This document shows positions 1 through 64,000 of a stretch of 64,000 bases of DNA, one piece after another. The stretch's first letter is position 1, and each line of letters opens with the position of its first letter. The notes beneath the pieces are model-generated. The model worked only from the letters and a program-made list of their open reading frames with translations, had not been told where the DNA came from and searched no databases. The stretch is from an uncultured bacterium. Its GTDB lineage: Bacteria; JAGRBM01; JAHCIT01. The stretch spans positions 2,664 through 66,663 of the forward strand of contig CAZMGV010000008.1 of assembly GCA_964565925.1 (NCBI GenBank), given 5' to 3'. The translations under genes were made by a program, and so were the position numbers.

Positions 1-161
1 ATATCACAATCAGACAGAATGTCTTTATGATAACAATCAGGCTCGGCAAAAAAGGTGACGGGAATTATCCGTTTGTGGGAAATACCGGCCGGTAGAAAAC
101 CGGCCTTCTTCTATATACTGTTCCGTCGTTCCGGTTCTCAGGTCCAGGAGGGGTTCTTCAG

Positions 162-1064
162 ATGGCCAGCAAACAGGCAAAGCAGTTTCGCAAAGTGGTG
201 AAGGTGATCGGCGGGGTGATGCTCTCGCCCGCGATTCCAGTGCCGGCGGCCCGCTGGCTCATGTCGAAATTCGGCGGCCTCCAGAAACCGGCGAACGGCG
301 TCTCCGTGAGCCAGGTGAAACTGGGCGGCGTCCCCACCGAGAAGCTCCGGCCGGGAACGGCGGCATCCGCCGCCGGAGCGGTCCTCTATTTTCACGGCGG
401 CGCCTACGTGGTGGGCTCGCCCGTGTCACACCGGCTGCTTACGAGCTGCCTCGCGCAGGCGTCCGGCATGACCGTTTTCGCCGCCGACTACCGGCTGGCG
501 CCAGAACACCCTTTCCCTGCCGCGGTCGAAGACGCCGTCGCCGCCTACCGGGCGCTGCTCTCCGAAGGCTACCGCCCCGAGAATATCGTGATCGGCGGTG
601 ATTCGGCGGGCGGCGGCCTCACGCTCGCGGCCGCCGTCAGCCTGCGGGACGCGAAACTCCCACAACCGGCCGCGCTCGTTCTGCTGTCCCCTTGGGCGGA
701 TCTCACCCTCAGCGGACCGACCATGAAGAGCAAGGCGAAAGTGGACCCGATGCTGACCGAGAAGTGGCTCCGCAAGATGGCGGACACCTATCTGCACGGA
801 AAGCCGGCAAAGTCGCCGACCGCGTCGCCGCTCTTCGCGAATCTCACGGGCCTGCCGCCCATGCTCATCCAGGTGGGCAGCGACGAAGTGCTGCTGAGCG
901 ACTCCGAGCGGCTGGCCGAAAATGCGAGAGCCGCCGGTGTGAAAGTGGACTACCACCTGTACGAGGACCTCTGGCATGTGTTCCAGGCGAGCCAGAAGCA
1001 GGTGCCCGAGGCGGACGAGGCGCTCGCCGAAATCGTCGGGTTTATCCGGAAGAACGTGAAGTAG
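162..1064 (+). CDS. alpha/beta hydrolase, HSL-family esterase/lipase
   Basis: HGGAYVVGS oxyanion-hole motif and GDSAGG nucleophile elbow; 300 aa; good RBS (aggagg) upstream. Confidence 0.8.
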   Translation: MASKQAKQFRKVVKVIGGVMLSPAIPVPAARWLMSKFGGLQKPANGVSVSQVKLGGVPTEKLRPGTAASAAGAVLYFHGGAYVVGSPVSHRLLTSCLAQASGMTVFAADYRLAPEHPFPAAVEDAVAAYRALLSEGYRPENIVIGGDSAGGGLTLAAAVSLRDAKLPQPAALVLLSPWADLTLSGPTMKSKAKVDPMLTEKWLRKMADTYLHGKPAKSPTASPLFANLTGLPPMLIQVGSDEVLLSDSERLAENARAAGVKVDYHLYEDLWHVFQASQKQVPEADEALAEIVGFIRKNVK

Positions 1065-1070
1065 GCGCCC

Positions 1071-1700
1071 TCAGCGGAACGCTCTCAGCACGAACTCCAT
1101 GATGACGGGGATCGTCTCGGGGATCCGGTCGCGCCGTTTGTCGGCGTGATAGGCGAGCAAAAGCGAATCGATCCCGCCCATGACGAGCTTGATCATCACC
1201 GGGTCGGCCGTCCGTGACAGTTTTCCCTGCCGGTGGGCCGTGACGATTTCGGCCGCGATAAAATCGCCCAGCCTGTCCATCACCCGCTTGCGGACGTTGC
1301 GGGGGCCCTCGCCCGCCGCCATCACCTGGTAACCGATCATCGGGAACTCCGACGCGCGGCGGATATAGGTCGAGAGCAGCAACTCCAGCCGCTCCATCGG
1401 ATCGGTCTTTCCTTCAAGAATTTTTTCCAGTTCCTTCGACAGCGCGCGCCCGCCCAGTTCGACCACCGCCATGAGCACGTCTTCCCGGGAGGCAAAGTGC
1501 TCGTAAAAGGCGCGGCTGCTGGTGCCCGCCGTCTTCACGATGTCGGCGACGGCGGCGTTGGCGTAACCTATCCGGTCGAACGTCTCGGCGGCGGCCAGCA
1601 GAATCCGCCACTTGTTCTTCCGGCGGCGTGCGAGCTGGTTCGGTGTCAGCGGCTTTTCGGGCGCGGGCGGTTTCTTGCGGGCCGCTACGGTTCGTTTCAT
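1071..1700 (-). CDS. TetR/AcrR family transcriptional regulator
   Basis: N-terminal TetR HTH (ILLAAAETFDRIGYANAAVADIVKTAGTSSRAFYEHF); ~200 aa. Confidence 0.8.
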   Translation of the reverse strand: MKRTVAARKKPPAPEKPLTPNQLARRRKNKWRILLAAAETFDRIGYANAAVADIVKTAGTSSRAFYEHFASREDVLMAVVELGGRALSKELEKILEGKTDPMERLELLLSTYIRRASEFPMIGYQVMAAGEGPRNVRKRVMDRLGDFIAAEIVTAHRQGKLSRTADPVMIKLVMGGIDSLLLAYHADKRRDRIPETIPVIMEFVLRAFR

Positions 1701-1810
1701 GGGAATTGGGGCTCCGCCCCGATTATGGAACGGTTCCGTTTCAAAACAAAAGGTGCGGCCCCGCTCAAGCGGAGCCGCACCCGGAATAGCCGTTGCCGTC
1801 AGAAGCTGCC

Positions 1811-3373
1811 TCAGTTGCGGCAGTCTTCTCCCGCGCAGGCCTCCAGCTGGTCCATACGGTTCATCAGCTGGGACGTGGTGGTCCGGTATTTGATCTGCCC
1901 CAGCGGCCCGGAGATCAGGTTATTCATTTCCCACGGGTCGCTGTTCAGGTCGTACAGTTCGTACTGGTGAAGGCCGAACGTATTGGCGTTCGCCTCATCG
2001 TACCACTCGACATACATGTACCGCTCGTTACGCACCGCCCGGTAGGTCGGGATCTCCTGCCCGATCGCCACGAACAGCGCTGGCGGGAGTTCCGCTCCGA
2101 TGCCGTTGGCACCGCCCGCCGTCACGTACTGGATGAGGAAATCCTTGCGCCATGGAGTTACCGCCGACGCGATCACCGGCGTCATCGACTTGCCGTCCAT
2201 GTCGGCCGGTTCCGCGAGGCCCGCCCAGTCGAGGAAGGTCGGCGCGAAATCGGACTCCAGCGTCATCTGGCTGCGTCGCTGACCCACGGGGATGCCGGGG
2301 CCGCGGACCGAGAACGGGATCCGGATCGACTCCTCATAGGGGGCCATCTTGTGGATCAGCCGGTGCGCGCCCAGGTTGTAGCCGTTGTCGCTCGTGAAGA
2401 TGATGTAGGTGTTGTCGAGTTCGCCGGCGGCGTCGAGCGCCTTCACGACATTCTCCACCAGATCGTCCAGCGCGTAGAGCGAGCCCTGACGGTTGCGGTA
2501 GTCGATCGGGTTCCAGGTGTTGACGATCGCCGCCCGCTGCGGGCCGGTGAGCCTTAGCCACGCGGACTTGTCGGAGAGGTCGGCCTCCTGAAAGTTCGGC
2601 ATCTGCGGCGGATTGGCGTTCACGTAGGGGTTGTTCGCGTGGCGCGGTGCCGGCGGAAGCGGCAGGTGCGGCGCCGTGGGGGCCACGTACAGGAAGAACG
2701 GCTGGTCGTCGTTCGTTTCGGCGCGCTGGATGAAATCCACCGCGTGACGGGCGACGTAGTCGGTCGAGTAGTCGTCTGGCTGCCAGCCGTACTGGCGGAC
2801 CGTGCCATTCTCGTTCACGCCGTAACCGTAGCCCATGTACTCCTGCAGGCGCGGGCCCACGAAACCGTACCACTCGGACCAGCCGGGCGGGATGTGGGTC
2901 GGGTCCGCATCGATTCCGTTCATGTATTTTCCGATGAGCCCGGTCTTGTACCCGGCGTTCTTCAGATAGACGGCGAAGGTCTTGTCCTCGTTGCCGTTCC
3001 TTACGAACGTCGCCCAGCCGCCCTGATCGCCGCCGTTGGTCAGCACGCCGGTGTTGTGGCCCAGCTTGCCGGTCAGAATCGTGCTGCGCGCCGGGCAGCA
3101 GATCGGGGTGGGCGCATAGGCGTTATCGAACACCAGCCCCTTGTCGTTGATGAGCGCCTTGGTCTTCTTGAGCGGATCGTCGAGCCCCTTCGACGTCGCG
3201 CGCTCCCAGTAAGGAGAGGTGCGGTTGTCGAGGTCATCCGACAGGATGAACACGATGTTGGGCTGCCGCTGGGCGGCGGCCTTCACAGGCCTGGTTGCGG
3301 GTGAGAAAAGAACCACCAGGCCCAGCGATGCCAGTGCCGCGGTGATCCAGATCGGTCGGGTTGAACGTTTCAT
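1811..3373 (-). CDS. Cys-type sulfatase (arylsulfatase family), secreted
   Basis: Signal peptide; sulfatase signature CCPARSTILTGK (C-x-P-x-R formylglycine site); 520 aa. Confidence 0.8.
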   Translation of the reverse strand: MKRSTRPIWITAALASLGLVVLFSPATRPVKAAAQRQPNIVFILSDDLDNRTSPYWERATSKGLDDPLKKTKALINDKGLVFDNAYAPTPICCPARSTILTGKLGHNTGVLTNGGDQGGWATFVRNGNEDKTFAVYLKNAGYKTGLIGKYMNGIDADPTHIPPGWSEWYGFVGPRLQEYMGYGYGVNENGTVRQYGWQPDDYSTDYVARHAVDFIQRAETNDDQPFFLYVAPTAPHLPLPPAPRHANNPYVNANPPQMPNFQEADLSDKSAWLRLTGPQRAAIVNTWNPIDYRNRQGSLYALDDLVENVVKALDAAGELDNTYIIFTSDNGYNLGAHRLIHKMAPYEESIRIPFSVRGPGIPVGQRRSQMTLESDFAPTFLDWAGLAEPADMDGKSMTPVIASAVTPWRKDFLIQYVTAGGANGIGAELPPALFVAIGQEIPTYRAVRNERYMYVEWYDEANANTFGLHQYELYDLNSDPWEMNNLISGPLGQIKYRTTTSQLMNRMDQLEACAGEDCRN

Positions 3374-3678
3374 TGGCTTTTCCTCCAGCCTTTATATTTG
3401 AAACGTTGTTATTTCAAATATAACGTTTCCTGTCAACAGAATAATCATGTGCCGACGCTGTATACTATACAACTAATTGTTTTTACTCATATTTTAACTG
3501 ACATATTTTATGGTCAGATTAGGTTCTCAGAAAACTAAACAGACACGTTTTCAGTCCATTCTGGATAAACACCCGTTCTCCTTAGACGGCGGGATTCCGT
3601 GCATAATGCGGCTGGAACGGGTGGCGGGCGCTGGTTAAGCTCGCGCATCCCCCTACCCCTTCAGGAGACCCGCCTTCC
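3374..3678. promoter_or_regulatory. AT-rich divergent intergenic region (sulfatase <- -> NMO) with palindromic element
   Basis: ~300 bp of strongly AT-rich DNA in a high-GC genome; inverted repeat atatttgaaa(8 nt)tttcaaatat and repeated AACGTT palindromes near 3395-3440. Confidence 0.4.
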
Positions 3679-4626
3679 ATGACTATCCACACTCCGGTCT
3701 GCGACCTCCTCGGAATCGAATACCCGGTCATCCTGGGCGGCATGATGGGCGTCTCCGACGGCGTGCTGTCGGCGGCCGTCTCGGAAGCGGGGGGCCTTGG
3801 CACGATTTCAGCGGCCACGTTCGGCGCGGCCGGCACCAAGCGGGAGATCCTCAAGCTCAAGGAGCGCACGAGCAAGCCGTTCTCGGTTAACCTGCCGATC
3901 TTCCACCCCGAAGTGCCCAAGATTGTCGAGGCGCTGCTCGAAACGGACGTGAAGATTGTCACGACCGCCGCCGGGAGCCCGGACAAGTTTACCAAGGCAC
4001 TGAAAGAACGCGGCATTATCGTCATCCATGTCATCTCGACCGTGCGGACCGCGCTCAAAGCGGAGGCCGCCGGTGTCGATATCGTGGTCGCCGAAGGGGT
4101 CGAATCGGGCGGCAAGGTGAGCCCCGAAGAGGTCCCCACCATCTCGCTCGTCCCGCAGGTCTGCGACGCGGTGAAAATACCGGTGATCGCGGCAGGCGGT
4201 CTGGCCGACGGACGGGGGTTGCTCGCGGCACTGGCGCTGGGCGCGCAGGGTGTCCAGATGGGCACGCTGTTCATTGCCTCGACCGAAGCGCCGGTACACG
4301 CCAATTGGAAGAACGTGCTGGTGAACGCCGGCGACGCGGCCACTTCGGTCGCCTGCCGCAAGTCCTCACCCACCCGGCTGATCCGGAACGAGTTTTTCTC
4401 CGAGCTGGAGGCGCAGGACGCGCCCGGCAAGCGCGCGATGGATTTCATGATGATCCAGGGCCAGGGGATGGCTCGCATTCCGGCCGACGCCGAAGGACTG
4501 AAAGGCAACTACACAGCCGGCGCCGGAGCGGGCCTCATCCACAAGGTGCGTTCCTCCGCCGACATCATCCGGGACCTGATCGCCGTGGCCGAGAAGGACC
4601 TCACTCGCCTCAACACGTTCCGCTAG
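3679..4626 (+). CDS. nitronate monooxygenase (NMO / 2-nitropropane dioxygenase family, FabK-like)
   Basis: GGMMGVSDGVLSAAVSEAGGLGTI FMN-binding N-terminus typical of NMO family; 315 aa. Confidence 0.75.
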   Translation: MTIHTPVCDLLGIEYPVILGGMMGVSDGVLSAAVSEAGGLGTISAATFGAAGTKREILKLKERTSKPFSVNLPIFHPEVPKIVEALLETDVKIVTTAAGSPDKFTKALKERGIIVIHVISTVRTALKAEAAGVDIVVAEGVESGGKVSPEEVPTISLVPQVCDAVKIPVIAAGGLADGRGLLAALALGAQGVQMGTLFIASTEAPVHANWKNVLVNAGDAATSVACRKSSPTRLIRNEFFSELEAQDAPGKRAMDFMMIQGQGMARIPADAEGLKGNYTAGAGAGLIHKVRSSADIIRDLIAVAEKDLTRLNTFR

Positions 4627-4659
4627 AACCGCACACCCGATCTCCGGAAGGAATCCGCA

Positions 4660-5268
4660 ATGAAGCTCTATAACGACAACATGGCTCCCAATCCGCGCCG
4701 CGCGCGGATATTCATCGCCGAAAAGGGGATCACGATCCCCATGGTGAACGTGAATATCGCCGGTAAGGAGAACCGCACCGACGACTTCCTGGCGAAAAAC
4801 CCGCTGGGGCTGCTGCCGGTGCTGGAACTGGACGACGGCCGCATGCTGCCCGAATCGACAACCATCTGCCGCTATATCGAGGAAATGCATCCCGAGCCGA
4901 ACCTGATGGGCCGCGACGCCTGGGAGCGCGCGACCATCGACCGGTGGAACCGGCACATGGAGTTCGAACTGTTCCTCCCGATCGCGCAGACGTTCCGCAA
5001 CACGCACCCGTTCTGGAAGGGCCGCATCCCGCAGTCGCCCGACTACGGCGAGATGTGCCGCAGCTCCGCCGAGAAGCGCATCCAGTGGCTGAACGACGAG
5101 ATGGCCGGCCGCGAGTTCGTCGCCGGTGACCGGTTCACCATCGCCGACATTTCGGCGCTCGTCGCCATCGATTTCGGCCGTATCTCGAATATCCGCATCC
5201 AGCCCGGCCAGACGAACCTGGAGCGCTGGCACAAGGCGGTCTCGGCGCGCCCGAGCGCCAAGGCATAA
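4660..5268 (+). CDS. glutathione S-transferase
   Basis: GST N-terminal thioredoxin-like region (KLYNDNMAPNPRRARIFIAEKGI) and C-terminal GST domain; 202 aa. Confidence 0.75.
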   Translation: MKLYNDNMAPNPRRARIFIAEKGITIPMVNVNIAGKENRTDDFLAKNPLGLLPVLELDDGRMLPESTTICRYIEEMHPEPNLMGRDAWERATIDRWNRHMEFELFLPIAQTFRNTHPFWKGRIPQSPDYGEMCRSSAEKRIQWLNDEMAGREFVAGDRFTIADISALVAIDFGRISNIRIQPGQTNLERWHKAVSARPSAKA

Positions 5269-5285
5269 TCCGCAGGGAGATTCCC

Positions 5286-6011
5286 ATGAGCCTCGCCGAT
5301 CAGCTTGCCGACAGAGCCAGCGGCCCGATCGACCGCAAGGAGTTCGCCCGGCTTTATGCGATCACCGACCCTGCCCCCGTCGACGTACTCAACCTGATCC
5401 GGTTCAAAAACCGCAACTCCTACAACGTCTACGGGATGATGATGGTCCCGACGCTGAAAGCCATCGGCGGCTCGATCCGCTGGACCGGCCGGCACGTACA
5501 GGCGCTTTCCGGCGAACCCCAGTCGGAAGAGCTGATTGTCGTGCGCTACCCGATGATCCGGCGCTTCCTCCAGATGGCGGTGAACCCGCTGTACCTGGCC
5601 GTCGCCAACCCGTTCCGCACCCGCGGCGTGAGCCACTTCGAGGCCTCCTTCACCACACCGGACGAACCGGCCGCGTTCGACAGGGAACCGTGGATCGCCG
5701 TCATTCACTTCAACGGAGACGACAGCGCGTATAATCGTGTGCGGGACATCGCCGTCAGCGCCGGCGGCAGATACGTCTATTCATCGAAAGAGTTCAGTCC
5801 GGTATCGATCCTGAAAAAGTTTACGCCCACCGACCCGAATCCGCTCCGGTTCAAGCGCGTCGCCTTCTTCGCGTTCCCGTCGCAGGAAGACGCCGCCCGC
5901 GCCCTCACCCCGGCTGTGACCGGGCGTATCGGCGCCGCCACCGAAGGCGCTTCCGTCCAGCTCTACCGGCGGGCCAGCCTGAAAGAGTTCATCCCGCGCT
6001 TTAGCCGCTGA
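5286..6011 (+). CDS. hypothetical protein (possible dimeric alpha/beta-barrel, DUF1330-like tandem)
   Basis: Coding-like composition and RBS (gggaga); no recognisable catalytic motif. Confidence 0.45.
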   Translation: MSLADQLADRASGPIDRKEFARLYAITDPAPVDVLNLIRFKNRNSYNVYGMMMVPTLKAIGGSIRWTGRHVQALSGEPQSEELIVVRYPMIRRFLQMAVNPLYLAVANPFRTRGVSHFEASFTTPDEPAAFDREPWIAVIHFNGDDSAYNRVRDIAVSAGGRYVYSSKEFSPVSILKKFTPTDPNPLRFKRVAFFAFPSQEDAARALTPAVTGRIGAATEGASVQLYRRASLKEFIPRFSR

Positions 6012-8145
6012 TCACGGAGTTGATCTGGTCGCGCAGCGTTTCCATCGATAGCGGCTTCTGCAGGAACCCGCTGGCGCCCCTGGAGAGAACCGTTTCGAGC
6101 GCGTCCGGATCGGCGTAGCCGCTCATCAGGATCACCGGAAGCTGCGGACGCTGGGATTTGAGCCGCGAGAGCACCTGCCAGCCGTCCATCTCCGGCATGT
6201 TGAGGTCCAGCAGGACGCATGACACGTCCTTGCCGTCCCGGGACAGGAGTCCCAGCACGTCTCCGCCGCCCGTGAGCCCTTCCACGCTGAACCCGAGCGT
6301 CTCCGTCATCGCCACGATCGTGTCCCGGATATCCTTCTCGTCGTCCACGACGAGTATCCGGCCCGCCGCCGCCCGGGGCTGCACCGCCGGCGCCGGCTTG
6401 GGTTCCGGCTTCACGCTGGCCACCGGGAAGTAGAGCCGCATCAGCGTGCCCCTGCCCGGCTGGCTCTCCACCTGGATCGCGCCCCGGTGCGACTGGACGA
6501 TTCCGAGCAGCGCCGAGAGACCCAGCCCCCGGCCCCGCGGCTTGGTGCTGAAAAACGGATCGAAAATGTGGGCGAGCACGCTCTCGTCCATCCCGCAGCC
6601 GTTGTCGCGGATGTCGAGACGCACATAACGGCCGGCGGCGAGCGCCTTGCCGTTGACCGACACGACCGGCTCCCGGTCGGTCACCTCGGCCGCAGCGGAA
6701 CTGATCGTGATGGTGCCGGGATTGTCGCCGATGGCTTCGACGGCGTTCTGGATCAGGTTGACAAGAATCTGGTTGATCTGCCCGGGGTCGCCCTGAACAG
6801 GCGTCACGTCCGGCGAAAGCTCCAGGCGCAGATCGACCGCCGCGGGGATCGACACCCGCATCACCTTGGAAAGCTCCTCGGCGGCGGCGTTCAGCGACAC
6901 CGGCGACTGGCTGCGGCGCCCCTTGCCCGTCGAGTGCAGCAGCTGCTTTACCAGATCCGCCGCCCGGCGGGCGGCGGCCTTGATGCTGACGATATTCTCC
7001 AGTGTCTCCGAGCCGGGTTCGAGCGAGCGTTCGGCCAGCGTCGCGTGCCCCAGTATCGGCGTCAGCAGGTTGTTGAAGTCGTGCGCGATGCCGCCGGCGA
7101 GCATGCCCAGGCTCTCCATCCGGCGCGCATGGGCGAGCTGGCGCTCCAGCTCCGAGCGGCGCTTCTCTTCCTTGCGCTGCTCGGTGACGTCCGTGGCCGA
7201 GCTGGTCAGCGAGACGACCCTCCCTTCCCTGATGACGGGCCAGATCCGCGTTTCAAAACTCCGGGCCGTACCGTCATGGTGGTGATACTCCCCGCAGTAG
7301 CTGCCGGGCTTACCAGTGGCGATCACGTGATCCATGCAGCCGCGCTGGGCGGCGTGGAACTCGGGCGCCGTCAGGTCGAACACGTTCACCCCCAGCACCT
7401 GATCCATCGTGAGTTCCGGGATTGTCCGGTTGCAGAACAGGATCTTGCCGTCCAGATCGAGCGACAGGACGTAGTCCGGCGAGCTTTCGGCCACCGACCG
7501 CCACTTGGATTCCGACTCCCGAAGTTCGATCTCCGCCATTTTGCGCGCCGTCACGTCCCGGGTCATGCCCAGCGCTCCTTCGAAATTCCCGTCCGCATCG
7601 AACAGCGGATCGGTCTGCATCTCGACCCAGACCTCCGTGCCATCGAGACGGCGGAACTTGAAGCTGTGTTCCTCGCTGATCCCCTGGCGGCGCCGGTCCA
7701 TGTTATTGCCGGCCCGCGCCTTCGCCTCGTCGTCCATGAAATCCCACATGGTGCTGACCAGCATCTGCCCCATGGTGACGCCGAGAATGTCGGCCATCCG
7801 GCTGTTGGCGTAGGTCGTACGCCCCTCCCGGTCGATCATCCAGACCCCTTCGCCGGTTGTGCGGATGATCCGGGCGTACTGGGCCTCGACCGAGCGAAGC
7901 GTCGTTTCCACGCTTTTCTTTTCGTCGATCAGCCGGCCGGCAACGGCGGCGAAAACCAGCAGAATCGCAAACAGGCCGAGCCGCATCCACAGCTCGGACC
8001 CGGCCGGATACAGCAGCATTTCCTGGAAACTGCCCTGCCCGAACAAAAGCGAATCCGCAGCCGCGTCGAGGACCCAGAACAGGGCCCACAAACCGACCGC
8101 AAGGCTCATCAGCCTCGGATAAATTAACCGGCGTGCGCGTTGCAC
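6001..8145 (-). CDS. hybrid sensor histidine kinase/response regulator with PAS domains
   Basis: 2 N-terminal TM helices, PAS repeats, HisKA (HDFNNLLTPI), HATPase_c (GCGMDE...GLGLS), C-terminal receiver domain (ILVVDDEKDIRD). Confidence 0.85.
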   Translation of the reverse strand: MQRARRLIYPRLMSLAVGLWALFWVLDAAADSLLFGQGSFQEMLLYPAGSELWMRLGLFAILLVFAAVAGRLIDEKKSVETTLRSVEAQYARIIRTTGEGVWMIDREGRTTYANSRMADILGVTMGQMLVSTMWDFMDDEAKARAGNNMDRRRQGISEEHSFKFRRLDGTEVWVEMQTDPLFDADGNFEGALGMTRDVTARKMAEIELRESESKWRSVAESSPDYVLSLDLDGKILFCNRTIPELTMDQVLGVNVFDLTAPEFHAAQRGCMDHVIATGKPGSYCGEYHHHDGTARSFETRIWPVIREGRVVSLTSSATDVTEQRKEEKRRSELERQLAHARRMESLGMLAGGIAHDFNNLLTPILGHATLAERSLEPGSETLENIVSIKAAARRAADLVKQLLHSTGKGRRSQSPVSLNAAAEELSKVMRVSIPAAVDLRLELSPDVTPVQGDPGQINQILVNLIQNAVEAIGDNPGTITISSAAAEVTDREPVVSVNGKALAAGRYVRLDIRDNGCGMDESVLAHIFDPFFSTKPRGRGLGLSALLGIVQSHRGAIQVESQPGRGTLMRLYFPVASVKPEPKPAPAVQPRAAAGRILVVDDEKDIRDTIVAMTETLGFSVEGLTGGGDVLGLLSRDGKDVSCVLLDLNMPEMDGWQVLSRLKSQRPQLPVILMSGYADPDALETVLSRGASGFLQKPLSMETLRDQINSVISG

Positions 8146-8290
8146 GATTTCCCCCGTCCCCGGGACCGCTCTGACGCGGACTCCTTCGGACCGAACCCCT
8201 TGAAACGATAAAGATATACTAAGACCAACGGGGCGCCGCCCGCAACGGGAAAATAACGGGGAACCGCACGGAATTTTTTAAAATCTGGAA

Positions 8291-9019
8291 TCAGCGGACC
8301 CGGCAGCGCTCGGCACCGATCACGTGCTTCAGATCCATAAGTGCTGTTTCAACCTCGACGTTGCGGACCACGTAGTCGAACTGGTCCACCGCCTGCATTT
8401 CGGTTTCGGCCGTCTTGAGACGCCGCTGGATCTGATCGCGGCTTTCGGTGCTGCGCAGACGCAGCCGGTGCTTGAGCTCGCTCAGCGACGGCGGCGAAAT
8501 GAACACCAGAATGGCTTCCTTCAGCGCCGCCCGGATCGACATGGCCCCCTGCAGATCCACCTCGATCAGGATGTCCTGCCCGCTCGAAAGCTGGTCCTGT
8601 ACCCACTGCTTGCCCGTGCCGTAGTAGTTCATCCCGTGAACGTAGGCGTATTCCAGGAATTCGTTACGCTTTACCATTTTCTGGAACTGGTCGCGGCTCA
8701 CGAAGTGGTAGTCGCGGCCGTTGCGCTCGCCCGGACGGCGGTCGCGGGTCGTATAGCTCACGCTCCAGCGCATCCGGGGGTCTTCGGCCAGCAGCCGCCG
8801 GATCAGCGTCGATTTGCCGGAACCCGACGGCCCAGCCACGACGACGACAATTCCCCGCCGGCCTTTGCCGGGGATTTTATGGCCGGGAACATTATGGCCC
8901 GGGATCTTTTGAGCAGGCGCCCTTTTCTGACCGGACGAATTCCCGCCGGCCGCCTTGCCTGCAGGTACCTTATGAGCGGGTTTCTTCCCTTTGCTATTCG
9001 AGGTTCTGGACTTGTTCAC
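8291..9019 (-). CDS. gmk: guanylate kinase (low-complexity N-terminal extension in the ORF; true start may be downstream non-ATG)
   Basis: GPSGSGKSTLIRRL P-loop and YTTR motif; overlaps yicC stop by 26 nt at the annotated ORF start. Confidence 0.85.
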   Translation of the reverse strand: MNKSRTSNSKGKKPAHKVPAGKAAGGNSSGQKRAPAQKIPGHNVPGHKIPGKGRRGIVVVVAGPSGSGKSTLIRRLLAEDPRMRWSVSYTTRDRRPGERNGRDYHFVSRDQFQKMVKRNEFLEYAYVHGMNYYGTGKQWVQDQLSSGQDILIEVDLQGAMSIRAALKEAILVFISPPSLSELKHRLRLRSTESRDQIQRRLKTAETEMQAVDQFDYVVRNVEVETALMDLKHVIGAERCRVR

Positions 9020-9875
9020 GGATTCGCTCGATCTCGCTCTTCATATCCACGATCCGGTGGGCCACCGACGTGTTCTGCGCCTTCGACCCGATCGTATTCA
9101 GTTCGCGGAAAATCTCCTGGATGAGAAAGTCCAGCTTGCGCCCGCAGGGCTCGCGCCCCGTGAGCAGTTCGCCGAATTTCTGCAGGTGGCTCTCGAACCG
9201 GACGATCTCTTCGGTCACGTCGGCGCGGTCCACCCAGTAGACCACCTCCTGCGCGAGCCGCTGCTCGTCCAGTTTCAGTTCCACTTCCAGTTCTTTCAGG
9301 CGCTTCTGGATCCGTTCTCGCAGGTTCTGGACGGTCTCGGGGCGCGCCTCTCGCAGCGCGGGGATATGCGCCTTCAGTCCGTCCATCCGCTGGTTCAGGT
9401 CCAGCGCCAGATGCTCGCCCTCGATGGTCCGGACCTTGTCGAGGTCTTCCAGCGCCGCCTCAACGATCTTCACGACCGCATCGGTCACCCGTTCCGACAC
9501 CTCGAAGCGTGACTGCTTCACGACATCCCGCTGCGCGATCACGAGCCTGAACAGGTCGGCGGGGTCGGACTTCAGATGCAGGGTGCTTGCCAGGTTCTCG
9601 AACTCCCGGGCGTAGTGCTCGGCCAGCCCCAGGTCGATCGTGACCGGCTTGCTGTCACCCGCGACCACCGTTTCGTCGAGCGTGAGGTCCACCCGGCCCC
9701 GGTTCACCCGCGAGCGCACGACCTCGGTCAGCTTGCCTTCCAGGATGAGCAGCGACGGCGGCAGCCGGAGCTTGGGGTCCAGGTTGCGGCTGTTCACCGT
9801 CCGGATCTCGCACGAAATCTGGCGGCCTTCCACCACTCCCTGCGCGCGTCCGAACCCGGTCATGCTTTTCGGCAT
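8994..9875 (-). CDS. yicC: YicC family stress-induced protein (DUF1732)
   Basis: MTGFGRAQG...SCEIRTVNSR N-terminus characteristic of YicC; conserved yicC-gmk neighbourhood. Confidence 0.8.
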   Translation of the reverse strand: MPKSMTGFGRAQGVVEGRQISCEIRTVNSRNLDPKLRLPPSLLILEGKLTEVVRSRVNRGRVDLTLDETVVAGDSKPVTIDLGLAEHYAREFENLASTLHLKSDPADLFRLVIAQRDVVKQSRFEVSERVTDAVVKIVEAALEDLDKVRTIEGEHLALDLNQRMDGLKAHIPALREARPETVQNLRERIQKRLKELEVELKLDEQRLAQEVVYWVDRADVTEEIVRFESHLQKFGELLTGREPCGRKLDFLIQEIFRELNTIGSKAQNTSVAHRIVDMKSEIERIREQVQNLE

Positions 9876-9919
9876 AGGGGTTTCATGTAACCGGTTTTCC
9901 GGCGGCGGGGAAGTGAAAC

Positions 9920-11443
9920 CTACAGCATGTAACTGTCCAGCGGCTCGTCGATCGCCGAGAGAAAATCGACCGTCAGGCTGAGACGCTGGTCCTTGAGCTT
10001 GCGGATAGTCTCCCGCACTTCCGGATGCGACATTACGAACCGGTCGAACTGCTCCGGAGAAAGATAAAGAAGCACGCTCTCGGTCCGGCTCCGTACGGTG
10101 GCCGTGACCGGTTCTTTCAGTATCAGCGATATTTCGCCGAACACGTCGCCCTCATGGAGCTTGCCATACGCATGCTCCGTACCGCCGGAATCCGCCCGGA
10201 TCACGTCGCATTCGCCCCTGAACAGGACGAAAAATCCCTGTCCCTGCTGTCCCTGCTGAAGGATATCGATTCCGGGACTGACCGTCCGGCTCTTGAATGC
10301 CTCCACGAGCTGCTGCTTTTCGTTTCTGGAAAAAGGCTGGAAGACCGGGCTGCACTGAAGGAGATTGGCAAGCAGCCGCGCCCGGTAAAACCGTTCGACG
10401 ACCTCGATCACTCCCGGGTACGCCGCCCCGATCTCTTCCAGATCGGCGCGTCGCAGTTCAAGAACCACCGTATCTTCGAGCGCGACCGCCGAGACGAGCC
10501 GGGGGGATTCCGCGATCAGGGCCATTTCGCCGAAAAACGCGCCCCGGTCCAGCACGGCAAGGGGTTTGTGCTCCCCCCGGTCCTTTTCACGGACCACGGC
10601 AACCCGGCCCTGCACGATGATATAGAGAGCGCTGCCGCGATCGCCTTCCCTGACAATGGTGTCATCCTTCCTGAACGAATAGAGTCTGAGTTTTCCGATG
10701 GCGGCCACAAAGGCCTGGCTGTTCATGGAGGAAAAAAGCGGGATCGGTGGCAGGCTGTCGAGGTCGAACGGGAACGTATCGAGATCGGCCAGATCCGTCG
10801 ACGAGCCGTGTTTCCTGATGGCGGCATCCGTCTCGGCCGAAACGGGCACCGGCCCCGGGGGCGGTGACGCTTCGGCCTCGTTGGCCAGCCGGAAAAACTC
10901 CGCATCTTCTTCGGTGATCTCGATATCGATTTCTTCCGGCGGACGATTCGCGCCGGGACGGCCGGCGGATTTCATTCCACCCGGGAGCCCTGATCCCATA
11001 CCGCCGCCGCCATAACCGGCGGCGGGTTTCGCGGCCGTCACAGCGGGTTTCCTCCCGGCGGTCGCGCTCGCCGGGGCGCTTACCCTGCCTGAATCGAACG
11101 GGCTCGCCTCCTTTCGGTTGGCGTAAAGCTTCGCCAGCAGGTTCTGCATCTCGACGTTATTCTTGTCGAGATTCAGGATCAGTTTGCAGACAGCGATGGC
11201 TTTGAGAACATGACCCTGCCGCGCATATTCAAACGTAACGAAGCGATAAACATTGACCGCGTCTTCAGGTCTTCCGATTTTTGTGAGGATCTCGCCGATT
11301 CGCTGGCGCAGCGAAAGGTCCTGCGGGGACAGTTCGACCGCCTTGCAGAATTCGCGAAGGGCTTCTTCCGGTTTCCCCTTGCCCAGATACTCCGCCGCCT
11401 TGTCCTTGTGCGCGCGCAGCTGAGCCGGATTGGGTGGAGCCAT
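9920..11443 (-). CDS. TPR-repeat protein with two cyclic-nucleotide-binding domains
   Basis: N-terminal TPR helices, low-complexity G/P linker, two cNMP-binding domains (FGEMALI..., FGEISLI...). Confidence 0.7.
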   Translation of the reverse strand: MAPPNPAQLRAHKDKAAEYLGKGKPEEALREFCKAVELSPQDLSLRQRIGEILTKIGRPEDAVNVYRFVTFEYARQGHVLKAIAVCKLILNLDKNNVEMQNLLAKLYANRKEASPFDSGRVSAPASATAGRKPAVTAAKPAAGYGGGGMGSGLPGGMKSAGRPGANRPPEEIDIEITEEDAEFFRLANEAEASPPPGPVPVSAETDAAIRKHGSSTDLADLDTFPFDLDSLPPIPLFSSMNSQAFVAAIGKLRLYSFRKDDTIVREGDRGSALYIIVQGRVAVVREKDRGEHKPLAVLDRGAFFGEMALIAESPRLVSAVALEDTVVLELRRADLEEIGAAYPGVIEVVERFYRARLLANLLQCSPVFQPFSRNEKQQLVEAFKSRTVSPGIDILQQGQQGQGFFVLFRGECDVIRADSGGTEHAYGKLHEGDVFGEISLILKEPVTATVRSRTESVLLYLSPEQFDRFVMSHPEVRETIRKLKDQRLSLTVDFLSAIDEPLDSYML

Positions 11444-11573
11444 CTAGTGGGTACCTTCCGATGAAGAATTTATCGATGCTGAAGTCTACATCGGGTCCGG
11501 TGACAGCCGCCACGACGAAATAGCAAAAAGTAATAATAACAGTCGGCCGTCGTGCCGGAATGGAACAGCACAG

Positions 11574-12047
11574 TCAGGTAGCTCCCTTTTCCCTGAGCCA
11601 CGCGCAGGTCGCCTTGTCGGTGGCGACGATGTGCAGGAGCAGCCACTGCTTGAGGTAGTTGAGCAGCTGCCGGGCGACCAGATCGCTGTCGGATCCCTGC
11701 GTCTTCCAGCCGGCGATCTTGGCGGCGAACTCCCCGTGCTGCCCCTTGTGGCCTGTAGCGCCCGGGTAGCCGTGCCGCTTCATCAGGTTTTCCTCGGTCG
11801 AGAAATGGTGCTCGATGTAGCTGGCGAGCGCCGGGAGCGTTGTTTCAAGCGCTTTGGCGGTTTTGCCTGCGGCGACGCTGGCCGCGAGTCCGTTGATGAG
11901 CCGGACCAGATGCTGGTGCTGGTCGTCGACCAGCCGGATACCGGTCAGATAGTCGTCTTTCCAGGCGATGTATTCCTCGGCCACGAGACGACCCCCGTAA
12001 AATGGATTGCACAGGGTGATATTCACATATTTCGTGCCGGGCCTCAA
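11574..12047 (-). CDS. hemerythrin-like (bacteriohemerythrin) protein
   Basis: Hemerythrin His/Glu ligand pattern (DDQHQHL, IEHHFSTEE, HIVATD); real start probably internal (near VAEEYIAW). Confidence 0.65.
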   Translation of the reverse strand: MRPGTKYVNITLCNPFYGGRLVAEEYIAWKDDYLTGIRLVDDQHQHLVRLINGLAASVAAGKTAKALETTLPALASYIEHHFSTEENLMKRHGYPGATGHKGQHGEFAAKIAGWKTQGSDSDLVARQLLNYLKQWLLLHIVATDKATCAWLREKGAT

Positions 12048-12101
12048 TCACCGGCAGGAGATATGAGGCCGCCATATCAGGTCAGCTTCGTGACCGGTTT
12101 C

Positions 12102-13082
12102 CTATTTCACCTTACAGGTGGCGGGGTCTTTCGCTTTCGCGCGCCAGAGGCCGGCGGTTTTCTCCTGCACCTCTGTGAGCCCGGCGATCATGCCGATCCG
12201 CTCGCCGACAGGACCGGCTTCGTCACACTGGCGGGCAGAAACCAGCGCCTCCAGCAACAGCAGCTCGATCTCGGCATTCTGCTGATGCGTGGCGGCCGAC
12301 GCCAGCTGGAGCAGGCTTGCGGCGCGGTACGGGTCGCGGAGCTTGTCGTCCCTGCTATGGAGCAGCAGCCGGCCGAGCGGCCCCAGCATCACCGGATCCT
12401 TGGGGAACTGCTTGCGGCCCAGTTCGTAAGTGCCGAGCGCGTCCGCGTCCCTGCCCGTTTTCATCTGGAGTTCGGCCATCCGGATGAACGCCTCGGGCGG
12501 CGTGCGCGGCAGCTCGATGCAGCGCTTGAGCAGCAGCTCCGACTTCTTGTCGTCCTTGGTCTCGAGCGCCAGCGTGCAGTAGTCGACCTCCGCCTGGCTG
12601 AGCGTCTCTTTCATGAACTCCGACCGTCTGAACGAATCCCTGACCGACGCGAGCACGCCCGCCGAACCGGCCTTGAACCCGGTGAAGGCGAACAGCAGCG
12701 CGCCGCCGTCGATCGCCCGGCCCGTGAACACCGCCGTCTGGTCATTGCCGTAACCGACCACGGCGTCGGTGAACCCGTCGCCCGACTGCTGGTCGGTAAT
12801 GCGCCCGCCCTTGAGCGTCGACAGGTTGATCTTGAGAAACGCCTGGAACTGGTCGTTGAGCGTGCCGGTCTGGGTCTGCTTGAGGACCAGCAGGCGGCGG
12901 CCGTCGGGCCAGTTGACCAGTTCCGAGCCCGAGCGCTGGACGACCTTCGGGTCGAACCCCTGCGGCACCTGCACCTTGAAGCCCAGCGAGTTCGACGTAT
13001 AGAGCGTCATCTGCGCGCGCGCGGGCGCGGCGGTAAAGATCACCGCCGCCGCTATCGCCATCACTGGGAAAAGCCGTTTCAT
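12102..13082 (-). CDS. secreted hypothetical protein, C-terminal TPR-like helices
   Basis: Signal peptide (MKRLFPVMAIAAAVIFTAAPARA); start overlaps upstream GGDEF gene stop (ATGA). Confidence 0.5.
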   Translation of the reverse strand: MKRLFPVMAIAAAVIFTAAPARAQMTLYTSNSLGFKVQVPQGFDPKVVQRSGSELVNWPDGRRLLVLKQTQTGTLNDQFQAFLKINLSTLKGGRITDQQSGDGFTDAVVGYGNDQTAVFTGRAIDGGALLFAFTGFKAGSAGVLASVRDSFRRSEFMKETLSQAEVDYCTLALETKDDKKSELLLKRCIELPRTPPEAFIRMAELQMKTGRDADALGTYELGRKQFPKDPVMLGPLGRLLLHSRDDKLRDPYRAASLLQLASAATHQQNAEIELLLLEALVSARQCDEAGPVGERIGMIAGLTEVQEKTAGLWRAKAKDPATCKVK

Positions 13083-15307
13083 CTCGCCGCCGGCACCGGC
13101 GCCTTTCCCGCCGCATCGGCCGGGACTTCCGGTACCACCACTCCGTTACTTTCCAGATGCAGCTGCCCCGCCGCCTCATCCGTCTCGCCGAACTCCACCG
13201 TCCGGTTCCGCCCCGACCGCTTGGCCTGGTAGAGCGCCCGGTCGGCGCGGTCGATCAGCTCCGCCTTCTTCTTGCCGTCCCGGGGATAAACGGCAAGCCC
13301 CAGCGACACGGTCGCCTGGAACGTGCCGCCGTCGGGAGCGCGGAAAACTTCCTTCTGGAACTCCTTGCGGATGCGCTCGGCCACCACCTTGGCGCCCTTG
13401 GAGGGCGTGTCGGGGAGCACCATGACGAACTCTTCGCCGCCGTAGCGGGCCGCGAGATCGATCTGCCGCGCCTGGCGCTTGAGGATCGCCGCCAGCCGCC
13501 GGATCGCCTCGTCGCCGCAGGGATGGCCGTAGCTGTCGTTCACCTTCTTGAAGTGGTCGATGTCGAGCAGCAGCAGCGAGAGGGGCTGCGCCGAGCGCTG
13601 CGCGCGTTCCACCTCGTTGGCGAGCCGCTCCTGGAAGTGGCGGTGGTTGCACAGGCCCGTGAGGCCGTCGGTGGTGGCGAGCTGCTCCATGCGCTTGTAG
13701 AGCTGCGCGTTCTCGAAAGCGTAGGCCGCCTGCTGGCCGAGCATCTCCACCAGATGGACTTCGTAGGGGCGCAGCCGCTCGCGCGACTTGCAGCCGACAC
13801 ACAGCACGCCGCCGACACCGTGCGGGGTGGGGAACGGCACGCCCACCATCACCTCGCAGGCGGGGAGTTTTTCCTTTCTGAACGCGAGGGGCCGGGCGGG
13901 GTCATTGTTCGACTTGCGGGAATACGCGAGCGTGTGGCCCGTGGAGGCGATCCAGGCGAGACGCGACTGCTCTTCCACGGTCTGCCCGACCATTTTCGCG
14001 GCATCCGCCGCCGGCACCTGCCCTCCCCCTATGTGAATGATCTCGAGTTCGTCCCCCGGCGGGCGGCGAAGCGCCAGCACCACCAGATCGGCGGGCAGGA
14101 TTTCCTTCACGGCGGTTTCGAGTTTCTGCGCCAGCTCGCCTTCCTGGATCGTGCTGCCGAGCGCCGTGCTGAACCGGTAGAGACCCTCGAACTCGCGCTT
14201 CTGTTCCATCACCCGGCGAAGCGCCTGCGCCGAGGCCAGCACCTCCGTCACCTGCGCCGCGCCCAGTTCGAGTATTTTCTGCTGGTCCTCGCCGAACTGG
14301 TCCGCCTCGGGGGCGTCCACCGCCAGCACGCCGCAGGCGTGCCGGTCGTCCAGTACCGGCACCGCCAGGAACGACGCGCTCGCCACCTTGCCGAGGTAGT
14401 ACGGCAACTGGAGGCGCGCTAACTCCTGCGCGCCCACGCGCAGCGGTTTGGCATACTGCAGCACCCAGCCGGCGGGGCCCTCGCCCGGCTTCAGCGTCCG
14501 GGCCGGGTCGATCTCCGCCACCGAGATCGCCTCCCGCAGGCGCAGGTTCTCGCCCCTGGAGTCCACCAGATACAGCACCACCGTGCGGCCTTTCACGAGC
14601 CGCACCACGCGGTCGCAGATGGAGTAGAGACTTTCGTCCAGGTCCCGCGCCACGTCGGAGATGTCGCCTGCAAGGCGCGCCTCGATACGTTCCGCCTCGG
14701 GGGCGTCGTCAAGGAGCGAGCCCTTGGAGAGCGCTTCCCTGCCCTGCTTGAACGATTCGACAATGTTTTCGAGATGCTCGCGGCGCTTTCGTTCGAACCG
14801 GAGCAGAGCGCCTAACCCCGTCGTTGCAACGAGAATGAACAGCAGGCGGCCGACGAACTGGTCGAGTTCCGCGGGGAACGCCCCCGCGCCGTAGCGCTGC
14901 GCGGCGTCCAGGCCCGCCACCGCGAGACCCGAACCGGTCGCCGCGAGCGGCGAGATCGCCATCGAGAGGCCCGCCAGCAGCAATAGCATCCCCGGCGCCA
15001 GCGGCGAGCGCGTGACGCCGCCCGTCCACCAGACCACCAGGAAATACAGCGACGCGATCAGCGCCCCCTGCAGGCCGTCCAATCCTTTGGCCGGATGCCT
15101 GGAGCCGTAGAGCCGCCGCGCGGCAAGCAGTCCCAGCCCCGACAGGGCGAACAGAACCGGCACCGCCGGGCGCGAGGTGTGGATCCAGCCCTTCGACCAG
15201 ACCAGCACGCTCACCGCGTAGAGCACGGCTCCGGCGGCCGGAATGACGGGGATTTTGGGCGTCTTCAAACGGGGCTCAGGGGCCGCTGACGGACGGAAAG
15301 CCCTCAA
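13079..15307 (-). CDS. membrane-anchored GAF-GAF-GGDEF diguanylate cyclase
   Basis: ~6 N-terminal TM helices, GAF domains, GGDEF active site RYGGEEFVMVL. Confidence 0.8.
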   Translation of the reverse strand: MRAFRPSAAPEPRLKTPKIPVIPAAGAVLYAVSVLVWSKGWIHTSRPAVPVLFALSGLGLLAARRLYGSRHPAKGLDGLQGALIASLYFLVVWWTGGVTRSPLAPGMLLLLAGLSMAISPLAATGSGLAVAGLDAAQRYGAGAFPAELDQFVGRLLFILVATTGLGALLRFERKRREHLENIVESFKQGREALSKGSLLDDAPEAERIEARLAGDISDVARDLDESLYSICDRVVRLVKGRTVVLYLVDSRGENLRLREAISVAEIDPARTLKPGEGPAGWVLQYAKPLRVGAQELARLQLPYYLGKVASASFLAVPVLDDRHACGVLAVDAPEADQFGEDQQKILELGAAQVTEVLASAQALRRVMEQKREFEGLYRFSTALGSTIQEGELAQKLETAVKEILPADLVVLALRRPPGDELEIIHIGGGQVPAADAAKMVGQTVEEQSRLAWIASTGHTLAYSRKSNNDPARPLAFRKEKLPACEVMVGVPFPTPHGVGGVLCVGCKSRERLRPYEVHLVEMLGQQAAYAFENAQLYKRMEQLATTDGLTGLCNHRHFQERLANEVERAQRSAQPLSLLLLDIDHFKKVNDSYGHPCGDEAIRRLAAILKRQARQIDLAARYGGEEFVMVLPDTPSKGAKVVAERIRKEFQKEVFRAPDGGTFQATVSLGLAVYPRDGKKKAELIDRADRALYQAKRSGRNRTVEFGETDEAAGQLHLESNGVVVPEVPADAAGKAPVPAAR

Positions 15308-15374
15308 GGAAAGAAAAGCCGCCAGCAGGTGGGTCTAAAGGTACCGCAGAGGCGGCGGGGGTGCAAGGGGTAAG

Positions 15375-15452
15375 GTTCGGGCCGAACCTCCCGGGTGTAG
15401 CGCCCCGGTTCAGCGCGAACCGTTCGTCTCAGCGTCAGCGCGAACCGTTCGT
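15375..15452. promoter_or_regulatory. candidate operator: near-palindrome ggttcgg-g-ccgaacc plus two 17-bp direct repeats cagcgcgaaccgttcgt
   Basis: Direct repeats at 15411-15427 and 15436-15452; located upstream of promoter-like element. Confidence 0.35.
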
Positions 15453-15576
15453 GGTGAGCCTGTCGAACCACACGGTTCCGCCGTTCACCCTTCGAGACGC
15501 TTCGCTCCTCAGGGCGAACGGCAATGCCCCAAAGCGGGCGGGCGAACGATAGAGCCCCGAATGATGGCGCCCCCGG

Positions 15577-15605
15577 TTGACCCGCCCCGCGCCCCGCCTA
15601 ATAAT
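15577..15605 (+). promoter_or_regulatory. sigma70-like promoter (TTGACC -16/17 nt- TAATAAT)
   Basis: -35 TTGACC at 15577-15582 and -10 TAATAAT at 15599-15605, ~50 nt upstream of ORF 15656. Confidence 0.4.
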
Positions 15606-15655
15606 CCCCGCTCGCAAAATTTTGCCGCTAACACCAACAGGGGAGAGAAACACAC

Positions 15656-16573
15656 ATGGAAACCATCAACCGCCACCATCACAGACGGCTCGGACTCGGG
15701 ACGGCCTTTGCCGCGCTGGCCGCCCTCACACTGGGCCTTGGCGCCCAGGCCTGCTCCAGCAACGACGCCGCGCCGGGCTTCAAGGCCGGCACCTACGCCA
15801 TCGGCCTGTTCATCGACGACGACCCCGCGGTCACGGCCGCGGATTTCAACAACTTCCCGGACCACATCGCCACCGGCACCATTGACGTGGCCGAGGACGG
15901 CACCATCGACGGCTCCGTCTTCATCAGCTACTCGTACGTGCCCGGCGACGTGGGCGACAACACCGCGGCGGACGTCACCGGCACGGTCGACGCCGACGGC
16001 GGCGCCACGATGGACATCGGCGACGGCCTCCTCACCCTGAGCGGAACGTTCTACGTGAACGCCGACGGAGCGGCGGGCATGCAGGGCAGCATCGAGAACG
16101 ACGACGGCGACTTCGGCGACGCGGTGGCCGTGCTGGCCCCCGGCACCGGCGACATCGATTTCGTCTGCGGACACATGTACTGGAGCACCGACACGCGGCC
16201 GGCGTCCGTTTACGACAGCGGCTACGCGCCGATGTTTATCGCCGTCCAGGACGGTGTCATCGCCGGCGCCGCCTCCGGCCCGGATATCTACCTCACGTTC
16301 GACGGAGAGGTGGGCGACAACCTCGTAGCCGACCAGTACGCCGTGACGTATGACTTCGACGCCGAAATCGCGGCCGAGACCTACGTGCCGATTTCCGTCG
16401 ACGCCGAGGCTGGCAAGGAGATCGTGACCGTCAGCGGAACCCAGAACACCGGCACGCCCTACATCCAGATGACCGACGGACACGCGGTTTACCTCAACGC
16501 CGGGTTCGTCGACGCCGACGAGACCTTCTACGGCTGGATGAACGTGAACGACGACTACTGCGACTACGACTGA
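15656..16573 (+). CDS. secreted highly acidic (Asp-rich) protein of unknown function
   Basis: Signal peptide ending AQA|C; extreme D/G/T-rich composition (GDVGDN, GTGDID) suggesting possible Ca-binding; 305 aa. Confidence 0.6.
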   Translation: METINRHHHRRLGLGTAFAALAALTLGLGAQACSSNDAAPGFKAGTYAIGLFIDDDPAVTAADFNNFPDHIATGTIDVAEDGTIDGSVFISYSYVPGDVGDNTAADVTGTVDADGGATMDIGDGLLTLSGTFYVNADGAAGMQGSIENDDGDFGDAVAVLAPGTGDIDFVCGHMYWSTDTRPASVYDSGYAPMFIAVQDGVIAGAASGPDIYLTFDGEVGDNLVADQYAVTYDFDAEIAAETYVPISVDAEAGKEIVTVSGTQNTGTPYIQMTDGHAVYLNAGFVDADETFYGWMNVNDDYCDYD

Positions 16574-16610
16574 GCCTGCGCGCCTAGCAGTCTTCAGCAG
16601 TCTTTAACAG

Positions 16611-16650
16611 AGCGGCCGCTCCCCGGAAGGTGGGCGGCCGTTTTTTTTGT
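16611..16650 (+). terminator. rho-independent terminator
   Basis: GC stem cggccgc...gcggccg followed by TTTTTTTTG immediately after ORF 15656-16573. Confidence 0.7.
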
Positions 16651-16757
16651 TTGGGCCCGCCGGCCTGTGCCCAGTCTTGTTCCACGAAGCTTTAGCGAAG
16701 GGGAAAGCCGAAGGACGGAGGGGTAAGTCTCAACGGAGGAGGGTCAGGTAAATACTG

Positions 16758-17219
16758 TCATGGTATAGTTTTCGTGACGAAATATATCGCACAAACGATG
16801 CCTAAAAGCATCATACCGAATGCGCCTACTGCCGCACAGTAGCCGTGCCTAGCCCGCGACTCTATGAATTTCTTAACTTCGATCGCACGGGACGCATCAA
16901 TTTTTGCTAAGCGCGGGAATATGACGTAGCCACATAAAAATAAAGAAACCATCCATGAGAAACAGGGGATCCATACCCAATGTCCTGGAACTACTTGGCC
17001 GGGATCCTTACAATCACGATATAGCTTCAATAACCCGAGATAGACCGGCTGCATCCCTGCACTAATCGTAGCAATATGCTTCGCGGCATCCGTCAGGCTA
17101 CCGATGCTCCCCGAAATCAAATCCTCTCCCATTTTTTTATACGCCGGACTCATCTTTTCAAAACGCTCAAGCGCTTCTTGAACACTATCGGGCGCGCGTT
17201 CGCCATTGATCACAGCCAT
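16758..17219 (-). CDS. small two-TM membrane protein (island gene D)
   Basis: Two C-terminal hydrophobic helices (WVWIPCFSWMVSLFLCGYVIF; YCAAVGAFGMMLLGIVCAIYFV); 20-nt gap to upstream gene. Confidence 0.5.
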   Translation of the reverse strand: MAVINGERAPDSVQEALERFEKMSPAYKKMGEDLISGSIGSLTDAAKHIATISAGMQPVYLGLLKLYRDCKDPGQVVPGHWVWIPCFSWMVSLFLCGYVIFPRLAKIDASRAIEVKKFIESRARHGYCAAVGAFGMMLLGIVCAIYFVTKTIP

Positions 17220-17238
17220 CTCAGCGACCCCAAATCAC

Positions 17239-17451
17239 CTAAAATAGAAAGGTTACCTTGTTAGCTTTTCCACACTCTGAGCATATATCATACCGATTCT
17301 CAGCTGTCATAGGCGCGCGCACTTCCATTTTCATAATGGAATCCTTCTCCGCGGATAACATTGCTTCGACATCCTGGATCGAATACGTTTGGCTGTATAT
17401 GGAAGTATTTTCTTTCTTACAATTGAAACATGTATACTTTACCATTTTCAC
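17239..17451 (-). CDS. small zinc-ribbon protein (island gene C)
   Basis: CFNC...CSEC paired CxxC motifs in 70 aa; 31-nt gap to upstream ATPase gene. Confidence 0.5.
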   Translation of the reverse strand: MKMVKYTCFNCKKENTSIYSQTYSIQDVEAMLSAEKDSIMKMEVRAPMTAENRYDICSECGKANKVTFLF

Positions 17452-17481
17452 GAGACACCTCCCGGATATTCACAACTCATT

Positions 17482-19092
17482 TCATCCTGACAAATACTCA
17501 TAGACAGCTTCTCTAACCGAATTTTTTATCGCTCGGGATCTATGAGGCCCAACGTACTTTACTTTCTGAAGCTTCTCATCAGATGCTCTAAGCACTTGCT
17601 CTAGAGTAAGCAGATTAAGCTCCTTAAGTTTTACTTTTTGCCATTCCGTGACATCCAATAGCTCGATAGACTTAGAATATGCACTCTTAAGAATATCTGT
17701 AACATTAATGTCTGGATACAATTCTTTTTCAGGAGGCAAAGACTTGAATGATTCATGATTCATTCCGTATTCTGTCATAAGTTTAATTGACAGATTTTTT
17801 GCAAATTCAATCAATCTAATTCCTTTGATATCCATTACTTTCGACATCACGATTCCCAAATGCACCGCATAACGGGAGCCAATCTCCGCTCGTGTTGCCT
17901 TAATCCCAGTCGCATGCTCGCGAATGATCCCCGTATAAGATAAAAGTCGGAATGCGTGCCTGACGGCTTCAGGTGCATCACGGTGCAGCCAGATAAAGCA
18001 CGACGTTTTCTTATCGGATTTTAAGTACGCTTCATTTTTTTGATATAACTCGTTCAATACGTTGCCTTCGACAAAATTGCGGCCCCAATCTATTAAAGGT
18101 TTATGCCCAGTATAACTCTCAACTAACATGGAATGTTCGGACCATATGTCATCTCGGTAATACTCTCGGATAACCCGCCTCACATTATCTCCGTTTAGCT
18201 TCTTCGCTCTAAGAATCGTTTTAAAAAGTAGTCGTGGATTTCCATCAGAGGCATAAGCGAGTTCCGAAAAGTGCTCCCTATTTTCTTCAATTTGTTTAAT
18301 AAGCTGTAGGTCCCCCTGCTTTACTATCATCTCCTCCATATTCTTAATGTAATCTTCACTTAATACATCTCTATTAACATTTAAGAATGTAGCATCATGA
18401 GTAGGCTCAAATGTATCTCCGTAATTAGTGACTCCAGGGTATACGGCCGCATTACAAGTCATAAATGGACTTCGTAAATCTCTAAACAACGTAAAAAATT
18501 GTCTTTGTTGCTCTGGTTTTAAGATATGTGCGGCTTCATCAAAAAATACACAAAAGCGAGATATTCCAAAGCCGATACATATATCTTCAACAGCTTCTTT
18601 AAATTGATCTACACTCGGTAATTTCGCTATATCGACTTTTACATCTGGGTGTTCCCAAGATTGCTCATACGCTTGGACAATCTTTGCGATATCGACTTCG
18701 TCTTTGGAATATCTGATTGATGGCGATGGAGTGAGCGAAAACGCCGAACTATCCGTAAAACCATATCTTCTCATACTTCTAATTATTGATTGCCATAATT
18801 TCCCAAGCATCCAGTGCTGGAATTGCATCTGATCATTGGTCTGTATAAGTGTGCCCTTGACAAAACTAATATATATCGGGAGTACTTTGTTATTGGCGAA
18901 ATTGGCTGAAAGTTCTTGAATTGCAACTTTCAATAAAAATGATTTTCCAACGCCTCTACTGCCCACTACAATTGTCGGAGCTTTGGATTTCAGGGAGTCG
19001 ATGATCCGACGGTCTTGTTCAGATTCGACGAAATACTGAATTATATCTTCGTCTTTTATATCTTCCGTACGGAATATTAGTGGATCACTCAT
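17482..19092 (-). CDS. P-loop NTPase (AAA+/STAND-like) with C-terminal helix-hairpin-helix (RNAP alpha-CTD-like) domain (island gene B)
   Basis: Walker A VVGSRGVGKS, Walker B FCVFFDEAAH; C-terminus LTLEQVLRASDEKLQKVKYVGPHRSRAIKNSVREAV resembles alpha-CTD HhH; start at ATG 19092 with AAGGGA RBS (longer ORF to 19143 possible). Confidence 0.7.
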   Translation of the reverse strand: MSDPLIFRTEDIKDEDIIQYFVESEQDRRIIDSLKSKAPTIVVGSRGVGKSFLLKVAIQELSANFANNKVLPIYISFVKGTLIQTNDQMQFQHWMLGKLWQSIIRSMRRYGFTDSSAFSLTPSPSIRYSKDEVDIAKIVQAYEQSWEHPDVKVDIAKLPSVDQFKEAVEDICIGFGISRFCVFFDEAAHILKPEQQRQFFTLFRDLRSPFMTCNAAVYPGVTNYGDTFEPTHDATFLNVNRDVLSEDYIKNMEEMIVKQGDLQLIKQIEENREHFSELAYASDGNPRLLFKTILRAKKLNGDNVRRVIREYYRDDIWSEHSMLVESYTGHKPLIDWGRNFVEGNVLNELYQKNEAYLKSDKKTSCFIWLHRDAPEAVRHAFRLLSYTGIIREHATGIKATRAEIGSRYAVHLGIVMSKVMDIKGIRLIEFAKNLSIKLMTEYGMNHESFKSLPPEKELYPDINVTDILKSAYSKSIELLDVTEWQKVKLKELNLLTLEQVLRASDEKLQKVKYVGPHRSRAIKNSVREAVYEYLSG

Positions 19093-19096
19093 GGAA

Positions 19097-19837
19097 TTAT
19101 CCCTTACTATAATACTGTCTGAATATCGGAATACTCGAAACATTATCTTGGAATACCGGCTCTAGCAGTGCTTTATCTTCAGCATTTAAACCGGCCAGAT
19201 ACCTTGAAAATAACCCGATCTGGACGATAAAGAATACGCTATCTGCTAAGGTTAACCACTCTCGAAATACCGGTTCATTATATTCGATATCGGCCTTCAA
19301 AAAATCGGTTCGGGAGTAATTCCCGTGCACGTATTCTGAACAGGATCGATATACTTTTGCACAATGTTCTGAATAGATCGATGAATCTGTCTCTAATCCG
19401 GCGCAATATAACTTACAGTAAGAGGCGGAGAATACACCGTTGTCCTTGTTGGTCACTTCTGACCACTGCAAATCATATTTACCGGCTTTCCAGGCTCTAA
19501 AGTGATAATCATGCATCGAAAAATATATGACACCAATTGAGGCTTCCAAAAATTGGCGCAATTCAAATATTGCTTGTCGATATCCTCCAGTAGTCCCTTC
19601 ATATAGGGAGCGACTGAACCCCCAACAGCAATAGTTGAATAGTTCGACCTCCGGAGTTTCCTGAATAATATTTCGCCAAATCTCTAAATCGGCGCGCTTT
19701 GAATGGATTGCTGCCAGACGACCGGCGTGGCTAGATTGCAGCGCTAACGCCGAATTGCTTTGAACCTTCTGGATTAAGCGTGTGTATTCGCTTGTAAGCG
19801 CCGTCACCGCGATAGCTGGCTTTGAAATATCAGACAT
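19097..19837 (-). CDS. hypothetical protein (island gene A), Cys-rich, possible Rx6H (HEPN-like) motif
   Basis: 246 aa from ATG 19837 (TTG at 19849 also possible); coding-like periodicity; first gene of the island operon; RSCSEYVH motif. Confidence 0.5.
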   Translation of the reverse strand: MSDISKPAIAVTALTSEYTRLIQKVQSNSALALQSSHAGRLAAIHSKRADLEIWRNIIQETPEVELFNYCCWGFSRSLYEGTTGGYRQAIFELRQFLEASIGVIYFSMHDYHFRAWKAGKYDLQWSEVTNKDNGVFSASYCKLYCAGLETDSSIYSEHCAKVYRSCSEYVHGNYSRTDFLKADIEYNEPVFREWLTLADSVFFIVQIGLFSRYLAGLNAEDKALLEPVFQDNVSSIPIFRQYYSKG

Positions 19838-20099
19838 GTACGGTTCCAATCGTCTTTGATATCACAAAATATATACCAACTAGTAAAAGTGTTCAAAAAA
19901 ATAGTAGTAGGCGCCATCCTTATTCACAGGCTCACCACGAACGGTGCCGCTCTGAAAATGCACCTTCCGGTGCGGCTTTCCCCCGAAATTCCCGCCAGTT
20001 ACCAACTGTGACACTCCGTGACACACACGTCTGATAGGGTGCTTTGCAGGTAAGGGGGCATATGGGCCCCGCCATCACAAGTCTGCCGCTTCCATCCCT

Positions 20100-20189
20100 G
20101 CGACCCCGAGGGCGGGGTCGCGGTCCCTTCCGGAGGAAGGGACTTTCGGGAGCCCTCTTCCCATGGAAGAGGGTCCGGCTGAAAGCCGG
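20100..20189. repeat. cluster of four contiguous GC-rich stem-loops
   Basis: gcgacccc-gagggc-ggggtcgc (20100-20121); tcccttcc-gga-ggaaggga (20124-20142); ccctcttcc-cat-ggaagaggg (20153-20173); ccggct-gaa-agccgg (20175-20189). Confidence 0.6.
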
Positions 20190-20205
20190 GGGAGATGGCG
20201 CAGGG

Positions 20206-21165
20206 ATGGAGAAGGAGGTCCTTTTGATGCTTCGAGATCCCGATCTGCCGCACTACCAGCCGAGCGCGACCATCAACTGCCTGGTGCAGGCGATGCGAAC
20301 GCCTGACCCGATTGTCGCCCGGAATCTGTTTCTGGAGGCCCGGGCGCGGGTCCTTCAGGGGGCGGTCTATTTAGGCGCCTGGACGAAGAACGACCGGGTC
20401 GCCTGCGAGAGCCACAAGCTCACCCTGCGAGAAACGAACCGGCTCTACCACGACTACGACCGGATCGCGTTCGAGGCGCAGCGGCTGGCCGGCTCCGAAG
20501 GCCGAGCGGCGGCGGCAGCGCACGCCGACCTGCACAAGGGCCGCCATAACCCGGTCACGGCGAACCAGGAGGACTACCTCCCGCCGCTCCAGGGTCCGGA
20601 GGAAGCCACGCCTGAACAGCGGGACGAAGCGGCCTCCGTTCTGGAGTTCCAGAACCTCGAAGCCGAGCGCGAAACCCTCGACTGCATCAGCCGGTTCTTT
20701 AAGGACCTAAACACATTGGAAATTTCTCCGCAGCTCCGCAACCGCCCGGAAAAACTGGAGAATCTGGCGAAGGAACTTGTGGACGGAATCCCGCCGGAGG
20801 TGCTTGATGGGGTGGCTGATTCTTTCGCCGACATGCATCCGTTGAACTTAGGAACGGTGAGGGGTGGAGACATTCCGCACCCCCACCCGGCGGCGCCATA
20901 TCCCACCGGAGATGCCACCGGAGACGCCGCCGGGTCTCCCCCGTCGAGGGGGAGAGACTCCGCCCGGCTGACTACCCCGGGTCCATTCAGCCCCGCGAGT
21001 CTGTCCCCCCAATTCGGGGGGACCGCGAAGGCGAAGCCGGAGCAAGGGGGTCTGCGGGACGGGGGGACCGCGAGCCGCGTTTTACCGGAGGCGGGCAAGG
21101 AGGTTGAGCAGCCGGAGGTGACACTGCCCGGTCCCCCATCAGGTCACCCTCCCCTCCGGTTTTGA
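20206..21165 (+). CDS. hypothetical protein with Pro/Gly-rich C-terminal tail
   Basis: ORF from MEKEVLLMLRD; N-terminal part coding-like, C-terminal low complexity; no motif; could be spurious. Confidence 0.3.
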   Translation: MEKEVLLMLRDPDLPHYQPSATINCLVQAMRTPDPIVARNLFLEARARVLQGAVYLGAWTKNDRVACESHKLTLRETNRLYHDYDRIAFEAQRLAGSEGRAAAAAHADLHKGRHNPVTANQEDYLPPLQGPEEATPEQRDEAASVLEFQNLEAERETLDCISRFFKDLNTLEISPQLRNRPEKLENLAKELVDGIPPEVLDGVADSFADMHPLNLGTVRGGDIPHPHPAAPYPTGDATGDAAGSPPSRGRDSARLTTPGPFSPASLSPQFGGTAKAKPEQGGLRDGGTASRVLPEAGKEVEQPEVTLPGPPSGHPPLRF

Positions 21166-21282
21166 ACCGGTTTGGATTGGGTCTAAGATAGGTATCTGTG
21201 AAGAGCCGGTGACCTGCCGGTGACCTCAACGGGTGTGCCGGAACCCCCTGAAACAACTGAAGAAACAGAAAGTAACGACTCC

Positions 21283-22494
21283 ATGAAATACCTGATCCTG
21301 CTCGGCGACGGAATGGCGGATCTGCCCAGCGACAAGCTGGGCGGCAAGACGCCGCTCGACCTCGCCAACAAGCCGCTGATCGACCGGTTCGCCACCTACG
21401 GCGAGCTGGGTCTGTGCGACACGACGCCCAAGGGGTGCGAGCCGGGCTCGGACGTGAACAACATGGCGATACTCGGCTACGACGCCGGCAACCTGTATAC
21501 GGGCCGCTCGCCGCTGGAAGCCGCCGCGATGGGCTACGAACTGAAGGACGACGACGTGTCGTTCCGCTGCAACCTGGTGACCCTGGACGGCGACGGCGTC
21601 GACTCGGTGATGAAGAGCTACAGCGCCGGTTCGATCACGACCGAAGAGGCTGCCGATATCATCAACACGGTTCATGAGAAGCTGGGCGGCGATCAGGGCA
21701 AATACGGCCGGTTCACGTTCCGGCCGGGGATCGCCTACCGGCACCTGATGGTGTGGCACGGCGGGCGGCCGAGGCACGACCTCAAGCCCCCGCACAACAT
21801 CGCCGACAAGCCTGTAAAAGAATGGTTCCCGGTGGATGAGTCACTGCGGCACCTCATGCTGGAATCCCGCAAGTTCCTGATGGAGCACCCGGTGAACAAA
21901 CGCCGCGTGGCGGACGGCAAGCTGCCGGCCAACTCCGTCTGGTTCTGGGGCCAGGGCAAGCGCCCGCTGCTGCCAAAGATCACGGACCAGATCAAGATGT
22001 CGGGCGCGATGATCTCGGCGGTGGACCTGCTCCGCGGGATCGGCAAGCTGGCCGGGATGGAAGTGATCAAGGTGCCGGGCTCGACGGGCGAGATCCACAC
22101 GGACTGGGACGCCGAGACGCGGGCGGCGATCGAAGCGCTCAAGCGCCATGACTTCGTGTTCCTGCACCAGGAGGCCCCCGACGAGGCGGGCCACCAGGGC
22201 AATCCGCAGGACAAGATCAAGACGATCGAGTACCTGGATTCGAAGCACCTGAGGCCCATCGTCGATTTTCTGGACCAGAACTATCCTGACTACCGGGTGC
22301 TGATTCTGCCGGACCATCCGACGCCGTGGGCGACCAAGGACCATATCCCGGACCCGGTGCCGTATGTGCTCTACCGCTCGGAAGACGCGAAACGCAGTAA
22401 CCCCAGGGTCCGCAAATATACCGAGCGCGACGCGGCGGCGTCGGGCGTGTTCATCGGCCACGGCAAGGAGCTGGTTCCCCGCATGATGAGCTGA
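21283..22494 (+). CDS. apgM: cofactor-independent phosphoglycerate mutase, archaeal type (ApgM family)
   Basis: MKYLILLGDGMADLP N-terminus and overall ~400 aa architecture typical of ApgM/BPG-independent PGAM archaeal form; RBS gaaacagaaag. Confidence 0.7.
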   Translation: MKYLILLGDGMADLPSDKLGGKTPLDLANKPLIDRFATYGELGLCDTTPKGCEPGSDVNNMAILGYDAGNLYTGRSPLEAAAMGYELKDDDVSFRCNLVTLDGDGVDSVMKSYSAGSITTEEAADIINTVHEKLGGDQGKYGRFTFRPGIAYRHLMVWHGGRPRHDLKPPHNIADKPVKEWFPVDESLRHLMLESRKFLMEHPVNKRRVADGKLPANSVWFWGQGKRPLLPKITDQIKMSGAMISAVDLLRGIGKLAGMEVIKVPGSTGEIHTDWDAETRAAIEALKRHDFVFLHQEAPDEAGHQGNPQDKIKTIEYLDSKHLRPIVDFLDQNYPDYRVLILPDHPTPWATKDHIPDPVPYVLYRSEDAKRSNPRVRKYTERDAAASGVFIGHGKELVPRMMS

Positions 22495-22506
22495 GGGGAC
22501 AGTTTA

Positions 22507-22610
22507 GCGCCGGGGGCACTGCTTTCCGCGCCCCGGCTCGTACCCCGCTCAAGCGGCCGGTTGCCCGGAGTCCGCTGGGTGGGCGCAGAAAGCAGTACCC
22601 CCGGCGCCCC
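22507..22610. repeat. long inverted repeat between convergent genes (possible bidirectional terminator or miniature element)
   Basis: gcgccgggggcactgctttc ... gaaagcagtacccccggcgc (20/21 nt complementary arms ~60 nt apart). Confidence 0.5.
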
Positions 22611-22659
22611 TGTCCGGAGTACGAGACTGGGCTTGAGGGAGGAGACTCCCCGCCGCCCG

Positions 22660-23628
22660 CTACCGGTTTTGGTGAACTAACTGATGTAACCGGTTGATCG
22701 CTCTGGCCGTCCAGACCTTCGGGTCGTAGCGGGTGAGTCCCAGCCCCGCGTCGGGGTTCAGTGTGGCCGGTCCGGCCAGTATCCGGCGGGCGGCCTCGTA
22801 GCTGGACTCCGCGTTGGCCGACTTGGCGCAGCCGGGGATGTCGACGGGGGTCACGACGTGCAGGCCGTAGCGGAGCGCCTCGAGCGCCATCTTCGGCAGG
22901 CCGTCATGGGTGGCCGGCCGCAGCAGGAGCGTCGATCCGGCGTAGAGCCGGCTGAGGTCCTCCACCGTCACCCTGCCCGTGAACTGGACGTTGGGGAGCT
23001 TTGACTGGCCGGTGCAGGCCGCGGGTCTGCCTCCCCCCACCGCCACGAACGGGATGTGGGGGAACTGGGCCGCCAGCCGTTCAAGCACCTTCGCCCCGTA
23101 GAACTCCTCGCGCCCCTCCGTCGAATAGAAGATCACGCGGTGGGCGGCGGGCTGGGGCCGGTTCACCGGCGAGAGGTCCGGCGGCACCAGCGGCATGAGC
23201 TCGGCCTCGATACCCATCGTGGCCAGTTCGTCCACCAGGTGCGGGGCCACCGCCCCGTGCAGGGCGACCGAGCGGTTCAGGCTGTCCACGTGGGCCCTCA
23301 GCTGCGGCCTCGTCAGGAAGTCGTAGACGTCGGTGCCGATCCACAAGAGGACGACGGGTCTGGGCCGCCTGTCGCTGCGGGCCAGCCAGCCCGGCTTCGA
23401 CAGCCGTTCCAGCAGCTTCGGGGACCCCGCCATCAGCACGCCCACGGCCAGGTCCTTGCCCGCCGCCCCGAACAGCAGCGGCAGGTGCCCGGGTCTCGAG
23501 TACCGGCACCGGACCTCGCCGGCGTCCTTACCGGCAACGGCCGACGTACCGCCAGCCGACCACATGGCGGCCAGTGCCTCGCACACGCCACGGTCTCCGG
23601 TCAGCAGGATGTTGAGCGGCTTGCCCAC
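22660..23628 (-). CDS. putative GT-B fold glycosyltransferase (group-1 like)
   Basis: C-terminal GLPKMALEALRYGLHVV resembling GT4 nucleotide-sugar binding region; weak. Confidence 0.4.
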   Translation of the reverse strand: MGKPLNILLTGDRGVCEALAAMWSAGGTSAVAGKDAGEVRCRYSRPGHLPLLFGAAGKDLAVGVLMAGSPKLLERLSKPGWLARSDRRPRPVVLLWIGTDVYDFLTRPQLRAHVDSLNRSVALHGAVAPHLVDELATMGIEAELMPLVPPDLSPVNRPQPAAHRVIFYSTEGREEFYGAKVLERLAAQFPHIPFVAVGGGRPAACTGQSKLPNVQFTGRVTVEDLSRLYAGSTLLLRPATHDGLPKMALEALRYGLHVVTPVDIPGCAKSANAESSYEAARRILAGPATLNPDAGLGLTRYDPKVWTARAINRLHQLVHQNR

Positions 23629-23656
23629 AGTCCGGCGAGTCTAGCCGGTTTGGGCG

Positions 23657-24859
23657 TTAAATCGACGGATCCTTGTCGGCGAACTTCGGCACGTCGGCCG
23701 GTTCGTCCACGTCCAGGAGGTACTTCTGGATCCAGTACGGTTCGACGACCTTCTGGACCAGCAGGATTGCGAAGGCGATATAGGCCGTCGCCCAGAGCAG
23801 ATCGAGCACATAGTGGTGATTGAGATAAACGGCCGAGAACCACATGATCATCGGATAGATGAAGAACAGCCCGCGCTGCCACAGCTTCAGCTCCCGGTAC
23901 CCCCAGGCGCAGAAGATCGCACAGGTGAGCGAGTGGCCGCCGTGCAGCGACGGAATGGCGGCGAACCGGTTCGGGTTCAGCGTGCCCCAGACCGTGGCGA
24001 AGAAGTTCACGCCCAGCAGCTTGTCCAGCTTGGCGAGACCGGCGGCGCTTCCCGCCACCGCGTGTTCGATGCCCGGCTGCACGTAACCGTACTTGAGGAC
24101 GTACCAAGGCGGAGCCGACGGCAGCAGGACGTAGGTCGTCAGCGCCAGTGCGTTCAGGATCGCCAGCGTGTAGGTGTACCGGAAAAACAGTTCCCGGTCC
24201 TTGCGCCAGCCCCAGAACAGGAAACCCACAATCCACGGCATGAAGAAGTGAATGGCATAGGCCGAGCCCGCCATGATGTCGAGAAACTTGATGTACCACG
24301 CGCCATCGTGGAGCAGTTTCCACGCCTGCATGGCGAACGGCGGTATGTCCCCCTGCAGGAAGCTCGCCCACTGCGACTGATGCACGACAAGCCCCGATTT
24401 GCAGGACAGCATCGCATCGAGATTCTCGCAGCAGGAATGGGCGTTCTGGTAAGCCTTGCAGAGGTGATCGCCGACGACGGCCACATTGTCTTTCGCGTAG
24501 GCCACCGGCGCAGAGTCCGGCCCGAAGAACAGCTTCGTGATCCGGCCGACGACCGCGCGCTCCCAGATCACCGGCTCCTCGATGTTGATCCGGCGGACCT
24601 GGTCCGCAAGACCGCGCAGCAGGTCGTAGCCCAGCCAGAAGAGGAAATACGGAGTCCAGTCGCTCAGGAACTGGCGCGAACGGTTCCGCCCCATGGCGAG
24701 CGAACCCATCATCACGACGGTCAGGATGAACAGCAGGTGATCGGGCCGGAACGCGCCCATCACCAGACCGCCGCCCAGGAGGATGGCGAGCGCCACAACC
24801 CAGATAGCGACGATCTGCTTGAAGGTCAGTCTTTTAAAATCGCGGAAGTAGTGAAGCAA
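23657..24859 (-). CDS. PAP2-superfamily polytopic membrane protein (AUR1/IPC-synthase-like architecture)
   Basis: Multiple TM helices; PAP2 C2-like PSLHGGHS and C3-like YLNHHYVLD motifs; Cys-rich extracytoplasmic insert. Confidence 0.5.
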   Translation of the reverse strand: MLHYFRDFKRLTFKQIVAIWVVALAILLGGGLVMGAFRPDHLLFILTVVMMGSLAMGRNRSRQFLSDWTPYFLFWLGYDLLRGLADQVRRINIEEPVIWERAVVGRITKLFFGPDSAPVAYAKDNVAVVGDHLCKAYQNAHSCCENLDAMLSCKSGLVVHQSQWASFLQGDIPPFAMQAWKLLHDGAWYIKFLDIMAGSAYAIHFFMPWIVGFLFWGWRKDRELFFRYTYTLAILNALALTTYVLLPSAPPWYVLKYGYVQPGIEHAVAGSAAGLAKLDKLLGVNFFATVWGTLNPNRFAAIPSLHGGHSLTCAIFCAWGYRELKLWQRGLFFIYPMIMWFSAVYLNHHYVLDLLWATAYIAFAILLVQKVVEPYWIQKYLLDVDEPADVPKFADKDPSI

Positions 24860-24958
24860 CGGTGATCCGTCCTTGCCGGCACGCCCTCACAAGAGCGGAA
24901 CGGGTCGACGCCGAATAGCCCCTTTTCCCTTACAAGAAAAGCGGGGATGAACGGCCTT

Positions 24959-26440
24959 TCATGCACGGTCGCGCCACTTGCGCCATTCGTTCACGCGCAG
25001 GTCCCGCGCCTTGCCCGCAATCGCCGGCTTGAACCGGGCCTCTTCCGTCCACACCGCCTCGATCTGGCTGAGACTTTTCCAGTACCCGGCGCCGAGGCCG
25101 CCCAGGAACGCCGCGCCCAGAATGGTCGTTTCAGTCTGGTGCGGGCGCACGACCGCCTGTCCGAGAAAATCGCTCTGCATCTGCATGAGCAGATCGTTCT
25201 GTGCGGCGCCGCCGTCCACGCGGAGTTCCCGAACCCGTTTGCCGCCGCTGTCGGCCGCCATGCAGTCGAGCAGATCCACGATCTGGAACGCCATACCTTC
25301 CAGCACTGCGCGGGCGATATGCCCCCGGTTTGTCCCTCGGGTAAGTCCCGCGAAAAGGCCACGGGCGTCCGGATCCCAGACCGGCGCACCGAGACCGGCC
25401 AATGCCGGGATAAAATGCACGCCGCCGGTATCTTCCACCTCGCGAGCCATCGCCTCAATCTCGTCCGCCGACTTGATCAGGCCCAGCCCGTCCCGCAACC
25501 ACTGGACCGCGGCGCCGGCGATAAATGCGCTACCTTCGAGGGCAAACGTTCGCTTGCCGTTCAGATCGAGAGCGACGGTTGTGAGTAGCTGGTTTTTTGA
25601 AGGTACCGGCTTGTCGCCGATATTCATGAGGACGAAGGCTCCGGTTCCATAGGTGCATTTCGCCATGCCCGGCCGGAAGCATGCCTGCCCCACGAGCGCC
25701 GCCTGCTGATCCCCTGCCGCGCCGGTGACCGGAGTGCCGTCGGGGATAACCCCGACCCCCTTGGTGAGCCCGAGCCGTCCGGCATTGGAAACGATGTGAG
25801 GCAGGATCGTCTCCGGCACATCGAATATCTTGAGCAGTTCTTTGTCCCAGGCGCCGGTTTTCAGGTTGTAGAGCAGTGTACGTGAAGCATTGGTCGCGTC
25901 GGTCACATGGGAACGCCCGCCGGTCAGCTTGGCAATGATCCAGCTCTCGATGGTTCCGAAGGCGAGCTTGCCGTCCTTCGCGCGGCGGCGTATTTGCGGA
26001 TCGTTCCGGAACAACCACGCGAGCTTGGTACCGCTGAAATAGGGATCGAGCAGCAGGCCGGTTTTCGCCCGGACCATTTTCTCGAGACCCTTCTTCTTGA
26101 GCTTCCGGCAGTCTTCCGCCGTCCGCCGGTCCTGCCACACGATCGCCCTGCCTACCGGCTCCAGCGTCTGGCGGTCCCAGAGCACCGTCGTCTCACGCTG
26201 GTTGGTGATGCCGATGGCGGCAATCGAGAGTCCCTTGGAACGGCAGTTCGCCACCACCTGTTCCACGACCGAGAGCGTGACCGCCCATATTTCGGACGCG
26301 TCGTGCTCGACCCAGCCGGGCTTCGGATAGTGCTGCGTAAACTCGCGGTCGGCGTGCGCCACGACCTCGATCTTTTCGTTCACGGCCATCGCCGCCGTGC
26401 CGGTCGTTCCCTGATCGATCGCCAGAATCACTTCGGACAT
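24959..26440 (-). CDS. glpK: glycerol kinase
   Basis: FGGY kinase N-terminus ILAIDQGTTGTAAMAV and full-length 493 aa match to GlpK pattern. Confidence 0.9.
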   Translation of the reverse strand: MSEVILAIDQGTTGTAAMAVNEKIEVVAHADREFTQHYPKPGWVEHDASEIWAVTLSVVEQVVANCRSKGLSIAAIGITNQRETTVLWDRQTLEPVGRAIVWQDRRTAEDCRKLKKKGLEKMVRAKTGLLLDPYFSGTKLAWLFRNDPQIRRRAKDGKLAFGTIESWIIAKLTGGRSHVTDATNASRTLLYNLKTGAWDKELLKIFDVPETILPHIVSNAGRLGLTKGVGVIPDGTPVTGAAGDQQAALVGQACFRPGMAKCTYGTGAFVLMNIGDKPVPSKNQLLTTVALDLNGKRTFALEGSAFIAGAAVQWLRDGLGLIKSADEIEAMAREVEDTGGVHFIPALAGLGAPVWDPDARGLFAGLTRGTNRGHIARAVLEGMAFQIVDLLDCMAADSGGKRVRELRVDGGAAQNDLLMQMQSDFLGQAVVRPHQTETTILGAAFLGGLGAGYWKSLSQIEAVWTEEARFKPAIAGKARDLRVNEWRKWRDRA

Positions 26441-26465
26441 GGCAGATAACCCCTCATATTCGGCG

Positions 26466-27581
26466 TCATTTCGCTTCCGGCGGTTTCGCGCCGTTCTTCT
26501 CGGCCGCCGCCTTGTCGCGCATGGCGCGGCGGCGGGCGGCGTTCAGCTGCCAGTAGGCAATCGCCTTCTCGTGGTCTTCAAAGGTTTTGGTGAACTCGTG
26601 GGTACCGTCGTTCTTCGAGACGAAGAACAGATAGTCCGTCTCGGCGGGCCGCACGGCCGCCTCGATCGCGGCGAGCCCCGGCTGGGCAATCGGCCCCGGT
26701 GGCAAGCCAGCCCTTAAGTACGTATTGTAGGGGCCGTCGGTGAGCAGGTCGTCGTGCTTTAGATTGCCGTCGAAGAGCGGCATCAACCCGTAAATCACCG
26801 TCGGGTCGGTCTGAAGGCGCATCTTCTTCTTCATCCGATTGTGGAAGACAGAGCTGATCACCGGGCGTTCGCTTGCCTGACCCGTTTCCTTCTCGACAAT
26901 CGAGGCGAGCGTGAGGATCTGATGCAGGTTTTCCAGGCCGTGCGCCTTGCCGTCGTCCAGCATCGCCTGCGAGACATTATCCTTGAGCGCCTGCACCATC
27001 TGCCTGAGAATCTCTCTGGGCTTGTAGGGCTTCGAGAACCGGTGGACCGCGGGGAACAGATACCCCTCGATCCGGTCGGCCGGAACACCCAGTTCCTTCG
27101 CGAAGTCGGCCGAATAGATGAGCGCCGTGTATTCGGCCTCCGGTCCGAAACCGTCCCGGTCGAGTTTTTTGGCGATCTCCCAGCCGGTGAGCCCCTCCGG
27201 GAACCGGAACTCGTGCCAGACCACCATCCCGTTGATGAGCAGCTTCATCACTTCCGGCGGCGTCAGCGCGGGAGACATCTCATATTCGCCCGCCTTGGGC
27301 TGCGCCTTGTTCAGCCGCAGGTAATAGTAGAAGTGCCTAGATTCCGTGATGACGCCCTGCTGCTTGAGCAGTTCCGCGACGGCCCGGGGGGAGAGCCCCC
27401 GCGGGATTTCAAAAACGACCTTCTCCTTGCTGAGGGGATTGGGCGCCGTGTTCAGGAACCGGATCGCCTCAAGGCCGATCAGGGCCCCGGCGGCGAACAG
27501 GCATACGAACATGAGTCCCAGGCCGATCCACAGGCCTTTCGACGATTTCGCTTCTTTCGGCTGGGGGGCGGGTGTCGTCAA
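26466..27581 (-). CDS. mltG: endolytic murein transglycosylase MltG (YceG family)
   Basis: N-terminal TM anchor then YceG-like domain; conserved ruvX-mltG gene pair. Confidence 0.85.
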   Translation of the reverse strand: MTTPAPQPKEAKSSKGLWIGLGLMFVCLFAAGALIGLEAIRFLNTAPNPLSKEKVVFEIPRGLSPRAVAELLKQQGVITESRHFYYYLRLNKAQPKAGEYEMSPALTPPEVMKLLINGMVVWHEFRFPEGLTGWEIAKKLDRDGFGPEAEYTALIYSADFAKELGVPADRIEGYLFPAVHRFSKPYKPREILRQMVQALKDNVSQAMLDDGKAHGLENLHQILTLASIVEKETGQASERPVISSVFHNRMKKKMRLQTDPTVIYGLMPLFDGNLKHDDLLTDGPYNTYLRAGLPPGPIAQPGLAAIEAAVRPAETDYLFFVSKNDGTHEFTKTFEDHEKAIAYWQLNAARRRAMRDKAAAEKNGAKPPEAK

Positions 27582-28075
27582 CGGGGCTCCTCTTTGTCTG
27601 TTTTATCTGTCCCGGCCGGTTCGTTCCTCGAGCCACGGGACGCCGGCTTGAATGCACCGGAAGGATTTCGGAAATAGTTCCCGAGTATTGCGGCCGCCGC
27701 AAGGTCGTCTTTCGGGGCGGTGTCGGGACCCGCGCCGTAGCTCGTCAGCCGTTCGTCTACCATAAAGACGGGCCTCCGCAGCCGCCCTTCCATCTTCAGG
27801 GCGATCTTGCGCACCCGCTCGAACTGCGGCCCTTCCGTCCCGTCCATATTAAATGGAGCGCCTACGATGATTTTCCCCACTTCCCACTCCGAGATAATCC
27901 GGCCGAGGTCGTCCATCACCTGACCGTCGGAGCGGCGCTCGACGACGCGCAGGGGCCGGACATCGAGCCCGCCGTCATCGGCGAGCGCGACTCCCACGCG
28001 CTTTTCTCCCCAGTCGACTGCCATAATTCCCATGTGGTGGCGGTCATTATGCCCCCGGAAATCGGGATTGCCCAC
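27578..28075 (-). CDS. ruvX: Holliday-junction resolvase-like RuvX/YqgF
   Basis: MAVDWGEKRVGVALADDGG RNase H-like YqgF N-terminus; overlaps mltG start (ATGA). Confidence 0.85.
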   Translation of the reverse strand: MGNPDFRGHNDRHHMGIMAVDWGEKRVGVALADDGGLDVRPLRVVERRSDGQVMDDLGRIISEWEVGKIIVGAPFNMDGTEGPQFERVRKIALKMEGRLRRPVFMVDERLTSYGAGPDTAPKDDLAAAAILGNYFRNPSGAFKPASRGSRNEPAGTDKTDKEEPR

Positions 28076-28125
28076 CCCACCCGTCGCAAACCTGTCACAG
28101 AACCGGCTACACTTCGTCTGCCTGT

Positions 28126-28773
28126 ATGAAATTCACGTCACTTGCCATTCTGGCCGCCCTGCTGCCGACGGCCTTTGTTCCCTCCGGGACGCTGCATGCG
28201 GAAGGGGAAAAACCGGCCGAACGGGTTCAGTATCCCAAACCGGAAACGAAGCTGGAAGACCCGCTGACCGAAAAGAACCGGAATAACTTCGAGCTCGAAC
28301 AGATGAAGAAGGGCTTGCGGGGGAGCGGCTTCAGCGGCAAGCTTCCCCCCGATTTCCGCAAGGTATTCGCCCTGCTCTACATGCAGGATTACGCCTCACC
28401 GGCCCTCGACCTGCTCAAGGAAGCCATCGGGAACAAGGACATTCCCCGGATCCGCGAAGCGACCGAAAATCTCCACTCCCTCTACTCGAAACTCCAGAAA
28501 CCCCCGCTTTCGAACGAGGCCAAGTGGGTCACGATCAGCCAGCAGGGGAAACAGGCCGCCGTCACCATCCGGTCCCTTACCTACCGGGACGATGGCCAGA
28601 AACTGATCGACGAAAACTTTGCCAAGGTCGTTCAGTCTTGCTACGCATGCCACCGCGCTTACGGAGGTCCTGCGGAAAAGTACGAGGAGCTGGTCCGGTT
28701 CAAGCATCAGAAAGATGAACCGCTCAAGCCGGTCCCCGATCTTCCCAATCCCGCCAAGACCAAACACCCGTAA
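28126..28773 (+). CDS. periplasmic c-type cytochrome (single CxxCH)
   Basis: Signal peptide; heme-binding CYACH near C-terminus (cytochrome c-prime-like placement). Confidence 0.6.
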
Positions 28774-28786
28774 CGCGGGAGCGATC

Positions 28787-30004
28787 ATGCCGGAAAAAAG
28801 CGTCAAAAAAGCCGTGCTTGCCTATTCAGGCGGCCTCGATACCAGCGTCATTCTCAAATGGCTCGTCGAGAACTACCAGTGCGAAGTGGTCTGCTTTACG
28901 GCCGATCTCGGCCAGGGCACCGGCGAACTCGATGGCCTCGAGAAGAAGTGCAAGGCAACCGGTGGATCGAAGCTATACGTGGACGACCTGCGCGAAGAGT
29001 TCGTCCGCGACTTCGTCTTCCCGATGCTCAAGATCAACTCCATGTACGAGGGCCAGTATTACCTGGGCACCTCGATCGCCCGGCCGCTCATCGCCAAACG
29101 GCAGATCGAGATCGCCAACAAGGAAGGCGCCGACGCCGTTTCCCACGGCGCCACCGGAAAAGGCAACGACCAGGTCCGGTTCGAGGTCACCTACTATGCG
29201 CTCAAGCCCGAAGTGACCATCATCGCCCCGTGGCGCGAATGGAAATTCTCCGGCCGTCTCGATCTGATCGCCTACTGCAAGGAACACCACATCCCGGTCG
29301 AGGCCACGGCGGAAAAGCCTTTCTCGACAGACCGCAACCTGCTGCATATCTCTTACGAGGGCGGGATCCTCGAGGACCCGTGGTTCGAGAGCAATTCCGA
29401 CATGTACCGCATGGCAGTTCCGCCCGAGAAGGCGCCAGACAAGGCCGATTACATCGAACTCGAATACCTGAAGGGCACGCCCGTTTCGATCAACGGCGAG
29501 AAGCTCTCCCCCGCGAATCTGCTCGCAAAGGCAAACGAAATCGGCGGACGCCACGGCGTGGGCCGCGTGGATCTCGTGGAAAACCGTTTCGTCGGCATGA
29601 AGTCCCGCGGCGTCTATGAAACGCCGGGCGGAGCGATCCTGCACGCCGCACACCGTGCGGTTGAATCGATCACCATGGACCGCGAGGCTATGCACCTGCG
29701 CGATTCCCTGATGCCGAAATACGCGGAGCTCGTCTACAACGGCTTCTGGTATTCGCCCGAACGCGAAGCCCTTCAGGCGCTCGTGGAGTCCACCCAGCAG
29801 AACGTGACCGGCACCGCCCGGCTGAAACTCTATAAAGGCGGCATCTATGTCGCCGGCCGCAAGAGCCAGTATTCGCTGTACGACCCGCAGCTCTCCACGT
29901 TCGAAAAGGACCGGATGTACAACCAGAAGGACGCCGAAGGTTTCATCCGCCTGAACGCGCTGCGGCTCCGGACGCTGGCCAGGATGCAGGCGAAGACGAA
30001 ATAG
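28787..30004 (+). CDS. argG: argininosuccinate synthase
   Basis: [11 protein letters not shown]-loop and full-length conservation; ATG at 28787 with RBS gcggga (the ORF track upstream extension is spurious). Confidence 0.9.
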
Positions 30005-30018
30005 GCCATCATCGGCAC

Positions 30019-30939
30019 ATGTCATTGAGCAGGTTCATCCTGGCCCTGGCGGTACCGTGCGCGTTCGCGGTCACCGTGTACGCCGCACCCCGCTCCGAGC
30101 CGCGTACCCAGCAGGAATCCGTGCTGCTGGACCCCGAGCCCGCCGCCCACTGGAAAAAGCAGCTCCAGTCGGCCGACTGGCTCGACCGCTGGCAGGCGGT
30201 TTACGCGCTGGGCCTGACGGACAAGGATGCAGAAGGAGTTATCCCCTCGCTCGTCGAAGCGCTCAAGGACAAGGACGAACGCGTTCAGGCCGGCGCCGCC
30301 GATGCCCTGGGCAAGATCGGAGAACCCGCTCTGCCCGCGCTCCAGCAGCTGCTCCGGAGCGGCGAACGCCGTCAGCGCCGGTGGGCCGCCTATGCCCTGG
30401 GACATTCAGGCAGCAAGGACGCCATACCGTTTCTCATCCCGGCCATGACCGACACCCGCGACGACGTGCGCGAGAAAGCCGCCGAGTCGCTGAAACTCCT
30501 GGGCTACAGCGGCAAGGACGCCGTCCGCCTGTTCATGCAGGGGCTCAAGGATTCCGATCCCGCCGTCAGATTTCACTCGGCGATGGCGCTGGGGGCCCTT
30601 GCGGATCCAGCCTCGGTAACAGCTCTGACGGCGACACTCGACGATGCCAATATCAACATCAAGGGAGCCGCCTGTGAAGCGCTGGGCCGGATCGGAGCGC
30701 CGTCGCGCAAAGCCGTTCCCCGACTCGCCGCGCTGCTGTCGGACCATCCGTTCGTCATGGGTTTCGCCGTCACGGCACTGGGCGGAATCGGCCCCGACGC
30801 GGCGGAGGCGCTTCCCCTGCTCAAGGCACTCGCCACCGGAAACGGGCCCGAACCGCTGCGCCTGAAAGCGCGCTGGGCGGTCGAACGGATTGAGCAGCCG
30901 TCCGGTGACGACAACGGCCATACCGGTAATACGCCGTGA
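30019..30939 (+). CDS. secreted HEAT-repeat (PBS-lyase-like) protein
   Basis: Signal peptide; repeated ...VR..AA.ALG.IG.. HEAT-like units. Confidence 0.65.
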   Translation: MSLSRFILALAVPCAFAVTVYAAPRSEPRTQQESVLLDPEPAAHWKKQLQSADWLDRWQAVYALGLTDKDAEGVIPSLVEALKDKDERVQAGAADALGKIGEPALPALQQLLRSGERRQRRWAAYALGHSGSKDAIPFLIPAMTDTRDDVREKAAESLKLLGYSGKDAVRLFMQGLKDSDPAVRFHSAMALGALADPASVTALTATLDDANINIKGAACEALGRIGAPSRKAVPRLAALLSDHPFVMGFAVTALGGIGPDAAEALPLLKALATGNGPEPLRLKARWAVERIEQPSGDDNGHTGNTP

Positions 30940-31523
30940 TCGAAGCCACCCGCGAGCCGGGATTCTTTTCCGTCCTGTGCGTGAAAGTTCCGGGTGCCCC
31001 GGACCCGGCCGCCCGGTTCTGGCGCCTGTTTTTCGGCGCCGGCATGGCATCCGAAGCCGTCCGGGTAATCTGGTTCCTGATCAAGGGCGGAGCGCCGGAC
31101 GTGGGCGCGTTCGATATTATCCTCGGGCTGGCGCTGACAGCCGGCCTCGCCGGGTTTCTGTTCACCCACACGGCCTGGAGCCGGCCGCTCGCCGCCAAAG
31201 GCCGGTTCGTGTTCAGCCAGTACGGGGTGTCGTTCGCCCGCCAGAACCGGACGGATGAGGTCGCGCCCGACTGGAAACTGGGCTGGGATGCGATCAGTCG
31301 CGTCGAATTCGTCAGCGATAACCGGGGGTTCGTCATCCGGCTCGAAACCGCCAACGAAACCGCCGGCGGACCCAGAGAAATCCTCGCCGATCAGGTCCGG
31401 TTCGAGAACTGCCCGGGCGAAGTTAAAGCCGCGAAAGTTCCGGACTCCGTACCGCGTCCGTTCGCGGCGCGCCTCATCGTCCGCGCGATCGCCTGTTTCG
31501 CCCCGCCGCAGCTGCTTTCGTAG
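30936..31523 (+). CDS. hypothetical membrane protein
   Basis: Two hydrophobic helices; 3' end carries copy 1 of a 34-bp direct repeat. Confidence 0.45.
   Translation: MIEATREPGFFSVLCVKVPGAPDPAARFWRLFFGAGMASEAVRVIWFLIKGGAPDVGAFDIILGLALTAGLAGFLFTHTAWSRPLAAKGRFVFSQYGVSFARQNRTDEVAPDWKLGWDAISRVEFVSDNRGFVIRLETANETAGGPREILADQVRFENCPGEVKAAKVPDSVPRPFAARLIVRAIACFAPPQLLS
31483..31516. repeat. 34-bp direct repeat copy 1 (gcgcgatcgcctgtttcgccccgccgcagctgct)
   Basis: Identical copy at 32677-32710; copy 1 is the 3' end of ORF 30936-31523. Confidence 0.8.
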
Positions 31524-31546
31524 ACCGGCCGTTCACAGCACACGCG

Positions 31547-32454
31547 CTACTCTTTGCCCGCCTTGAACCCCTTCAAATCGATAAAGGGCGTGGCTCCGCC
31601 GGAAACCTGGGGCAGGACACCGTCCCATTTATCGATCGCCTTGCTCTGGATGAGGTTCGGCGTGAGCGTCGACTGCAGCAGACGGTTGGCTTCAGCCTGG
31701 GCCTTGGCACGGACCACTATCGATTGCGCCTCGCCCTCGGCCTTGGCCACTTCGGCCTTGGCCAGCATTTCATTCTTCTGAAGCTCGTATTCGGCCTGCT
31801 GGGCCTGCTGCTGCGCCGCCATCTTCTGCTGCATCTGCACTTCGAGGGACTGCGGCAGATGGCTCGCGCCCAGGTTCACCTTGTCCAGAAAGAAACCCAT
31901 CTTGGCGATCTCGATACCGAGGTTGGTCTGGATCGCATCCTGGAGTTCGCTCCGCTTGGCCGAAATCACCTCTGACAGCGACATCTGTCCCGCAGTGTTC
32001 TGCGCGACCGTGATGATGGTCCGCCGGATGAAGGTCGCTTCGATATCCGAAATGTCCGCCCCGCGGAATGCCTTGAACACCTGGTCGGCCTTATCCTCGG
32101 AGGTATTGTAGGTGACGGAGATATCCTGGCGTATGTGCTGGCCCTCACGGGTCGGCAGGTCAATGCTGTCGTCTAGTTCGGAGGAACCCTCGCCGCTCCG
32201 GCGGACCATCGTGTAGGTTCGGAGCGCCGTGGGGTAACTCTGGACCTGGGTAACCCATGGAGCACGCCAGGCCATCCCCTGGGGCACCGTCCGCAAAGAT
32301 CCGGTCCACCGGTTAAAGACGACCCCTGTGTTGCCGGGCTCGATCACGGAATAGGAGCTGAAAAACAGCGTCACGAGAATGAGCGAAAACGCTATCGGGA
32401 CCGCTCGGCTCAGCAGTTTCGCCCAGAACTCCGGTGAATCGTTGTCGTTGCTCA
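31547..32454 (-). CDS. SPFH/band-7 (HflK/C, prohibitin-like) membrane protein
   Basis: N-terminal TM helix then SPFH domain; start ATG at 32454 (MSNDNDSPEF), coupled (ATGA) to upstream small ORF; longer track ORF is a spurious extension. Confidence 0.75.
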
Positions 32455-32637
32455 TGCTTCTGGCTCCCCTTTGCCCTTTGAATAGTCGGTAACGTCTATG
32501 ACCCTGCCGCCCCCGGTCCTCTTTTTCGGACGGAACAGTTCCAGAAGATAGGTCTCCAGCCGTCGCTGAAGAGGCCGCATCAGGAACGTAAGTCCCATAA
32601 CGGCGGCCACCAGCATCATGAATTCCGCAAATGTCAT
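32452..32637 (-). CDS. small membrane protein co-transcribed with SPFH gene
   Basis: 61 aa, one TM helix (FMMLVAAVMGLTFLM); stop overlaps SPFH start. Confidence 0.45.
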   Translation of the reverse strand: MTFAEFMMLVAAVMGLTFLMRPLQRRLETYLLELFRPKKRTGGGRVIDVTDYSKGKGEPEA

Positions 32638-32676
32638 ATTCAGACGGATTCAGACTAGCACGCCCCGGCGGCCGAG

Positions 32677-32710
32677 GCGCGATCGCCTGTTTCGCCCCGC
32701 CGCAGCTGCT
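32677..32710. repeat. 34-bp direct repeat copy 2
   Basis: Identical to 31483-31516; also ends in an in-frame stop in the same reading frame. Confidence 0.8.
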
Positions 32711-32924
32711 CAGGTAGCCGGAAGGTCCTCCCCGGGCCCCAATCACAGAACTTTCGTTGACGCCCGAAACGGGCTGTGTTATCGAACCGAAACCTTTGTG
32801 ATTTCACTTAGGTAAACGGCCTTGGGAGGCCGATACGGACAAGCGAGTCCTTATCGGATTTCCGGGCACGCACCAGATGGCTGGCTAGTGGCTGACAAGC
32901 GACCGGCAACCAGCCGATGGCTCA

Positions 32925-32974
32925 ACTGCGGATCAGCTTACACAACTTTCAAAAAGTATTGAAAGTTTCCGCAG
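32925..32974. promoter_or_regulatory. nested palindrome (candidate operator) upstream of Mla-like operon
   Basis: ctgcgga-N11-aactttcaa-aaagtat-tgaaagtt-tccgcag. Confidence 0.4.
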
Positions 32975-33019
32975 TCTGGTGCACTCTGTTCCAAGGTTTG
33001 AGGGAAGCAGGACACCGCC

Positions 33020-33793
33020 TTGATCGAGATCCGCAACGTCAGCAAACGGTTCGGCGAGCACAAGCTGCTCGACAACGTGAGCCTGACCGTGAATGCCGGC
33101 GAAACGGTCGTGCTGATCGGACCGTCGGGGCACGGGAAAAGCGTGCTGGTGAAGATCTGCGCGGGTCTGGTCGTCCCCGACGGAGGCGAAGTGTTCATCG
33201 ACGGCCAGTCGATCACCACGGCCCGCGGCCCCGCGCTGGACAATATCCGCCGCCGCATGGGCATGCTGTTCCAGAACTACGCCCTGTTCGACTCCATGAC
33301 CGTTTACGAGAATCTCGCCTTCCCGCTGCGCACCAACGACAACCTTTCCGAGGCCGAGCTGGACAAGCGGGTCATGCACAACCTGTCGCTGGTAAAACTC
33401 GCCCACGCGGCGCAGCTGAGGACCAGCGAACTGTCGGGCGGCATGAAGAAGCGCGTGGGGATCGCCCGCGCGTGGATCCGCAACCCGGAAGTGATCCTCT
33501 ACGACGAGCCCACGGCGGGCCTGGACCCGGTCACGGGCGAGCGGATCAACACGTTCCTCAAGGATTTCGCAAAACAGAGCCGCACGACGGCGCTGGTCGT
33601 GACGCAGGAAATGCTGTCGGCGTTTTCGGTCGCCGACCGCCTGGCGTTCGTCTACAACGGCAAGATCATGCAGTGCGATACGCCGCAGAAGATGCGCGAA
33701 TCGAAGATCCCCGAAGTGGCCCAGTTCATCAACGGCCTGCGCGAAGGCCCGCTGACGAACGCCGGAGTCGTGAAGCGCCGGGAGTCCATGTGA
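33020..33793 (+). CDS. ABC transporter ATP-binding protein, MlaF-like (copy 1)
   Basis: Walker A GPSGHGKS, signature LSGGMKKRV, Walker B ILYDEP; TTG start with RBS agggaag. Confidence 0.85.
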   Translation: MIEIRNVSKRFGEHKLLDNVSLTVNAGETVVLIGPSGHGKSVLVKICAGLVVPDGGEVFIDGQSITTARGPALDNIRRRMGMLFQNYALFDSMTVYENLAFPLRTNDNLSEAELDKRVMHNLSLVKLAHAAQLRTSELSGGMKKRVGIARAWIRNPEVILYDEPTAGLDPVTGERINTFLKDFAKQSRTTALVVTQEMLSAFSVADRLAFVYNGKIMQCDTPQKMRESKIPEVAQFINGLREGPLTNAGVVKRRESM

Positions 33794-34533
33794 GCATCGT
33801 TTTCAAGAACCTCTGGAAGAGCTTCGGGCCGAAAACGGTTCTCAAGGGTATCAACCTGGAGATCCACGAAGGCGAGACGCTGTTCATTATCGGCGGCTCG
33901 GGCACCGGCAAGTCGGTCACGATCAAGCACCTGATCGGCTTGCTCCGCAAGGACAAGGGCGAAATCTGGGTCGACGGCAAGGAAGTGAGCGACTACACCG
34001 AAGAGCAGTTCATGGACGTCCGCAAGAAGTGCGCGATGGTGTTCCAGAACCCGGCGCTGCTGGACTCGCTCACGATCGGCGAGAACGTCGCCTTCGCGCT
34101 GCGCCGCCATACGACGCTCTCCGACAAGGAGATCCGCCGCAAGGTGGCCCAGACCCTCGCGCTCGTGAACATGGAAGGCTACGAGCACAAGATGCCGTCG
34201 GAGATCTCCGGCGGCATGCAGAAGCGCGTGTCGCTGGCCCGCTCGATCATTTTCGAACCCAAATACGTGCTCTACGACGAGCCGACCACCGGCGCGGACC
34301 CCGTAACCGCCAACGCCATCAACGACCTGATCAAGGCCATGGCGCGGGAGTTCAAGGTCACGTCCATCGTCGTCTCGCACGACATGGAGTCGGTCCGCCA
34401 GGTGGCCAACCGGGTCGCCATGCTGTACCAGGGGCAGTTCATCTGCGACGAATCGCCCGAGAACCTCTGGAAGAGCAAGAATCCTTACGTCCAGCAGTTT
34501 ATAAACGGAAGCCCTGACGGGCCCATGGAGTGA
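33790..34533 (+). CDS. ABC transporter ATP-binding protein, MlaF-like (copy 2)
   Basis: Walker A GGSGTGKS, signature ISGGMQKRV, Walker B VLYDEP; GTG start overlapping upstream stop. Confidence 0.85.
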   Translation: MSIVFKNLWKSFGPKTVLKGINLEIHEGETLFIIGGSGTGKSVTIKHLIGLLRKDKGEIWVDGKEVSDYTEEQFMDVRKKCAMVFQNPALLDSLTIGENVAFALRRHTTLSDKEIRRKVAQTLALVNMEGYEHKMPSEISGGMQKRVSLARSIIFEPKYVLYDEPTTGADPVTANAINDLIKAMAREFKVTSIVVSHDMESVRQVANRVAMLYQGQFICDESPENLWKSKNPYVQQFINGSPDGPME

Positions 34534-35411
34534 GTGCAGGCAGCATGAGCGAAGCAGTCGCCGAATCCCGGAACCCCGGACTGATCCGGGGGTTATTCCG
34601 GGGCCCCTTCGAGGCCCTGGGCTCACTGATCTTTTTGATCGGCGTGGGTATCGAGGAGTTCGGCCGGCTGTGCCTGTTCCTCAGGGAAACCGTCGTCCGC
34701 CTGATGAAGCCGCCCTACTACCCGGACGTCATCATGTACCAGATGTTCCAGGTGGGCGTGAAGTCGCTCCCGATCGCCGTCATGGCGGGTTCATTCGTGG
34801 GCGGCATCTTCGCCATCCAGATCAACGACCAGCTCCAGGATTTCGGCGCGCAGGCGTTCCTGGGAGGCATCGCCGTCTCCGTCACCGTGCGCGAAGTGGG
34901 CCCGCTGATGATCGCGCTGCTTATCGCAGGCCGCATCGGAGCGTTCACGGCCGCCGAACTGGGCACCATGAACGTCACCGAGCAGATCGACGCCATCCGG
35001 TGCCTGGGCACCGACCCGATCAAGTATCTGGTCGTTCCGCGCTTCCTGGCCTGTATCGTGATGTCGTTCGTGCTCACGGTCGTCGGCATCGTGATCGGTA
35101 TTCTCGGTTCCGCCCTCGTCGCCTGGACGATTGCGGGCGTGCATCCGCTCTTCTATTTCAGCCGCGTGCTCGACATGGTCCACGTCTTCGACTTCGTGAA
35201 CGGCTTATGGAAGAGCTTCTTCTTCGGCATCCTGATCGCCACCGTCTGCTGCTATTACGGCTTCAACACCCGGGGCGGCGCCGAGGACGTGGGCCGGAAC
35301 GTGAACAAGACCGTCGTCATCACCGGCATCAGCCTGCTCGCCACCGACTACTTCCTCGCCGTCATCTCCGGCTGGATCTACCTGGTCATCACCAAGATAG
35401 GCGAGATCTGA
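34530..35411 (+). CDS. ABC transporter permease, MlaE-like (copy 1)
   Basis: Polytopic membrane protein with MlaE family pattern (…EQIDAIRCLGTDPIKYLVVPRF…). Confidence 0.75.
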   Translation: MSAGSMSEAVAESRNPGLIRGLFRGPFEALGSLIFLIGVGIEEFGRLCLFLRETVVRLMKPPYYPDVIMYQMFQVGVKSLPIAVMAGSFVGGIFAIQINDQLQDFGAQAFLGGIAVSVTVREVGPLMIALLIAGRIGAFTAAELGTMNVTEQIDAIRCLGTDPIKYLVVPRFLACIVMSFVLTVVGIVIGILGSALVAWTIAGVHPLFYFSRVLDMVHVFDFVNGLWKSFFFGILIATVCCYYGFNTRGGAEDVGRNVNKTVVITGISLLATDYFLAVISGWIYLVITKIGEI

Positions 35412-35413
35412 GC

Positions 35414-36190
35414 ATGAACCTCGGTATCTTCACGCCGTTCGCGGTCTTCTTCGAGACGGTCAGGGACGTCCTGCGGCTGTACGCGGAGACGGTCTTCTAC
35501 ACGTTCTATCCGCCCTACCGTCTGCGCCCGATCCTCGACCAGCTGTACTGGATCGGGGTCAATTCGACCGCGATCGTGCTGTCGACCATCGCCTTCGTCG
35601 GCATGATCTCCATCGTGGAACTGGGCTTCCAGATGGACACCGTCCTGCATACGACCGAATTCGTGCCCGGTTTCGCCACCGTGCTGATCCTGCGCGAGTT
35701 CGCCAGCGTCATCCCCGCCGCCATGATGGCCGGCAAGGTGGGCGCGGGTATTACGGCCGAAATCGGCACCATGCAGCTTACCGAACAGATCGACGCGCTG
35801 CGGCTGATCTCGATCAACCCGATCAAGCAGATCGTGGTGCCCCGGTTTGTGGCCACCGTACTCAGCCTGATGATGCTTTCCTGCATCGCCGCCATGGTGG
35901 CCATCTTCACCGGAATGATCGTCTGCCAGGTGAGCATCCATATCGACTGGCTGCTGTTCATCAACAACGCCCGCAACTTCGTCAAGCCCCTGGATCTGGG
36001 CGTCAACGTCTTCAAGGCGTTCCTGTTCGGGCAGATTATCCCGATCGTGGCGTCGTATTACGGGTTCAGGACCACCGGCGGCGCCGAGGGGGTAGGCATT
36101 GCCTGCACCAAATCGGTCGTTTATTCGGGGCTCCTGATCGTCATATTGGACTTCTTCATCACCTGGGTGGTGTCGGCCTATATTTTGTAG
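35414..36190 (+). CDS. ABC transporter permease, MlaE-like (copy 2)
   Basis: Paralogous to copy 1 (…EQIDALRLISINPIKQIVVPRF…); ATG at 35414. Confidence 0.75.
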   Translation: MNLGIFTPFAVFFETVRDVLRLYAETVFYTFYPPYRLRPILDQLYWIGVNSTAIVLSTIAFVGMISIVELGFQMDTVLHTTEFVPGFATVLILREFASVIPAAMMAGKVGAGITAEIGTMQLTEQIDALRLISINPIKQIVVPRFVATVLSLMMLSCIAAMVAIFTGMIVCQVSIHIDWLLFINNARNFVKPLDLGVNVFKAFLFGQIIPIVASYYGFRTTGGAEGVGIACTKSVVYSGLLIVILDFFITWVVSAYIL

Positions 36191-36247
36191 AACAGTAATG
36201 AAAACCGTTGTATACAGAGAATTCGCAAGGGAAAGAGGCAGTAGGAA

Positions 36248-37468
36248 ATGAACAGAGAATTTAAAGTCGGCCTTCTCGTGGTCGGAGCCGTTGCGGCGGC
36301 TATCGGCTTCATCGCTGTACTGAAAGGCGTGGGAATCGGCCCCCGGTCATCCTACCGCCTGAAGGTCGGTTACAACTTCGCGGGCGGTCTCACCGTCGGC
36401 TCCCCCGTCCGTGTTTCGGGCGTCAAGGTGGGCAAGGTGCGCGCCGTGGATTTCGTGGGCGAAGACCCCTCGATCCCCTACCACGTGGTGGTGACCATCG
36501 ACATCGACGACAAGGCCCGTCCGTCGGTGCGCAAGAACTCCAAGTTCCTGATCAACATGGCCGGCATCATCGGCGAGCGCTACCTCGAAGTGACGCCCGG
36601 CTCCAAGGACGCCGAGTCCTGGGAACCCAACACGCTCGTCCCCGGCGTCGATCCGCCGCGCCTCGACCAGCTGATCTCGCAGGGCTACGCCGTCATGGGC
36701 GAAGTGCTCGACATCATCGAGAAGAACCGTCCGCGTCTTGAGCGCATGATCGCCGCCATCGATGCGTTCCTGGGCAACTTCGACGAAGAACAGATGAAGG
36801 ACGTGGGCCAGCTGATCAGCAACCTGTCCAGCCTCGTGAAGGCGCTGAACCAGGACGTGCCCGGCATGATGAAGGACCTCAAGCCGGTGCTGCACGCCGC
36901 TCCGGGCATGATCAACGATCTCCGCCCGGTGCTGAAAGACGCCGGACCGCTGATGCGCAACGCCAACGCCGTCATGATGGACCTCAAGCCGATCCTCGGC
37001 GACGCCCGTCCGATGGTCGTCTCGGCCCGCGAAGCGCTCGAGAAGCTGATGAAGATCATGCATGACCTCGAGCACTACAATAAGGCGAACGACACGAACC
37101 TCTCGTCGCTCATCAAGCAGGTTATCCGTATCGTCCAGAACATGGACGGACTGGTGGCCGGCGGTAACACGATGGTGAACAACCTCGCCTTCGTGGACGA
37201 ACAGTGGATCCGCTACTTCCTGCAGGAAGAAGGCCTGAAGGTGTACGCGAGCCTGGGCTCGCCGAACCCGCGCTACTTCGTGCCCGCGCCGCCGCCGCCG
37301 AACATCCGGCGCGCCCCGCCGCCGCCGTCGCAGCCCCTTCCGGAAGGAACAACACCGCAGGCAGCCCCGGCAGCAACCCCGGCTCCAGCACCGGTCGTAC
37401 CCAAGCCGACCTCTCCGGATCAGGAGCCGCCGCCTCCGCCGGCTCCGCCGCAGAAGATCCGCCAGTAA
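36248..37468 (+). CDS. MlaD/MCE-domain substrate-binding protein with long helical and Pro-rich C-terminal tail
   Basis: N-terminal TM anchor, MCE domain, extended coiled region, PPPP-rich end. Confidence 0.75.
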   Translation: MNREFKVGLLVVGAVAAAIGFIAVLKGVGIGPRSSYRLKVGYNFAGGLTVGSPVRVSGVKVGKVRAVDFVGEDPSIPYHVVVTIDIDDKARPSVRKNSKFLINMAGIIGERYLEVTPGSKDAESWEPNTLVPGVDPPRLDQLISQGYAVMGEVLDIIEKNRPRLERMIAAIDAFLGNFDEEQMKDVGQLISNLSSLVKALNQDVPGMMKDLKPVLHAAPGMINDLRPVLKDAGPLMRNANAVMMDLKPILGDARPMVVSAREALEKLMKIMHDLEHYNKANDTNLSSLIKQVIRIVQNMDGLVAGGNTMVNNLAFVDEQWIRYFLQEEGLKVYASLGSPNPRYFVPAPPPPNIRRAPPPPSQPLPEGTTPQAAPAATPAPAPVVPKPTSPDQEPPPPPAPPQKIRQ

Positions 37469-37511
37469 TACCGGCGGTTATTCCGGCGGGTTTACGGACC
37501 TGAACAGCCAA

Positions 37512-37546
37512 GGGCGGCACCCCACCGGGGGCCGCCCTTTCTGTTT
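37512..37546 (+). terminator. rho-independent terminator after Mla-like operon
   Basis: gggcggc-loop-gccgccc followed by tttctgttt. Confidence 0.55.
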
Positions 37547-37596
37547 GCCCTGCCCCCTGACCAACCCCCGGCGGAGGTGTTAGGTTCATTACGGCC

Positions 37597-38472
37597 ATGA
37601 TCGACCTGCACATGCACTCGACCGCGTCCGACGGAACCCTTGCCCCAAGGGAGGTGGTGAACCGCGCCTATCAGTCGGGCGTGAGAACCCTGGCGCTTAC
37701 CGACCACGACACGTTCGACGGGTTCCGGGAGGCGCAGGCCGAAGCGTCGCGGCTGGGCATGGAGATCATCCCCGCAGCCGAAGTGACCACCACCCTCACC
37801 GGCCGGACCTGCCATATACTCGCCTATTTCAAAGACCTCGATCAGGCGGCGGAGACCGCCCGCTGGCTCTCCCAGTGCCGGGTGGCCCGGGACGAGCGGC
37901 TGGAGGAAACCTGCCTGCGGCTGCGCAAGCTGGGTATCGAGATCGAGGCCGCCGAGGTCCGCAAGGTCGCCGGACGCGCTGCCGTACACCGGCCGCATGT
38001 GGCCCGCGCCCTGTTCCGGAAGGGCGTCACGAAATCCGTCGAAGAAGGGTTCCGCCGGTTCCTGAAAGACGGCGGCCCGGCCCATGTGAAGTTCGAATCG
38101 ATCGACGCCCGGGCGGCGATCTGGCGGCTGCGCGAAGAAGGCGCCTACACAAGCCTCGCCCACGCGACCGTCGACCGGTTCGGCGAACCGCACATCCGGA
38201 TGGTGGCCGAACAGGGGCTCGATGCCGTCGAGGTCTACCATTCCGAACACGGCCCCTCCGACCGGCGAGCGCTGATAGCCATTTGCGACCGGTTCGATCT
38301 CGAAACCACCGGAGGGAGCGATTTCCACGGGGATGCGAAGTGCCGGTTCTACCAGGAGTCGTCCGAGGAGCGGGGCGTACCCCTTGCCGTCCGGGACACC
38401 CTGTTCGAAGGTATCCGCCGCGCCCGGGAACTGGCGCCGGAAGTCAGGAAACAGCACGGGAACCAGTTATGA
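37597..38472 (+). CDS. PHP-domain metal-dependent phosphoesterase
   Basis: MIDLHMHSTASDG PHP motif I and downstream His motifs. Confidence 0.8.
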   Translation: MIDLHMHSTASDGTLAPREVVNRAYQSGVRTLALTDHDTFDGFREAQAEASRLGMEIIPAAEVTTTLTGRTCHILAYFKDLDQAAETARWLSQCRVARDERLEETCLRLRKLGIEIEAAEVRKVAGRAAVHRPHVARALFRKGVTKSVEEGFRRFLKDGGPAHVKFESIDARAAIWRLREEGAYTSLAHATVDRFGEPHIRMVAEQGLDAVEVYHSEHGPSDRRALIAICDRFDLETTGGSDFHGDAKCRFYQESSEERGVPLAVRDTLFEGIRRARELAPEVRKQHGNQL

Positions 38473-39191
38473 CCGCTGAACAGGAAAACGACCAGGACGA
38501 CAAGGACATCATCATCCGGCAGCTCGTGAACGGGCCGTTCCAGGAAAACTGCTGGCTGGTCGGCGATCCGGTCACCCGCAAATGCACGCTGATCGACCCT
38601 GGCAGTTCCGCCGAAGGCATCCTCGGGATCATCGAACAGCTGGGCCTCAAGCTCGACAAGATCACCAACACCCACGGCCACATGGACCACGCGGGCGCCG
38701 TCGCGCCGATCAAGCGCATTACCGGCGTCGAGTTCTGGATCCACGAAGGGGAGATGATGAACCTCCTTTCGATGCCCAAGTGGGGCCCCCTGATGGGCAT
38801 GGGGAATCTGGAAGTCCCCAAGGTCGACCACGCGATCCACGACGGCGACGTGATCGAGGTGGGCGAACTGAGACTCCACTCGCTCTTTACCCCCGGCCAT
38901 ACGGCTGGCGGCATCAGTTTTCTGGTGAACGACAGGCACCTGTTCGTGGGCGACACGGTCTTTCAGGGATCGATCGGCCGCACCGACCTGCCCGGTGGCA
39001 ACTACGACACCATCATCAAGTCGATCCAGACGAAAATCCTGCCGCTCTCTGACGATGTCTCCATCTATTCGGGGCATGGCCCGGTGACGACGCTCGGCCA
39101 TGAGCGCCGCCGAAACCCCTTCATTCTCAAGCCCGAAATGTTCCGCGACGAGATGATGGGCGGAGGCAACCAGGGCGGCATGATGGGGTGA
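38469..39191 (+). CDS. MBL-fold metallo-hydrolase (glyoxalase II-like)
   Basis: THGHMDHAG motif; ATG at 38469 overlapping PHP stop (ATGA). Confidence 0.75.
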   Translation: MTAEQENDQDDKDIIIRQLVNGPFQENCWLVGDPVTRKCTLIDPGSSAEGILGIIEQLGLKLDKITNTHGHMDHAGAVAPIKRITGVEFWIHEGEMMNLLSMPKWGPLMGMGNLEVPKVDHAIHDGDVIEVGELRLHSLFTPGHTAGGISFLVNDRHLFVGDTVFQGSIGRTDLPGGNYDTIIKSIQTKILPLSDDVSIYSGHGPVTTLGHERRRNPFILKPEMFRDEMMGGGNQGGMMG

Positions 39192-39291
39192 GGGAAAGTC
39201 CGTCTGTGGCCCACGTCACATTATATTTACAGTGAAACACCGAAAATCGCCATGAACCGGTGCAGTCCCAACCGGTTTAAAGGAGTTCCAT

Positions 39292-40002
39292 TTGTGTATT
39301 CCCCGGCTTTCACTCTTCATTATTCTGGCTTTTTTGACGGCGTCTCCGGCGTTCGCTCAAGATACACCCACACCGGCGACTGAGGAGAAGAACCCTCCGG
39401 AAGCCCCGAAAACTGAGCCCGCCTCTTCGTCGGCTCCCGCTCCAGTCCCGCAATCTACCCAGCCGCCCACCGACAGGACGTTCCGGCTTTTCAGGGAAAC
39501 CCCCTATAATTGGACATTGAGCTTCGGCGGCAGCGGATTCTCCACGAGCCCCAAGAAACCGAATCCAGATATAGACATGGGACAGTTCTTCATCGCGTTC
39601 GGACCGTCGACGAGATTCGCGGAAGCGGATGTCGAACTCGGAATCGGCGACGCGAGCCCAAACTATTCCGGCTTCGTCAGCCTCGGACTACGGGGCCGCC
39701 TCTATCCGATCAGCCGCCCCCAGCTCGGACAGTTCACGATCTCGCCGTACCTGGCGGGAGGCCTTTCGGCGGGCATGGAGCTAGGCGAAGTGGACGGCAC
39801 CGGCAAGCCCGAATCTGTCCTGTACGGCGATGTATGCATAGGCATTGAATCGGGGTTCAAGGCAGACGAATACCAGGGTGTGCTGTTTTTTGAAATCGGC
39901 GCCGCTGGCGTGAACGGCGGTGGCAACGACCTTCCTCCAAATCTCCGGGGAACCGACGCCGCCCGCATCGGGCGCGGCGGACTCAGGATCAGGTTACCCT
40001 GA
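39292..40002 (+). CDS. secreted hypothetical protein (possible small beta-barrel/outer-membrane protein)
   Basis: Signal peptide ending AFAQ; Gly/aromatic-rich alternating pattern. Confidence 0.45.
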   Translation: MCIPRLSLFIILAFLTASPAFAQDTPTPATEEKNPPEAPKTEPASSSAPAPVPQSTQPPTDRTFRLFRETPYNWTLSFGGSGFSTSPKKPNPDIDMGQFFIAFGPSTRFAEADVELGIGDASPNYSGFVSLGLRGRLYPISRPQLGQFTISPYLAGGLSAGMELGEVDGTGKPESVLYGDVCIGIESGFKADEYQGVLFFEIGAAGVNGGGNDLPPNLRGTDAARIGRGGLRIRLP

Positions 40003-40011
40003 GACTGATCG

Positions 40012-40818
40012 TCAGGCCGGTTTTTTCCGCTCCAGGAATGCGCGCATCCGGTCGGTCGGTTCGGAGGTCCTGAACGCACCGCCGAACGACCGGATCCCGG
40101 CCTCGACGGCCTTTTTCAGGGGCAGTTTTTCCCACTGGCGGATCAGCGCCTTCTGGTCGCGGATCGCCTGCGGGCCGCAATCGAGGATTTCGCCCACAAG
40201 TTGCTCCGTTTCGATCTCTATTCCGCCGCTGCCGGCCAGCCGGTCCACCAGTCCCCACGCGTGCGCCGTCACGGCGTCGATCATCCGGCCCGTGTAGAGC
40301 AGGTCCCTTGTCCGGCCCCAGCCGATGAGCGACGGCAGCAGCGCCGCCTCGATCACGGACGGGATGCCGACCTTCACCTCCGGCATGGAAAACCGGGCGG
40401 TTTCGTCCGCCACGCGGAGATCGCAGGAAGCCGCGACCTCGAGGCCCGCACCGATGCAGTAACCCGAAATCCGGGCGACGACCGGGACCGGAAATGTCCG
40501 CAGTGAATCGCAGAGCCGGTGGAGGCCGGTGATAAAGACACGGGCCGAGGCAGTCTTCAGCTTCGACATATCGCGGATGTCCGCGCCGCCGATAAACGCC
40601 CGGTGCCCCTCGCCCGTCAGAACGAGCACCCGGATATCTTTCCGTCTGGACAGGATTTTTACGGCGGCAGTGAGGTCCCGCATCTGCCCGCCCGAGAGGA
40701 TATTCAGCTTTTCCTCGTTACGGACGGTCAGCACGGCCACGCCCCGGCCGTCGGTCTGAACGTCAAATTTCGGCTCTGCCGCAACCGCAGCTGCAGCCTT
40801 CTGCGCTTTCTTTCTCAT
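40012..40818 (-). CDS. enoyl-CoA hydratase/isomerase (crotonase) family protein
   Basis: Crotonase fold motifs (…ISGYCIGAGLEVAASCDLR…). Confidence 0.8.
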   Translation of the reverse strand: MRKKAQKAAAAVAAEPKFDVQTDGRGVAVLTVRNEEKLNILSGGQMRDLTAAVKILSRRKDIRVLVLTGEGHRAFIGGADIRDMSKLKTASARVFITGLHRLCDSLRTFPVPVVARISGYCIGAGLEVAASCDLRVADETARFSMPEVKVGIPSVIEAALLPSLIGWGRTRDLLYTGRMIDAVTAHAWGLVDRLAGSGGIEIETEQLVGEILDCGPQAIRDQKALIRQWEKLPLKKAVEAGIRSFGGAFRTSEPTDRMRAFLERKKPA

Positions 40819-43385
40819 GCCTTGGCGGTCTCCAGTCTGAGCAGTATGGCGAGTTTAGACGCGAGTTCGGTCACGTTATAAGGTTTCGCAAGGAAGCCGT
40901 CGATATGGGGCGGCAGATTGTTGCCGTCCTGCAGGCTTCCGGCATAACCGGAGGTGAGCAGCGTCCGGATCCGGGGGTAGCGCTTGCGGACTTCGGCGCA
41001 AAGGGCTTCGCCGTCCATCCCCGGCATCAGCATATCCGTATACAGCAGGGAGACTTCGTCCGCCCGCGTGCCCAGCAGCATCAGCGCATGCTCTCCCCCC
41101 GACGCCTCGATCACCTCGTAACCCAGCCGCCTGAGCAGACGGCCGCTGATATTGCGGACCCTCGGATCGTCTTCCACCACGAGTATCAGCTGCCCGCTTC
41201 CCCGGGCTCCGTCCAGAACCCGGGCCGTATCGCGCGGGATTTCATCGGTCGCCGGGAAATACAGACGGACGGTGGTACCTCGCCCGGATTCGCTCTCGAT
41301 CCCGATGGCGCCGTGGAGCGACTTCACGATACCGTAGACGACCGACAGGCCCAGCCCCGTGCCCTTACCCTTCTCCTTGGTCGTGTAGAAAGGCTCGAAC
41401 ACGTGCGCGAGGATCTCCTTGTCCATGCCCTGGCCCGTGTCCGCGACGGTCAGTTCGACGTAGCGGCCCGGCGTCAGTTCGGGCAGCGGAGGAGACACGC
41501 CCTCGAGGATCTCGATATTGTGCGCGCCCAGCGACAGCGTGCCGCCGATCCGCATGGCATCGGCGCTGTTGAGCGTCAGGTTCATGATCACCTGCTCGAT
41601 CTGTCCGGCGTTCGCCTTCACCGGCCAGATACCCTGCTCGAATCCGGTCGCGATCCGGATGTGCTCTCCGATCATCTTCCGCACCAGTCTGAGTGTGCGG
41701 GCGAGGAGGTCGTTCAGGTCGATCGGCCGTGTCTGGTCCACCTGGTGGCGGCTGAAGAGCAGAAGCTGCCGGGTCACGGCGGCAGCCTGCCTCGACGCCT
41801 CCACAATCTCGCTCACATCCCGGTACAGCTCCGTGTCGGGCATCGCCTCGCTCTGGATGATCTGTGCGTTTCCGTTGATCAGGGTGAGCAGGTTGTTGAA
41901 GTCATGCGCGACGCCTCCGGCCAGCCGCCCGACGGCTTCCATGCGCCTGGACTGCTCGAGCTGTTCTTCGAGTCTGCGGCGGTTGCTGACGTCGGCGAAG
42001 ATCACCAGATAACCGACCGGCTCCGTGCCGCGGTTAAGGATGCTGACCGTCATCTCGACCGGACAGAGACTGCCGTCCTTGCGCCTGAACTCCTCCGACA
42101 GCAGACCCTTGCCGGCGGATTGCGTCAGGATTCCTGACGGTGTTTCCTCGCCGCCGGACGGCGCCATTGCCATCCCGCACAGATCGGTTCCAGTCATTTC
42201 GCCCGGCTCATAGCCGAGTATCCGCCCGCTCGCGGAGTTGGCGAAAACCACTTTGCCGTCAGGATCGAGCCCGCAGATACCTTCGTTCGCCGACTCCATG
42301 ATGAGCCGGGTCTCGCCGCTCAGGCGTTCCAGCGATTCGGCCATCCGGTCCATCGCCCCGGCAAGCACGGCGATCTCGTCGCCGTCGCCGGCGATACCCG
42401 TGCGCTCGGAAAGCGCTCCACGGCCCATGCTCTCGGCCGAGTGGGCCAGCCGGTTGATCCGGCGGGCGATGAACCGGTCGCCCACGACCCAGGCGACCAG
42501 GATCGCCAGCACGGCGACGACGCTGATGCCGATCAGCCCCTGCCGGTAAAATGAGTTGATCGGACCATACACGTGCTCGGAGGGAATCCCGACAATGACA
42601 TCCAGTTTTTTCAGCTCTTCAGCATCGCCCAGCGGGCCGAACGCATAGATCCGGTTCACCCCGTCCAGACCTTTCGCCACTGCGGTCCCTTCCCGCTTCC
42701 CGCTCCGGACATGGGAGAGTTCCGAATCCTTCACCGATTTGCCGACCCATCCGTCCAGTTTCGGATACCGGGCCAGCATGAGGCCGTCCTGATCGAGCAC
42801 GGTGAAACTCGATCCCTCGGGCAACCCTGCCGTCGCAACCCATTCGCCGAATTTCTCGAGATCCAGAGCGACATAGAGGACCGGCGGTTTTCCGCCCGAT
42901 TCCGCCGAAAGCGGAATGCCCATGTTCAGGGACGACTTTCCGGTCACCCGTCCGATCATGAAACCGCCGACCGAGAATGCCCCGGTCTCTTGCGCCTTGC
43001 GGATATACAGGCGGTCGGAGAGGTCCAGATCCATCTGGTACGGCAGCGCGCTGCAGAACAGTTTCCCTGATCCGTCAACGACCCCGATATTCGCATAATC
43101 AATGTTGGACTCGAGCAGGCGGCCCAGCAGCTTGTTACACTTGCCGATATGATCCCGGTCGAGAATCGGGACGACGGCGAGGCCTTCCAGAAACCCCCGG
43201 GCGTTTTCGATCTTGCGCTCGGCCTGATGGCCGACGGTCACCACCGTTTCCAGGGCCCGGTGTTCGGCCTCCTGCCGGAGGAGCCTGCGGTATTCCTGTG
43301 CGCCTAAAATGAAAAACAGAAACGCCGGCGCCACCGCGAGGACGGCGATGAAGACCAGCTGGCTCCGGATGGACGGTTTGAACAC
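40815..43385 (-). CDS. hybrid sensor histidine kinase with periplasmic Cache-like domain, HAMP, PAS, HisKA, HATPase_c and receiver
   Basis: TM1, ~280-aa periplasmic region, TM2, HDFNNLLT H-box, GTGLGLS G-box, C-terminal REC (ILVVEDDPRV). Confidence 0.85.
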   Translation of the reverse strand: MFKPSIRSQLVFIAVLAVAPAFLFFILGAQEYRRLLRQEAEHRALETVVTVGHQAERKIENARGFLEGLAVVPILDRDHIGKCNKLLGRLLESNIDYANIGVVDGSGKLFCSALPYQMDLDLSDRLYIRKAQETGAFSVGGFMIGRVTGKSSLNMGIPLSAESGGKPPVLYVALDLEKFGEWVATAGLPEGSSFTVLDQDGLMLARYPKLDGWVGKSVKDSELSHVRSGKREGTAVAKGLDGVNRIYAFGPLGDAEELKKLDVIVGIPSEHVYGPINSFYRQGLIGISVVAVLAILVAWVVGDRFIARRINRLAHSAESMGRGALSERTGIAGDGDEIAVLAGAMDRMAESLERLSGETRLIMESANEGICGLDPDGKVVFANSASGRILGYEPGEMTGTDLCGMAMAPSGGEETPSGILTQSAGKGLLSEEFRRKDGSLCPVEMTVSILNRGTEPVGYLVIFADVSNRRRLEEQLEQSRRMEAVGRLAGGVAHDFNNLLTLINGNAQIIQSEAMPDTELYRDVSEIVEASRQAAAVTRQLLLFSRHQVDQTRPIDLNDLLARTLRLVRKMIGEHIRIATGFEQGIWPVKANAGQIEQVIMNLTLNSADAMRIGGTLSLGAHNIEILEGVSPPLPELTPGRYVELTVADTGQGMDKEILAHVFEPFYTTKEKGKGTGLGLSVVYGIVKSLHGAIGIESESGRGTTVRLYFPATDEIPRDTARVLDGARGSGQLILVVEDDPRVRNISGRLLRRLGYEVIEASGGEHALMLLGTRADEVSLLYTDMLMPGMDGEALCAEVRKRYPRIRTLLTSGYAGSLQDGNNLPPHIDGFLAKPYNVTELASKLAILLRLETAKA

Positions 43386-43498
43386 GCCGCCGCCTTTTTG
43401 AGGAAACCGTTAACTGACGCTGCTATGCTTGTCCGGTAACTTATTACCCAGCGGATGCGGTTGCAATGAACCAGCACGCCCCCCGGAAGGACTGTTCC

Positions 43499-44263
43499 AT
43501 GAGTGTCAGAGTTGAGATCTCCGGCCCCGTCTACACTGTCATTATCGACCGGCCCGAAGCCCGCAACGCCGTCGACAAACCCACGGCCGAGGCGCTCGCA
43601 AGGGCGTTCCGGGAATTCGATGCCGGTGAAAACTACCGCGTGGCGGTGCTCTGGGGCGCTAACGGGACCTTCTGCGCGGGCGCCGACCTCAAGGCGATCG
43701 GTTCGGACCGTAATAACCGCACTTCGCCTGACGGGGACGGCCCGATGGGCCCCTCCCGGATGACGCTCTCCAAGCCGGTCATTGCCGCCGTGAGCGGGTT
43801 CGCAGTCGCCGGCGGAATCGAGCTGGCTGCCTGGTGCGACCTGCGGGTCGCCGAAGAAGACGCGACGTTCGGCGTCTTCTGCCGCCGCTGGGGTGTTCCG
43901 CTGATCGACGGTGGCACGGTGCGGCTCCCCCGCCTGATCGGCCTCTCACGGGCGATGGACATGATCCTGACGGGAAGACCGGTCGGCGCCAGAGAAGCGT
44001 TCGAGATCGGCCTCGCCAACCGGATCGTCCCCAAGGGCAAGGCCCGCGAAGAGGCGGAAAAACTGGCTCTGGAAATATCGGCGTTCCCGCAGGTCTGCAT
44101 GCGGCAGGACCGCCTGAGCGCGATCGAACAGGAAAACCTGTCGGTGGACGCGGCGCTGAAAAACGAATTCGCCCGGGGCATACAGGCGATCGCCAGCCCG
44201 GAACTGCGGTCCGGCGTGGGCCGGTTCAAGTCAGGCGCCGGCCGGGGCGGCAAGTTCGAATAG
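43499..44263 (+). CDS. enoyl-CoA hydratase/isomerase (crotonase) family protein
   Basis: …AAVSGFAVAGGIELAAWCDLRVA… crotonase signature; start at MSVRVEIS. Confidence 0.8.
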   Translation: MSVRVEISGPVYTVIIDRPEARNAVDKPTAEALARAFREFDAGENYRVAVLWGANGTFCAGADLKAIGSDRNNRTSPDGDGPMGPSRMTLSKPVIAAVSGFAVAGGIELAAWCDLRVAEEDATFGVFCRRWGVPLIDGGTVRLPRLIGLSRAMDMILTGRPVGAREAFEIGLANRIVPKGKAREEAEKLALEISAFPQVCMRQDRLSAIEQENLSVDAALKNEFARGIQAIASPELRSGVGRFKSGAGRGGKFE

Positions 44264-44701
44264 GCGCTTCAGTTTCCGGGTAAGTTCCTGCCGGACTTTG
44301 TCCGGTACCGTATTGGCGTAAAAAATATCCGGCGGCTTGGGCCAGAACGGATCGCTGAACTCGGTCCCCTCGAACACCCTGGGACCCGAATATCTCGGTA
44401 TCACGTGCATGTGCACGTCCGGGTCCACCATCATGTACATGAGGTAGTTGATCTTCTCGTAGGCGAATGCCTCCTTGAGCGTCCGCTCGACGCCCGAGAC
44501 CGCCTGCTGGAGTTCCGCCGACGCGGCCGGCGAGATCGCCCCGAAACTTTTCACGTCTTCCTTGCAGACCAGCACCAGGCTGCCGAGGGTCACCTGGCCG
44601 GGCCGGAGCAGCACCAGCCAGTGCCCATATTCCCTCAAAAGCGAGCCGGGATAGCCGAATTTCGTTGAAGTAGGGTTCATAGACATCCTGACAGCCGTCA
44701 T
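44231..44701 (-). CDS. HIT-family (histidine triad) protein
   Basis: HMHVIP histidine-triad-like motif; ~150 aa. Confidence 0.5.
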   Translation of the reverse strand: MTAVRMSMNPTSTKFGYPGSLLREYGHWLVLLRPGQVTLGSLVLVCKEDVKSFGAISPAASAELQQAVSGVERTLKEAFAYEKINYLMYMMVDPDVHMHVIPRYSGPRVFEGTEFSDPFWPKPPDIFYANTVPDKVRQELTRKLKRLFELAAPAGA

Positions 44702-44775
44702 TGAACGGGGGGCTGGTTACCGGCGAATATAGACCATTGACAGCCACCGGGCCCCGTTTCTAAGGGAGTATTTTC

Positions 44776-46266
44776 ATGTTTGAAGCCGCCGAAGTCGGAA
44801 ACGAGATAGACAAGGCCTCCTACAAGAAGCAGGCGCCGGGAATCAGGAGCGCGCTGCTCGAAATCCAGCGCGAACTGGCGGCGTCAAACACCTCCGTGGT
44901 CATCATCGTGGGCGGCGTCGAAGGGGCCGGAAAGGGCGAAACCGTCAATCTGCTCATGGAATGGATGGATACCCGCGGTATCGAGGTCCATGCCATGTGG
45001 GGCACGACCGATGAAGAACGCGAACGCCCGAGCTTCTGGCGGTTCTGGCGCGTACTCCCGCCCAAGGGGAAAATCGGCATCCTGTTCGGCTCCTGGTACT
45101 CACAGCCGATCGTCCAGCGGACCTACAAGGAGATCTCGGAGATCGATTTCGACAACGACCTCCACAAGATCGTCCAGTTCGAACGCATGCTCGCCAACGA
45201 AGGGGTCGTGCTGATCAAGTTCTGGATGCATCTGGCCAAGGATGTCCAGAAAAAGCGGCTGAAGAAGCTCCAGAAGGATCCGGCCACCGCCTGGAAGGTC
45301 ACCGACCAGACCCTCAAGTTTTTCAAGAAATACGACCGCTTCCGTACCGTCTCCGAAGAGGCCTTGCGCCGCACGAGCATGGGGTTCGCCCCGTGGCACG
45401 TCGTCGAAGCCACCGACGACCGGTACCGCGAAATCACCGTCACAAAGACGGTGCTCGACACCATCCGGCGGTCCCTCGACGAGGCGAAGGCCGCCGCCGT
45501 CGAACGGAAAAAGAAGCTCACGCCCGACCTGCCCGAACCGACCGAGCACAACATCATCCGCCATCTGGACCTGACCCAGACCCTCACCAAGAGCGACTAC
45601 GAAAAACGGATGGACAAGTTCCGGCCCCGCCTGAACGAGCTGACCCGCAGGCTCCACAGCGCCAACCGGTCGCTCATTCTGGTCTTCGAAGGGCCCGACG
45701 CCGCCGGCAAGGGCGGCGCCATCCGGAAACTCACCGAAGCAATGGACGCCCGGTTCTATCAGGTGAAGTCGGTCGCGGCGCCGACCGACGAAGAACGGGC
45801 GCATCCGTATCTCTGGCGGTTCTGGCGGAACCTGCCGATGCACGGCCGAGTGACGATCTTCGACCGTTCCTGGTACGGCCGCGTGCTGGTGGAACGGGTC
45901 GAGGGGTTCGCCACAAAAGGCGAGTGGTCCCGCGCCTATGCCGAGATCAACGCCTTCGAGGAACAGATGGCCGAATTCGGCATCATCATCGTGAAGTTCT
46001 GGCTCGCGACGAGCCCGGACGAGCAGCTCCGGCGGTTCAAGGACCGCAAGGTGACCCCCTACAAGCAGTACAAACTCACAGAAGAGGACTGGCGCAACCG
46101 GAAAAAATGGAACGCCTACGAGGCCGTCGCCTGTGATATGATTGAGCGCACCAGCACCGAGATCGCCCCCTGGGTACTGGTGGAAGCCAACGACAAGCAG
46201 TGGGCCCGTGTAAAGGTAGTCTCCACCGTGTGCGAACATCTGGAGAAATCGCTCAAGAAGAAATGA
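44776..46266 (+). CDS. two-domain polyphosphate kinase 2 (polyphosphate:AMP/NMP phosphotransferase type)
   Basis: Two tandem PPK2 domains each with Walker A (GVEGAGKG; GPDAAGKG) and lid motifs; 496 aa. Confidence 0.85.
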   Translation: MFEAAEVGNEIDKASYKKQAPGIRSALLEIQRELAASNTSVVIIVGGVEGAGKGETVNLLMEWMDTRGIEVHAMWGTTDEERERPSFWRFWRVLPPKGKIGILFGSWYSQPIVQRTYKEISEIDFDNDLHKIVQFERMLANEGVVLIKFWMHLAKDVQKKRLKKLQKDPATAWKVTDQTLKFFKKYDRFRTVSEEALRRTSMGFAPWHVVEATDDRYREITVTKTVLDTIRRSLDEAKAAAVERKKKLTPDLPEPTEHNIIRHLDLTQTLTKSDYEKRMDKFRPRLNELTRRLHSANRSLILVFEGPDAAGKGGAIRKLTEAMDARFYQVKSVAAPTDEERAHPYLWRFWRNLPMHGRVTIFDRSWYGRVLVERVEGFATKGEWSRAYAEINAFEEQMAEFGIIIVKFWLATSPDEQLRRFKDRKVTPYKQYKLTEEDWRNRKKWNAYEAVACDMIERTSTEIAPWVLVEANDKQWARVKVVSTVCEHLEKSLKKK

Positions 46267-46276
46267 CCAGGAAGCT

Positions 46277-47263
46277 ATGACGGCAAAGCCCCTTTTTGCC
46301 GTAGATCACGGCGAACCGCTTATCTCCGGATGCGGTCTGTATCTGGACCCGAAAACGCCGAAGCCGCTCGCCTTCGTGTCGCACGGCCACGCCATGCGCG
46401 GCGGCCCCCATACGCGGTTCATCGCCACACCGGAAACCGTCGCCGTCTGCTCGGCCTTCGGGCCGGCGGGCAGGCACGAGGCGGTGCGGTTCGGTGAACC
46501 CTGCAAGCTCGGCCGCCAGACCGTCACGCTACACCCCTCGGGGCATATGCTGGGCTCTGCCATGCTGAAGGTCGAAAGCGCCTCCGGGTCGCTCCTCTAT
46601 ACCGGGGACTTCCGCCTGAGCCCCGCCCTTACCGCCGAGCATGCGGCCCCGCCAAAAGCCAGAACGCTTCTGATGGAAGGAACCTTCGCGGACCCTAAAT
46701 TCAAGTTCCCGTCCCGCGAGGATGCCGCCGACCAGCTGGTTGCGCTGGTCGAGAAACTGCTCCTGCAGGGGGCCACGCCGGTAATCCTCGCCTACTCCGC
46801 CGGAAAGGCGCAGGAGGTGATGGCGATACTGGCGCAGGAAGCGATCCCGGTCGCCGTTACGCCGGTCATCGACCGGGTCTCGGCCGTCTACCGGCTGCAC
46901 GGCAAGCAGCTCGGCAGCTATTCGCTGCTGGGAGAGAGCGTTCCCGAAGGGACCGTTATCGTGGCCCCGCCCCAGGCCCGTCATAGCCAGATATTCTCGA
47001 AGCTCAAGAAGGCCCGCTATATCGCCCTCACCGGCTGGGCCGTCGACCGGCGTTATGTCGCCAGGGTCCGGTGCGACCACGCCCTGCCTTTCTCCGACCA
47101 CGCGGGCCACGACGAACTGCTGAAGCTCATCCAGATGGTCTCCCCTGAAGAGGTTTTTCTGCTCAACGGCCCGCGCACGTTCCTGGCGGAGCTGCAGGCA
47201 CTGGGGCTCAAGGCGGCCATGATCTCGTCCAGCGAATCCAATCCGCTGTTTGCGACACGGTAG
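46277..47263 (+). CDS. MBL-fold/beta-CASP-like protein with degenerate metal-binding motif (ligase-associated exonuclease-like architecture)
   Basis: AFVSHGHAMRGG in place of canonical HxHxDH; size and layout of beta-CASP proteins; weak. Confidence 0.4.
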   Translation: MTAKPLFAVDHGEPLISGCGLYLDPKTPKPLAFVSHGHAMRGGPHTRFIATPETVAVCSAFGPAGRHEAVRFGEPCKLGRQTVTLHPSGHMLGSAMLKVESASGSLLYTGDFRLSPALTAEHAAPPKARTLLMEGTFADPKFKFPSREDAADQLVALVEKLLLQGATPVILAYSAGKAQEVMAILAQEAIPVAVTPVIDRVSAVYRLHGKQLGSYSLLGESVPEGTVIVAPPQARHSQIFSKLKKARYIALTGWAVDRRYVARVRCDHALPFSDHAGHDELLKLIQMVSPEEVFLLNGPRTFLAELQALGLKAAMISSSESNPLFATR

Positions 47264-47275
47264 TGCACCGGGCAA

Positions 47276-47704
47276 TCAGCCCGTGGCGTTCCGGACGTGT
47301 TCGATCCTGAACGTCCCGTCCGGCAGCGGTTCGATTCCGATCACATCGACCCGGGCCGGGACATTCTTGAGGTTGTGAATTTCCAGGTAATATTCGCCGA
47401 GCCGCGAGACCCGCTGAAGCTTGCGCGGCGTGACCGATTCGATTCCGCTGCCGTAATCGCCGCCGGACTTCGTCCGGACCTCCACGAAGACGACCGTTTC
47501 GCCGTCTCTCGCCACCACATCCACCTCGCCCGCCTTGCACCGCCAGTTACGCTCGACAATCAGGAAACCCCGTTTTTCGAGATATGCCACGGCGGCGTCC
47601 TCACCCGACTGGCCGGTACCGCGCCGGGGATCTTTGGCCCGGGAACCCTGCGGACCGGGGGCTTTCGGACGGGAGCCCCTGGGCGGCTGTTTGCCTGCGG
47701 TCAT
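47276..47704 (-). CDS. yraN: YraN family (UPF0102) endonuclease-like protein
   Basis: …AYLEKRGFLIVERNWRCKAGEVDVVA… YraN core; ATG at 47704 overlaps rnhB stop. Confidence 0.7.
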   Translation of the reverse strand: MTAGKQPPRGSRPKAPGPQGSRAKDPRRGTGQSGEDAAVAYLEKRGFLIVERNWRCKAGEVDVVARDGETVVFVEVRTKSGGDYGSGIESVTPRKLQRVSRLGEYYLEIHNLKNVPARVDVIGIEPLPDGTFRIEHVRNATG

Positions 47705-48318
47705 GGCAGAAACTCCTTCACTCCGCTGAACGTGCGGCGGTGGATCTCGCACGGGCCGTTCCTGCGGATCGCCTCCCGGTGGTATTCGGTCGGATATCCC
47801 TTGTGCCGCTCGAACCCGTACACGGGATATCTGGCCGCCATTTCCGCCATGACGGCGTCGCGGTGAACCTTCGCCAGAATACTGGCGGCGGCGACGGACG
47901 GGCTTTTCGCGTCGCCCTTCACGAGGAACTTCTGGCGCACCAGCGCGTCGGTCAGTTTGTTGCCGTCGATCAGCGCCAGCCCGACCGGCTTTTCCAGCGC
48001 CTCGATCGCCCGCCGCATGGCGATCAGCGAAGCCCGCAGGATATTATGCCGTTCGATCTCCGCGACGGTCGACTCTTTCACTGCCCAGCTGAGCGCCCTC
48101 GCCCGGATTTCAACGGAAAGCCGGACACGGTCTTCATGGGTAAGTGCCTTGGAATCGTTGAGTCCGTCGATGAACGGCCCGTCGGGATCGAGAATCACCG
48201 CCGCCGCAACGACCGGTCCGGCGAGCGGGCCGCGGCCCGCCTCATCTACACCGGCAATAAAAGTCCCCCTGGGGACTTCCGCCAGAAACTGCCGGTCAAA
48301 GGCCGGGTCGAGCGGCAT
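47701..48318 (-). CDS. rnhB: ribonuclease HII
   Basis: AGVDEAGRGPLAGPVVAAAV catalytic N-terminus. Confidence 0.9.
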   Translation of the reverse strand: MPLDPAFDRQFLAEVPRGTFIAGVDEAGRGPLAGPVVAAAVILDPDGPFIDGLNDSKALTHEDRVRLSVEIRARALSWAVKESTVAEIERHNILRASLIAMRRAIEALEKPVGLALIDGNKLTDALVRQKFLVKGDAKSPSVAAASILAKVHRDAVMAEMAARYPVYGFERHKGYPTEYHREAIRRNGPCEIHRRTFSGVKEFLP

Positions 48319-48324
48319 GGGATA

Positions 48325-50166
48325 TCAGCCGGGGAGCTTGAGCGCCAGATCGGCCAGCGCCGCCAGCTGGCCTCGGTTGGTGGTGAAAATGACCTGCGAG
48401 CGGGCGCCGACGCCCTTGAGCGACCGGAGCAGCCCCGCCAGCCACTTGTCGTCCAGCCCGCCGGTGCCCGCGTCGATCAGCAGCGGGAGCTTTTCTTTCT
48501 TCTCGGCCACATATTCGATCAGCGTACCGTGAAGGGCGAACTGGAAGGCGTGCATGACGCTCGGACTCACCTCGCCGAGACTCCGTTCACGGGAGGTCGG
48601 AACGTGCATCACCATCGCCGACCCGTCTTCAGATAACGAGGCCACCGAGTAGCGGTTCTCGGTGATCGTCTGCAGGTTCGCCGAGACTCTGGGGAGAATC
48701 GCCGCCGCCAGCACCGCGCCGCTTTCATCCAGATAAGCCGCCGTGGCGGAAATCAGCCGGCCCGCGCCGACACCGGCAACGCCCGCTCCCTTGCCGCTCA
48801 CAGCCTTCAGTTTTTCAAGCTGGCGGCGCAGTTCGCTCGGATCGATGGCGGCGGCGGCACCCATCTGCTTGATGTCGGCCTGGATGGCCCTGGCCTTTTC
48901 CGTGATCGCCTTCATTTCGGAGGCTGCGGAGGTGTATTCGGGGTCCTGCTTGCCCTTCTCGGCCTCTTCCTTCGCCTTGTCGGCGATCGCCTTCTGCTTG
49001 CGGTAGAGGACCATCCGCTCGCCAAGCTCGCCGGCACGGTCCAGTTCCAGCCGCCGGAGCAGCGCCAGCGCGTCGGCCGCCTCGACCTCGTATTTCCGGG
49101 TGAGCTGGGCGCGCTGCTGCTCGACCTTGTCCGGTTTGGCAATGACGGCGTCGAGCTCGGAAATCTGTTTCATCCACGCCAGATAACCGAAACCCGCGAC
49201 GCCGCCGCCGATGATGATCAGCAGGATCATCTTCGTCGCATGCGGGTTGTCCTTCATGACCAGCAGGATGAGCAGCAGGATTCCGAGGAAAATGAGCCCG
49301 GCACCTGCCCCCACAATCGGATGCTTGAAGACCGGGATCTTCCTGCGTGCCGCCGCGTCTCCTTCTTCCCGAAGCGCCAGCACCTGCTTCTCGAGCTGGT
49401 CCAGCTCCTTCTTGCGGTCGCCCGACTTCTCGTCGTAGTTGCGGACCCGTTCTTCCTGTTCCTTGGTGACGCCCGCTAGGCCGTTGAACTCCGGCTTTTC
49501 GAGAGCCTCCTGGTGCTTTTTTGCGGTGGCAACCAGATCGTCCACCCGCTTGATCTTGCTCTGGCAGTCGAACTTCTGCCCTTCGAGCCCGTCCAGTTCG
49601 AACTGGAGCTTGTCGATCCGGCCGGCGCCTTCGAGCGCGTCCTCGATCAGCTTGATCTTCTTTTCGCGTTCTTCGGGCGACAGCAGCGCGGTCTCGTCCG
49701 TCGCGGCGCCGCTGAAGGCGCTGCGGCTGCCGGCCGCTTCCGTGTCCAGCCGGCGCATCGTGCAGAGCGCATGGAACTGGTCCAGGGCCGGGAGCCCCGC
49801 GTCGGCAAGCGCCTGCTCGATCTGTGCGGCGTCGCCCGTCACCGGCATGAACTTCTTGGTGGCCGGGTCCAGCTTCGACAGGCTGGAGGCGCCTTTCACA
49901 AAATCGCGGACGATACGCCAGGTCGCCTGCTCGGGACCGGCCTTGAACACAAGTGCGGCGCGCGAGACGTCGGGAGTTTCCCAGGAGAGCAGTTCGCCGG
50001 AAAGCGTCGAACTGGCCGGAAAGAGGGTCGCCTCCAGCGCATCGAGGAAAGTCGTTTTACCCGACTCGCTGCCGCCCACAAGCATCACCAGTCCGGGCTT
50101 TGCCTGGATCTTGAACGAATCCTTGAACCTGCGAACGCCCTGGAGGACGAATTCGATGATCTGCAC
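48325..50166 (-). CDS. SMC/RecF-like P-loop ATPase with coiled coils and a central transmembrane hairpin
   Basis: N-terminal Walker A LVGGSESGKTT, long coiled-coil regions, central hydrophobic segment (GAGLIFLGILLLILLV…ILLIIIGGGVAGFGYLAW), C-terminal ABC-type signature region. Confidence 0.6.
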   Translation of the reverse strand: MQIIEFVLQGVRRFKDSFKIQAKPGLVMLVGGSESGKTTFLDALEATLFPASSTLSGELLSWETPDVSRAALVFKAGPEQATWRIVRDFVKGASSLSKLDPATKKFMPVTGDAAQIEQALADAGLPALDQFHALCTMRRLDTEAAGSRSAFSGAATDETALLSPEEREKKIKLIEDALEGAGRIDKLQFELDGLEGQKFDCQSKIKRVDDLVATAKKHQEALEKPEFNGLAGVTKEQEERVRNYDEKSGDRKKELDQLEKQVLALREEGDAAARRKIPVFKHPIVGAGAGLIFLGILLLILLVMKDNPHATKMILLIIIGGGVAGFGYLAWMKQISELDAVIAKPDKVEQQRAQLTRKYEVEAADALALLRRLELDRAGELGERMVLYRKQKAIADKAKEEAEKGKQDPEYTSAASEMKAITEKARAIQADIKQMGAAAAIDPSELRRQLEKLKAVSGKGAGVAGVGAGRLISATAAYLDESGAVLAAAILPRVSANLQTITENRYSVASLSEDGSAMVMHVPTSRERSLGEVSPSVMHAFQFALHGTLIEYVAEKKEKLPLLIDAGTGGLDDKWLAGLLRSLKGVGARSQVIFTTNRGQLAALADLALKLPG

Positions 50167-50228
50167 GGTCTTCCCTCTTAGCCTGCCCAGTTTATCGCTT
50201 CCGGCCGCCCAAGACTACGCGACAAATG

Positions 50229-50267
50229 CGCAAAAAAGAACGCCCCGGACTCGCGTCCAGGGCGCCT
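50229..50267 (-). terminator. probable rho-independent terminator after rplS
   Basis: On minus strand: GC-rich imperfect stem (ggcgccc…ggggcg) followed by ttctttttt. Confidence 0.4.
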
Positions 50268-50288
50268 TTCCATACCGTCTCTCTGCGG

Positions 50289-50786
50289 TTACTTGGCGGC
50301 TTCCGGAGCCGGGGTCCCGGCGGCGGCCGCGTCGACAGGGGCCGCTTCAGCGGTGCCTTCCGTCGGCGTGTTGAGCGCCAGCAGACGGCGGAACGCTTCG
50401 GAACCGCGGCGTTCGCGGATCTTGGCGGCACGGCCCGACAGGTCGCGCAGGTAGTAGAGCTTGCCGCGGCGGACTTCGCCTTCCTGCTTCACTTCGATCT
50501 TTTCGATCCACGGTGAGTGGAGCGGGAACGTTCTTTCCACGCCGATCCCGAAGGAGACCTTGCGGACCTTGAAGGTGCGCTGCAGGCCGCGTCCGCGGCA
50601 GGCGATCACGACGCCTTCGAACACCTGGACGCGTTCCTTGTCGCCTTCCTTGATCCGCGTGTGGACGCGTACCGTCGAGCCGGGGCGGAAGCTTTCCTTC
50701 ACGCGCTCGCGCTTGCCCGAGGTCTTGAGGCGGTCGCCCTTGATCTGTTCGGCTTCAATCTTCTGGATAATTGCGTTGATCGACAT
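50289..50786 (-). CDS. rplS: 50S ribosomal protein L19 (with C-terminal extension)
   Basis: [14 protein letters not shown]… L19 N-terminus and core. Confidence 0.9.
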
Positions 50787-50942
50787 GGCTTGTTTCCCGG
50801 TTCAGTAAGGCCCTTGCCAGCGGCAGGGCGGTTACGAAGGCGCCTGTGTTTACATGGAACATCCTTCAAGTCAAGCGCATCGCGGGCTGTCCAAAACCCC
50901 AAGTGTTCCGCCGGGTTGGAGCCTGCCACGGCGAGCCCTTTT

Positions 50943-51704
50943 TCAGCCTTTTTCGCCGAATCCGAGGGCTTTCAGGAAGGCCAGGTCATCCGGGCCGAGC
51001 TGGCCGCGGCCGGCCGCCTTCCTGAGCAGGTCCGGCCGCCGCTCGAGCGTGCGCCTGAGCGACATCTCCCGCCGCCACCGCCCAATCCGGGCATGGTCGC
51101 CGGACATCAGCACTTCCGGAACGGGCAGCACTCCGGACGGCCCGTCCACCGCTTCCGGGCGCGTATACTGGGGCCCTTCGAGCAGCCCTTCCTTGAAACT
51201 TTCGGACGAGAGCGACTCCTCGTTACCCAGTACGCCGGGCACGAGCCGCACCACCGAATCGACGACGCACATGGCGGCCAGTTCGCCGCCCGTCATCACG
51301 AAATCGCCGACGGAAACCTCCCGCGCACCGCAGAGTTCGATCACCCGCTGGTCGAACCCTTCGTAGTGGCCGCACAGCACGACGACCCGTTCCGCGGTCA
51401 CGTACTGCCGGGCAAGCGCATCGGTCCACGGCTCGCCGGAGGCGGCGGTCGCGATCACCGGCGTACCGGGTGAGAGATTCAGCGCCTCAAGCTGGCGCAA
51501 AACGGGCGGCGCCTGGATCAGCATCCCGCTGCCGCCGCCGAAGGGATGCTCGTCCACGCGGCCGTGCTTGTTACCGGCGTGGTCGCGGAGCTGGTGTGTC
51601 TCCAGCGCGGCCAGCGACTTCTTCTGCGCCCGGCCCACAATCGAATGTTCCCGCCAGCCGTCAAAGGCCTCGGGGAACAGCGTGACGATGTCGAACCGGA
51701 TCAT
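50943..51704 (-). CDS. trmD: tRNA (guanine37-N1)-methyltransferase
   Basis: MIRFDIVTLFPE… TrmD N-terminus, SPOUT fold. Confidence 0.9.
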   Translation of the reverse strand: MIRFDIVTLFPEAFDGWREHSIVGRAQKKSLAALETHQLRDHAGNKHGRVDEHPFGGGSGMLIQAPPVLRQLEALNLSPGTPVIATAASGEPWTDALARQYVTAERVVVLCGHYEGFDQRVIELCGAREVSVGDFVMTGGELAAMCVVDSVVRLVPGVLGNEESLSSESFKEGLLEGPQYTRPEAVDGPSGVLPVPEVLMSGDHARIGRWRREMSLRRTLERRPDLLRKAAGRGQLGPDDLAFLKALGFGEKG

Positions 51705-52327
51705 GACTCTTCCGCCTCGCCAGCCTCGTTGGCCTCGTCGGCTTCCGACGCATCGATCAGCGCCTTGCGCGGAATCGTCACGACACCGCCGTCGAATTCG
51801 ACTTCATCCAGAAACAGCGCCACGTAGCGGTCGCCGGACAGGATTCCGTACGTCTGCCCGGCCGGATTGATAAAGAAATCCTTGATGGTGCCGATGTCCT
51901 CGGGCGAATCGTCGAATCGTACCTGGGCGCCCTTCAGATCTTCCAGATACAGACCTTCCGACATCTCTTCACGCGGAATAAGCAGCGTCGCGTTGCGGTA
52001 CCGCTCGGCGGCTTCAACGGTCGTGATGCCCTCGAAGTAGACCTGGAAAAGTTCGCCCAGCGGAGCCACGCGCGAGATGGTCAGCGTGTGCGGCTCGCCC
52101 TTCTCGGGCACCACGCGCAGCTTCACGCCCGGACGCAGGTTATCGTCCGATTCGCTCCAGATGATGGTCTTGATAGCCCCTTTGAGGCCGTGGGGCTTGA
52201 CGGCTTTGCCCAGCTCGATGAACCGGGCTGAAGGTTCAGGCGCCGTATCGGACGCCGTATTAGGCGTCGGGTGCGCCGGCTTCGCCGTCGTCTTCTTCGG
52301 ACCCTTCATCGCCTTCGGACCCTTCAT
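51701..52327 (-). CDS. rimM: 16S rRNA processing protein RimM (start uncertain; ORF open up to 52510 through a basic KGPKA(M/T) repeat region)
   Basis: RimM core begins FIELGKAVKPHGLKGAIK; conserved operon position. Confidence 0.7.
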   Translation of the reverse strand: MKGPKAMKGPKKTTAKPAHPTPNTASDTAPEPSARFIELGKAVKPHGLKGAIKTIIWSESDDNLRPGVKLRVVPEKGEPHTLTISRVAPLGELFQVYFEGITTVEAAERYRNATLLIPREEMSEGLYLEDLKGAQVRFDDSPEDIGTIKDFFINPAGQTYGILSGDRYVALFLDEVEFDGGVVTIPRKALIDASEADEANEAGEAEES

Positions 52328-52784
52328 CGCCTTCGGACCCTTCGTCGCCTTCGGACCCTTCGTCGCCTTCATCATCGCCTTCGTCGCCACCCTCGTCGTT
52401 GCGACGGGCATCGGCGCGTCGGTCCTCTTCGCTGGTCTCTTCGCCGGCCGGACGGTCCGGCTCGATAATTTCGAGCTCGGCCTGGACCCGCAGCTTCGCG
52501 GCCATCGCATTCACCATCGCGCGGAGCGCGCGGGCCGTGCGGCCGTTCTTGCCGATCACCTTGCCGAGATCGGAATTGTCCACATGCAGCTCGTACAGCC
52601 GGAACCGGTCGCCGTCTTCCTCGTGGTCCCGTTCCTCGATGCGGACGGCATCGGGCACGGAGACGAGCTCGCGCACGATCTCGATCACCATCGTGTGGAT
52701 CGAAACGGAGGGCGCTGCGGCCGTGCTGCCGGCAGAAGCCTCGACGGGTGCGATTTCAGACTGGTTTTCGGGCGTTTCACTCAT
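52260..52784 (-). CDS. KH-domain RNA-binding protein (UPF0109/YlqC-like) with acidic (EGDEGS)n C-terminal tail; probable start at 52691
   Basis: …LGKVIGKNGRTARALRAMVNAMA… KH motif GxxG; conserved rpsP-KH-rimM order. Confidence 0.7.
   Translation of the reverse strand: MSETPENQSEIAPVEASAGSTAAAPSVSIHTMVIEIVRELVSVPDAVRIEERDHEEDGDRFRLYELHVDNSDLGKVIGKNGRTARALRAMVNAMAAKLRVQAELEIIEPDRPAGEETSEEDRRADARRNDEGGDEGDDEGDEGSEGDEGSEGDEGSEGDEGSEEDDGEAGAPDA
52295..52366. repeat. four tandem 18-bp repeats (cttcggacccttc[a/g]tcgc) inside overlapping KH/rimM reading frames
   Basis: Direct inspection; encodes DEGSEG on one frame and KGPKAM on the other (minus strand). Confidence 0.85.
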
Positions 52785-52908
52785 GATTCGGAAATCTCCT
52801 GGAGATTCTGGCCCCTGAATGCTGCGGGCCGGTCAGCAGCTGATAAACAGTCCGGCCGCGGCCGGATTTGTCCGGAGGCGCGGCCGGGGCACTGACGGAA
52901 CCTTCCGC

Positions 52909-53175
52909 TCAGTGAGGGATCGGAATGCCCTGCTTCTTGAGCAGCGTGCGCACCGACTCCGAGGGCTGCGCGCCCTTGGAGAGCCAGTACTGGATACGCT
53001 CGGCATGAAGCGTCGTACCCTTCTGCGTGCCGGTCGGGATGTGCGTACCGAGCACCTCGAGGTGACGGCCATCGCGCGGATGCGTCTTGTCGGCAGCCAC
53101 AATACGGTAGGCGGCGCGGTTCTTGTTTCCACGACGGGACATTCTGATCACAACCATGAAATTCTCGGGCTCCAC
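52909..53175 (-). CDS. rpsP: 30S ribosomal protein S16
   Basis: MVVIRMSRRGNKNRAAYRIV… S16 signature. Confidence 0.85.
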   Translation of the reverse strand: MEPENFMVVIRMSRRGNKNRAAYRIVAADKTHPRDGRHLEVLGTHIPTGTQKGTTLHAERIQYWLSKGAQPSESVRTLLKKQGIPIPH

Positions 53176-53340
53176 TGGGCCCCGGACCCGTTCGTGACGG
53201 GGTATTAGTTACCGGGGAAAACTCAAATAATATCAGCTACTTCCGGGCTGATGCAGCGCTTGGCGCACCGTCCGGACCGACTTGTCTATAAGATAACCGG
53301 AGGGATTTCAAGACCTTCCGGAAACCCTGATCCAGGGGCC

Positions 53341-54738
53341 TCACATCCCCATGCCGGGGAACCCGCCGCCGGGCATTCCACCCATGCCGCCCGGGCCGCC
53401 GCGGCTCTGCATCATCCGCATCATGTCGCCGGGGCCCATCTTGTTGAGCTGCTTCATCATCTTCTTCATCTGGAGGAAGTTCTTGAGCAGCTTGTTCACG
53501 TCATTGACGTGGGTGCCGCTTCCGGCCGCGATGCGCTTCCTCCGGTTGCCGTTAATAAGCGAATGGTCGGCCCGCTCCTGCTTCGTCATCGAATTGATGA
53601 TGGCCAGCGTGCGTGCCAGTTCCGCTTCGGCGCCCTGGAGCTGTTTGGCCTGCTTCATCAGGCCGCCCAGGCCCGGAATCATCCCCAGCACCGACGAAAA
53701 GCTTCCCAGCTTGTTCATCTGGAGCATGGCGTCCCGGAAATCCTCGAGGTCGAACTCGTTATTGACGAGTTTCTTCTCGATCCGCTTGGCCGTCTGCTGG
53801 TCGATCGCCTTGTTGGCCTTCTCGGCCAGCGTCTGCAGATCGCCCATGCCGAGGATGCGCTGTGCGATGCGGCTCGGGTGGAACGGCTGGAGCGCGTCCA
53901 TCTTTTCGCCCACGCCGACGAACTTCACCCGTGCGCCGGTGACCGCCTTGATCGACAGCGCCGCTCCGCCACGGGCGTCGCCGTCCATCTTGGTCAGCAC
54001 CACGCCGTCCAGATCGAGGCGGGCGTGGAACTCCTTTACGACATTGACCGCTTCCTGGCCGGTCATGGCGTCGGCCACGAACAGGATCTCGTGCGGCTTG
54101 AGGGTCTCCTGCATCCGGTCGAGCTCCTGCATGAGCTCTTCGTCGATCTGCAGGCGGCCGGCCGTGTCGACCAGCACCGTGTCGTAGCCCAGCCGTTTGG
54201 CCTCCTCGATCGCCTTCTGGGCCTCGGCCACGGGGTTCGCCCCGCTGGCTGGCGTGTCGTAAACCGGAATATCCAGCTGACGGCCAAGGGTCTTCAGCTG
54301 GTCGATAGCCGCCGGGCGGTAGACGTCGGCCGGGACCAGATACGGTTTGCGGCCGAGGTCTTCCTTCAGATAGCGGGCCAGCTTGCCGGTCGAGGTCGTC
54401 TTGCCCGAACCCTGGAGGCCCACGAGCATGATGACGGCCGGGGGAGTCACTTTAAGATTGAGTTCCGGGTCGCCACCGCCCAGCAGTTCCACCAGTTCGT
54501 CATACACGAGCTTGAGGAACATCTCGGCCGGTTCGATGCCCGGAGGAACTTCCGTCCCCAGTGATTTTTCCCGTAACCGCTTGACCAACTCGCGCACGAC
54601 GTGAAAATTGACGTCGGCCTCGAGAAGGCTGGTTCGGACCTGGGCGAGCACGTCGTCGATATTCTTCTCTGAAAGCCGCGCCTTACCCGCCAGGGTCCGC
54701 ACAGCCGAATTCAAACGATCGCTCAGGGATTCGAACAT
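53341..54738 (-). CDS. ffh: signal recognition particle protein Ffh
   Basis: MFESLSDRLNSAVRTL… N-domain, GTPase motifs GLQGSGKTT, DTAGR, Met-rich C-terminal M-domain. Confidence 0.9.
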   Translation of the reverse strand: MFESLSDRLNSAVRTLAGKARLSEKNIDDVLAQVRTSLLEADVNFHVVRELVKRLREKSLGTEVPPGIEPAEMFLKLVYDELVELLGGGDPELNLKVTPPAVIMLVGLQGSGKTTSTGKLARYLKEDLGRKPYLVPADVYRPAAIDQLKTLGRQLDIPVYDTPASGANPVAEAQKAIEEAKRLGYDTVLVDTAGRLQIDEELMQELDRMQETLKPHEILFVADAMTGQEAVNVVKEFHARLDLDGVVLTKMDGDARGGAALSIKAVTGARVKFVGVGEKMDALQPFHPSRIAQRILGMGDLQTLAEKANKAIDQQTAKRIEKKLVNNEFDLEDFRDAMLQMNKLGSFSSVLGMIPGLGGLMKQAKQLQGAEAELARTLAIINSMTKQERADHSLINGNRRKRIAAGSGTHVNDVNKLLKNFLQMKKMMKQLNKMGPGDMMRMMQSRGGPGGMGGMPGGGFPGMGM

Positions 54739-54790
54739 GATCTGTTCCTTCATCACGGACGCGTCGGGCACAGTCCGCAGGACCGCAACC

Positions 54791-55663
54791 TTGAACAACG
54801 AACCCCTCGTTGACAACTGCCGGGACCGGCGGACCGGCGTCTCCCGCGGGGCGCTGGCCGCTCTCGTTCCGGCCGCGCTTCTGCTGACGGGCGGCTGTTT
54901 CTATGCGGCCGACCAGGGACGCAAGCTCGAGGACAAGCTCCTGCGCATCGAGCACGACCAGGTGAACCCCGAAGAACTCAACAAGCGGCTCTCCCAGATG
55001 GAGACCCGCGAGGATCAGGTCCGCCTCGACATCGACAGCATGCGCCAGAGCCTGCAGGAGCAGATCCACGCACTGGAGACGATCCGCCAGAACCAGGATG
55101 CGGGCATGATGGAGCGGTCGGTGCTCGACAGCCGCCTCCAGCAGATCGAGGAAAGCCTCAAATCCGAACAGTCGCGGATGAGCGCCATGGAAAAGGTGAT
55201 GGGCGTGGGCAAGACGGGCGGGAAAAAGCCCGGCCAGCCCGAGATGGGTTCCAGCATCACGCCGTCGGTGGCCGCCGACGTACCGCAGGGCAACGGCGCG
55301 TTCTCGATGATCATGGCGAATCTCCAGGCGGGCGAATGGGTGAAGGCGCGCGAGGGGATCGAGGCCGTGCTGGCACGCGATCCCTCGCAGCGCGAAAAAG
55401 CCCAGGCGACCCTGCTCATGGGCCACCTGCATTTCCGCCAGAAGGCCTACAGCGATGCCATCCTCGTGTTCGACGACGTCGCGAAGAAGTTCGCGGATTT
55501 CCCCGAGGCGGCCGAGGCGCTCTACTACGAAGGCCGGTCGTTCCTGGAGAAGGGCAACGCCGACACGGCCGCCGCGTTCTTCAAGAAGCTGATCAAGCGG
55601 TATCCCGATTCGCCCTTCAGGCCGAAAGCGCAGGCTGACCTCAAGCAGTCCGGCGACCAGTAG
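54791..55663 (+). CDS. YbgF/CpoB-like lipoprotein (coiled coil plus C-terminal TPR)
   Basis: Lipobox-like LLLTGGC; coiled-coil Q/E-rich middle; C-terminal TPR; start uncertain (TTG 54791 proposed because ATG 54737 would abut ffh start). Confidence 0.5.
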   Translation: MNNEPLVDNCRDRRTGVSRGALAALVPAALLLTGGCFYAADQGRKLEDKLLRIEHDQVNPEELNKRLSQMETREDQVRLDIDSMRQSLQEQIHALETIRQNQDAGMMERSVLDSRLQQIEESLKSEQSRMSAMEKVMGVGKTGGKKPGQPEMGSSITPSVAADVPQGNGAFSMIMANLQAGEWVKAREGIEAVLARDPSQREKAQATLLMGHLHFRQKAYSDAILVFDDVAKKFADFPEAAEALYYEGRSFLEKGNADTAAAFFKKLIKRYPDSPFRPKAQADLKQSGDQ

Positions 55664-55697
55664 CCGCGACGGCGCCCGGAAGCGGCGCCGGCCACCC

Positions 55698-56765
55698 ATG
55701 AAAATCCTCGCCATCGAAACCTCGTGCGACGAAACCGCCGTCGCGCTTCTGGATGATGGCGTGGTCGCCAAGTCCCTCGTCTATTCGCAGATCCCCGACC
55801 ACCAGAAATGGGGCGGCGTCGTGCCCGAGATCGCCGCGAGAAAGCACCTCGAAGTGCTGCCGCTGCTCTACCAGGAACTGGTCAAAGAGACGGGACTGAA
55901 GTTCGCGGACTTAAAGGCCATCGCCGTCACGAGCGGCCCCGGCCTCATTGGCTGTCTGCACGTGGGACTGAACTTTGCCAAGGCGCTGTCGTTCTCCTGC
56001 GGCGTGCCGCTCTACGGGATCAATCATCTGGAAGGCCATCTGGCGTCGGTCGAACTGGTGCCGCAGGCCCCGCCGCCGCCGTGGATCGCCCTGCTCGTTT
56101 CGGGCGGCCATACGAGCCTCTATGTCGTCGAGAAGCCCGGCGCCTGCAGGCAGATCGGCGCAACGCGCGACGACGCCGCCGGTGAGGCGTTCGACAAGGG
56201 CGCGAAAATCCTGGGTCTCGGCTACCCCGGCGGGCCAATCGTCGACCGCACGGCGCAGGGCGGCGATGCCTCGAAGTTCCCCCTGCCCGTCTCCCGCATG
56301 GCGGACAGCCCCTATGACTTTTCTTTCTCGGGAGTGAAGACAGCGCTCTACTACAAGCACCGCGACGTGACGGACAAAGGTTCGCGCCCGCTCACCGACA
56401 TCGAAACGCGCGACTTCGCCGCGTCGCTGCAAAAGACGGTCGTGGAGGCGCTGCTCACCCGAGCGGTCCGCGCCTCGGACGAGTTCAACATCCGTTCGAT
56501 TGTGATTGTGGGCGGCGTGGCGGCGAACTCGCACCTGCGCGCCGAGGCCGAAAAATACGGCCGCAAGGGCTATAAACTTTTCTTCCCGCCGCTCGCCTAC
56601 TGCACCGACAACGCCGCGATGATCGGCCGCGCCGCATATAATCGCATCAAGGCCGGCACCCCGCCGGACGGGCTCGATATTAGTCCCAAAGCCCGCTGGC
56701 CCGTGGCGGATAACCTGTCCGATACGTCGGTCCCCAAACGGGAGAAGCCCCGGACGGGGAGGTAG
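55698..56765 (+). CDS. tsaD: tRNA N6-adenosine threonylcarbamoyltransferase TsaD
   Basis: MKILAIETSCDETAVAL… Kae1/YgjD family. Confidence 0.9.
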   Translation: MKILAIETSCDETAVALLDDGVVAKSLVYSQIPDHQKWGGVVPEIAARKHLEVLPLLYQELVKETGLKFADLKAIAVTSGPGLIGCLHVGLNFAKALSFSCGVPLYGINHLEGHLASVELVPQAPPPPWIALLVSGGHTSLYVVEKPGACRQIGATRDDAAGEAFDKGAKILGLGYPGGPIVDRTAQGGDASKFPLPVSRMADSPYDFSFSGVKTALYYKHRDVTDKGSRPLTDIETRDFAASLQKTVVEALLTRAVRASDEFNIRSIVIVGGVAANSHLRAEAEKYGRKGYKLFFPPLAYCTDNAAMIGRAAYNRIKAGTPPDGLDISPKARWPVADNLSDTSVPKREKPRTGR

Positions 56766-56968
56766 GGGCTATAAGACCTGCCGCTCCATCAATACATTCT
56801 TGTTTTTGTTAATTTATCGCCCCTAACTCCGCGACATTCCTGAGCTCCGGTTCCCGCCGCTTGGTCCATTTAGGCTCATTTAGGGCCACGCGGGTTTCGC
56901 CCCCTTGTCAGTGCGGAGAGCGTTGTTAAAAAAAACGGGTGACCCTTCGGGCATCCGGTTCAGGTGCA

Positions 56969-57019
56969 CCCCCACCCCAACCCCTCCCCCTGGAGGGGGG
57001 GGGAGGGGTTGGGGTGGGG
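56969..57019. repeat. perfect C-rich/G-rich palindrome (potential cruciform / i-motif / G4)
   Basis: cccccaccccaacccctccccc-tgga-gggggggggaggggttggggtgggg; within 423-bp tsaD-rsmA intergenic region. Confidence 0.85.
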
Positions 57020-57188
57020 AAGTAAAAGGCGGAGCAAGGGGGCAATGAGAGGAGGGGGGGACCCCACCTCACATCAACACGGTTAAACACGAATGGACAC
57101 GAGAAATGCGGTACTGGTTTCCGGGCCAAAACAGACATAGCTGTCCACTTTCCACCGAAAAACACGGAATAACACAGAACGAACGGCT

Positions 57189-58094
57189 ATGTTCCCCGTT
57201 GTGACCGATCCCTCCCCCCCCCTCTCCCCGCAGTTCCGGCCGTCGAAGCGGCTGGGCCAGAACTTTCTGGTGGACCGCAACATTGCGGCGAAGATCGCCA
57301 GCCACGCGCTGGCGCCTATGCCCGGAAATACAGGGGGGGCGGGGGTAAAGATTCTCGAGATCGGCCCCGGTCAGGGGGCGCTGACCAAAGAATTAATGAA
57401 CCAGGGGGCGGAGGTGACCGCCATCGAGGTGGACTACCGGCTGGCGGAAGCACTGCCGGGACTTTTGCCCAAACCGATCGAGATCGTCCGGGCGGACGCC
57501 CTCGATACCGACTGGGCGAAGTTCCTGCCCGAACGGGGGATCCGCAGGATCGCCGCCAACCTGCCCTACTCCATCTCGACCGAAATCCTGTTCGGCCTGA
57601 TCGAGTCGGCCGGGGCCTGGGACCTCGCGGTATTGATGCTCCAGTCGGAAGTCGCCGACCGGCTGGCGGCCAAGCCCGGTTCCAAGGATTACGGTTCGTT
57701 GAGCGTGGCGATGCAGCTCCAGTGCGAGGTGAAGCTGGCCTTCCGGGTGCCGCCGACCGTGTTCAGGCCGGTGCCCAAAGTCCGCTCTGCCGTGGTCGAA
57801 CTGCGCACCCGCCCGGGGGCCGCCAGCTTCGAGACGGCGCGGGAGCGGAGCAAGATCGTGCGCGGCGCGTTCGCCCACCGGCGCAAGACGATCGCCAACT
57901 CGCTGGAGCTGTCTCTGGGACTCAAGTCGACGGAGATACGGGAGATTCTGAAAAGCGCGGACGTCGATCCGGGCAGCCGGGCGGAGGTTCACCCGCCGCC
58001 TGTGTTCATTCGCCTTTACGAAGGTTGGCGGTCGTATCGGGATCGAACAGCGACCGCTGGCCCGGAATCTCGTCCTCATACTTGCGGAGAATGA
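57189..58094 (+). CDS. rsmA: 16S rRNA (adenine1518/1519-N6)-dimethyltransferase RsmA/KsgA
   Basis: RLGQNFLVD motif and SAM-binding EIGPGQGALT. Confidence 0.85.
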   Translation: MFPVVTDPSPPLSPQFRPSKRLGQNFLVDRNIAAKIASHALAPMPGNTGGAGVKILEIGPGQGALTKELMNQGAEVTAIEVDYRLAEALPGLLPKPIEIVRADALDTDWAKFLPERGIRRIAANLPYSISTEILFGLIESAGAWDLAVLMLQSEVADRLAAKPGSKDYGSLSVAMQLQCEVKLAFRVPPTVFRPVPKVRSAVVELRTRPGAASFETARERSKIVRGAFAHRRKTIANSLELSLGLKSTEIREILKSADVDPGSRAEVHPPPVFIRLYEGWRSYRDRTATAGPESRPHTCGE

Positions 58095-58254
58095 GGTCGA
58101 TCCCCTGGCGGATATACTCCGCCATGGCCACTTTCGTGCGAGCGGTCAGAGCCTTCAACTGCTCTTCCTGATCGCGCGTGATGTAGATGGTCGTGACGAC
58201 CTTGTTCGAGGCCATGTGAAACTCGTCCCTGAAGGGGGATGTGGGTGCGATCAA
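58006..58254 (-). CDS. ribbon-helix-helix (CopG/Arc-like) DNA-binding protein, orphan
   Basis: KVVTTIYITRDQEEQLKALT…AEYIRQGIDLIL pattern (beta-strand then two helices); 3' end overlaps rsmA ORF end convergently. Confidence 0.45.
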   Translation of the reverse strand: MIAPTSPFRDEFHMASNKVVTTIYITRDQEEQLKALTARTKVAMAEYIRQGIDLILRKYEDEIPGQRSLFDPDTTANLRKGE

Positions 58255-58336
58255 TATATGGTAAGTGCCATACGCTCGTCAATACCCTTGTTATTTCAGA
58301 TAGTTAGTGATTTCTCCCGACCTTGTGGGGTAACTT

Positions 58337-58969
58337 TTGCGTATCAGGCCCGTTTTTCGTGAAGGGATGTTCCCTTTGACCGCAACGCTCGAGAATCCTG
58401 CTGGTGTGAATCACCAGGAACCGGCCGTCCCGGCCATCGGGCTTGAGACCCTTTGGGACCGGATGTCCGGCCAGCTGGCCCGTTATGCAGGCAGGCTGCT
58501 GGGTTCCCTGGCCGCCGGGGAAGACGCCGTGCAGGACGTCTTCAGCCGGTATATCGAGCGCCGGCCCGAGTTCGAGCTTCTGGCCCAGCAGGAAGCCTGG
58601 CTCTGGCGGTCGGTACGCAACGCGGTACTCGATATTCTCCGGAGCAAAGGGCACCGGATCACGGAGTCGCTGGATGCGCTGCGGGACCCGGAATCCGAAG
58701 GCCTGGGGTTCGAACCCGCCGACGGGGGCCCCTCCCCGGAGCGGATCGCGGGCAACCGGCAGCAGCTCCGGCTGGTGCAGGAAACGTTCGAAACGCTGGG
58801 GGCCGAAGACAGGGAAATCCTGTGGCTCTCGGAAGTCGAAGGACTTGAAGTGAAGGAACTGGCCTCCGTGTACCGGCGGCCGGCGGCTCTGGTGAAGGTT
58901 CGCCTCCACAGGGCCAGAAAGCGCCTGCGGGCGAAGCTCGAAGAGAAAGGTCTGGACAGTCATGAGTGA
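58337..58969 (+). CDS. ECF-type RNA polymerase sigma factor
   Basis: Sigma70 region 2 (…GEDAVQDVFSRYIER…) and region 4 (…ELASVYRRPAALVKVRLHRARKRLR…). Confidence 0.8.
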   Translation: MRIRPVFREGMFPLTATLENPAGVNHQEPAVPAIGLETLWDRMSGQLARYAGRLLGSLAAGEDAVQDVFSRYIERRPEFELLAQQEAWLWRSVRNAVLDILRSKGHRITESLDALRDPESEGLGFEPADGGPSPERIAGNRQQLRLVQETFETLGAEDREILWLSEVEGLEVKELASVYRRPAALVKVRLHRARKRLRAKLEEKGLDSHE

Positions 58970-59429
58970 TAACCAGAACAACCGGCCTGATAACCAGAAG
59001 GACCGCCTTGGCGAGGCGATCCAGGCCTATTTCAAGACCGAGCGGACGCGCACGGTAAAGCCGCTGTCACGTACGCGGCTCGCCCAGGCGAAGGAAACCG
59101 CGGCGCTGCGGCACCGCGAACCGGCGGCGTTCTGGAAAATGAGCGCGTGGGCGGCTGTCGCCGCCATGATCGCCCTGATGATGTTCCCGGCGTTCGATAC
59201 ACCCGTCTCCACCATCGCCGAAGGCGTGAACTGGGTTTGGGACGTAGACGGCGCCGGCGAAAGCGAACCGCCCGATTCAATCGCGCGCACCGGAATGGAA
59301 CTCAGCTCCCTTGACGAAATGATCGATTCGCACGATACGTCGGCGGTCAACCTGACCACCGCGGCTTCAGCGTCGGATGACGACGGCGATGGCGACGTGG
59401 ACTGGATCTTCCAGGACGACGAAGGCTGA
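58962..59429 (+). CDS. putative anti-sigma factor (single TM)
   Basis: Start overlaps sigma stop (ATGA); cytoplasmic N-domain, TM helix (AAVAAMIALMMFPAF), acidic periplasmic tail. Confidence 0.5.
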   Translation: MSDNQNNRPDNQKDRLGEAIQAYFKTERTRTVKPLSRTRLAQAKETAALRHREPAAFWKMSAWAAVAAMIALMMFPAFDTPVSTIAEGVNWVWDVDGAGESEPPDSIARTGMELSSLDEMIDSHDTSAVNLTTAASASDDDGDGDVDWIFQDDEG

Positions 59430-59476
59430 GAAACTGTTCCGGGCATTTGAGAATCTGACAACCCGAAGGACTTGAG

Positions 59477-60319
59477 ATGAATCGCTTCCCCGACCGCACG
59501 GCCCTGCCGGCAACACTCCGCCAGTTCGCACTTGCAGCCGCCTTCGCTCTGCCGTCGCTGGCGGTTGCGCAGACGCCGGCAAAACCGGCTGCTCCGGCGG
59601 CACCCGCTCCGGCCAGCCCCGCCGGCCCGGCCGTAAAGGACACGGCTGCGTACGAATCCGAGCTTCCGAGCGGCGACGAGGAAGGCCGCAAGGGGAAATC
59701 CGACACCAGTGCGCTCCAGAAGGCGCTGACCAAGCTCAACCTGAGCCGCGACCAGCGTCAGGAGATTCACAAGGTTATCGACACCGCCGACGACGAGCGG
59801 ATCCGTATCAGCCGCCGGGCGAGCGCGGCGGCCGACGACGTCAAGAAACTGGTCCGCGAGAAGATCGGCGCCGTGCTGACCGACGAGCGCAAGGCGAAGG
59901 TCGGCCGGATCATCGACGAAGAACTCGACCGGGCGAAGGAAGCCCGCAAGGAGTTGCGCGACGAGCGCCACGGCCGCAAGGGCAAGGCACCGGGCCAGGC
60001 CCGGGCGGCGCTCAAGTCTTTCCAGCATCTGAAAGACCGGGTGTTCAAGGAAATAAAGATGTCGGACGCCGAAGCCGAAAAGATGCTGACCGCGTTCGCC
60101 GAGATCCGCCAGGCCGGTCACACGGCGGCCGAAAAGATCCACGACGAGTTCGTGAAGCTGCGCGATGATACCAAGGCCAAAGTACTCGCTGTCCTGACCG
60201 CCGAGCAGCGGACCAAGTTCGAGCAGGACATCGACGGGATCAAGAACGGCCCGAAGCCGGGCACGCCGCCCGTACCTGCGCCGGGTGTGCCGGCCGCACC
60301 GCCAGCTCCGGCGAAATAA
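59477..60319 (+). CDS. periplasmic LTxxQ-motif protein (Spy/CpxP-like)
   Basis: Signal peptide; K/E-rich helices; LTAEQ and related LTxxQ-like motifs. Confidence 0.5.
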   Translation: MNRFPDRTALPATLRQFALAAAFALPSLAVAQTPAKPAAPAAPAPASPAGPAVKDTAAYESELPSGDEEGRKGKSDTSALQKALTKLNLSRDQRQEIHKVIDTADDERIRISRRASAAADDVKKLVREKIGAVLTDERKAKVGRIIDEELDRAKEARKELRDERHGRKGKAPGQARAALKSFQHLKDRVFKEIKMSDAEAEKMLTAFAEIRQAGHTAAEKIHDEFVKLRDDTKAKVLAVLTAEQRTKFEQDIDGIKNGPKPGTPPVPAPGVPAAPPAPAK

Positions 60320-60384
60320 GCCGTTGCTGACCTGAACCCGGTCCCTCTCCCTGCACGCCGTCATTCCGTGCTAGGATTCAGCTT

Positions 60385-60672
60385 ATGGATATTCTCTGCC
60401 CCGCCTGCGGCAAGCCCATCTCCGTCGCCGAACCGGTCGGCCGGAGAGAGACCTGCCCCAAATGCACGGCCGATCTCCATACCTGCCAGAACTGCAACCA
60501 CTATGACCGGGGTTCCTACAACGACTGCCGCGAGCCGCAGGCCGACCGGGTCGTCGACAAGAACGTGTCAAACTTCTGCGACTACTTCTCGATCCGCACG
60601 ACGGGCGGCAAGGCGGGTGTGGATCCCAAGACCAAGGCCAAGTCCGCACTCGACGGCCTGTTCAAGAAGTAG
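60385..60672 (+). CDS. Cys-rich zinc-ribbon protein
   Basis: CPAC…CPKC…CQNC…C…C pattern in 95 aa. Confidence 0.5.
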   Translation: MDILCPACGKPISVAEPVGRRETCPKCTADLHTCQNCNHYDRGSYNDCREPQADRVVDKNVSNFCDYFSIRTTGGKAGVDPKTKAKSALDGLFKK

Positions 60673-60675
60673 CGC

Positions 60676-61503
60676 CTACTGCCGGTTCAGGTTCCAGTCG
60701 TAGTCGAGGTATTTCACCGTCCACTCCTTGCGGCTCTTCCAGGTTTCCAGGTTTTTGTCATTGAAATACTGGGCCGCGTAGTCGCCGATCCCGCCCGGCC
60801 GGTTGTTGCGTTTCAGCCAGCCCAGGAAGTCAGCCTCGTACCACTTGAAGATGGAAGAGAGGTAGAGCGTCCCCTCCTTCGGATCGAGCCGGTTCTCGCG
60901 GGCGTCGTTCAGGTAGCGCCGGGCGGCGGTGTCCAGCATCTCGTTCAGCGTGTCGGCCTGCCAGGGTTCCCTGAACAGCTTGGGGCAGCTCTTGGAGGCG
61001 CAGTTGATGGCGAAGTGGATGCGCGGCTCGCCGAGCGGCCTGAGCAGGCCGGTCTCGATGTCTTCGAGTACCAGCGTGCGGTTGTCGGCGCGGAAATCCA
61101 TCCGCTTGAAGAAGCCGTAGAAGATCTTGATGTCCTTCACGCTCTTGATCGGATACTTGTCGACCACCCCCTGCATGACGAGCGCGTTATAGGCGTTGGA
61201 CCAGAAAGCCACCTTGTCGTTGAGGGTCTTGTACAGCTCGGGCTGGCTGGACGGGCCGTGGGTCGCCAGCGATTTGACGAAGGCGTCCAGGTCCGCGCGG
61301 CTCTTCTTGAGCGCCTCGTAGTTCACCTGCCCGTCATCGTTCACCTGGGTTTTGAGCACCCGCTCCCAGGCGGCGCTGTCGAGCGGCCCGGTGTCTGACT
61401 TGCTGGCCGCTATCCCGGCCGCTTCGGCCCGGACTCCGGGGGGCACGACTGCCGGCAATGCGAGGGCCACAAAGGCGGCGACCCAGAAGTGTGTCAGTTT
61501 CAT
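60676..61503 (-). CDS. secreted DUF547-family protein
   Basis: Signal peptide from MKLTHFWVAAFVALALPAVV; DUF547-like core (…FWSNAYNALVMQGV…). Confidence 0.55.
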   Translation of the reverse strand: MKLTHFWVAAFVALALPAVVPPGVRAEAAGIAASKSDTGPLDSAAWERVLKTQVNDDGQVNYEALKKSRADLDAFVKSLATHGPSSQPELYKTLNDKVAFWSNAYNALVMQGVVDKYPIKSVKDIKIFYGFFKRMDFRADNRTLVLEDIETGLLRPLGEPRIHFAINCASKSCPKLFREPWQADTLNEMLDTAARRYLNDARENRLDPKEGTLYLSSIFKWYEADFLGWLKRNNRPGGIGDYAAQYFNDKNLETWKSRKEWTVKYLDYDWNLNRQ

Positions 61504-61700
61504 ACGGGCTCCCTGCTGTGGAGGTATTGTGGACTCACGAACCGGTATACGCACGACCCAGGTCTACCGGTCCGGTTGCCAGCCCCGGCAGGTCCGGTTA
61601 CAAAGGGCCTCCGCCGCGCGGGATGCCCCGGTTCCCCTGAGCCGGTTCCTTTAAGTCAGGCGCGCGGCGAATCCATTACAGAACAGCTGGTTAAGACCCC

Positions 61701-63416
61701 GTGAGACAGACCCTCTACCACCTCCCCACCCTCCGCGAAGACCCCACCGACGCCGAGCTTATTTCGCACAAGCTGATGCTTCGGGCCGGACTCATCCGCA
61801 AGCTCGCCGCCGGTATCTACGACTACATGCCGCTCGGCCTGCGCGCGCTGCGCCGGGTGGAGAAGATCGTCCGCGAGGAGATGGACCGTGCGGGCTGTCT
61901 CGAAGTGTGGCTGCCCAACGTGGTACCGGCCGAGCTGTGGCAGGAGTCCGGCCGCTGGGCGAAATACGGCAAGGAACTGCTGCGCATCAAGGACCGGCAC
62001 GACCGCGAGTTCTGCCTTGGCCCCACGCACGAGGAAGCGATCGTCGATCTCGTCCGGCAGGACCTGCGAAGCTACCGCGAACTGCCCAAGAATTTCTACC
62101 AGATCAGCACCAAGTTCCGCGACGAGGTGCGGCCCCGGTTCGGCCTCATGCGCGGCCGCGAGTTCCTGATGAAGGACGGCTATTCGTTCCACGCGAACTA
62201 CGAGGATCTGGACCGCGAATACGAGAACATGCGCGGAGCCTATACCCGGGTGTTCGAGCGCAGCGGTCTCAACTTCCGCGTCGTCGAAGCCGACACCGGC
62301 TCGATCGGCGGGTCGTCGTCGCACGAGTTCACCGTGCTGGCCGACGCGGGCGAAGACGCCATCGCGTCGTGCAACAGCTGCAACTACACGGCGAACCTTG
62401 AAAAAGCCGAGGCCCGCGCCACGGACCCTGCCCCCGGCACGCCCCAGAAGGCCAAACCGGAAGAGGTCCACACACCCGGCCTCAAATCGGTCGAGGAAGT
62501 GGCCGCGTTCCTCAAGATGACACCGCACAACAAGATCAAGACCATGATCTACGAGTCGGACATGGGTCCGGTCGTGGCGCTCGTCCGGGGCGACGACACG
62601 GTGAACGAGATCAAGCTCAAGAACGCCTGCAAGGCCGACTGGGTTCTGCTGGCCAGCGACGCCGTCGTGAAGGAACTGACGGGCGCTCCGCCGGGCTTCG
62701 CCGGTCCCGTGAGTCTCAAGAAACCCGCGCCGATCTATGCCGACTTCACGGTCAAGACGCTGGTGGACGCCGGTTGCGGTGCGAACAGGGAAGATTACCA
62801 CCTGGTGGGCGTGAACCCCGGCCGGGACTTCGAACCGACCGCCTATGTGGAACTGCGGACCGTGAAAGCCGGGGACTCCTGCCCCCGTTGCGCCAGCGGC
62901 AAGATGGATCTGCTGCGCGGTATCGAAGTGGGTCACATCTTCAAGCTCGGCACCCGGTATTCGGAGCCGATGAAGCTGGGCTACCTGGCCGAAAATGGCG
63001 ACCGCCACACGGTCATCATGGGCACCTACGGCATCGGCGTCAGCCGTACGCTGCAGGCCGCCGTCGAGCAGAACCACGACAAGGACGGGATCATCTTCCC
63101 GGCCGGAATCGCGCCGTTCGATGTCCATCTGGTCTGTGTGAACGCCAATCAGCCCGAAGTGGTCCAGGCCTCCGACCGGATTTACGAACTTCTGCGGAAA
63201 CTGGGCGTCGAGGTCCTCTACGACGACCGCGACGAGCGGCCCGGCATCAAGTTCAAGGACGCCGACCTGCTGGGGCTGCCCGTCCGCCTGAGCGTAGGCG
63301 CCAAGGGGCTCAAGGACGGAAATGTCGAGTTCCGGGACCGGAAGACCGGAAAGACCGACCCGGTCGCGCTTGCACAGGTCGAGGAGTTCGTGAAAACTCG
63401 TCTTGTACGGCAGTAA
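61701..63416 (+). CDS. proS: proline--tRNA ligase (bacterial type with INS editing domain)
   Basis: Class II aaRS motifs, INS insertion, C-terminal anticodon-binding domain; 571 aa. Confidence 0.9.
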   Translation: MRQTLYHLPTLREDPTDAELISHKLMLRAGLIRKLAAGIYDYMPLGLRALRRVEKIVREEMDRAGCLEVWLPNVVPAELWQESGRWAKYGKELLRIKDRHDREFCLGPTHEEAIVDLVRQDLRSYRELPKNFYQISTKFRDEVRPRFGLMRGREFLMKDGYSFHANYEDLDREYENMRGAYTRVFERSGLNFRVVEADTGSIGGSSSHEFTVLADAGEDAIASCNSCNYTANLEKAEARATDPAPGTPQKAKPEEVHTPGLKSVEEVAAFLKMTPHNKIKTMIYESDMGPVVALVRGDDTVNEIKLKNACKADWVLLASDAVVKELTGAPPGFAGPVSLKKPAPIYADFTVKTLVDAGCGANREDYHLVGVNPGRDFEPTAYVELRTVKAGDSCPRCASGKMDLLRGIEVGHIFKLGTRYSEPMKLGYLAENGDRHTVIMGTYGIGVSRTLQAAVEQNHDKDGIIFPAGIAPFDVHLVCVNANQPEVVQASDRIYELLRKLGVEVLYDDRDERPGIKFKDADLLGLPVRLSVGAKGLKDGNVEFRDRKTGKTDPVALAQVEEFVKTRLVRQ

Positions 63417-63418
63417 GA

Positions 63419-64000
63419 ATGTCTAAAGATATTACCGTGGACGATCAGGGAGCGCTTCAGCTCTCCCCCGAGACCCTGGAGCGGCTGAACCTGGAACCGG
63501 GTCAGACGATCCGGATTCTCTTTGAGGGCGAGAACACCCTCGGCCTGCTCACGGCCAGAGGCGCCGTCCGGGACATGCCCGAAGGCGTCCCCCTGTTCAT
63601 GGGCTCTCTGACGAACATGCCCATTGCGGACGTGTTCAGCTTCCTGACCATGATCGCCCGAAGCGGAGTCCTGCGCATTTTCACCGAAGGCTACGAGAAG
63701 GCCATTTATTTCAGGTCCGGCGAGATCATCTTCGCCGTCAGCACGCACCCCGAATCGAAACTGGGCGTATTTCTCCTGAACCGCGGCATCATCGACAAGC
63801 GCCAGCTCCGTGAAGTGGAGAAGGACTACAACGAGGAGAAGCGGTTCGGAAAACTGCTCGTTGAAAAGGGAATCCTGACGACCCAGCAGCTGTGGGACGC
63901 CGTCCGTTCGCAGATCGAGGAGATCGTGTACTCCCTCTTCACGCTGGAGGCCGGCGACTTCCTGTTTGTCGAAGGAGATAATTTCCTGTCGGAGGATCTG
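63419..64000 (+). CDS. hypothetical protein, DUF4388-like (partial, continues beyond window)
   Basis: ORF runs to window end; region …LTNMPIADVFSFLTMIARSGVLRI… resembles DUF4388 N-terminal module. Confidence 0.35.
   Translation, partial: MSKDITVDDQGALQLSPETLERLNLEPGQTIRILFEGENTLGLLTARGAVRDMPEGVPLFMGSLTNMPIADVFSFLTMIARSGVLRIFTEGYEKAIYFRSGEIIFAVSTHPESKLGVFLLNRGIIDKRQLREVEKDYNEEKRFGKLLVEKGILTTQQLWDAVRSQIEEIVYSLFTLEAGDFLFVEGDNFLSEDL

Follow-up and report, generated by a model that had tools for sequence, protein, structure and literature searches.

A perfect 34-nt gene-end repeat around a two-gene SPFH operon, probably the footprint of an old insertion homogenised by gene conversion

The 64-kb stretch of DNA analysed here (the window) carries a small cassette enclosed by a perfect direct repeat, set among housekeeping genes (argG, ruvX, an mltG-like gene, glycerol kinase and an Mla operon). 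The repeat, GCGCGATCGCCTGTTTCGCCCCGCCGCAGCTGCT, is 34 nt long; the window has exactly two copies of it, one at 31483-31516 and the other at 32677-32710. The 1160 nt between its copies hold exactly two genes, both on the minus strand: one for an SPFH/Band_7 protein and a 61-aa ORF. The features of the locus are as follows, with L102 denoting a related locus described below.

30936..31523, plus strand: ORF195, 195 aa, from the ORF list, with hydrophobic N-terminal segments; the duplicated stretch corresponds to its 12 final codons
31483..31516, plus strand: copy 1 of the perfect repeat, in its native place as the 3' end of the ORF195 coding sequence (AIACFAPPQLL)
31547..32455, minus strand: SPFH/Band-7 (prohibitin/HflK/QmcA-like) membrane-scaffold gene, 302 aa, Pfam PF01145
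32452..32637, minus strand: 61-aa single-pass membrane protein, conserved partner of this SPFH clade, with a stop codon that overlaps the start of the SPFH gene
32654..32674, minus strand: 21-nt block ACTAGCACGCCCCGGCGGCCG between the small-ORF start and copy 2, identical in L102
32677..32710, plus strand: copy 2 of the perfect repeat, non-coding and left over from the ORF195 tail; similarity runs on through CAGGTAGCCGG to about 32721
32743..32820, plus strand: conserved intergenic block TCACAGAACTTTCGTTGACGCCCGAAA...GTGATTTCACTTAGGTAAACGG, common to occupied and empty relatives
33020..33793, plus strand: first ABC ATPase of the Mla-like operon, Pfam ABC_tran

A sequence scan confirmed the 34-bp perfect direct repeats that the initial annotation had described, together with the in-frame stop after each. 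In a shared register the translation of copy 1, the tail of ORF 30936-31523, ends ...AIACFAPPQLLS and that of copy 2 ends ...AIACFAPPQLLR, each at a stop, and hence both copies carry an in-frame TAG. Perfect identity breaks off sharply at both repeat borders, while similarity stretches to 41 nt at 93% and, with one indel, to about 46 nt, through GTAG(A)CCGG; on the copy 1 side this weaker similarity runs on to about 31528 (TTCGTAGACCGG). Copy 1 lies 31-64 nt past the SPFH stop. Upstream of the small-ORF ATG, copy 2 spans the interval from 40 to 73 nt, and its TAG precedes the -35-like TTGACG of the Mla operon by 39 nt. The region is GC-rich and of low complexity, with recurrent CGCCCCGCC-like motifs, and the repeat itself holds two palindromes, GCGATCGC and CAGCTG. 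No match to the 34-mer is expected by chance: 100 shuffles gave 0, and the window holds no third copy even with up to 3 mismatches tolerated. The annotation had named a widespread repeat family as the contrary case, and the presence of two copies only within the window rules this out. A HIP1-like family built on GCGATCGC was likewise rejected (5 copies vs 5.5 expected), as was an RNA element or terminator, there being no Rfam match, no tRNA or tmRNA target and no more terminator-like matches than shuffles lead one to expect. The junction regions show no significant RNA fold against shuffles (z 0.1 to 1.6).

ORF195 is translationally coupled, by a GTGA overlap, to an upstream HEAT-repeat gene (30019-30939), and the overlap is kept in the related locus L103. 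The protein has no Pfam or NCBIfam match, and an exact look-up returned no recorded gene. Its family comprises three members only in 5.8 billion proteins, plus the L103 homologue, and protein-pattern scans of genome and metagenome contigs returned no ORF195 relatives. On the far side of the cassette, the block at 32743..32820 is probably the Mla-operon promoter region. It marks the right-hand limit of the variable region, being present in one empty (L003) and one occupied (L102) relative and diverged in L103. The Mla-like genes downstream encode two ABC ATPases, two MlaE permeases and MlaD.

The pair of minus-strand genes, a band-7/SPFH protein and a coupled 61-aa membrane protein, is as first annotated, according to Pfam and the ORF list. 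The larger protein matches PF01145 over residues 37-227 (E 1.6e-27, 97.1 bits against a cut-off of 23.6), has distant sequence matches in the PDB to QmcA (3.8e-6) and prohibitin (1.6e-5), and scores 24.6 bits against NCBIfam HflK, for which the cut-off is 660. Its putative function is read from family membership. All of the best 120 listed clusters match it at 78-100% identity. The TGA of the 61-aa ORF overlaps the SPFH ATG (ATGA), and in 6/6 loci examined a homologous ORF of some 60 aa terminates either at the SPFH start or across it. The small protein family has 36 representative clusters among 1.84 billion proteins, and the window's member has no Pfam or NCBIfam match at E<0.01. The two genes apparently form a strongly conserved, core two-gene unit. 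By eye, the minus strand of 32654..32674 offers an extended -10-like motif, TGCTAGTCT, as a candidate promoter for the operon; we make this call tentatively because a consensus promoter scan returned nothing there.

The same operon, at 78-86% amino acid identity, occupies unrelated gene contexts in other genomes. Flanking repeats of at least 10 nt are absent from 4/4 other genomes whose cassette flanks could be checked, and DNA identity of the cassette to other genomes is only about 75%. The best SPFH matches, at loci L094-L101 (85-86% amino acid identity), lie in distant organisms, some of them AT-rich, in other gene contexts; they bear only on the conservation of the operon and on its lack of flanking repeats outside this lineage. 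The pairing of SPFH with a protein of about 60 aa occurs in lineages labelled Bdellovibrionota or Oligoflexia by their sources.

Relatives of the locus itself were reached by using the ATPase at 33020..33793 as an anchor, whose homologues at 90%, 82% and 80% identity led to loci L102-L106. The site is empty in L003 and L103-L105, where the conserved Mla promoter region comes straight after an ORF195 homologue, with the ATPase behind it. It is occupied in L002, where the left junction is seen, and in L102, where the right junction is seen, and both are diverged in sequence from the window. Since some relatives are empty and others occupied, what varies at the 3' end of ORF195 is an indel of this unit. 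The empty site that the annotation proposed looking for in related genomes was thus found, in L003, L103 and L105. L103 and L105 belong to one species-level lineage, and in this outgroup the order is HEAT gene, ORF194, 248 nt, Mla. Its ORF stop lies 29 nt from TTGACC, an arrangement mirrored in the window by copy 2, its TAG and the 39 nt to TTGACG. L002 and L102 are separate short contigs from the sibling metagenomes JGI 3300009347 and 3300009351, and the statement that a sister lineage lacks the perfect repeat holds only on the assumption that both belong to one genome; L003 stems from JGI 3300036768. Quartet counts of 9:3:2 (right side) and 19:17:13 (ORF195) resolve the tree only weakly; were L003 nested among occupied lineages, a second event, loss or gain, would be needed. 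Attempts to derive the L003 empty site from L102 by simple deletion, or by recombination of copy 1 with copy 2, failed: TCATAACCTG and the CTTCCTCACAG... block are all that is shared. Scans with the conserved palindrome CTTTCAAAAAGTATTGAAAG gave 90 loci that we discarded as chance matches in unrelated, mostly AT-rich genomes; in BLAST comparison with the window, only L001-L003 matched.

The sequence at the copy 2 position in L102, GCGCGCCCGTCCGGTTCTCCCCGCCCCGGCAATTGAAATAG, bears on the age of copy 2. It matches the window repeat at 23/34 positions, opens with the same GCGCG, has the CCCCGCC core and carries TAG at the corresponding place. At this fixed register shuffles average 11.5 matches (sd 2.6) and other registers reach at most 18, although a free local alignment of the ancestral copy 2 in L102 with ORF195 tails is not significant. 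Between the window and L102 the distance separating the conserved flanks of copy 2 hardly differs (89 vs 90 nt), and the adjoining 21 nt are identical (21/21). The relic match and the spacing together indicate that copy 2 predates the split between the window and L102. Compared with copy 1 of L002, the L102 copy 2 matches at 20/34 positions, no convincing gain over the 19/34 reached at other registers. By hand count, the copy 1 orthologues in the ORF195 tails match the window at 27/34 (L002) and 21/34 (L003). As copy 1 of L002 differs from the window at 7/34 positions while the two window copies differ at 0, homogenisation later than the split is implied. Seven substitutions in the 34-mer are specific to the window (with L002 = L003 as reference), and 5 of them carry the base of L102 copy 2; this hand count of mosaic sites is only marginally significant (binomial p ~0.045). 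The cassette and its flanks have diverged in step, at about 88-90% identity: the SPFH 3' end matches L002 at 78/89 nt, and against L102 the small-ORF region stands at 90.3%, the Mla intergenic region at 87% and the ATPase 5' end at 89%. The cassette is as diverged as its flanks, and so has not been transferred recently.

We propose, as a probable though far from certain explanation, that an old insertion left the ORF195 tail duplicated and that gene conversion, in the window lineage only, later made the copies identical again. In this scheme a conserved housekeeping SPFH operon would have entered the extreme 3' end of ORF195 in an ancestor, just upstream of the Mla promoter, leaving some 40-60 nt of the tail, stop codon included, on either side of the insert. 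One tail copy would have stayed as the gene end, and the other would have become a non-coding relic before the SPFH operon, decaying when left alone, as in L102. Short-tract gene conversion in the window lineage would then have restored the 34-nt identity between copies, and probably carried relic-type bases into ORF195, changing Tyr to Phe and Glu to Gln in the tail. We infer both that the event was an insertion and not a loss, and that gene conversion did the homogenising. Thirty-four nucleotides is short for RecA-dependent conversion and near the lower limit for homologous pairing. Given a decayed relic and later conversion, the repeat would be a footprint shaped by concerted evolution, not a working attachment site.

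An active or recent integrative cassette would account for the same architecture, and we regard it as unlikely. The 34-mers would then be attL and attR of an integrase-less element mobilised in trans, which would have entered either site-specifically or as an excised circle through Campbell-type homologous recombination, with cycles of excision and re-integration maintaining identity. Duplication of a gene 3' end with replacement stop codons is classic att architecture, the identity ends sharply at the repeat borders, and presence varies in close relatives, where the weak tree hints at repeated gain or loss. Repeats at both borders and an empty site in relatives, as expected of an att site, are indeed found, but the L003 junction is not a clean single-repeat product. 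Against this explanation, a Pfam scan of about 60 ORFs found no integrase, transposase, resolvase or other recombinase domain in the 64-kb window, the cassette shows no compositional anomaly, and the operon lies in four other genomes free of such repeats. Signs of mobility, whether repeats shared elsewhere or recent transfer, are likewise missing: copy 2 of L102 is degenerate although the site is occupied, and the cassette has diverged with its flanks. A transposon or IS was rejected separately, as the cassette ends have no inverted repeats, no transposase is present and the duplication measures 34-46 nt, where a target-site duplication of 2-14 bp would be typical. The initial annotation had inferred insertion at the 3' end of the upstream gene by site-specific recombination, or a segmental duplication; the indel and the duplicated gene end hold, whereas site-specific mobility and recency find no support. 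Its further remark, that SPFH modules are frequent cargo in defence and stress islands, is not borne out at this locus: PADLOC returned only insignificant partial SPFH matches (E 2.9e-4 and 7e-3), neither ORF195 nor the 61-aa protein gave any, and the surrounding genes are of the housekeeping kind, with no defence genes among them. A more specific version, in which the 34-mers are working sites for an unlinked recombinase, or for RecA using minimal homology, and the SPFH operon is reversibly excised and re-inserted at the ORF195 tail, we hold to be less likely still. Were it true, the locus would be a heritable on/off switch for a membrane-scaffold operon that also alters the last residues of ORF195, and repeated cycles would explain both the perfect identity and the patchy presence in close relatives.

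The perfect repeat might alternatively owe nothing to the arrival of the cassette. Template switching or repair in the window lineage could have placed a recent copy of the ORF195 tail, about 41-46 nt long, upstream of SPFH, its location at the opposite side of the cassette being coincidental. This would fit a perfect repeat confined to the window lineage and the insignificant free alignment of L102 copy 2 with ORF195 tails. We nevertheless think it improbable: a patch should add length or replace unrelated sequence, whereas the spacing is unchanged (89 vs 90 nt) and the L102 orthologue already has 23/34 matches at the exact register against 11.5 expected, and exact placement at the opposite border of the indel would be a large coincidence. 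Selection on a functional repeat is a very unlikely cause of the identity, whether through one regulator acting on both copies, for example by looping, or through pairing in trans, in which the 3' end of the ORF195 mRNA meets an SPFH-operon leader bearing the copy 2 complement. The positions of the copies near the small-ORF ATG and the SPFH stop, the two palindromes, and perfect identity despite a fast-evolving ORF195 tail are in its favour. Yet the repeat is not conserved in L102 or L002, the junctions have neither significant RNA structure nor an Rfam match, GCGATCGC is not enriched, and the -10-like motif, if correctly called by eye, would put the transcription start downstream of copy 2, leaving that copy outside the mRNA. 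Least probable of all, to a degree that we would hardly entertain, is an artefact in which a mis-join at a short repeat in a metagenome assembly placed the repeat or the cassette. The source is seemingly a metagenome-assembled contig. A Logan contig of 1220 nt, L001 (SRR14271334), matches the cassette at 100% identity and has 30 nt of the repeat at either end; it comes from a separately built assembly, although SRR14271334 is possibly also the window's own read set. The k value of Logan is 31, and such a graph is expected to break at a 34-nt repeat, in keeping with the ends of L001; by itself, a k=31 graph cannot separate a linear A-R-C-R-B from A-R-B plus a circle. Both repeat contexts are, however, present in the Logan reads, and independently assembled relatives share the left (L002) and right (L102) junctions. 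Moreover, modern assemblers work with k-mers and reads longer than 34 nt, and the junctions should therefore be read through.

An old insertion followed by gene conversion, if correct, carries a caution: a perfect gene-end repeat around a small cassette mimics a fresh site-specific insertion, while relatives indicate an old one. It would also make the locus a tidy natural case in which a coding gene end and its non-coding relic evolve in concert over a very short tract, with relic bases apparently fed back into the tail of the ORF195 protein. As a by-product, a prohibitin/HflK-like SPFH protein emerges in a pairing, strongly conserved and seemingly undescribed, with a small protein (about 60 aa, MTFAE...PLQRRLE...IDVTDYSK); this pairing may merit functional study.

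Among known systems, integron cassettes are likewise small units that carry no recombinase and vary in presence at a fixed site, but here there is no attC-like imperfect palindrome, significant fold or intI; instead, direct repeats of a host gene end enclose two genes whose promoter probably comes from the upstream flank. Prokaryotic SPFH operons include SPFH1/2 with NfeD, SPFH3 (HflK/C) and SPFH4 (p-prohibitins) (PMC2636767). As in the NfeD-SPFH operons, a Band_7 protein with an N-terminal hydrophobic segment is joined in a two-gene operon to a small membrane partner encoded upstream, although the partner here has only about 60 aa, falls into a family of its own and matches neither NfeD nor any Pfam or NCBIfam model. 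The clade is also unusually conserved relative to other SPFH operons, judging from the 78-86% identity seen in the best 120 listed clusters. Insertion into a gene 3' end recalls e14 and phage 21 at icd in E. coli and att sites at tRNA ends; duplicated sequence amounts to a 163-bp icd' pseudo-end for e14/icd and 47 bp for DLP12/argU (PMC6379469). The likeness to e14/icd extends to a replacement gene end with its stop, a pseudo 3' end on the opposite side and homologous attL/attR direct repeats. Unlike e14, the insert is 1.16 kb long and holds two housekeeping-type genes, with no integrase, excisionase or phage genes, the second copy is decayed in a relative, and the repeat is perfect in one lineage only. 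The behaviour of the copies resembles concerted evolution by gene conversion: segments 1.2 kb apart are identical while their orthologues differ at 7/34 and 11/34 positions, identity stops sharply at its borders, and the window repeat carries a hint of mosaic origin. It departs from typical concerted evolution in its very short tract of 34 nt and in its partners, one of them coding and the other a non-coding relic.

We identify two copies of the 34-mer GCGCGATCGCCTGTTTCGCCCCGCCGCAGCTGCT in the window, at 31483-31516 (copy 1) and 32677-32710 (copy 2), and no further copy there with up to 3 mismatches allowed; 100 shuffles produced no match. The similarity extends imperfectly to 41 nt at 93% (family D3) and, with one indel, to ~46 nt (TTCGTAGACCGG versus CAGGTAG-CCGG). 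Copy 1 forms the end of ORF195, a 195-aa gene at 30936-31523 (...AIACFAPPQLLS*), and copy 2 translated in the same register reads ...AIACFAPPQLLR*, likewise reaching a stop codon. The initial annotation's description of direct repeats that bracket two minus-strand genes and duplicate a gene end holds. Structured RNA or terminator, tRNA-adjacent site (no tRNA adjoins) and repeat-family membership were rejected as identities of the 34-mer, and foreign composition was not found at the repeat.

30019-31523, plus strand: HEAT-repeat gene and ORF195, 4-nt overlap (GTGA); the pair lies at 4635-6109 in the related locus L103
31547-32455, minus strand: SPFH/Band_7 gene (PF01145, E 1.6e-27)
32452-32637, minus strand: 61-aa ORF with a hydrophobic N-terminus, ATGA overlap with the SPFH gene
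32945-32966: perfect 22-nt palindrome ACTTTCAAAAAGTATTGAAAGT in block 32937-32969, ~55 nt before the start of the first Mla ATPase gene
16758-17219, minus strand: 153-aa ORF of the low-GC island, no family
17482-19143, minus strand: 553-aa ORF of the low-GC island, N-terminal ORC/CDC6-like AAA (PF24389, E 2.9e-13)
19097-19849, minus strand: 250-aa ORF of the low-GC island, no family

The surroundings are housekeeping in character, with glycerol kinase, YceG, RuvX, ArgG, the HEAT-repeat protein and ORF195, followed after the cassette by two ABC ATPases, two MlaE and MlaD. The HEAT-ORF195 pair adjoins the Mla-like operon in all relatives found. ORF195 itself has hydrophobic N-terminal segments, belongs to no family and is known from four lineages only, each with a different extreme C-terminus (S*, NPPAGS*, ITC*, GNL*). 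ACTTTCAAAAAGTATTGAAAGT could act as an operator of the Mla-like operon; the 33-nt block around it is identical in L003 and almost identical in L102, and L103, a more distant relative, lacks the palindrome. Elsewhere in the window, a sharp low-GC island at 16600-19900 (38-45% GC versus ~65% either side) with three minus-strand ORFs was probably acquired horizontally; it gave only weak PADLOC matches, and clear flanking repeats were not found.

Among 5.8 billion proteins ORF195 has two relatives only, and the Mla ATPase as query yielded four additional loci. The chief weaknesses of the comparison are that all close relatives are short contigs, that the sequence is GC-rich and of low complexity, which inflates similarity, that treating L002 and L102 as one lineage is an assumption, and that the tree is weak. 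L103-L106, one species-level lineage, served as outgroup; contigs L104 and L106 begin within the tail of ORF194, the ORF195 homologue.

L002: ORF195 73% aa to window; occupied, left junction, SPFH 3' end after ORF195 stop
L102: ORF195 not covered, ATPase 90% aa; occupied, right junction, with SPFH 5' end, small ORF, intergenic region and ATPase
L003: ORF195 63% aa to window; empty
L103, L105: ORF195 64.6% nt for L103, ATPase 82% aa; empty, with HEAT, ORF194, 248 nt, Mla

The empty site predicted by the initial annotation is present in L003, L103 and L105, where the conserved promoter block TCACAGAACTTTCGTTGACG... directly follows the ORF195 homologue. The annotation's structural reading, in which the unit inserted at the 3' end of the preceding gene and that end was duplicated, is supported.

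The arrangement appears to be old. Between window and L102, identity is ~90% over the small ORF, 21/21 in the adjacent block ACTAGCACGCCCCGGCGGCCG and 87-89% over the Mla leader and ATPase start; the SPFH 3' end matches L002 at 78/89 positions. These shared identities argue that the cassette has been resident at the ORF195 site since before the window, L102 and L002 lineages separated. At the copy-2 position L102 reads GCGCGCCCGTCCGGTTCTCCCCGCCCCGGCAATTGAAATAG, which matches 23/34 bases of the window 34-mer at the pre-defined register (shuffles, 11.5 +/- 2.6; best other register, 18), with flank spacing of 89 versus 90 nt, treated as the same length, and with the GCGCG start, CCCCGCC core and TAG placement retained. 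Such agreement points to a copy 2 in the window/L102 common ancestor that has since decayed in L102. Between L002 copy 1 and the window 34-mer there are 7 differences, against 0 between the two window copies; the simplest account would be short-tract gene conversion that took place later, within the window's own lineage. As a further hint of this, where the window differs from L002 and L003, which agree, it carries the L102 copy 2 base at 5/7 positions by hand count (2, 5, 16, 27 and 29; binomial p ~0.045), including those behind the Tyr-to-Phe and Glu-to-Gln replacements in the tail of ORF195, which suggests that exchange between copies ran both ways.

Copy 2 plus TAG is followed by 39 nt to the Mla TTGACG, a layout resembling that of the outgroup (stop, 29 nt, TTGACC), which fits copy 2 as the original gene end, the operon having been inserted upstream of it. 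The number of events is less clear, as the tree, from quartet counts rooted with L103, is weak: right-side quartets favour L102 + L003 (9:3:2), while ORF195 quartets resolve no grouping in nucleotides (19:17:13) and give 7:3:0 for L002 + L003 in amino acids. If the L102 + L003 grouping is right, empty L003 is nested within occupied lineages and a second event (loss, allelic replacement or second gain) would be needed. At the junction (L003 545-610 compared with L102 238-350), L003 and L102 share TCATAACCTG, in L102 exactly at the small-ORF start; downstream of CTTCCTCACAG the two contigs are 92-95% identical. Between these stretches, 51 nt of L003 are without match to 95 nt of L102, which suggests allelic replacement or complex rearrangement rather than clean excision, and no derivation of either from the other by simple deletion or inter-repeat recombination was found.

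We lean, at somewhat better than even odds, towards the view that a conserved SPFH operon of housekeeping type inserted long ago at the ORF195 3' end and that the flanking duplicate was re-homogenised in the window lineage. The duplicated 34-mer around the cassette is confirmed. Logan contig L001 (SRR14271334, 1220 nt) matches the cassette exactly and has 30 nt of repeat at either end, presumably as expected where a k=31 graph breaks at a 34-nt repeat; an assembly artefact is the least credible reading. An active cassette that is flanked by att sites and mobilised in trans would accommodate perfect repeats at a gene end; inverted repeats bound neither repeat nor cassette, integrase or transposase domains are absent among ~60 ORFs scanned in 64 kb, and direct repeats of at least 10 nt surround the SPFH/small-ORF pair in 0/4 other loci. 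We consider it unlikely, and the reading as a recent, site-specific mobile cassette is not supported. A recent patch copy unrelated to the cassette would likewise yield identical copies, set against the L102 remnant of copy 2, and is no more probable. A regulatory repeat under selection, which would keep the copies alike while L102 has diverged, is very improbable. Cargo of a defence or stress island, also suggested initially, finds no backing, as a PADLOC search of the cassette returned nothing significant.

Homologues of the SPFH protein number 1427 at E <= 0.001, some labelled Bdellovibrionota, Oligoflexia or Bacteriovorax, with 78-100% identity throughout the best 120 clusters listed (78-86% for P0005-P0123, from genomes of very different GC content). 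DNA identity to these genomes, some AT-rich, is only ~75%. Conservation of the protein at this level is unusually high among bacterial SPFH proteins, and we read the pattern as strong purifying selection, not recent transfer. Neighbourhoods differ in every lineage examined (catalase/GST, peptidase S8, SNF2/PPK2, DUF4410), and in 6/6 loci whose upstream region is available a homologous ~60-aa ORF (MTFAE...PLQRRLE...IDVTDYSK) sits directly upstream of the SPFH gene and terminates at its start or runs across it. This single-pass family, with 36 representative clusters among 1.84 billion proteins and no Pfam or NCBIfam model, is placed as follows.

Window: 32452-32637, minus strand
L094: 5174-5359
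L097: 1544-1726
L098: 9822-10004
L101: 998-1192
L102: 54-242

By sequence, the closest solved structures to the SPFH protein are QmcA and prohibitin, both distant, and the ~60-aa protein may be an NfeD-independent partner of this SPFH clade.

Follow-up and report, generated by a model that had tools for sequence, protein, structure and literature searches.

A five-gene Mla-type operon with paired ATPase and permease genes, predicted to encode an asymmetric MCE transporter

Analysis of a 64-kb stretch of DNA (the window) revealed an operon encoding two MlaF-like ATPases (F1 and F2), two MlaE-like permeases (E1 and E2) and a single MCE/MlaD protein (D). With a probability of about 0.7, judged from sequence, the products of these five genes form one inner-membrane complex of the MlaFED kind (type VIII ABC, MCE), in which both two-fold parts would be heterodimeric. 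An asymmetric heteromeric F/F'-E/E' transporter had been proposed in the initial annotation, and this proposal is supported by the gene order, the clades formed by the permeases, the selection acting on the genes and the placement of deviant motifs in the ATPases, the last of which suggests that one of the two ATP sites has been deliberately crippled. No description of the F1-F2-E1-E2-D arrangement was found in the published literature, which suggests that a heteromeric MlaFED with one crippled ATP site is a design so far undescribed for this transporter family.

Organisation of the operon

The ORF map contains five intact genes on the plus strand at positions 33020-37468, in the order F1, F2, E1, E2 and D (Table 1), so that the two complete MlaF-like genes, two MlaE-like genes and one MlaD gene originally reported are all present. 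An alternative ATG start of E1 at position 34545 would yield a protein of 288 aa, equal in length to the E1 gene calls of relatives. F2 overlaps both F1 and E1 by 4 nt (GTGA in each case), and the TGA stop of E1 is followed after 2 nt by the ATG of E2. Of the translational coupling claimed earlier, the GTGA overlaps therefore hold, but the supposed ATG overlap between E1 and E2 is a gap. The two 4-nt start/stop overlaps and the 2-nt gap are consistent with co-translation at a fixed ratio. The E2-D spacer is 57 nt long, and D has its own ribosome-binding site, AAGAGG.

The TTG start of F1 is preceded by GGAAGCAGGA. The operon promoter presumably lies in the upstream intergenic region; a consensus scan of this region returned no sigma-70-like site. 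The hairpin located downstream of D may mark the operon end, the evidence for it being weak, as the terminator consensus scan returned 6 sites against 4.4 expected by chance. None of the 58 genes predicted across the 64-kb window belongs to the Pfam families of MlaB (STAS), MlaC or MlaA, in agreement with the reported absence of MlaC and MlaB from the operon. This is a common state, since MlaA, MlaB and MlaC are largely limited to Proteobacteria (PMC10665443).

Table 1. Features of the operon, its flanking regions and the ATPase motifs (positions in the window)
Feature	Position (nt)	Strand	Description
Upstream intergenic region	32747..33019	+	Between divergent SPFH/Band-7 gene (Band_7 Pfam match) and F1
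F1	33020-33793	+	TTG start, 257 aa; MlaF-like ATPase
F1 Walker A	33119-33142	+	GPSGHGKS, intact
F1 Gln196	33605-33607	+	CAG, in place of switch His; aligns with His of solved MlaF
F2	33790-34533	+	GTG start, 247 aa; MlaF-like ATPase
F2 D-loop	34288-34299	+	TGAD; family form TG[LVI]D
F2 switch His197	34378-34380	+	Canonical
E1	34530-35411	+	GTG start, 293 aa; MlaE-family permease
E2	35414-36190	+	ATG start, 258 aa; second MlaE-family permease, more divergent
D	36248-37468	+	ATG start, 406 aa; single MCE/MlaD protein
Terminator-like hairpin	37527..37549	+	Followed by T-rich run; 59 nt past D stop; consensus scan only

Family assignment of the encoded proteins

Both ATPases matched Pfam ABC_tran (E = 1.6e-35 for F1 and 1.4e-32 for F2). 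The top NCBIfam model for each was MlaF (NF008809), with 191.9 bits for F1 and 187 bits for F2, both far under the equivalog cut-off of 441, and their best PDB matches were solved MlaF and MceG. On these matches, F1 and F2 are MlaF at the family level and not equivalogs of E. coli MlaF.

Both permeases matched Pfam MlaE (PF02405; cut-off 22.5 bits), E1 with 243.7 bits (E = 1.9e-72) and E2 with 196.8 bits (E = 4.5e-58). In TIGR00056, E1 (221.7 bits) is above the stricter NCBIfam cut-off of 212.2 and E2 (183 bits) is below it. Solved MlaE was matched by E1 at E = 4e-36 and by E2 at E = 1.8e-28, and single-copy MlaE proteins of other phyla are mostly closer to E1 than to E2 by BLAST score; mean identity to single-copy MlaE is nearly equal, at 35% for E1 and 34% for E2. 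E2-type proteins account for 105 of the best 120 database matches. F1 and F2 share 41% identity and E1 and E2 share 34%, values from which the copies are judged to be old paralogues and not recent duplicates.

D matched Pfam MlaD (PF02470; cut-off 25.1 bits) with 61.7 bits (E = 8e-17). Its second-best NCBIfam match was the Mtu_fam_mce model, over residues 10-267, and Foldseek matched it to MlaD and Mce1 chains with a probability of 1.00. The AlphaFold2 model has a mean pLDDT of 64.8, high only in the N-terminal membrane helix (residues 3-25) and the MCE beta-barrel domain (35-132, pLDDT 80-95), which are followed by a helical region modelled at low confidence (139-334) and a disordered tail of 72 residues (335-406), 39% of them proline. 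Alignment with relatives revealed a clade-specific, proline-punctuated repeat insertion at about residues 205-262 (DLKPVL, DLRPVL, DLKPIL), and D also carries the conserved motif FLQEEGLKVYA. The helical and proline-rich tail noticed in the initial annotation is thus present, but it does not make the protein unusually long, as 85% of MlaD homologues are long, with a mean of 374 aa (PMC10665443). In the operons of the Bdellovibrio clade, defined below, the MlaD gene is followed directly by a gene for a distinct protein, which has a signal peptide and ends in YYF.

Conservation, phylogeny and selection

The order F1-F2-E1-E2-D is common to 16 operons, six of which form the window clade (the window, L001 and L086-L089) and ten of which, from Bdellovibrionia/Oligoflexia, form the Bdellovibrio clade (L003-L011 and L084), which includes Bdellovibrio sp. 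22V, a cultured organism with a complete genome. Synteny, suggested earlier as a check, is therefore kept over a deep divergence. In two operons of the Bdellovibrio clade, L009 and L084, F1 lies about 1.2 kb away from F2, and in L084 two inserted genes are called. Of the 80 top-ranking genome loci, those from other phyla carry one E and one F gene each, usually arranged as E-F or E-F-D.

In a neighbour-joining tree the E1 and E2 orthologues each form one clade with bootstrap support of 50/50, indicating that the duplication is older than the split of the two clades. For the ATPases, bootstrap values for monophyly across both clades were weak in this simple tree (29/50 for F1 and 35/50 for F2).

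Purifying selection acts on each of the five genes (dN/dS 0.03-0.17). Of the ATPases, F1 evolves fastest and F2 slowest (dN 0.127 vs 0.043). Every copy is a full-length ORF in the 16 operons, which are 40-60% apart in sequence; the pseudogene considered in the initial annotation was found in none of them.

Catalytic motifs and the two ATP sites

Among 162 single-copy MlaF homologues, SGGM is found in 161, DEP in 161 and the switch histidine in 159. Inspection of the catalytic residues of the two window ATPases, also recommended at the outset, showed that F2 keeps Walker A (GGSGTGKS), the Walker B glutamate (DE) and His197, and that F1 has an intact Walker A, signature (LSGGM), Walker B (DE) and D-loop (AGLD) and lacks the switch histidine, with Gln196 in its place. 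This histidine is missing from F1 in 16/16 operons, being replaced by Gln in all six window-clade copies and by Asn in all ten Bdellovibrio-clade copies; in the latter the Walker B Glu is also replaced by Asp (10/10). The signature and Walker A of F1 are kept in 16/16, as are Walker A, Walker B and the switch histidine of F2. The F2 signature is SYG or SFG in each of the ten Bdellovibrio-clade copies, canonical in the window (ISGGM) and deviant in L001 (SGS). The F2 D-loop is TGAD in all six window-clade operons, and a D-loop alanine occurs in 0 of the 162 single-copy homologues. The asymmetry is mild in the window clade, where, the L001 signature apart, F1 is off consensus only by His->Gln and F2 is fully canonical save for the D-loop (Leu->Ala).

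In ABC proteins the switch histidine lies on the Walker side of an ATP site, and the D-loop of the partner touches that same site. Each ATP of the sandwich dimer is enclosed by the Walker A/B motifs from one subunit and by its partner's signature, as in TM287/288 (PMC5216877). On this geometry, all deviations of F1 and F2 map to one composite site, which supports the heterodimer reading, and only an F1:F2 pairing would leave one fully canonical site. The degenerate site of TM287/288, with Asp for Glu and a deviant partner signature, is a precedent (PMC5216877).

Proposed mechanism

In the proposed complex, E1 and E2 would together form the transmembrane lipid pocket and F1 and F2 the nucleotide-binding dimer, and a ring of the single MlaD protein, presumably a hexamer, would sit atop the complex. 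The F1:F2 dimer would have two non-equivalent ATP sites. The consensus site, composed of Walker A, Walker B and switch histidine of F2 and the signature and D-loop of F1, would hydrolyse ATP and power the cycle. The degenerate site, composed of Walker A/B of F1 with Gln for the switch histidine and the signature and altered D-loop of F2, would probably bind ATP with slow or no hydrolysis and may be a stable hinge or a regulator, like the corresponding site of other degenerate-site ABC heterodimers. Lipid would pass between the E1E2 pocket and the MlaD pore and, as there is no MlaC, onward transfer past the ring would probably proceed via the helical extension of MlaD and not via a soluble shuttle. 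We infer the substrate and the direction of transport, as well as the heterodimerisation, the hexameric MlaD and the reduced activity of the F1 site.

An E1/E2 heterodimer could instead be run by an F2 homodimer, with F1 acting as an auxiliary or regulatory ATP-binding protein or serving another transporter, which we consider unlikely. The mycobacterial Mce systems, where YrbEA/YrbEB is powered by a dimer of MceG, offer a precedent, and F2 of the window clade has every catalytic motif; being canonical save for the D-loop, its homodimer is catalytically plausible in that clade. In L009 and L084, F1 stands apart from F2, and degenerate F1-like ATPases also exist as orphans, distant from any MlaE gene, so that F1-type proteins need not be encoded beside their partner. 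However, a homodimer of Bdellovibrio-clade F2 would have SYG or SFG at both sites in 10/10 cases, against SGG in 161 of 162 single-copy MlaF proteins. F1 is moreover the first gene of the operon, overlapping F2 in the window, and its perfect signature and Walker A in all 16 operons would be needless for a mere regulator and are expected if F1 completes a site with F2.

The five genes could also encode a pair of independent homodimeric transporters, the possibility of two transporters having been raised in the initial annotation. F1 might then work with either permease and F2 with its counterpart, with a MlaD ring and the operon in common, and the solved Gram-negative Mla complexes do show homodimeric MlaE2F2 only. 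This arrangement appears quite improbable, as the order is F1-F2-E1-E2 and not F-E-F-E in 16/16 operons and no genome locus was found to carry just a single F and a single E gene of these subtypes. In an F1 homodimer neither site would have the switch histidine and, for Bdellovibrio-clade F1, neither would have the catalytic Glu; an F2 homodimer of that clade would have two deviant signatures. That each pair includes a decaying duplicate, whether a pseudogene or a redundant paralogue without a distinct role, is very improbable. F1 does evolve faster than F2 and has lost one catalytic residue, but all genes are full-length across the divergent operons and under purifying selection, the E1 and E2 clades are each fully supported, and the lost residues are replaced by one and the same residue clade-wide. 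The conservation data effectively refute a decaying duplicate.

Taking the heterodimeric complex more widely, the chances appear even that Bdellovibrionota and the window lineage share an obligately asymmetric F1F2E1E2D6 transporter, in which turnover is confined to one ATP site and the other stays permanently ATP-bound, as a hinge or regulator. F1F2E1E2D may be the sole Mla-type system of Bdellovibrionota. Covalently fused tandem MlaF proteins (P0322-P0325) have a deviant second signature, and at least 12 clusters of single 'PTAGLD'-type ATPases lack the switch histidine or the catalytic Glu. Together with the split F1/F2 pair, these proteins suggest that MlaF-type ATPases may repeatedly have lost their two-fold symmetry, a so far unrecognised theme. 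If this is true, one hydrolytic site can suffice for type VIII lipid transporters, and a culturable organism with a naturally asymmetric complex would make it possible to study how the symmetry of the ATPase/permease dimer fails to match that of the six-fold MCE ring.

Comparison with known transporters

The window operon encodes the same three core parts as MlaFEDB of E. coli, A. baumannii and P. aeruginosa (PDB 6xbd, 7d06, 6z5u, 7ch8), which provides the best solved-structure matches (F1 to MlaF, 5e-54; E1 to MlaE, 4e-36; D to MlaD, 1.6e-7). The role is presumed to be the same, namely ATP-driven movement of phospholipid between the inner membrane and the MCE ring. However, MlaFEDB has one MlaF and one MlaE gene, whose products form homodimers with identical ATP sites, whereas the window has two F and two E genes. 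MlaFEDB also contains the STAS protein MlaB and operates together with periplasmic MlaC and outer-membrane MlaA, all three of which are absent from the 64-kb window, and its MlaD is 183 aa long in E. coli, compared with 406 aa in the window.

The three-component MlaEFD systems of Veillonella parvula and most non-proteobacterial diderms likewise lack MlaA, MlaB and MlaC, and their long MlaD has a helical region and often a disordered C-terminus, as does D; a trans-envelope bridge and not a shuttle has been proposed for their transfer (PMC10665443). MlaE and MlaF are each encoded by one gene in these systems, and the same study mentions no duplicated or heterodimeric forms (PMC10665443). MlaD of V. 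parvula ends in an outer-membrane beta-barrel and that of the window in a proline-rich tail.

Degenerate-site ABC heterodimers (TM287/288, TmrAB, BmrCD and TAP1/2, along with CFTR and ABCC proteins) have the design proposed here, with one inactive and one active site (PMC5216877). They are type IV exporters with fused TMD/NBD, unrelated membrane folds and no MCE ring, and the likeness is limited to the ATPase design and arose independently. Common to both are one NBD with catalytic residues lost (switch histidine replaced and, in the Bdellovibrio clade, Walker B Glu->Asp) and a deviant signature in its partner, the latter seen in the Bdellovibrio clade and L001. The first signature glycine is replaced in CFTR (LSHGH) and MRP1 (LSVGQ), as in the SYG/SFG of Bdellovibrio-clade F2.

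Mycobacterial Mce1/Mce4 (YrbEA/YrbEB with MceG and Mce A-F; PDB 8fed) belong to the same type VIII ABC class, and in them two paralogous proteins of the MlaE family heterodimerise to form the permease (PMC9882608), as proposed for E1 and E2. Their MCE proteins carry long helical extensions, as does D, but form a heterohexameric ring from six different genes, compared with the one MCE gene of the window. E1 and E2 are not YrbEA/B orthologues, matching them at E = 1e-22 to 2e-12, more weakly than MlaE. MceG is a homodimer encoded elsewhere, with a C-terminal extension of about 120 aa (PMC9882608) that the window ATPases (257 and 247 aa) lack. Unlike in Mce1/Mce4, the asymmetry of the window system extends to the ATPase.

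Gene content and layout of the operon

The operon comprises five genes, located head to tail on the forward strand at positions 33020-37468 of the window (ORF map), and encodes two MlaF-like ATPases (F1 and F2), two MlaE permeases (E1 and E2) and one MCE/MlaD protein (D). Pfam assigned F1 and F2 to ABC_tran, E1 and E2 to MlaE, and D to MlaD, confirming the initial annotation of two ATPase and two permease genes with a single MlaD gene. MlaF was the top NCBIfam model for both F1 and F2, in each case far under the equivalog cut-off. The start/stop overlaps described in that annotation are present at the F1/F2 and F2/E1 junctions, while E1 and E2 are adjacent, with a 2-nt gap and no overlap. An alternative in-frame ATG of E1 is found at 34545, and the resulting length is that called in relatives. 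F1 and F2 share 41% identity, and E1 and E2 share 34%; judging from these sequences, the members of each pair are old paralogues.

The operon is embedded in ordinary chromosomal DNA with ~63% G+C. It is preceded by argG and genes for a HEAT-repeat protein, a small protein of unknown function and a divergently oriented SPFH/Band-7 protein, and followed by PHP-domain and metallo-beta-lactamase-fold genes, a secreted ORF, and genes for enoyl-CoA hydratase and a hybrid histidine kinase. A consensus scan revealed no sigma-70-like promoter, terminator-like matches occurred only at chance level, and Rfam and tRNA scans of the window gave zero matches.

Coordinates of the operon genes and of other features in the window and in related loci (L numbers; P numbers are database proteins)
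Feature	Location	Strand	Description
F1	window 33020-33793	+	TTG start, 257 aa, 3' end ATGTGA
F1 switch position	window 33605-33607		Gln196, codon CAG
F2	window 33790-34533	+	GTG start inside F1 end ATGTGA, 247 aa, 3' end GAGTGA
E1	window 34530-35411	+	GTG start overlapping F2 stop, 293 aa
E2	window 35414-36190	+	258 aa, start 2 nt past E1 stop
D	window 36248-37468	+	406 aa, 57 nt after E2, own AAGAGG ribosome-binding site
Secreted ORF	window 39292-40002		236 aa, signal peptide, proline/threonine-rich linker
Low-GC island	window 16600-20050		GC 0.36-0.50 against a background of ~0.63
First island ORF	window 16758-17219	-	no match
Middle island ORF	window 17482-19143	-	553 aa
Third island ORF	window 19097-19849	-	no match
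Malate/lactate dehydrogenase gene	L001:2312-3262
Malate/lactate dehydrogenase gene	L003:2512-3456
Malate/lactate dehydrogenase gene	L084:1481-2425
Post-MlaD gene	L003:7527-8141
Post-MlaD gene	L084:7580-8368
Single MlaF gene	L014, about 7729-8454		Leptospiraceae MAG
Fused MlaF gene (P0135)	L085:8-1321		3.6-kb contig
Single-domain MlaF gene (P0218)	L090:6001-6747
Single-domain MlaF gene (P0169)	L091:6001-6753

Conservation of the five-gene order

E2 has few close relatives, at 59-89% identity, the next proteins being at ~40-47% and named Bdellovibrionales, Bdellovibrionaceae or Bdellovibrio in their sources. E2-type proteins account for 105 of the best 120 database matches to E2. In NCBI the proteins of the relatives carry the name "Bdellovibrionota bacterium", and elsewhere "Chrysiogenetes" or "Deltaproteobacteria"; on these names of related MAG proteins, the taxonomic placement of the window is provisional. 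The same five genes in the same order occur in L001/L002 and L086-L089, which together with the window form the window clade, and on the Bdellovibrio side in L003 and L084. The latter is the complete genome of the cultured Bdellovibrio sp. 22V, in which two small genes lie between F1 and F2.

A scan with an E2 profile, covering one genome per GTDB species, returned at least 80 loci, and the following counts refer to the best 80 listed, which do not include the genome of the window itself. The top eight, L004-L011, from Bdellovibrionales, Pseudobdellovibrionaceae, Bdellovibrionaceae and Oligoflexia, all show the arrangement F1-F2-E1-E2-D (8/8). The other 72, from other phyla and from Bacteriovoracia (Peredibacter, Halobacteriovoraceae), all carry just one permease gene; in most cases one ATPase gene comes next, and in many an MCE gene as well. 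The single-copy ATPases of these loci usually have a higher BLAST score to F2 than to F1, and the single-copy permeases to E1 than to E2, with mean identities to the two members of each pair being nearly alike. Synteny in related taxa thus extends to 16 operons in two clades, six in the window clade and ten in the Bdellovibrio clade (Bdellovibrionia/Oligoflexia).

Immediately 5' of F1, several relatives, representing both clades, have a divergently oriented malate/lactate dehydrogenase gene; in L003 and L084 succinyl-CoA ligase genes come next after it. In the window this position is occupied by the SPFH/Band-7 gene.

Complementary motif changes in the two ATPases

In ABC structures the switch histidine lies on the Walker side, and the D-loop of the partner subunit contacts the same ATP site. 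Each ATP of an ABC dimer is held between Walker A/B of one subunit and the signature of the other, as in TM287/288 (PMC5216877).

ATPase motifs of F1 and F2 in the two clades
Motif	F1, window clade	F1, Bdellovibrio clade	F2, window clade	F2, Bdellovibrio clade
Walker A	intact 6/6	intact 9/9 (L006 copy incomplete)	canonical	canonical
Walker B	Asp-Glu 6/6	Asp-Asp 10/10	Asp-Glu	Asp-Glu
Switch histidine	Gln 6/6	Asn 10/10	His	His
Signature	SGG	SGG	SGG 5/6, SGS 1/6	SYG or SFG 10/10
D-loop	AGLD	AGLD	TGAD 6/6	TGLD

The D-loop of window-clade F2 has Ala at a position where Leu, Val or Ile is usual. Of 162 single-copy MlaF homologues used as background, 161 have SGGM, 161 have Asp-Glu-Pro and 159 have the switch His; the D-loop Ala was found in none. 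At the level of these motifs, the changes in F1 and F2 form a complementary pattern. On this geometry of the ABC dimer, all deviations in both clades fall into one composite site, made up of the catalytic side of F1 and the signature and D-loop of F2 (degenerate site), and the site formed by the catalytic side of F2 with the signature and D-loop of F1 (consensus site) is canonical in 16/16 operons. Regarding the catalytic residues of the two nucleotide-binding domains, F2 keeps all of them, while F1 is without the switch His in all 16 operons.

An intact site would be present only in the F1:F2 pair, and neither an F1 homodimer nor a Bdellovibrio-clade F2 homodimer would contain one. These features point to a transporter with one working and one disabled ATP site. 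The confinement of the deviations to one F1:F2 composite site across 16 operons supports the asymmetric heterodimeric transporter proposed initially. In the window clade the degeneration is mild, and the argument for a heterodimer draws there partly on orthology with the Bdellovibrio clade. The complex is probably fully heteromeric, F1F2/E1E2, with a probability of about 0.7.

One single-copy MlaF outside the Bdellovibrio group, that of L014, has a deviant signature (LSVGM) with canonical Walker B and switch His; both ATP sites would be altered in its homodimer.

Permeases

Full-length alignments to solved MlaE proteins were obtained for E1 as well as E2; both keep the invariant family motifs, each having distinct clade-wide signature residues. 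A precedent for a heterodimeric permease is YrbE1A/YrbE1B in the Mce1 structure, where the ATPase MceG is a homodimer (PMC9882608).

Age of the duplications

In neighbour-joining trees (50 bootstrap replicates), the E1 orthologues of both clades group together in 50/50 replicates, as do the E2 orthologues (50/50); the permease genes were therefore duplicated before the window clade and Bdellovibrionia/Oligoflexia split. F1 orthologues of both clades group in 29/50 replicates and F2 orthologues in 35/50, and, given the identical gene order, the parsimonious reading is that the ATPase duplication would also be older than this split. The grouping of both copies in one clade, which would correspond to duplication within this lineage, was seen in 1/50 replicates for the ATPases and in 15/50 for the permeases. 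That one copy is a recent duplicate or a pseudogene is ruled out by the 34-41% identity between paralogues, the intact frames in 16 operons, and dN/dS values of 0.03-0.17 for all five genes (window compared with two relatives); none of the gene copies is a pseudogene. Among the ATPases in the same dN/dS comparison, F1 evolved fastest and F2 slowest.

Possible asymmetric MlaF-type ATPases in other proteins

A search with an F1 profile against 1.8 billion representative proteins revealed full-length fused tandem MlaF-like proteins, P0322-P0325 (546-581 aa), whose second domain has a deviant signature (SAG, SSG or SNG); partial fused forms had been seen in an earlier search. Across the set of fused proteins from other metagenomes (P0322-P0325 and P0135-P0137), the first domain is canonical, and the second has the deviant signature SAG, SSG, SNG or SEG, often with a TGQD D-loop. 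By its motifs, such a protein is a covalently linked asymmetric MlaF pair. No MlaE gene was present on the contig (L085) encoding P0135.

The same search found about a dozen single-domain clusters with an F1-like PTAGLD D-loop and loss of the switch His and/or the catalytic Glu. Single-domain MlaF-like ATPases of this kind include P0218, P0169, P0182, P0331, P0334-P0336, P0347, P0372, P0375, P0393, P0418, P0448, P0453, P0466 and P0469, most of which have the PTAGLD D-loop; Asn, Ser, Pro or Thr stands in for the switch His, and/or Asp or Ser for the Walker B Glu. P0218 and P0169, the two for which the gene neighbourhood could be read, are encoded by orphans with no MlaE gene beside them. Asymmetric MlaF-type ATPases may thus be more widespread than the F1-F2-E1-E2-D operon type.

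The MlaD protein and candidate outer-membrane partners

In the AlphaFold2 monomer model of D, residues 3-25 form a membrane helix and 35-132 an MCE domain; helices continue as far as residue 334, and residues 335-406, of which 39% are proline, make up a disordered tail. The model is confident only for the membrane helix and MCE domain, pLDDT being <50 in the helical region and tail. Foldseek matched D to MlaD and Mce1 subunits. Common to D and its relatives are the MCE domain and two motifs, VDPPRLDQLISQGY and, at the C terminus, FLQxEGI+A. The protein has 317-406 aa in the window clade versus 258 aa in the Bdellovibrio clade, the difference being due to an inserted proline-punctuated repeat block and a variable proline-rich tail in the former. 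The best solved-structure sequence match of D is PDB 13hr chain I (E = 1.3e-8), which is not MlaD; this 312-aa 'Mce/MlaD domain-containing protein', present in 8 chains, is aligned by D through the helical region to residue 256.

The long helical and proline-rich tail was initially regarded as unusual. The tail is present, but its length is common, since the long form (mean 374 aa) makes up 85% of MlaD homologues, many with disordered ends, and MlaA, MlaB and MlaC are largely restricted to Proteobacteria (PMC10665443), so that neither the tail nor the missing MlaB and MlaC is out of the ordinary. The reported lack of MlaB and MlaC in the operon was borne out and extends further: Pfam scans detected no MlaA, MlaB (STAS) or MlaC among the 58 predicted genes of the 64-kb window. 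The long tail and the missing MlaB/MlaC agree with the bridge-type MlaEFD core that has been proposed.

In the Bdellovibrio clade a conserved gene lies directly 3' of MlaD (L003, L084 and equivalents in L006-L011). Its product, about 200-260 aa, starts with a signal peptide, is rich in conserved glycines and ends in YYF/YFF, as is typical of outer-membrane beta-barrels; Pfam gave no match to it. This protein may correspond to the beta-barrel that Veillonella MlaD carries as a fusion, here encoded by a gene of its own. No homologue was detectable in the window, and the protein is absent from the window clade.

The secreted ORF 3' of the operon was considered as an outer-membrane partner but does not belong to the system: it lacks a Pfam match and any similarity to the post-MlaD protein (hhalign probability 0.6%), and the syntenic locus L087 is without it, the genes for the metallo-beta-lactamase-fold protein and enoyl-CoA hydratase being direct neighbours there. 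Its third-position GC, 0.68, is below that of its neighbours.

A separate low-GC island of the window contains three ORFs, the middle one encoding an N-terminal ORC/CDC6-like AAA domain (PF24389, E = 2.9e-13) and having weak PADLOC matches to PDC-S01 and mad8 (E about 5e-4). The island has the look of a cassette gained by horizontal transfer, possibly a defence system.

Comparison with known systems

In double-membraned bacteria, Mla/MCE transporters carry phospholipids across the envelope, and both the coupling of ATP hydrolysis to lipid movement and its direction are still debated. To our knowledge, all solved members have a homodimeric ATPase with two equal sites. Two different ATPases together with two different permeases constitute a natural break of this two-fold symmetry, through which one can test whether one hydrolysis event per cycle is sufficient, which permease half contacts which ATPase, and how a two-fold motor engages the six-fold MCE ring. 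Genetics and purification are feasible, since a cultured Bdellovibrio carries the operon. In these lineages, adjacent "ABC transporter ATP-binding protein" pairs and adjacent "MlaE family permease" pairs should be annotated as distinct orthologous groups, not as redundant copies. No description of a heterodimeric MlaF or of a Bdellovibrio Mla operon was found in the Mla phylogenomics paper or in the full-text literature searched, which covers a minority of subscription journals. This asymmetry, undescribed for MCE transporters, is found throughout the lineage and is open to experiment.

By its permease and MCE proteins, the predicted system is a member of the MlaFED/MCE (type VIII) class. It differs from the six-component Mla pathway of Proteobacteria in being without MlaB/MlaC, in its paired instead of single F and E genes and in its long MlaD; nor is it an actinobacterial Mce operon, since it has one MCE gene and two short ATPases. 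ABC systems with two ATPases and two permeases are common in other ABC families. The F1:F2 design resembles the exporter heterodimers with a degenerate and a consensus site, in which the degenerate site has a Walker B Asp facing a deviant signature (PMC5216877); the ATPase design of the window operon arose independently of these exporter-family heterodimers.

Follow-up and report, generated by a model that had tools for sequence, protein, structure and literature searches.

A perfect C/G-tract palindrome in the tsaD-rsmA spacer of an uncultured bacterium is probably the collapsed remnant of a BoxC/PIT-like repeat

The BoxC or PIT repeats, also termed TMECO, are found in E. coli and in other Proteobacteria (Bachellier et al. 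1990s; Hoyne et al. 2000; Holder et al. 2015, PMC4666352). They follow the pattern CCCTCNCCC-N3-6-GGGNGAGGG-N3-GGGNGAGGG, of which 3610 copies were counted in 262 proteobacterial genomes, and they are associated with variable genomic regions (PMC4666352). In vitro, these sequences form a stable triplex, which NMR distinguished from a G-quadruplex (G4), and none was detected in vivo; neither promoter nor terminator activity was found for TMECO/PIT (PMC4666352). Purine-motif triplexes do not form in RNA (introduction of PMC4666352). The palindromic pairs of TMECO tend to lose some of their parts until a plain stem-loop is left, a tendency known as the 'palindrome effect' (PMC4666352).

Here, we describe a palindrome located in a 64-kb window (the whole stretch of DNA that was analysed) and the dispersed repeat family that carries the same arm. 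The likeness to BoxC/PIT/TMECO lies in the three-block design, in which a 3-6-nt loop separates a 9-nt C stem from the complementary G stem and a mirror G stem comes after a second, short loop; it extends to the intergenic location, the multi-copy nature, the frequent arrangement in inverted pairs and the G4 motif that the G part also represents. The consensus is nevertheless different, since the family reads C4TC4/G4AG4/TT/G4TG4 where TMECO reads CCCTCNCCC/GGGNGAGGG/N3/GGGNGAGGG; the family has G4 and not G3 tracts and a second loop of 2 nt, while the window copy (C4TC5/G5AG4/TT/G4TG4) falls outside the TMECO pattern sensu stricto. The hosts also differ, being mainly Alphaproteobacteria, plus a Spirosoma copy and the MAG of the window. 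Finally, the window copy is fully collapsed, so that its third strand is Watson-Crick paired.

Several other known systems resemble this locus in part. Enterobacteria and Pseudomonas carry REP or BIME sequences (REPINs), which are present in hundreds of copies and associated with a RAYT gene. These palindromes are imperfect, measure 20-40 bp, bear a conserved 5' GT(A/G)G and have no third mirror block, and REP hairpins can stabilise the upstream mRNA when they are transcribed into RNA. They share with our locus the nature of short, GC-rich, dispersed extragenic palindromes, often found within operons or at 3' ends, but the palindrome of the window has no GT(A/G)G head. The canonical element of the family (about 105-120 nt) is reminiscent of a MITE by its 34-nt terminal inverted repeats and its variable core. 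However, it comes with no identified parent IS and no convincing target-site duplication, the 60 canonical elements showing a weak excess of 1-2 nt (AG) that is confounded by their own AAG end, and the window copy has neither a core nor terminal repeats around the 468-nt segment described below, which sets it apart from MITEs. A Rho-independent terminator is also a GC-rich hairpin, but the hairpin of the window lacks a U-tract on either strand and does not belong to that class. Quasipalindrome template-switch mutation, associated with the name of Ripley (1982) and with the Lovett laboratory, reportedly makes imperfect inverted repeats perfect; it is a mutational mechanism and not an element family, and it would explain the inverted tract copies that are found in the spacer.

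Read directly from the window, positions 56969-57020 correspond to CCCCCACCCCAACCCCTCCCCC-TGGAGGGG-GGGGGAGGGGTTGGGGTGGGG-A. A repeat search of the 64-kb window identified there an inverted repeat made of the C-rich arm CCCCACCCC-AA-CCCCTCCCCC (56970-56990) and the G-rich arm GGGGGAGGGG-TT-GGGGTGGGG (56999-57019), which are 21 nt long, 100% complementary and separated by the 8-nt spacer TGGAGGGG (56991-56998); no second long spaced inverted repeat was found in the window. An earlier note, made from these letters, had already recognized a perfect palindrome and put it at 20 bp, one base short of the actual arms. Over 40 shuffles with dinucleotides preserved, the maximum length of perfect inverted repeats with a spacer of at most 20 nt was 9-14 nt, to be compared with the 21 nt observed. 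The pattern GGGGNGGGGNNGGGGNGGGG, searched with up to 2 mismatches, gave 5 matches in the window against 0.34 expected, all of them at the palindrome or at 57210-57229. The same earlier note had mentioned a sequencing or assembly artefact of this homopolymer-rich region as a possible undoing of its reading, but the independent Logan assembly of SRR14271334 contains a contig (L001) that is identical over 415 bp, palindrome included. The palindrome is therefore confirmed as real, and not as an effect of chance. Its supposed capacity to form a very stable hairpin or cruciform is borne out by folding: taken alone, the hairpin reaches -56.2 kcal/mol as + strand RNA, -54.0 kcal/mol as - strand RNA and -30.2 kcal/mol as DNA, with z around -5 to -6.

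We examined the architecture of the palindrome with our own ITxF-like finder for class II (purine-motif) intrastrand triplexes, after Holder et al. 2015. In this class, a pyrimidine stem of 6-15 nt is followed by a loop of 1-6 nt and a complementary purine stem, and then, beyond a second loop of 1-6 nt, by the mirror of the purine stem with at most one mismatch, the triads being G.G-C, A.A-T and T.A-T. Exactly two such units were found in the 64 kb, both at the palindrome, and none in 40 shuffles. The unit of the + strand (56981-57019) consists of CCCCTCCCCC, the loop, GGGGGAGGGG, TT and the mirror GGGGTGGGG; in the output of the finder it spans 56981-57020, the stem being of 10 nt and the only mismatch being the final A. 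That of the - strand (56969-57008) is its mirror unit, which has a 6-nt loop, shares the same C-stem/G-stem hairpin and fully overlaps the first one head-to-head. The first stem, CCCCTCCCCC/GGGGGAGGGG, is 10 nt long, and its loop is of 8 nt or, when slippage of the G9 run is allowed, of 4 nt (TGGA), a loop that can be compared with the TGAA/TTCA of the dispersed family. On both strands, TT and then GGGGTGGGG come next, with T opposite A. As in the core of the family, the C stem (56981-56990, which contains CCCCTCCCC) and the loop precede the 20-mer GGGGAGGGGTTGGGGTGGGG, which is found exactly at 57000-57019 and, on the other strand, at 56970-56989. Neither this third-strand logic of a triplex motif nor the identity of the arm with the core of a dispersed repeat had been noticed in the earlier note.

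An exact search for the 20-mer GGGGAGGGGTTGGGGTGGGG gave over 120 metagenome stretches, which is a lower bound, and 94 stretches of viral contigs; in the latter, two 20-nt controls of identical composition gave 0 matches (stems swapped) and 4 matches (AA linker). In 175 of the 202 distinct contexts, CCCCTCCCC and a short loop, mostly TTCA, lie directly upstream of it, and in about half of them CCCCACCC is found 25-45 nt downstream. The usual unit, CCCCTCCCC-TTCA-GGGGAGGGG-TT-GGGGTGGGG, combines a C stem with its complementary G stem, followed by a mirror of the latter. The alignment of 59 full elements of about 105-120 nt gave AAG-CCCCTCCCC-TTCA-GGGGAGGGG-TT-GGGGTGGGG-variable core-CCCCACCCC-NN-CCCCTCCCC-TGAA-GGGGAGGGG-CTT, so that the canonical element of the family is composed of two inverted units, tail to tail, around a core of 25-45 nt. 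The two halves, loops included, remain mutually complementary, and in one subfamily a compensatory register shift (CCCTCCCCC...GGGGGAGGG) preserves the right hairpin. In this alignment, the G-tract pattern is invariant across the dispersed family. The cores are more alike within a contig than in the background (similarity of 0.64 and 0.78 against 0.53), this being based on the two informative pairs of elements that share a contig.

In PLSDB, the family matches 158 places in 15 records, most of them in Sphingomonas parapaucimobilis, the other hosts being Sphingobium, Rhizobium, Sinorhizobium and Pararhizobium, and there is almost never an annotated feature underneath. The window palindrome itself had no BLAST match in PLSDB, probably as a result of the low-complexity filter; the family consensus did match. 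In the searchable literature, the exact strings of the family appeared in no relevant context, and the literature on RIME/Sm-repeat and on MITEs in Sphingomonadales holds no description of the family element. The earlier note had itself named the outcome that would speak against its candidate roles, namely a dispersed and common repeat whose position is not conserved, and this is what is observed across other genomes and with regard to position, while the window holds a single locus of the unit and the loci of close relatives (L082-L088, partly overlapping contigs, about 60 kb) hold none. The likeness of the spacer to the family loci is limited to the palindrome. From this sequence identity, the 20-mer arm is likely to be homologous to the alphaproteobacterial family, although such a low-complexity and structure-constrained sequence of 20 nt could in principle have converged.

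The window copy departs from the canonical element (tail-to-tail units, 25-45-nt core, AAG...CTT flanks), as its two units are head-to-head and fully overlapped. Head-to-head arrangements do exist in the family. On pSymB of S. meliloti (L309), between two co-directional sugar genes, we found CCCCTCCCC-AA-CCCCTCCCC-ACAA-GGGGGAGGGG, a spacer of about 75 nt and then CCCCTCCCCC-TTGT-GGGGAGGGG-TT-GGGGAGGGG. Similar head-to-head pairs with a spacer are present in two other loci (L192 and L203), and a third one (L199) is a further analogue of the window arrangement. When the spacer and one shared hairpin are removed from a head-to-head pair, what is left is CCCCACCCC-AA-CCCCTCCCC-loop-GGGGAGGGG-TT-GGGGTGGGG, which is the structure of the window. 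Such a collapsed single hairpin was also found in a Spirosoma contig (L089), with AAAA/TTT flanks and 17 nt downstream of the stop codon that ends a VWA-domain gene; judging from these flanks, it could be a bidirectional terminator. The protein encoded beside it is 91% identical to a Spirosoma flavus protein, which means that the module is not limited to Alphaproteobacteria. The collapsed forms represent about 1% of the sampled copies, and a scan of viral contigs with the collapsed-hairpin pattern gave 0 matches.

The palindrome lies between tsaD (55698-56765, PF00814, 2.3e-88) and rsmA/ksgA (57189-58094, PF00398, 1.7e-51), both on the + strand. The earlier note had these flanking genes and the 423-bp length of the spacer right, as well as the two catttagg repeats (56867-56874 and 56877-56884) and the A8 run (56928-56935). 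It had also judged the spacer unusually long, with which the comparison agrees. A search of a large protein database with TsaD gave four relatives at 65-73% identity, and in three of them (69-73%) the order yfiO-like gene, tsaD, rsmA, RHH gene and ECF sigma factor gene is kept, with a tsaD-rsmA spacer of 5, 7 and 59 bp, against 423 bp in the window. All four TsaD end with KPRTGR*, and all the RsmA can be aligned from FRPSK onward; the window has 468 nt between these two points, where the relatives have 17, 25 and 95 nt. This comparison places the palindrome within a lineage-specific insertion of about 370-450 nt, at a position that is not conserved. The corresponding segment (56766-57233) has a GC content of 0.575, compared with 0.623 for the window, it provides the start codon and the first 15 codons of rsmA, and the repeat search found no terminal inverted repeats at its ends. 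In a genome collection, no close relative of the host could be found by TsaD, the best match being 49% identical, and the TsaD comparison puts the host lineage at a distance from Alphaproteobacteria.

Our preferred reading, to which we give a probability of about 0.7, is that the palindrome is what remains of a non-coding repeat of the BoxC/PIT kind, derived from a collapsed head-to-head pair of units, and that it has no dedicated cellular role; the lack of such a role is suggested by the absence of conservation. Each unit is made of a 9-10-nt C stem, a short loop, a G stem, TT and a mirror G stem, and in single-stranded DNA the second G stem could fold back as a third strand, giving a purine-motif triplex with G.G-C and T.A-T triads, the G tract of the unit being also a four-tetrad G4 motif. 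In the window, the + and - units share one hairpin and their third-strand segments are complementary to each other, which gives a single perfect 21-bp hairpin. Because these segments are Watson-Crick paired, the hairpin should dominate over the triplex, the G4 and the i-motif, and on energetic grounds it is the triplex in particular that it should out-compete in the collapsed form. The uncollapsed ancestors would have been prone to triplex and G4 formation as well. At the DNA level, the locus would behave as a hairpin- or cruciform-prone site, of a kind that is linked to local deletions, inversions and template switching, and this instability may also explain the neighbouring inverted copies of G/C tracts. 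The insertion would have split a formerly tight tsaD-rsmA pair and given rsmA a new start, and we infer that the instability of the palindrome was its source. The recombination hotspot proposed by the earlier note holds in so far as the locus fits a published repeat class and a lineage-specific insertion; that the one caused the other is the part that we only infer. Should a single transcript still cover tsaD and rsmA, its hairpin of -56 kcal/mol could act, by analogy with REP hairpins, as a passive barrier to exonucleases or as a partial uncoupler of the two genes.

A local origin has to be weighed first among the alternatives: a quasi-palindrome of G/C tracts would have been perfected by intramolecular template switching, and the family likeness would be due to convergence. 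The surroundings of the palindrome lend themselves to this explanation, as they are rich in inverted tract pairs. The 3' end of tsaD has an inverted copy (56755-56833, + strand), in which 56755-56774, stop codon included, is 85% complementary to 56814-56833 around a T-rich loop of 39 nt. A smaller G/C-tract hairpin, GAGG-A-GGGG GGGA CCCC-A-CCTC (57045-57074, + strand; -16.2 kcal/mol, z -2.6), is a degenerate copy of the palindrome modules, and its CCCCACCTCA (57062-57071) is 90% complementary to TGGGGTGGGG at 57010-57019. A third and degenerate copy of the AA-CCCCTCCCC module is the C tract CCGATCCCTCCCCCCCCCTCTCCCC (57205-57229, + strand), which lies inside codons 6-14 of rsmA; over its first 20 nt (57205-57224), it shows 90% complementarity to 56993-57012 in the G arm. 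That there is a single locus in 64 kb, in a host lineage far from the main hosts of the family, is also what a local origin would predict. However, the arm matches the family at 20 of 20 positions, TT linker and A-then-T order included, while the swapped and AA-linker controls are at least 20-fold rarer; the TGGA loop resembles the TGAA of the family, and the collapsed form is found in Spirosoma too. We hence regard a purely local origin as unlikely, yet as an explanation that deserves attention.

The palindrome could also be a selected intercistronic RNA element, comparable to a functional REP/BIME, which would shield the tsaD mRNA from 3'-5' exonucleases or attenuate read-through into rsmA and thereby set the ratio of the two enzymes. 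It stands indeed between co-directional genes that are adjacent in the relatives, its RNA hairpin is very stable, and the S. meliloti copy is likewise located between co-directional genes. The same applies to the majority of the family copies (88 tandem, 41 'inside', 9 divergent and 8 convergent), although these counts are indicative only, being obtained with a crude GC3-based caller that found 30 of 51 annotated genes. In addition, the C tract in codons 6-12 of rsmA might pair with the G arm and offer an alternative structure near the start; the perfect arms of the palindrome would nevertheless out-compete it. The three relatives do not have this hairpin between tsaD and rsmA, a U-tract is present on neither strand, where AAGTAAAAGG comes next on + and TGCACCTGAA on -, and the PIT/TMECO elements that were tested gave no promoter or terminator activity (PMC4666352), which makes such a selected role rather improbable.

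A more ambitious explanation is that the C4TC4-loop-G4AG4-TT-G4TG4 unit is the core of an unnamed family of elements moving between phyla. The 20 nt, which are kept to the base, would then be under selection by a protein or by a structure of non-B DNA (triplex or G4), and the window copy would mark an acquisition or a rearrangement that split the tsaD-rsmA operon and brought rsmA a new start codon along with its first 15 codons. We hold both parts of this explanation to be speculative, with odds well against them, and we keep to the collapsed BoxC/PIT-like remnant.

That the arms are textbook tracts for a G4 or an i-motif, as had been pointed out before, is correct: the motif G4-A-G4-TT-G4-T-G4 is perfect, with 1-2-1 loops, on both strands, and its G-tract pattern is the one that is kept throughout the family. 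From there, one may imagine a regulatory G4 or i-motif in which four tetrads, in DNA or in RNA, would modulate the transcription or the translation of rsmA. This proposal of the earlier note appears very unlikely. On each strand, a perfectly complementary C tract lies 8 nt away, hence a strong competition from the hairpin, the position is not conserved, and about 170 nt separate the motif from the start codon of rsmA, which lies downstream. Moreover, TMECO oligonucleotides were found by NMR to be triplexes and not G4, neither of which was detected in vivo (PMC4666352).

Even less credit can be given to the idea, which had also been put forward, of a small RNA expressed from either strand of the spacer, with the hairpin as a strong terminator or as its main structural domain. 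In its favour are the length of the spacer, the strength of the hairpin and, on the minus strand, a T8 run 37 nt downstream of the palindrome; but the candidate hairpin ahead of this run is indistinguishable from shuffles (z -0.17), a scan for promoter-like and terminator-like sites gave 0 of them, and the spacer without its palindrome folds like shuffled sequence (z -0.07 and +0.10 on the two strands). At gathering score, Rfam had 0 matches in the window and in 15 loci of the dispersed family, and in E-value mode it returned sub-threshold noise from generic miRNA-precursor hairpins only; the tRNA/tmRNA search found none. A homologous spacer is absent from the relatives and from more than 200 family loci; the comparison of the 423-bp spacer with the window and all the loci analysed gave similarity at the palindrome only. 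Small open reading frames of 40-79 aa run across the palindrome; they have no Pfam match and were rejected as genes, being low-complexity read-throughs. As for a sequencing or assembly artefact, to which the G9 run and the end of the Logan contig 8 nt short of rsmA could point, it can be dismissed, as the contig of this second assembler is identical and hundreds of unrelated assemblies, along with finished replicons, carry the 20-mer embedded in mid-contig.

The collapsed-remnant reading has a few modest consequences. In annotation, the palindrome is best treated as a non-coding repeat of the dispersed kind, set in a variable spacer, and not as an sRNA, a riboswitch or a dedicated G4 switch. 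Its 20-nt core is found in hundreds of contigs from several phyla, it is unannotated wherever this was checked, and it is present neither in Rfam nor as a string in the searchable literature; annotation pipelines could mask it, and it yields spurious proline/glycine-rich open reading frames. The series that leads from tail-to-tail to head-to-head units and to the collapsed hairpin offers natural examples of the 'palindrome effect' of the E. coli triplex motifs, and the tsaD-rsmA insertion illustrates how a tight gene pair comes apart, and a gene receives another 5' end, in the company of such repeats. To date, the C4TC4-loop-G4AG4-TT-G4TG4 unit has been seen in Alphaproteobacteria, in the contig of Spirosoma (Bacteroidota) and in the deep-branching MAG of the window. 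One of the family copies lies between convergent pncB and ompA, adjoining a GTA cluster.

The insertion that separates the conserved end of TsaD from the conserved start of RsmA seems to have replaced the original start of rsmA. Codons 1-15 of this gene (window 57189-57233; MFPVVTDPSPPLSPQ) have no counterpart in the relatives. Part of their coding sequence is a C tract, itself a degenerate version of the repeat module. Directly 5' of rsmA, an A/C-rich 15-mer is found in three copies, at window 57076-57100 and 57161-57175 (AACACGGTTAAACAC, AACACGAATGGACAC and AACACGGAATAACAC), which could be a candidate protein-binding or promoter-associated repeat. The independent Logan contig of SRR14271334 (L001) ends in this same region, at window 57180, 8 nt 5' of the rsmA start; a short distance further on, at 57205-57229, comes the C tract that is similar to an arm of the palindrome. 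This suggests that de Bruijn-graph assemblies are broken here by the repeated G/C tracts.

Sphingomonas and other Alphaproteobacteria carry an abundant palindromic element of about 105-120 nt (family loci L090-L300), in which two inverted triplex/G4 units flank a variable core, as seen in the alignment of the complete elements (A1). An example lies at 28940-29037 of L304, the alphaproteobacterial locus with pncB and ompA. This element is without annotation at the sites checked, no Rfam family corresponds to it, and it was not found as a sequence string in the searchable literature. Many of the 'viral' contigs that bear it are records of about 16 kb from isolate genomes. In L304, the element is adjoined by a GTA cluster, and by analogy we suspect these 16-kb contigs to be candidate GTA clusters too. 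Another locus, L199, contains a collapsed-type copy at about 4230-4320, organized as CCCCCACCCC-TGG-CCTCTCCCCC-GCCAGC-GGGGGAGGGG-TT-GGGGTGGGGGG. This copy appears to lie within, or immediately 5' of, an ORF with NNIYGVDID in its translation, which we take to resemble an N6-adenine methyltransferase motif.

Elsewhere in the window, the GC content drops to 0.36-0.51 between 16600 and 20000, against 0.63 for the window. This island contains three ORFs on the minus strand. Those of 153 aa and 250 aa have no match (for the former, in Pfam), whereas the N-terminus of the 553-aa ORF is ORC-CDC6-like/AAA (PF24389, 2.9e-13). In PADLOC, the 553-aa ORF gave only marginal matches, to PDC-S01 and mad8. The island was probably acquired horizontally and is possibly defence-related.
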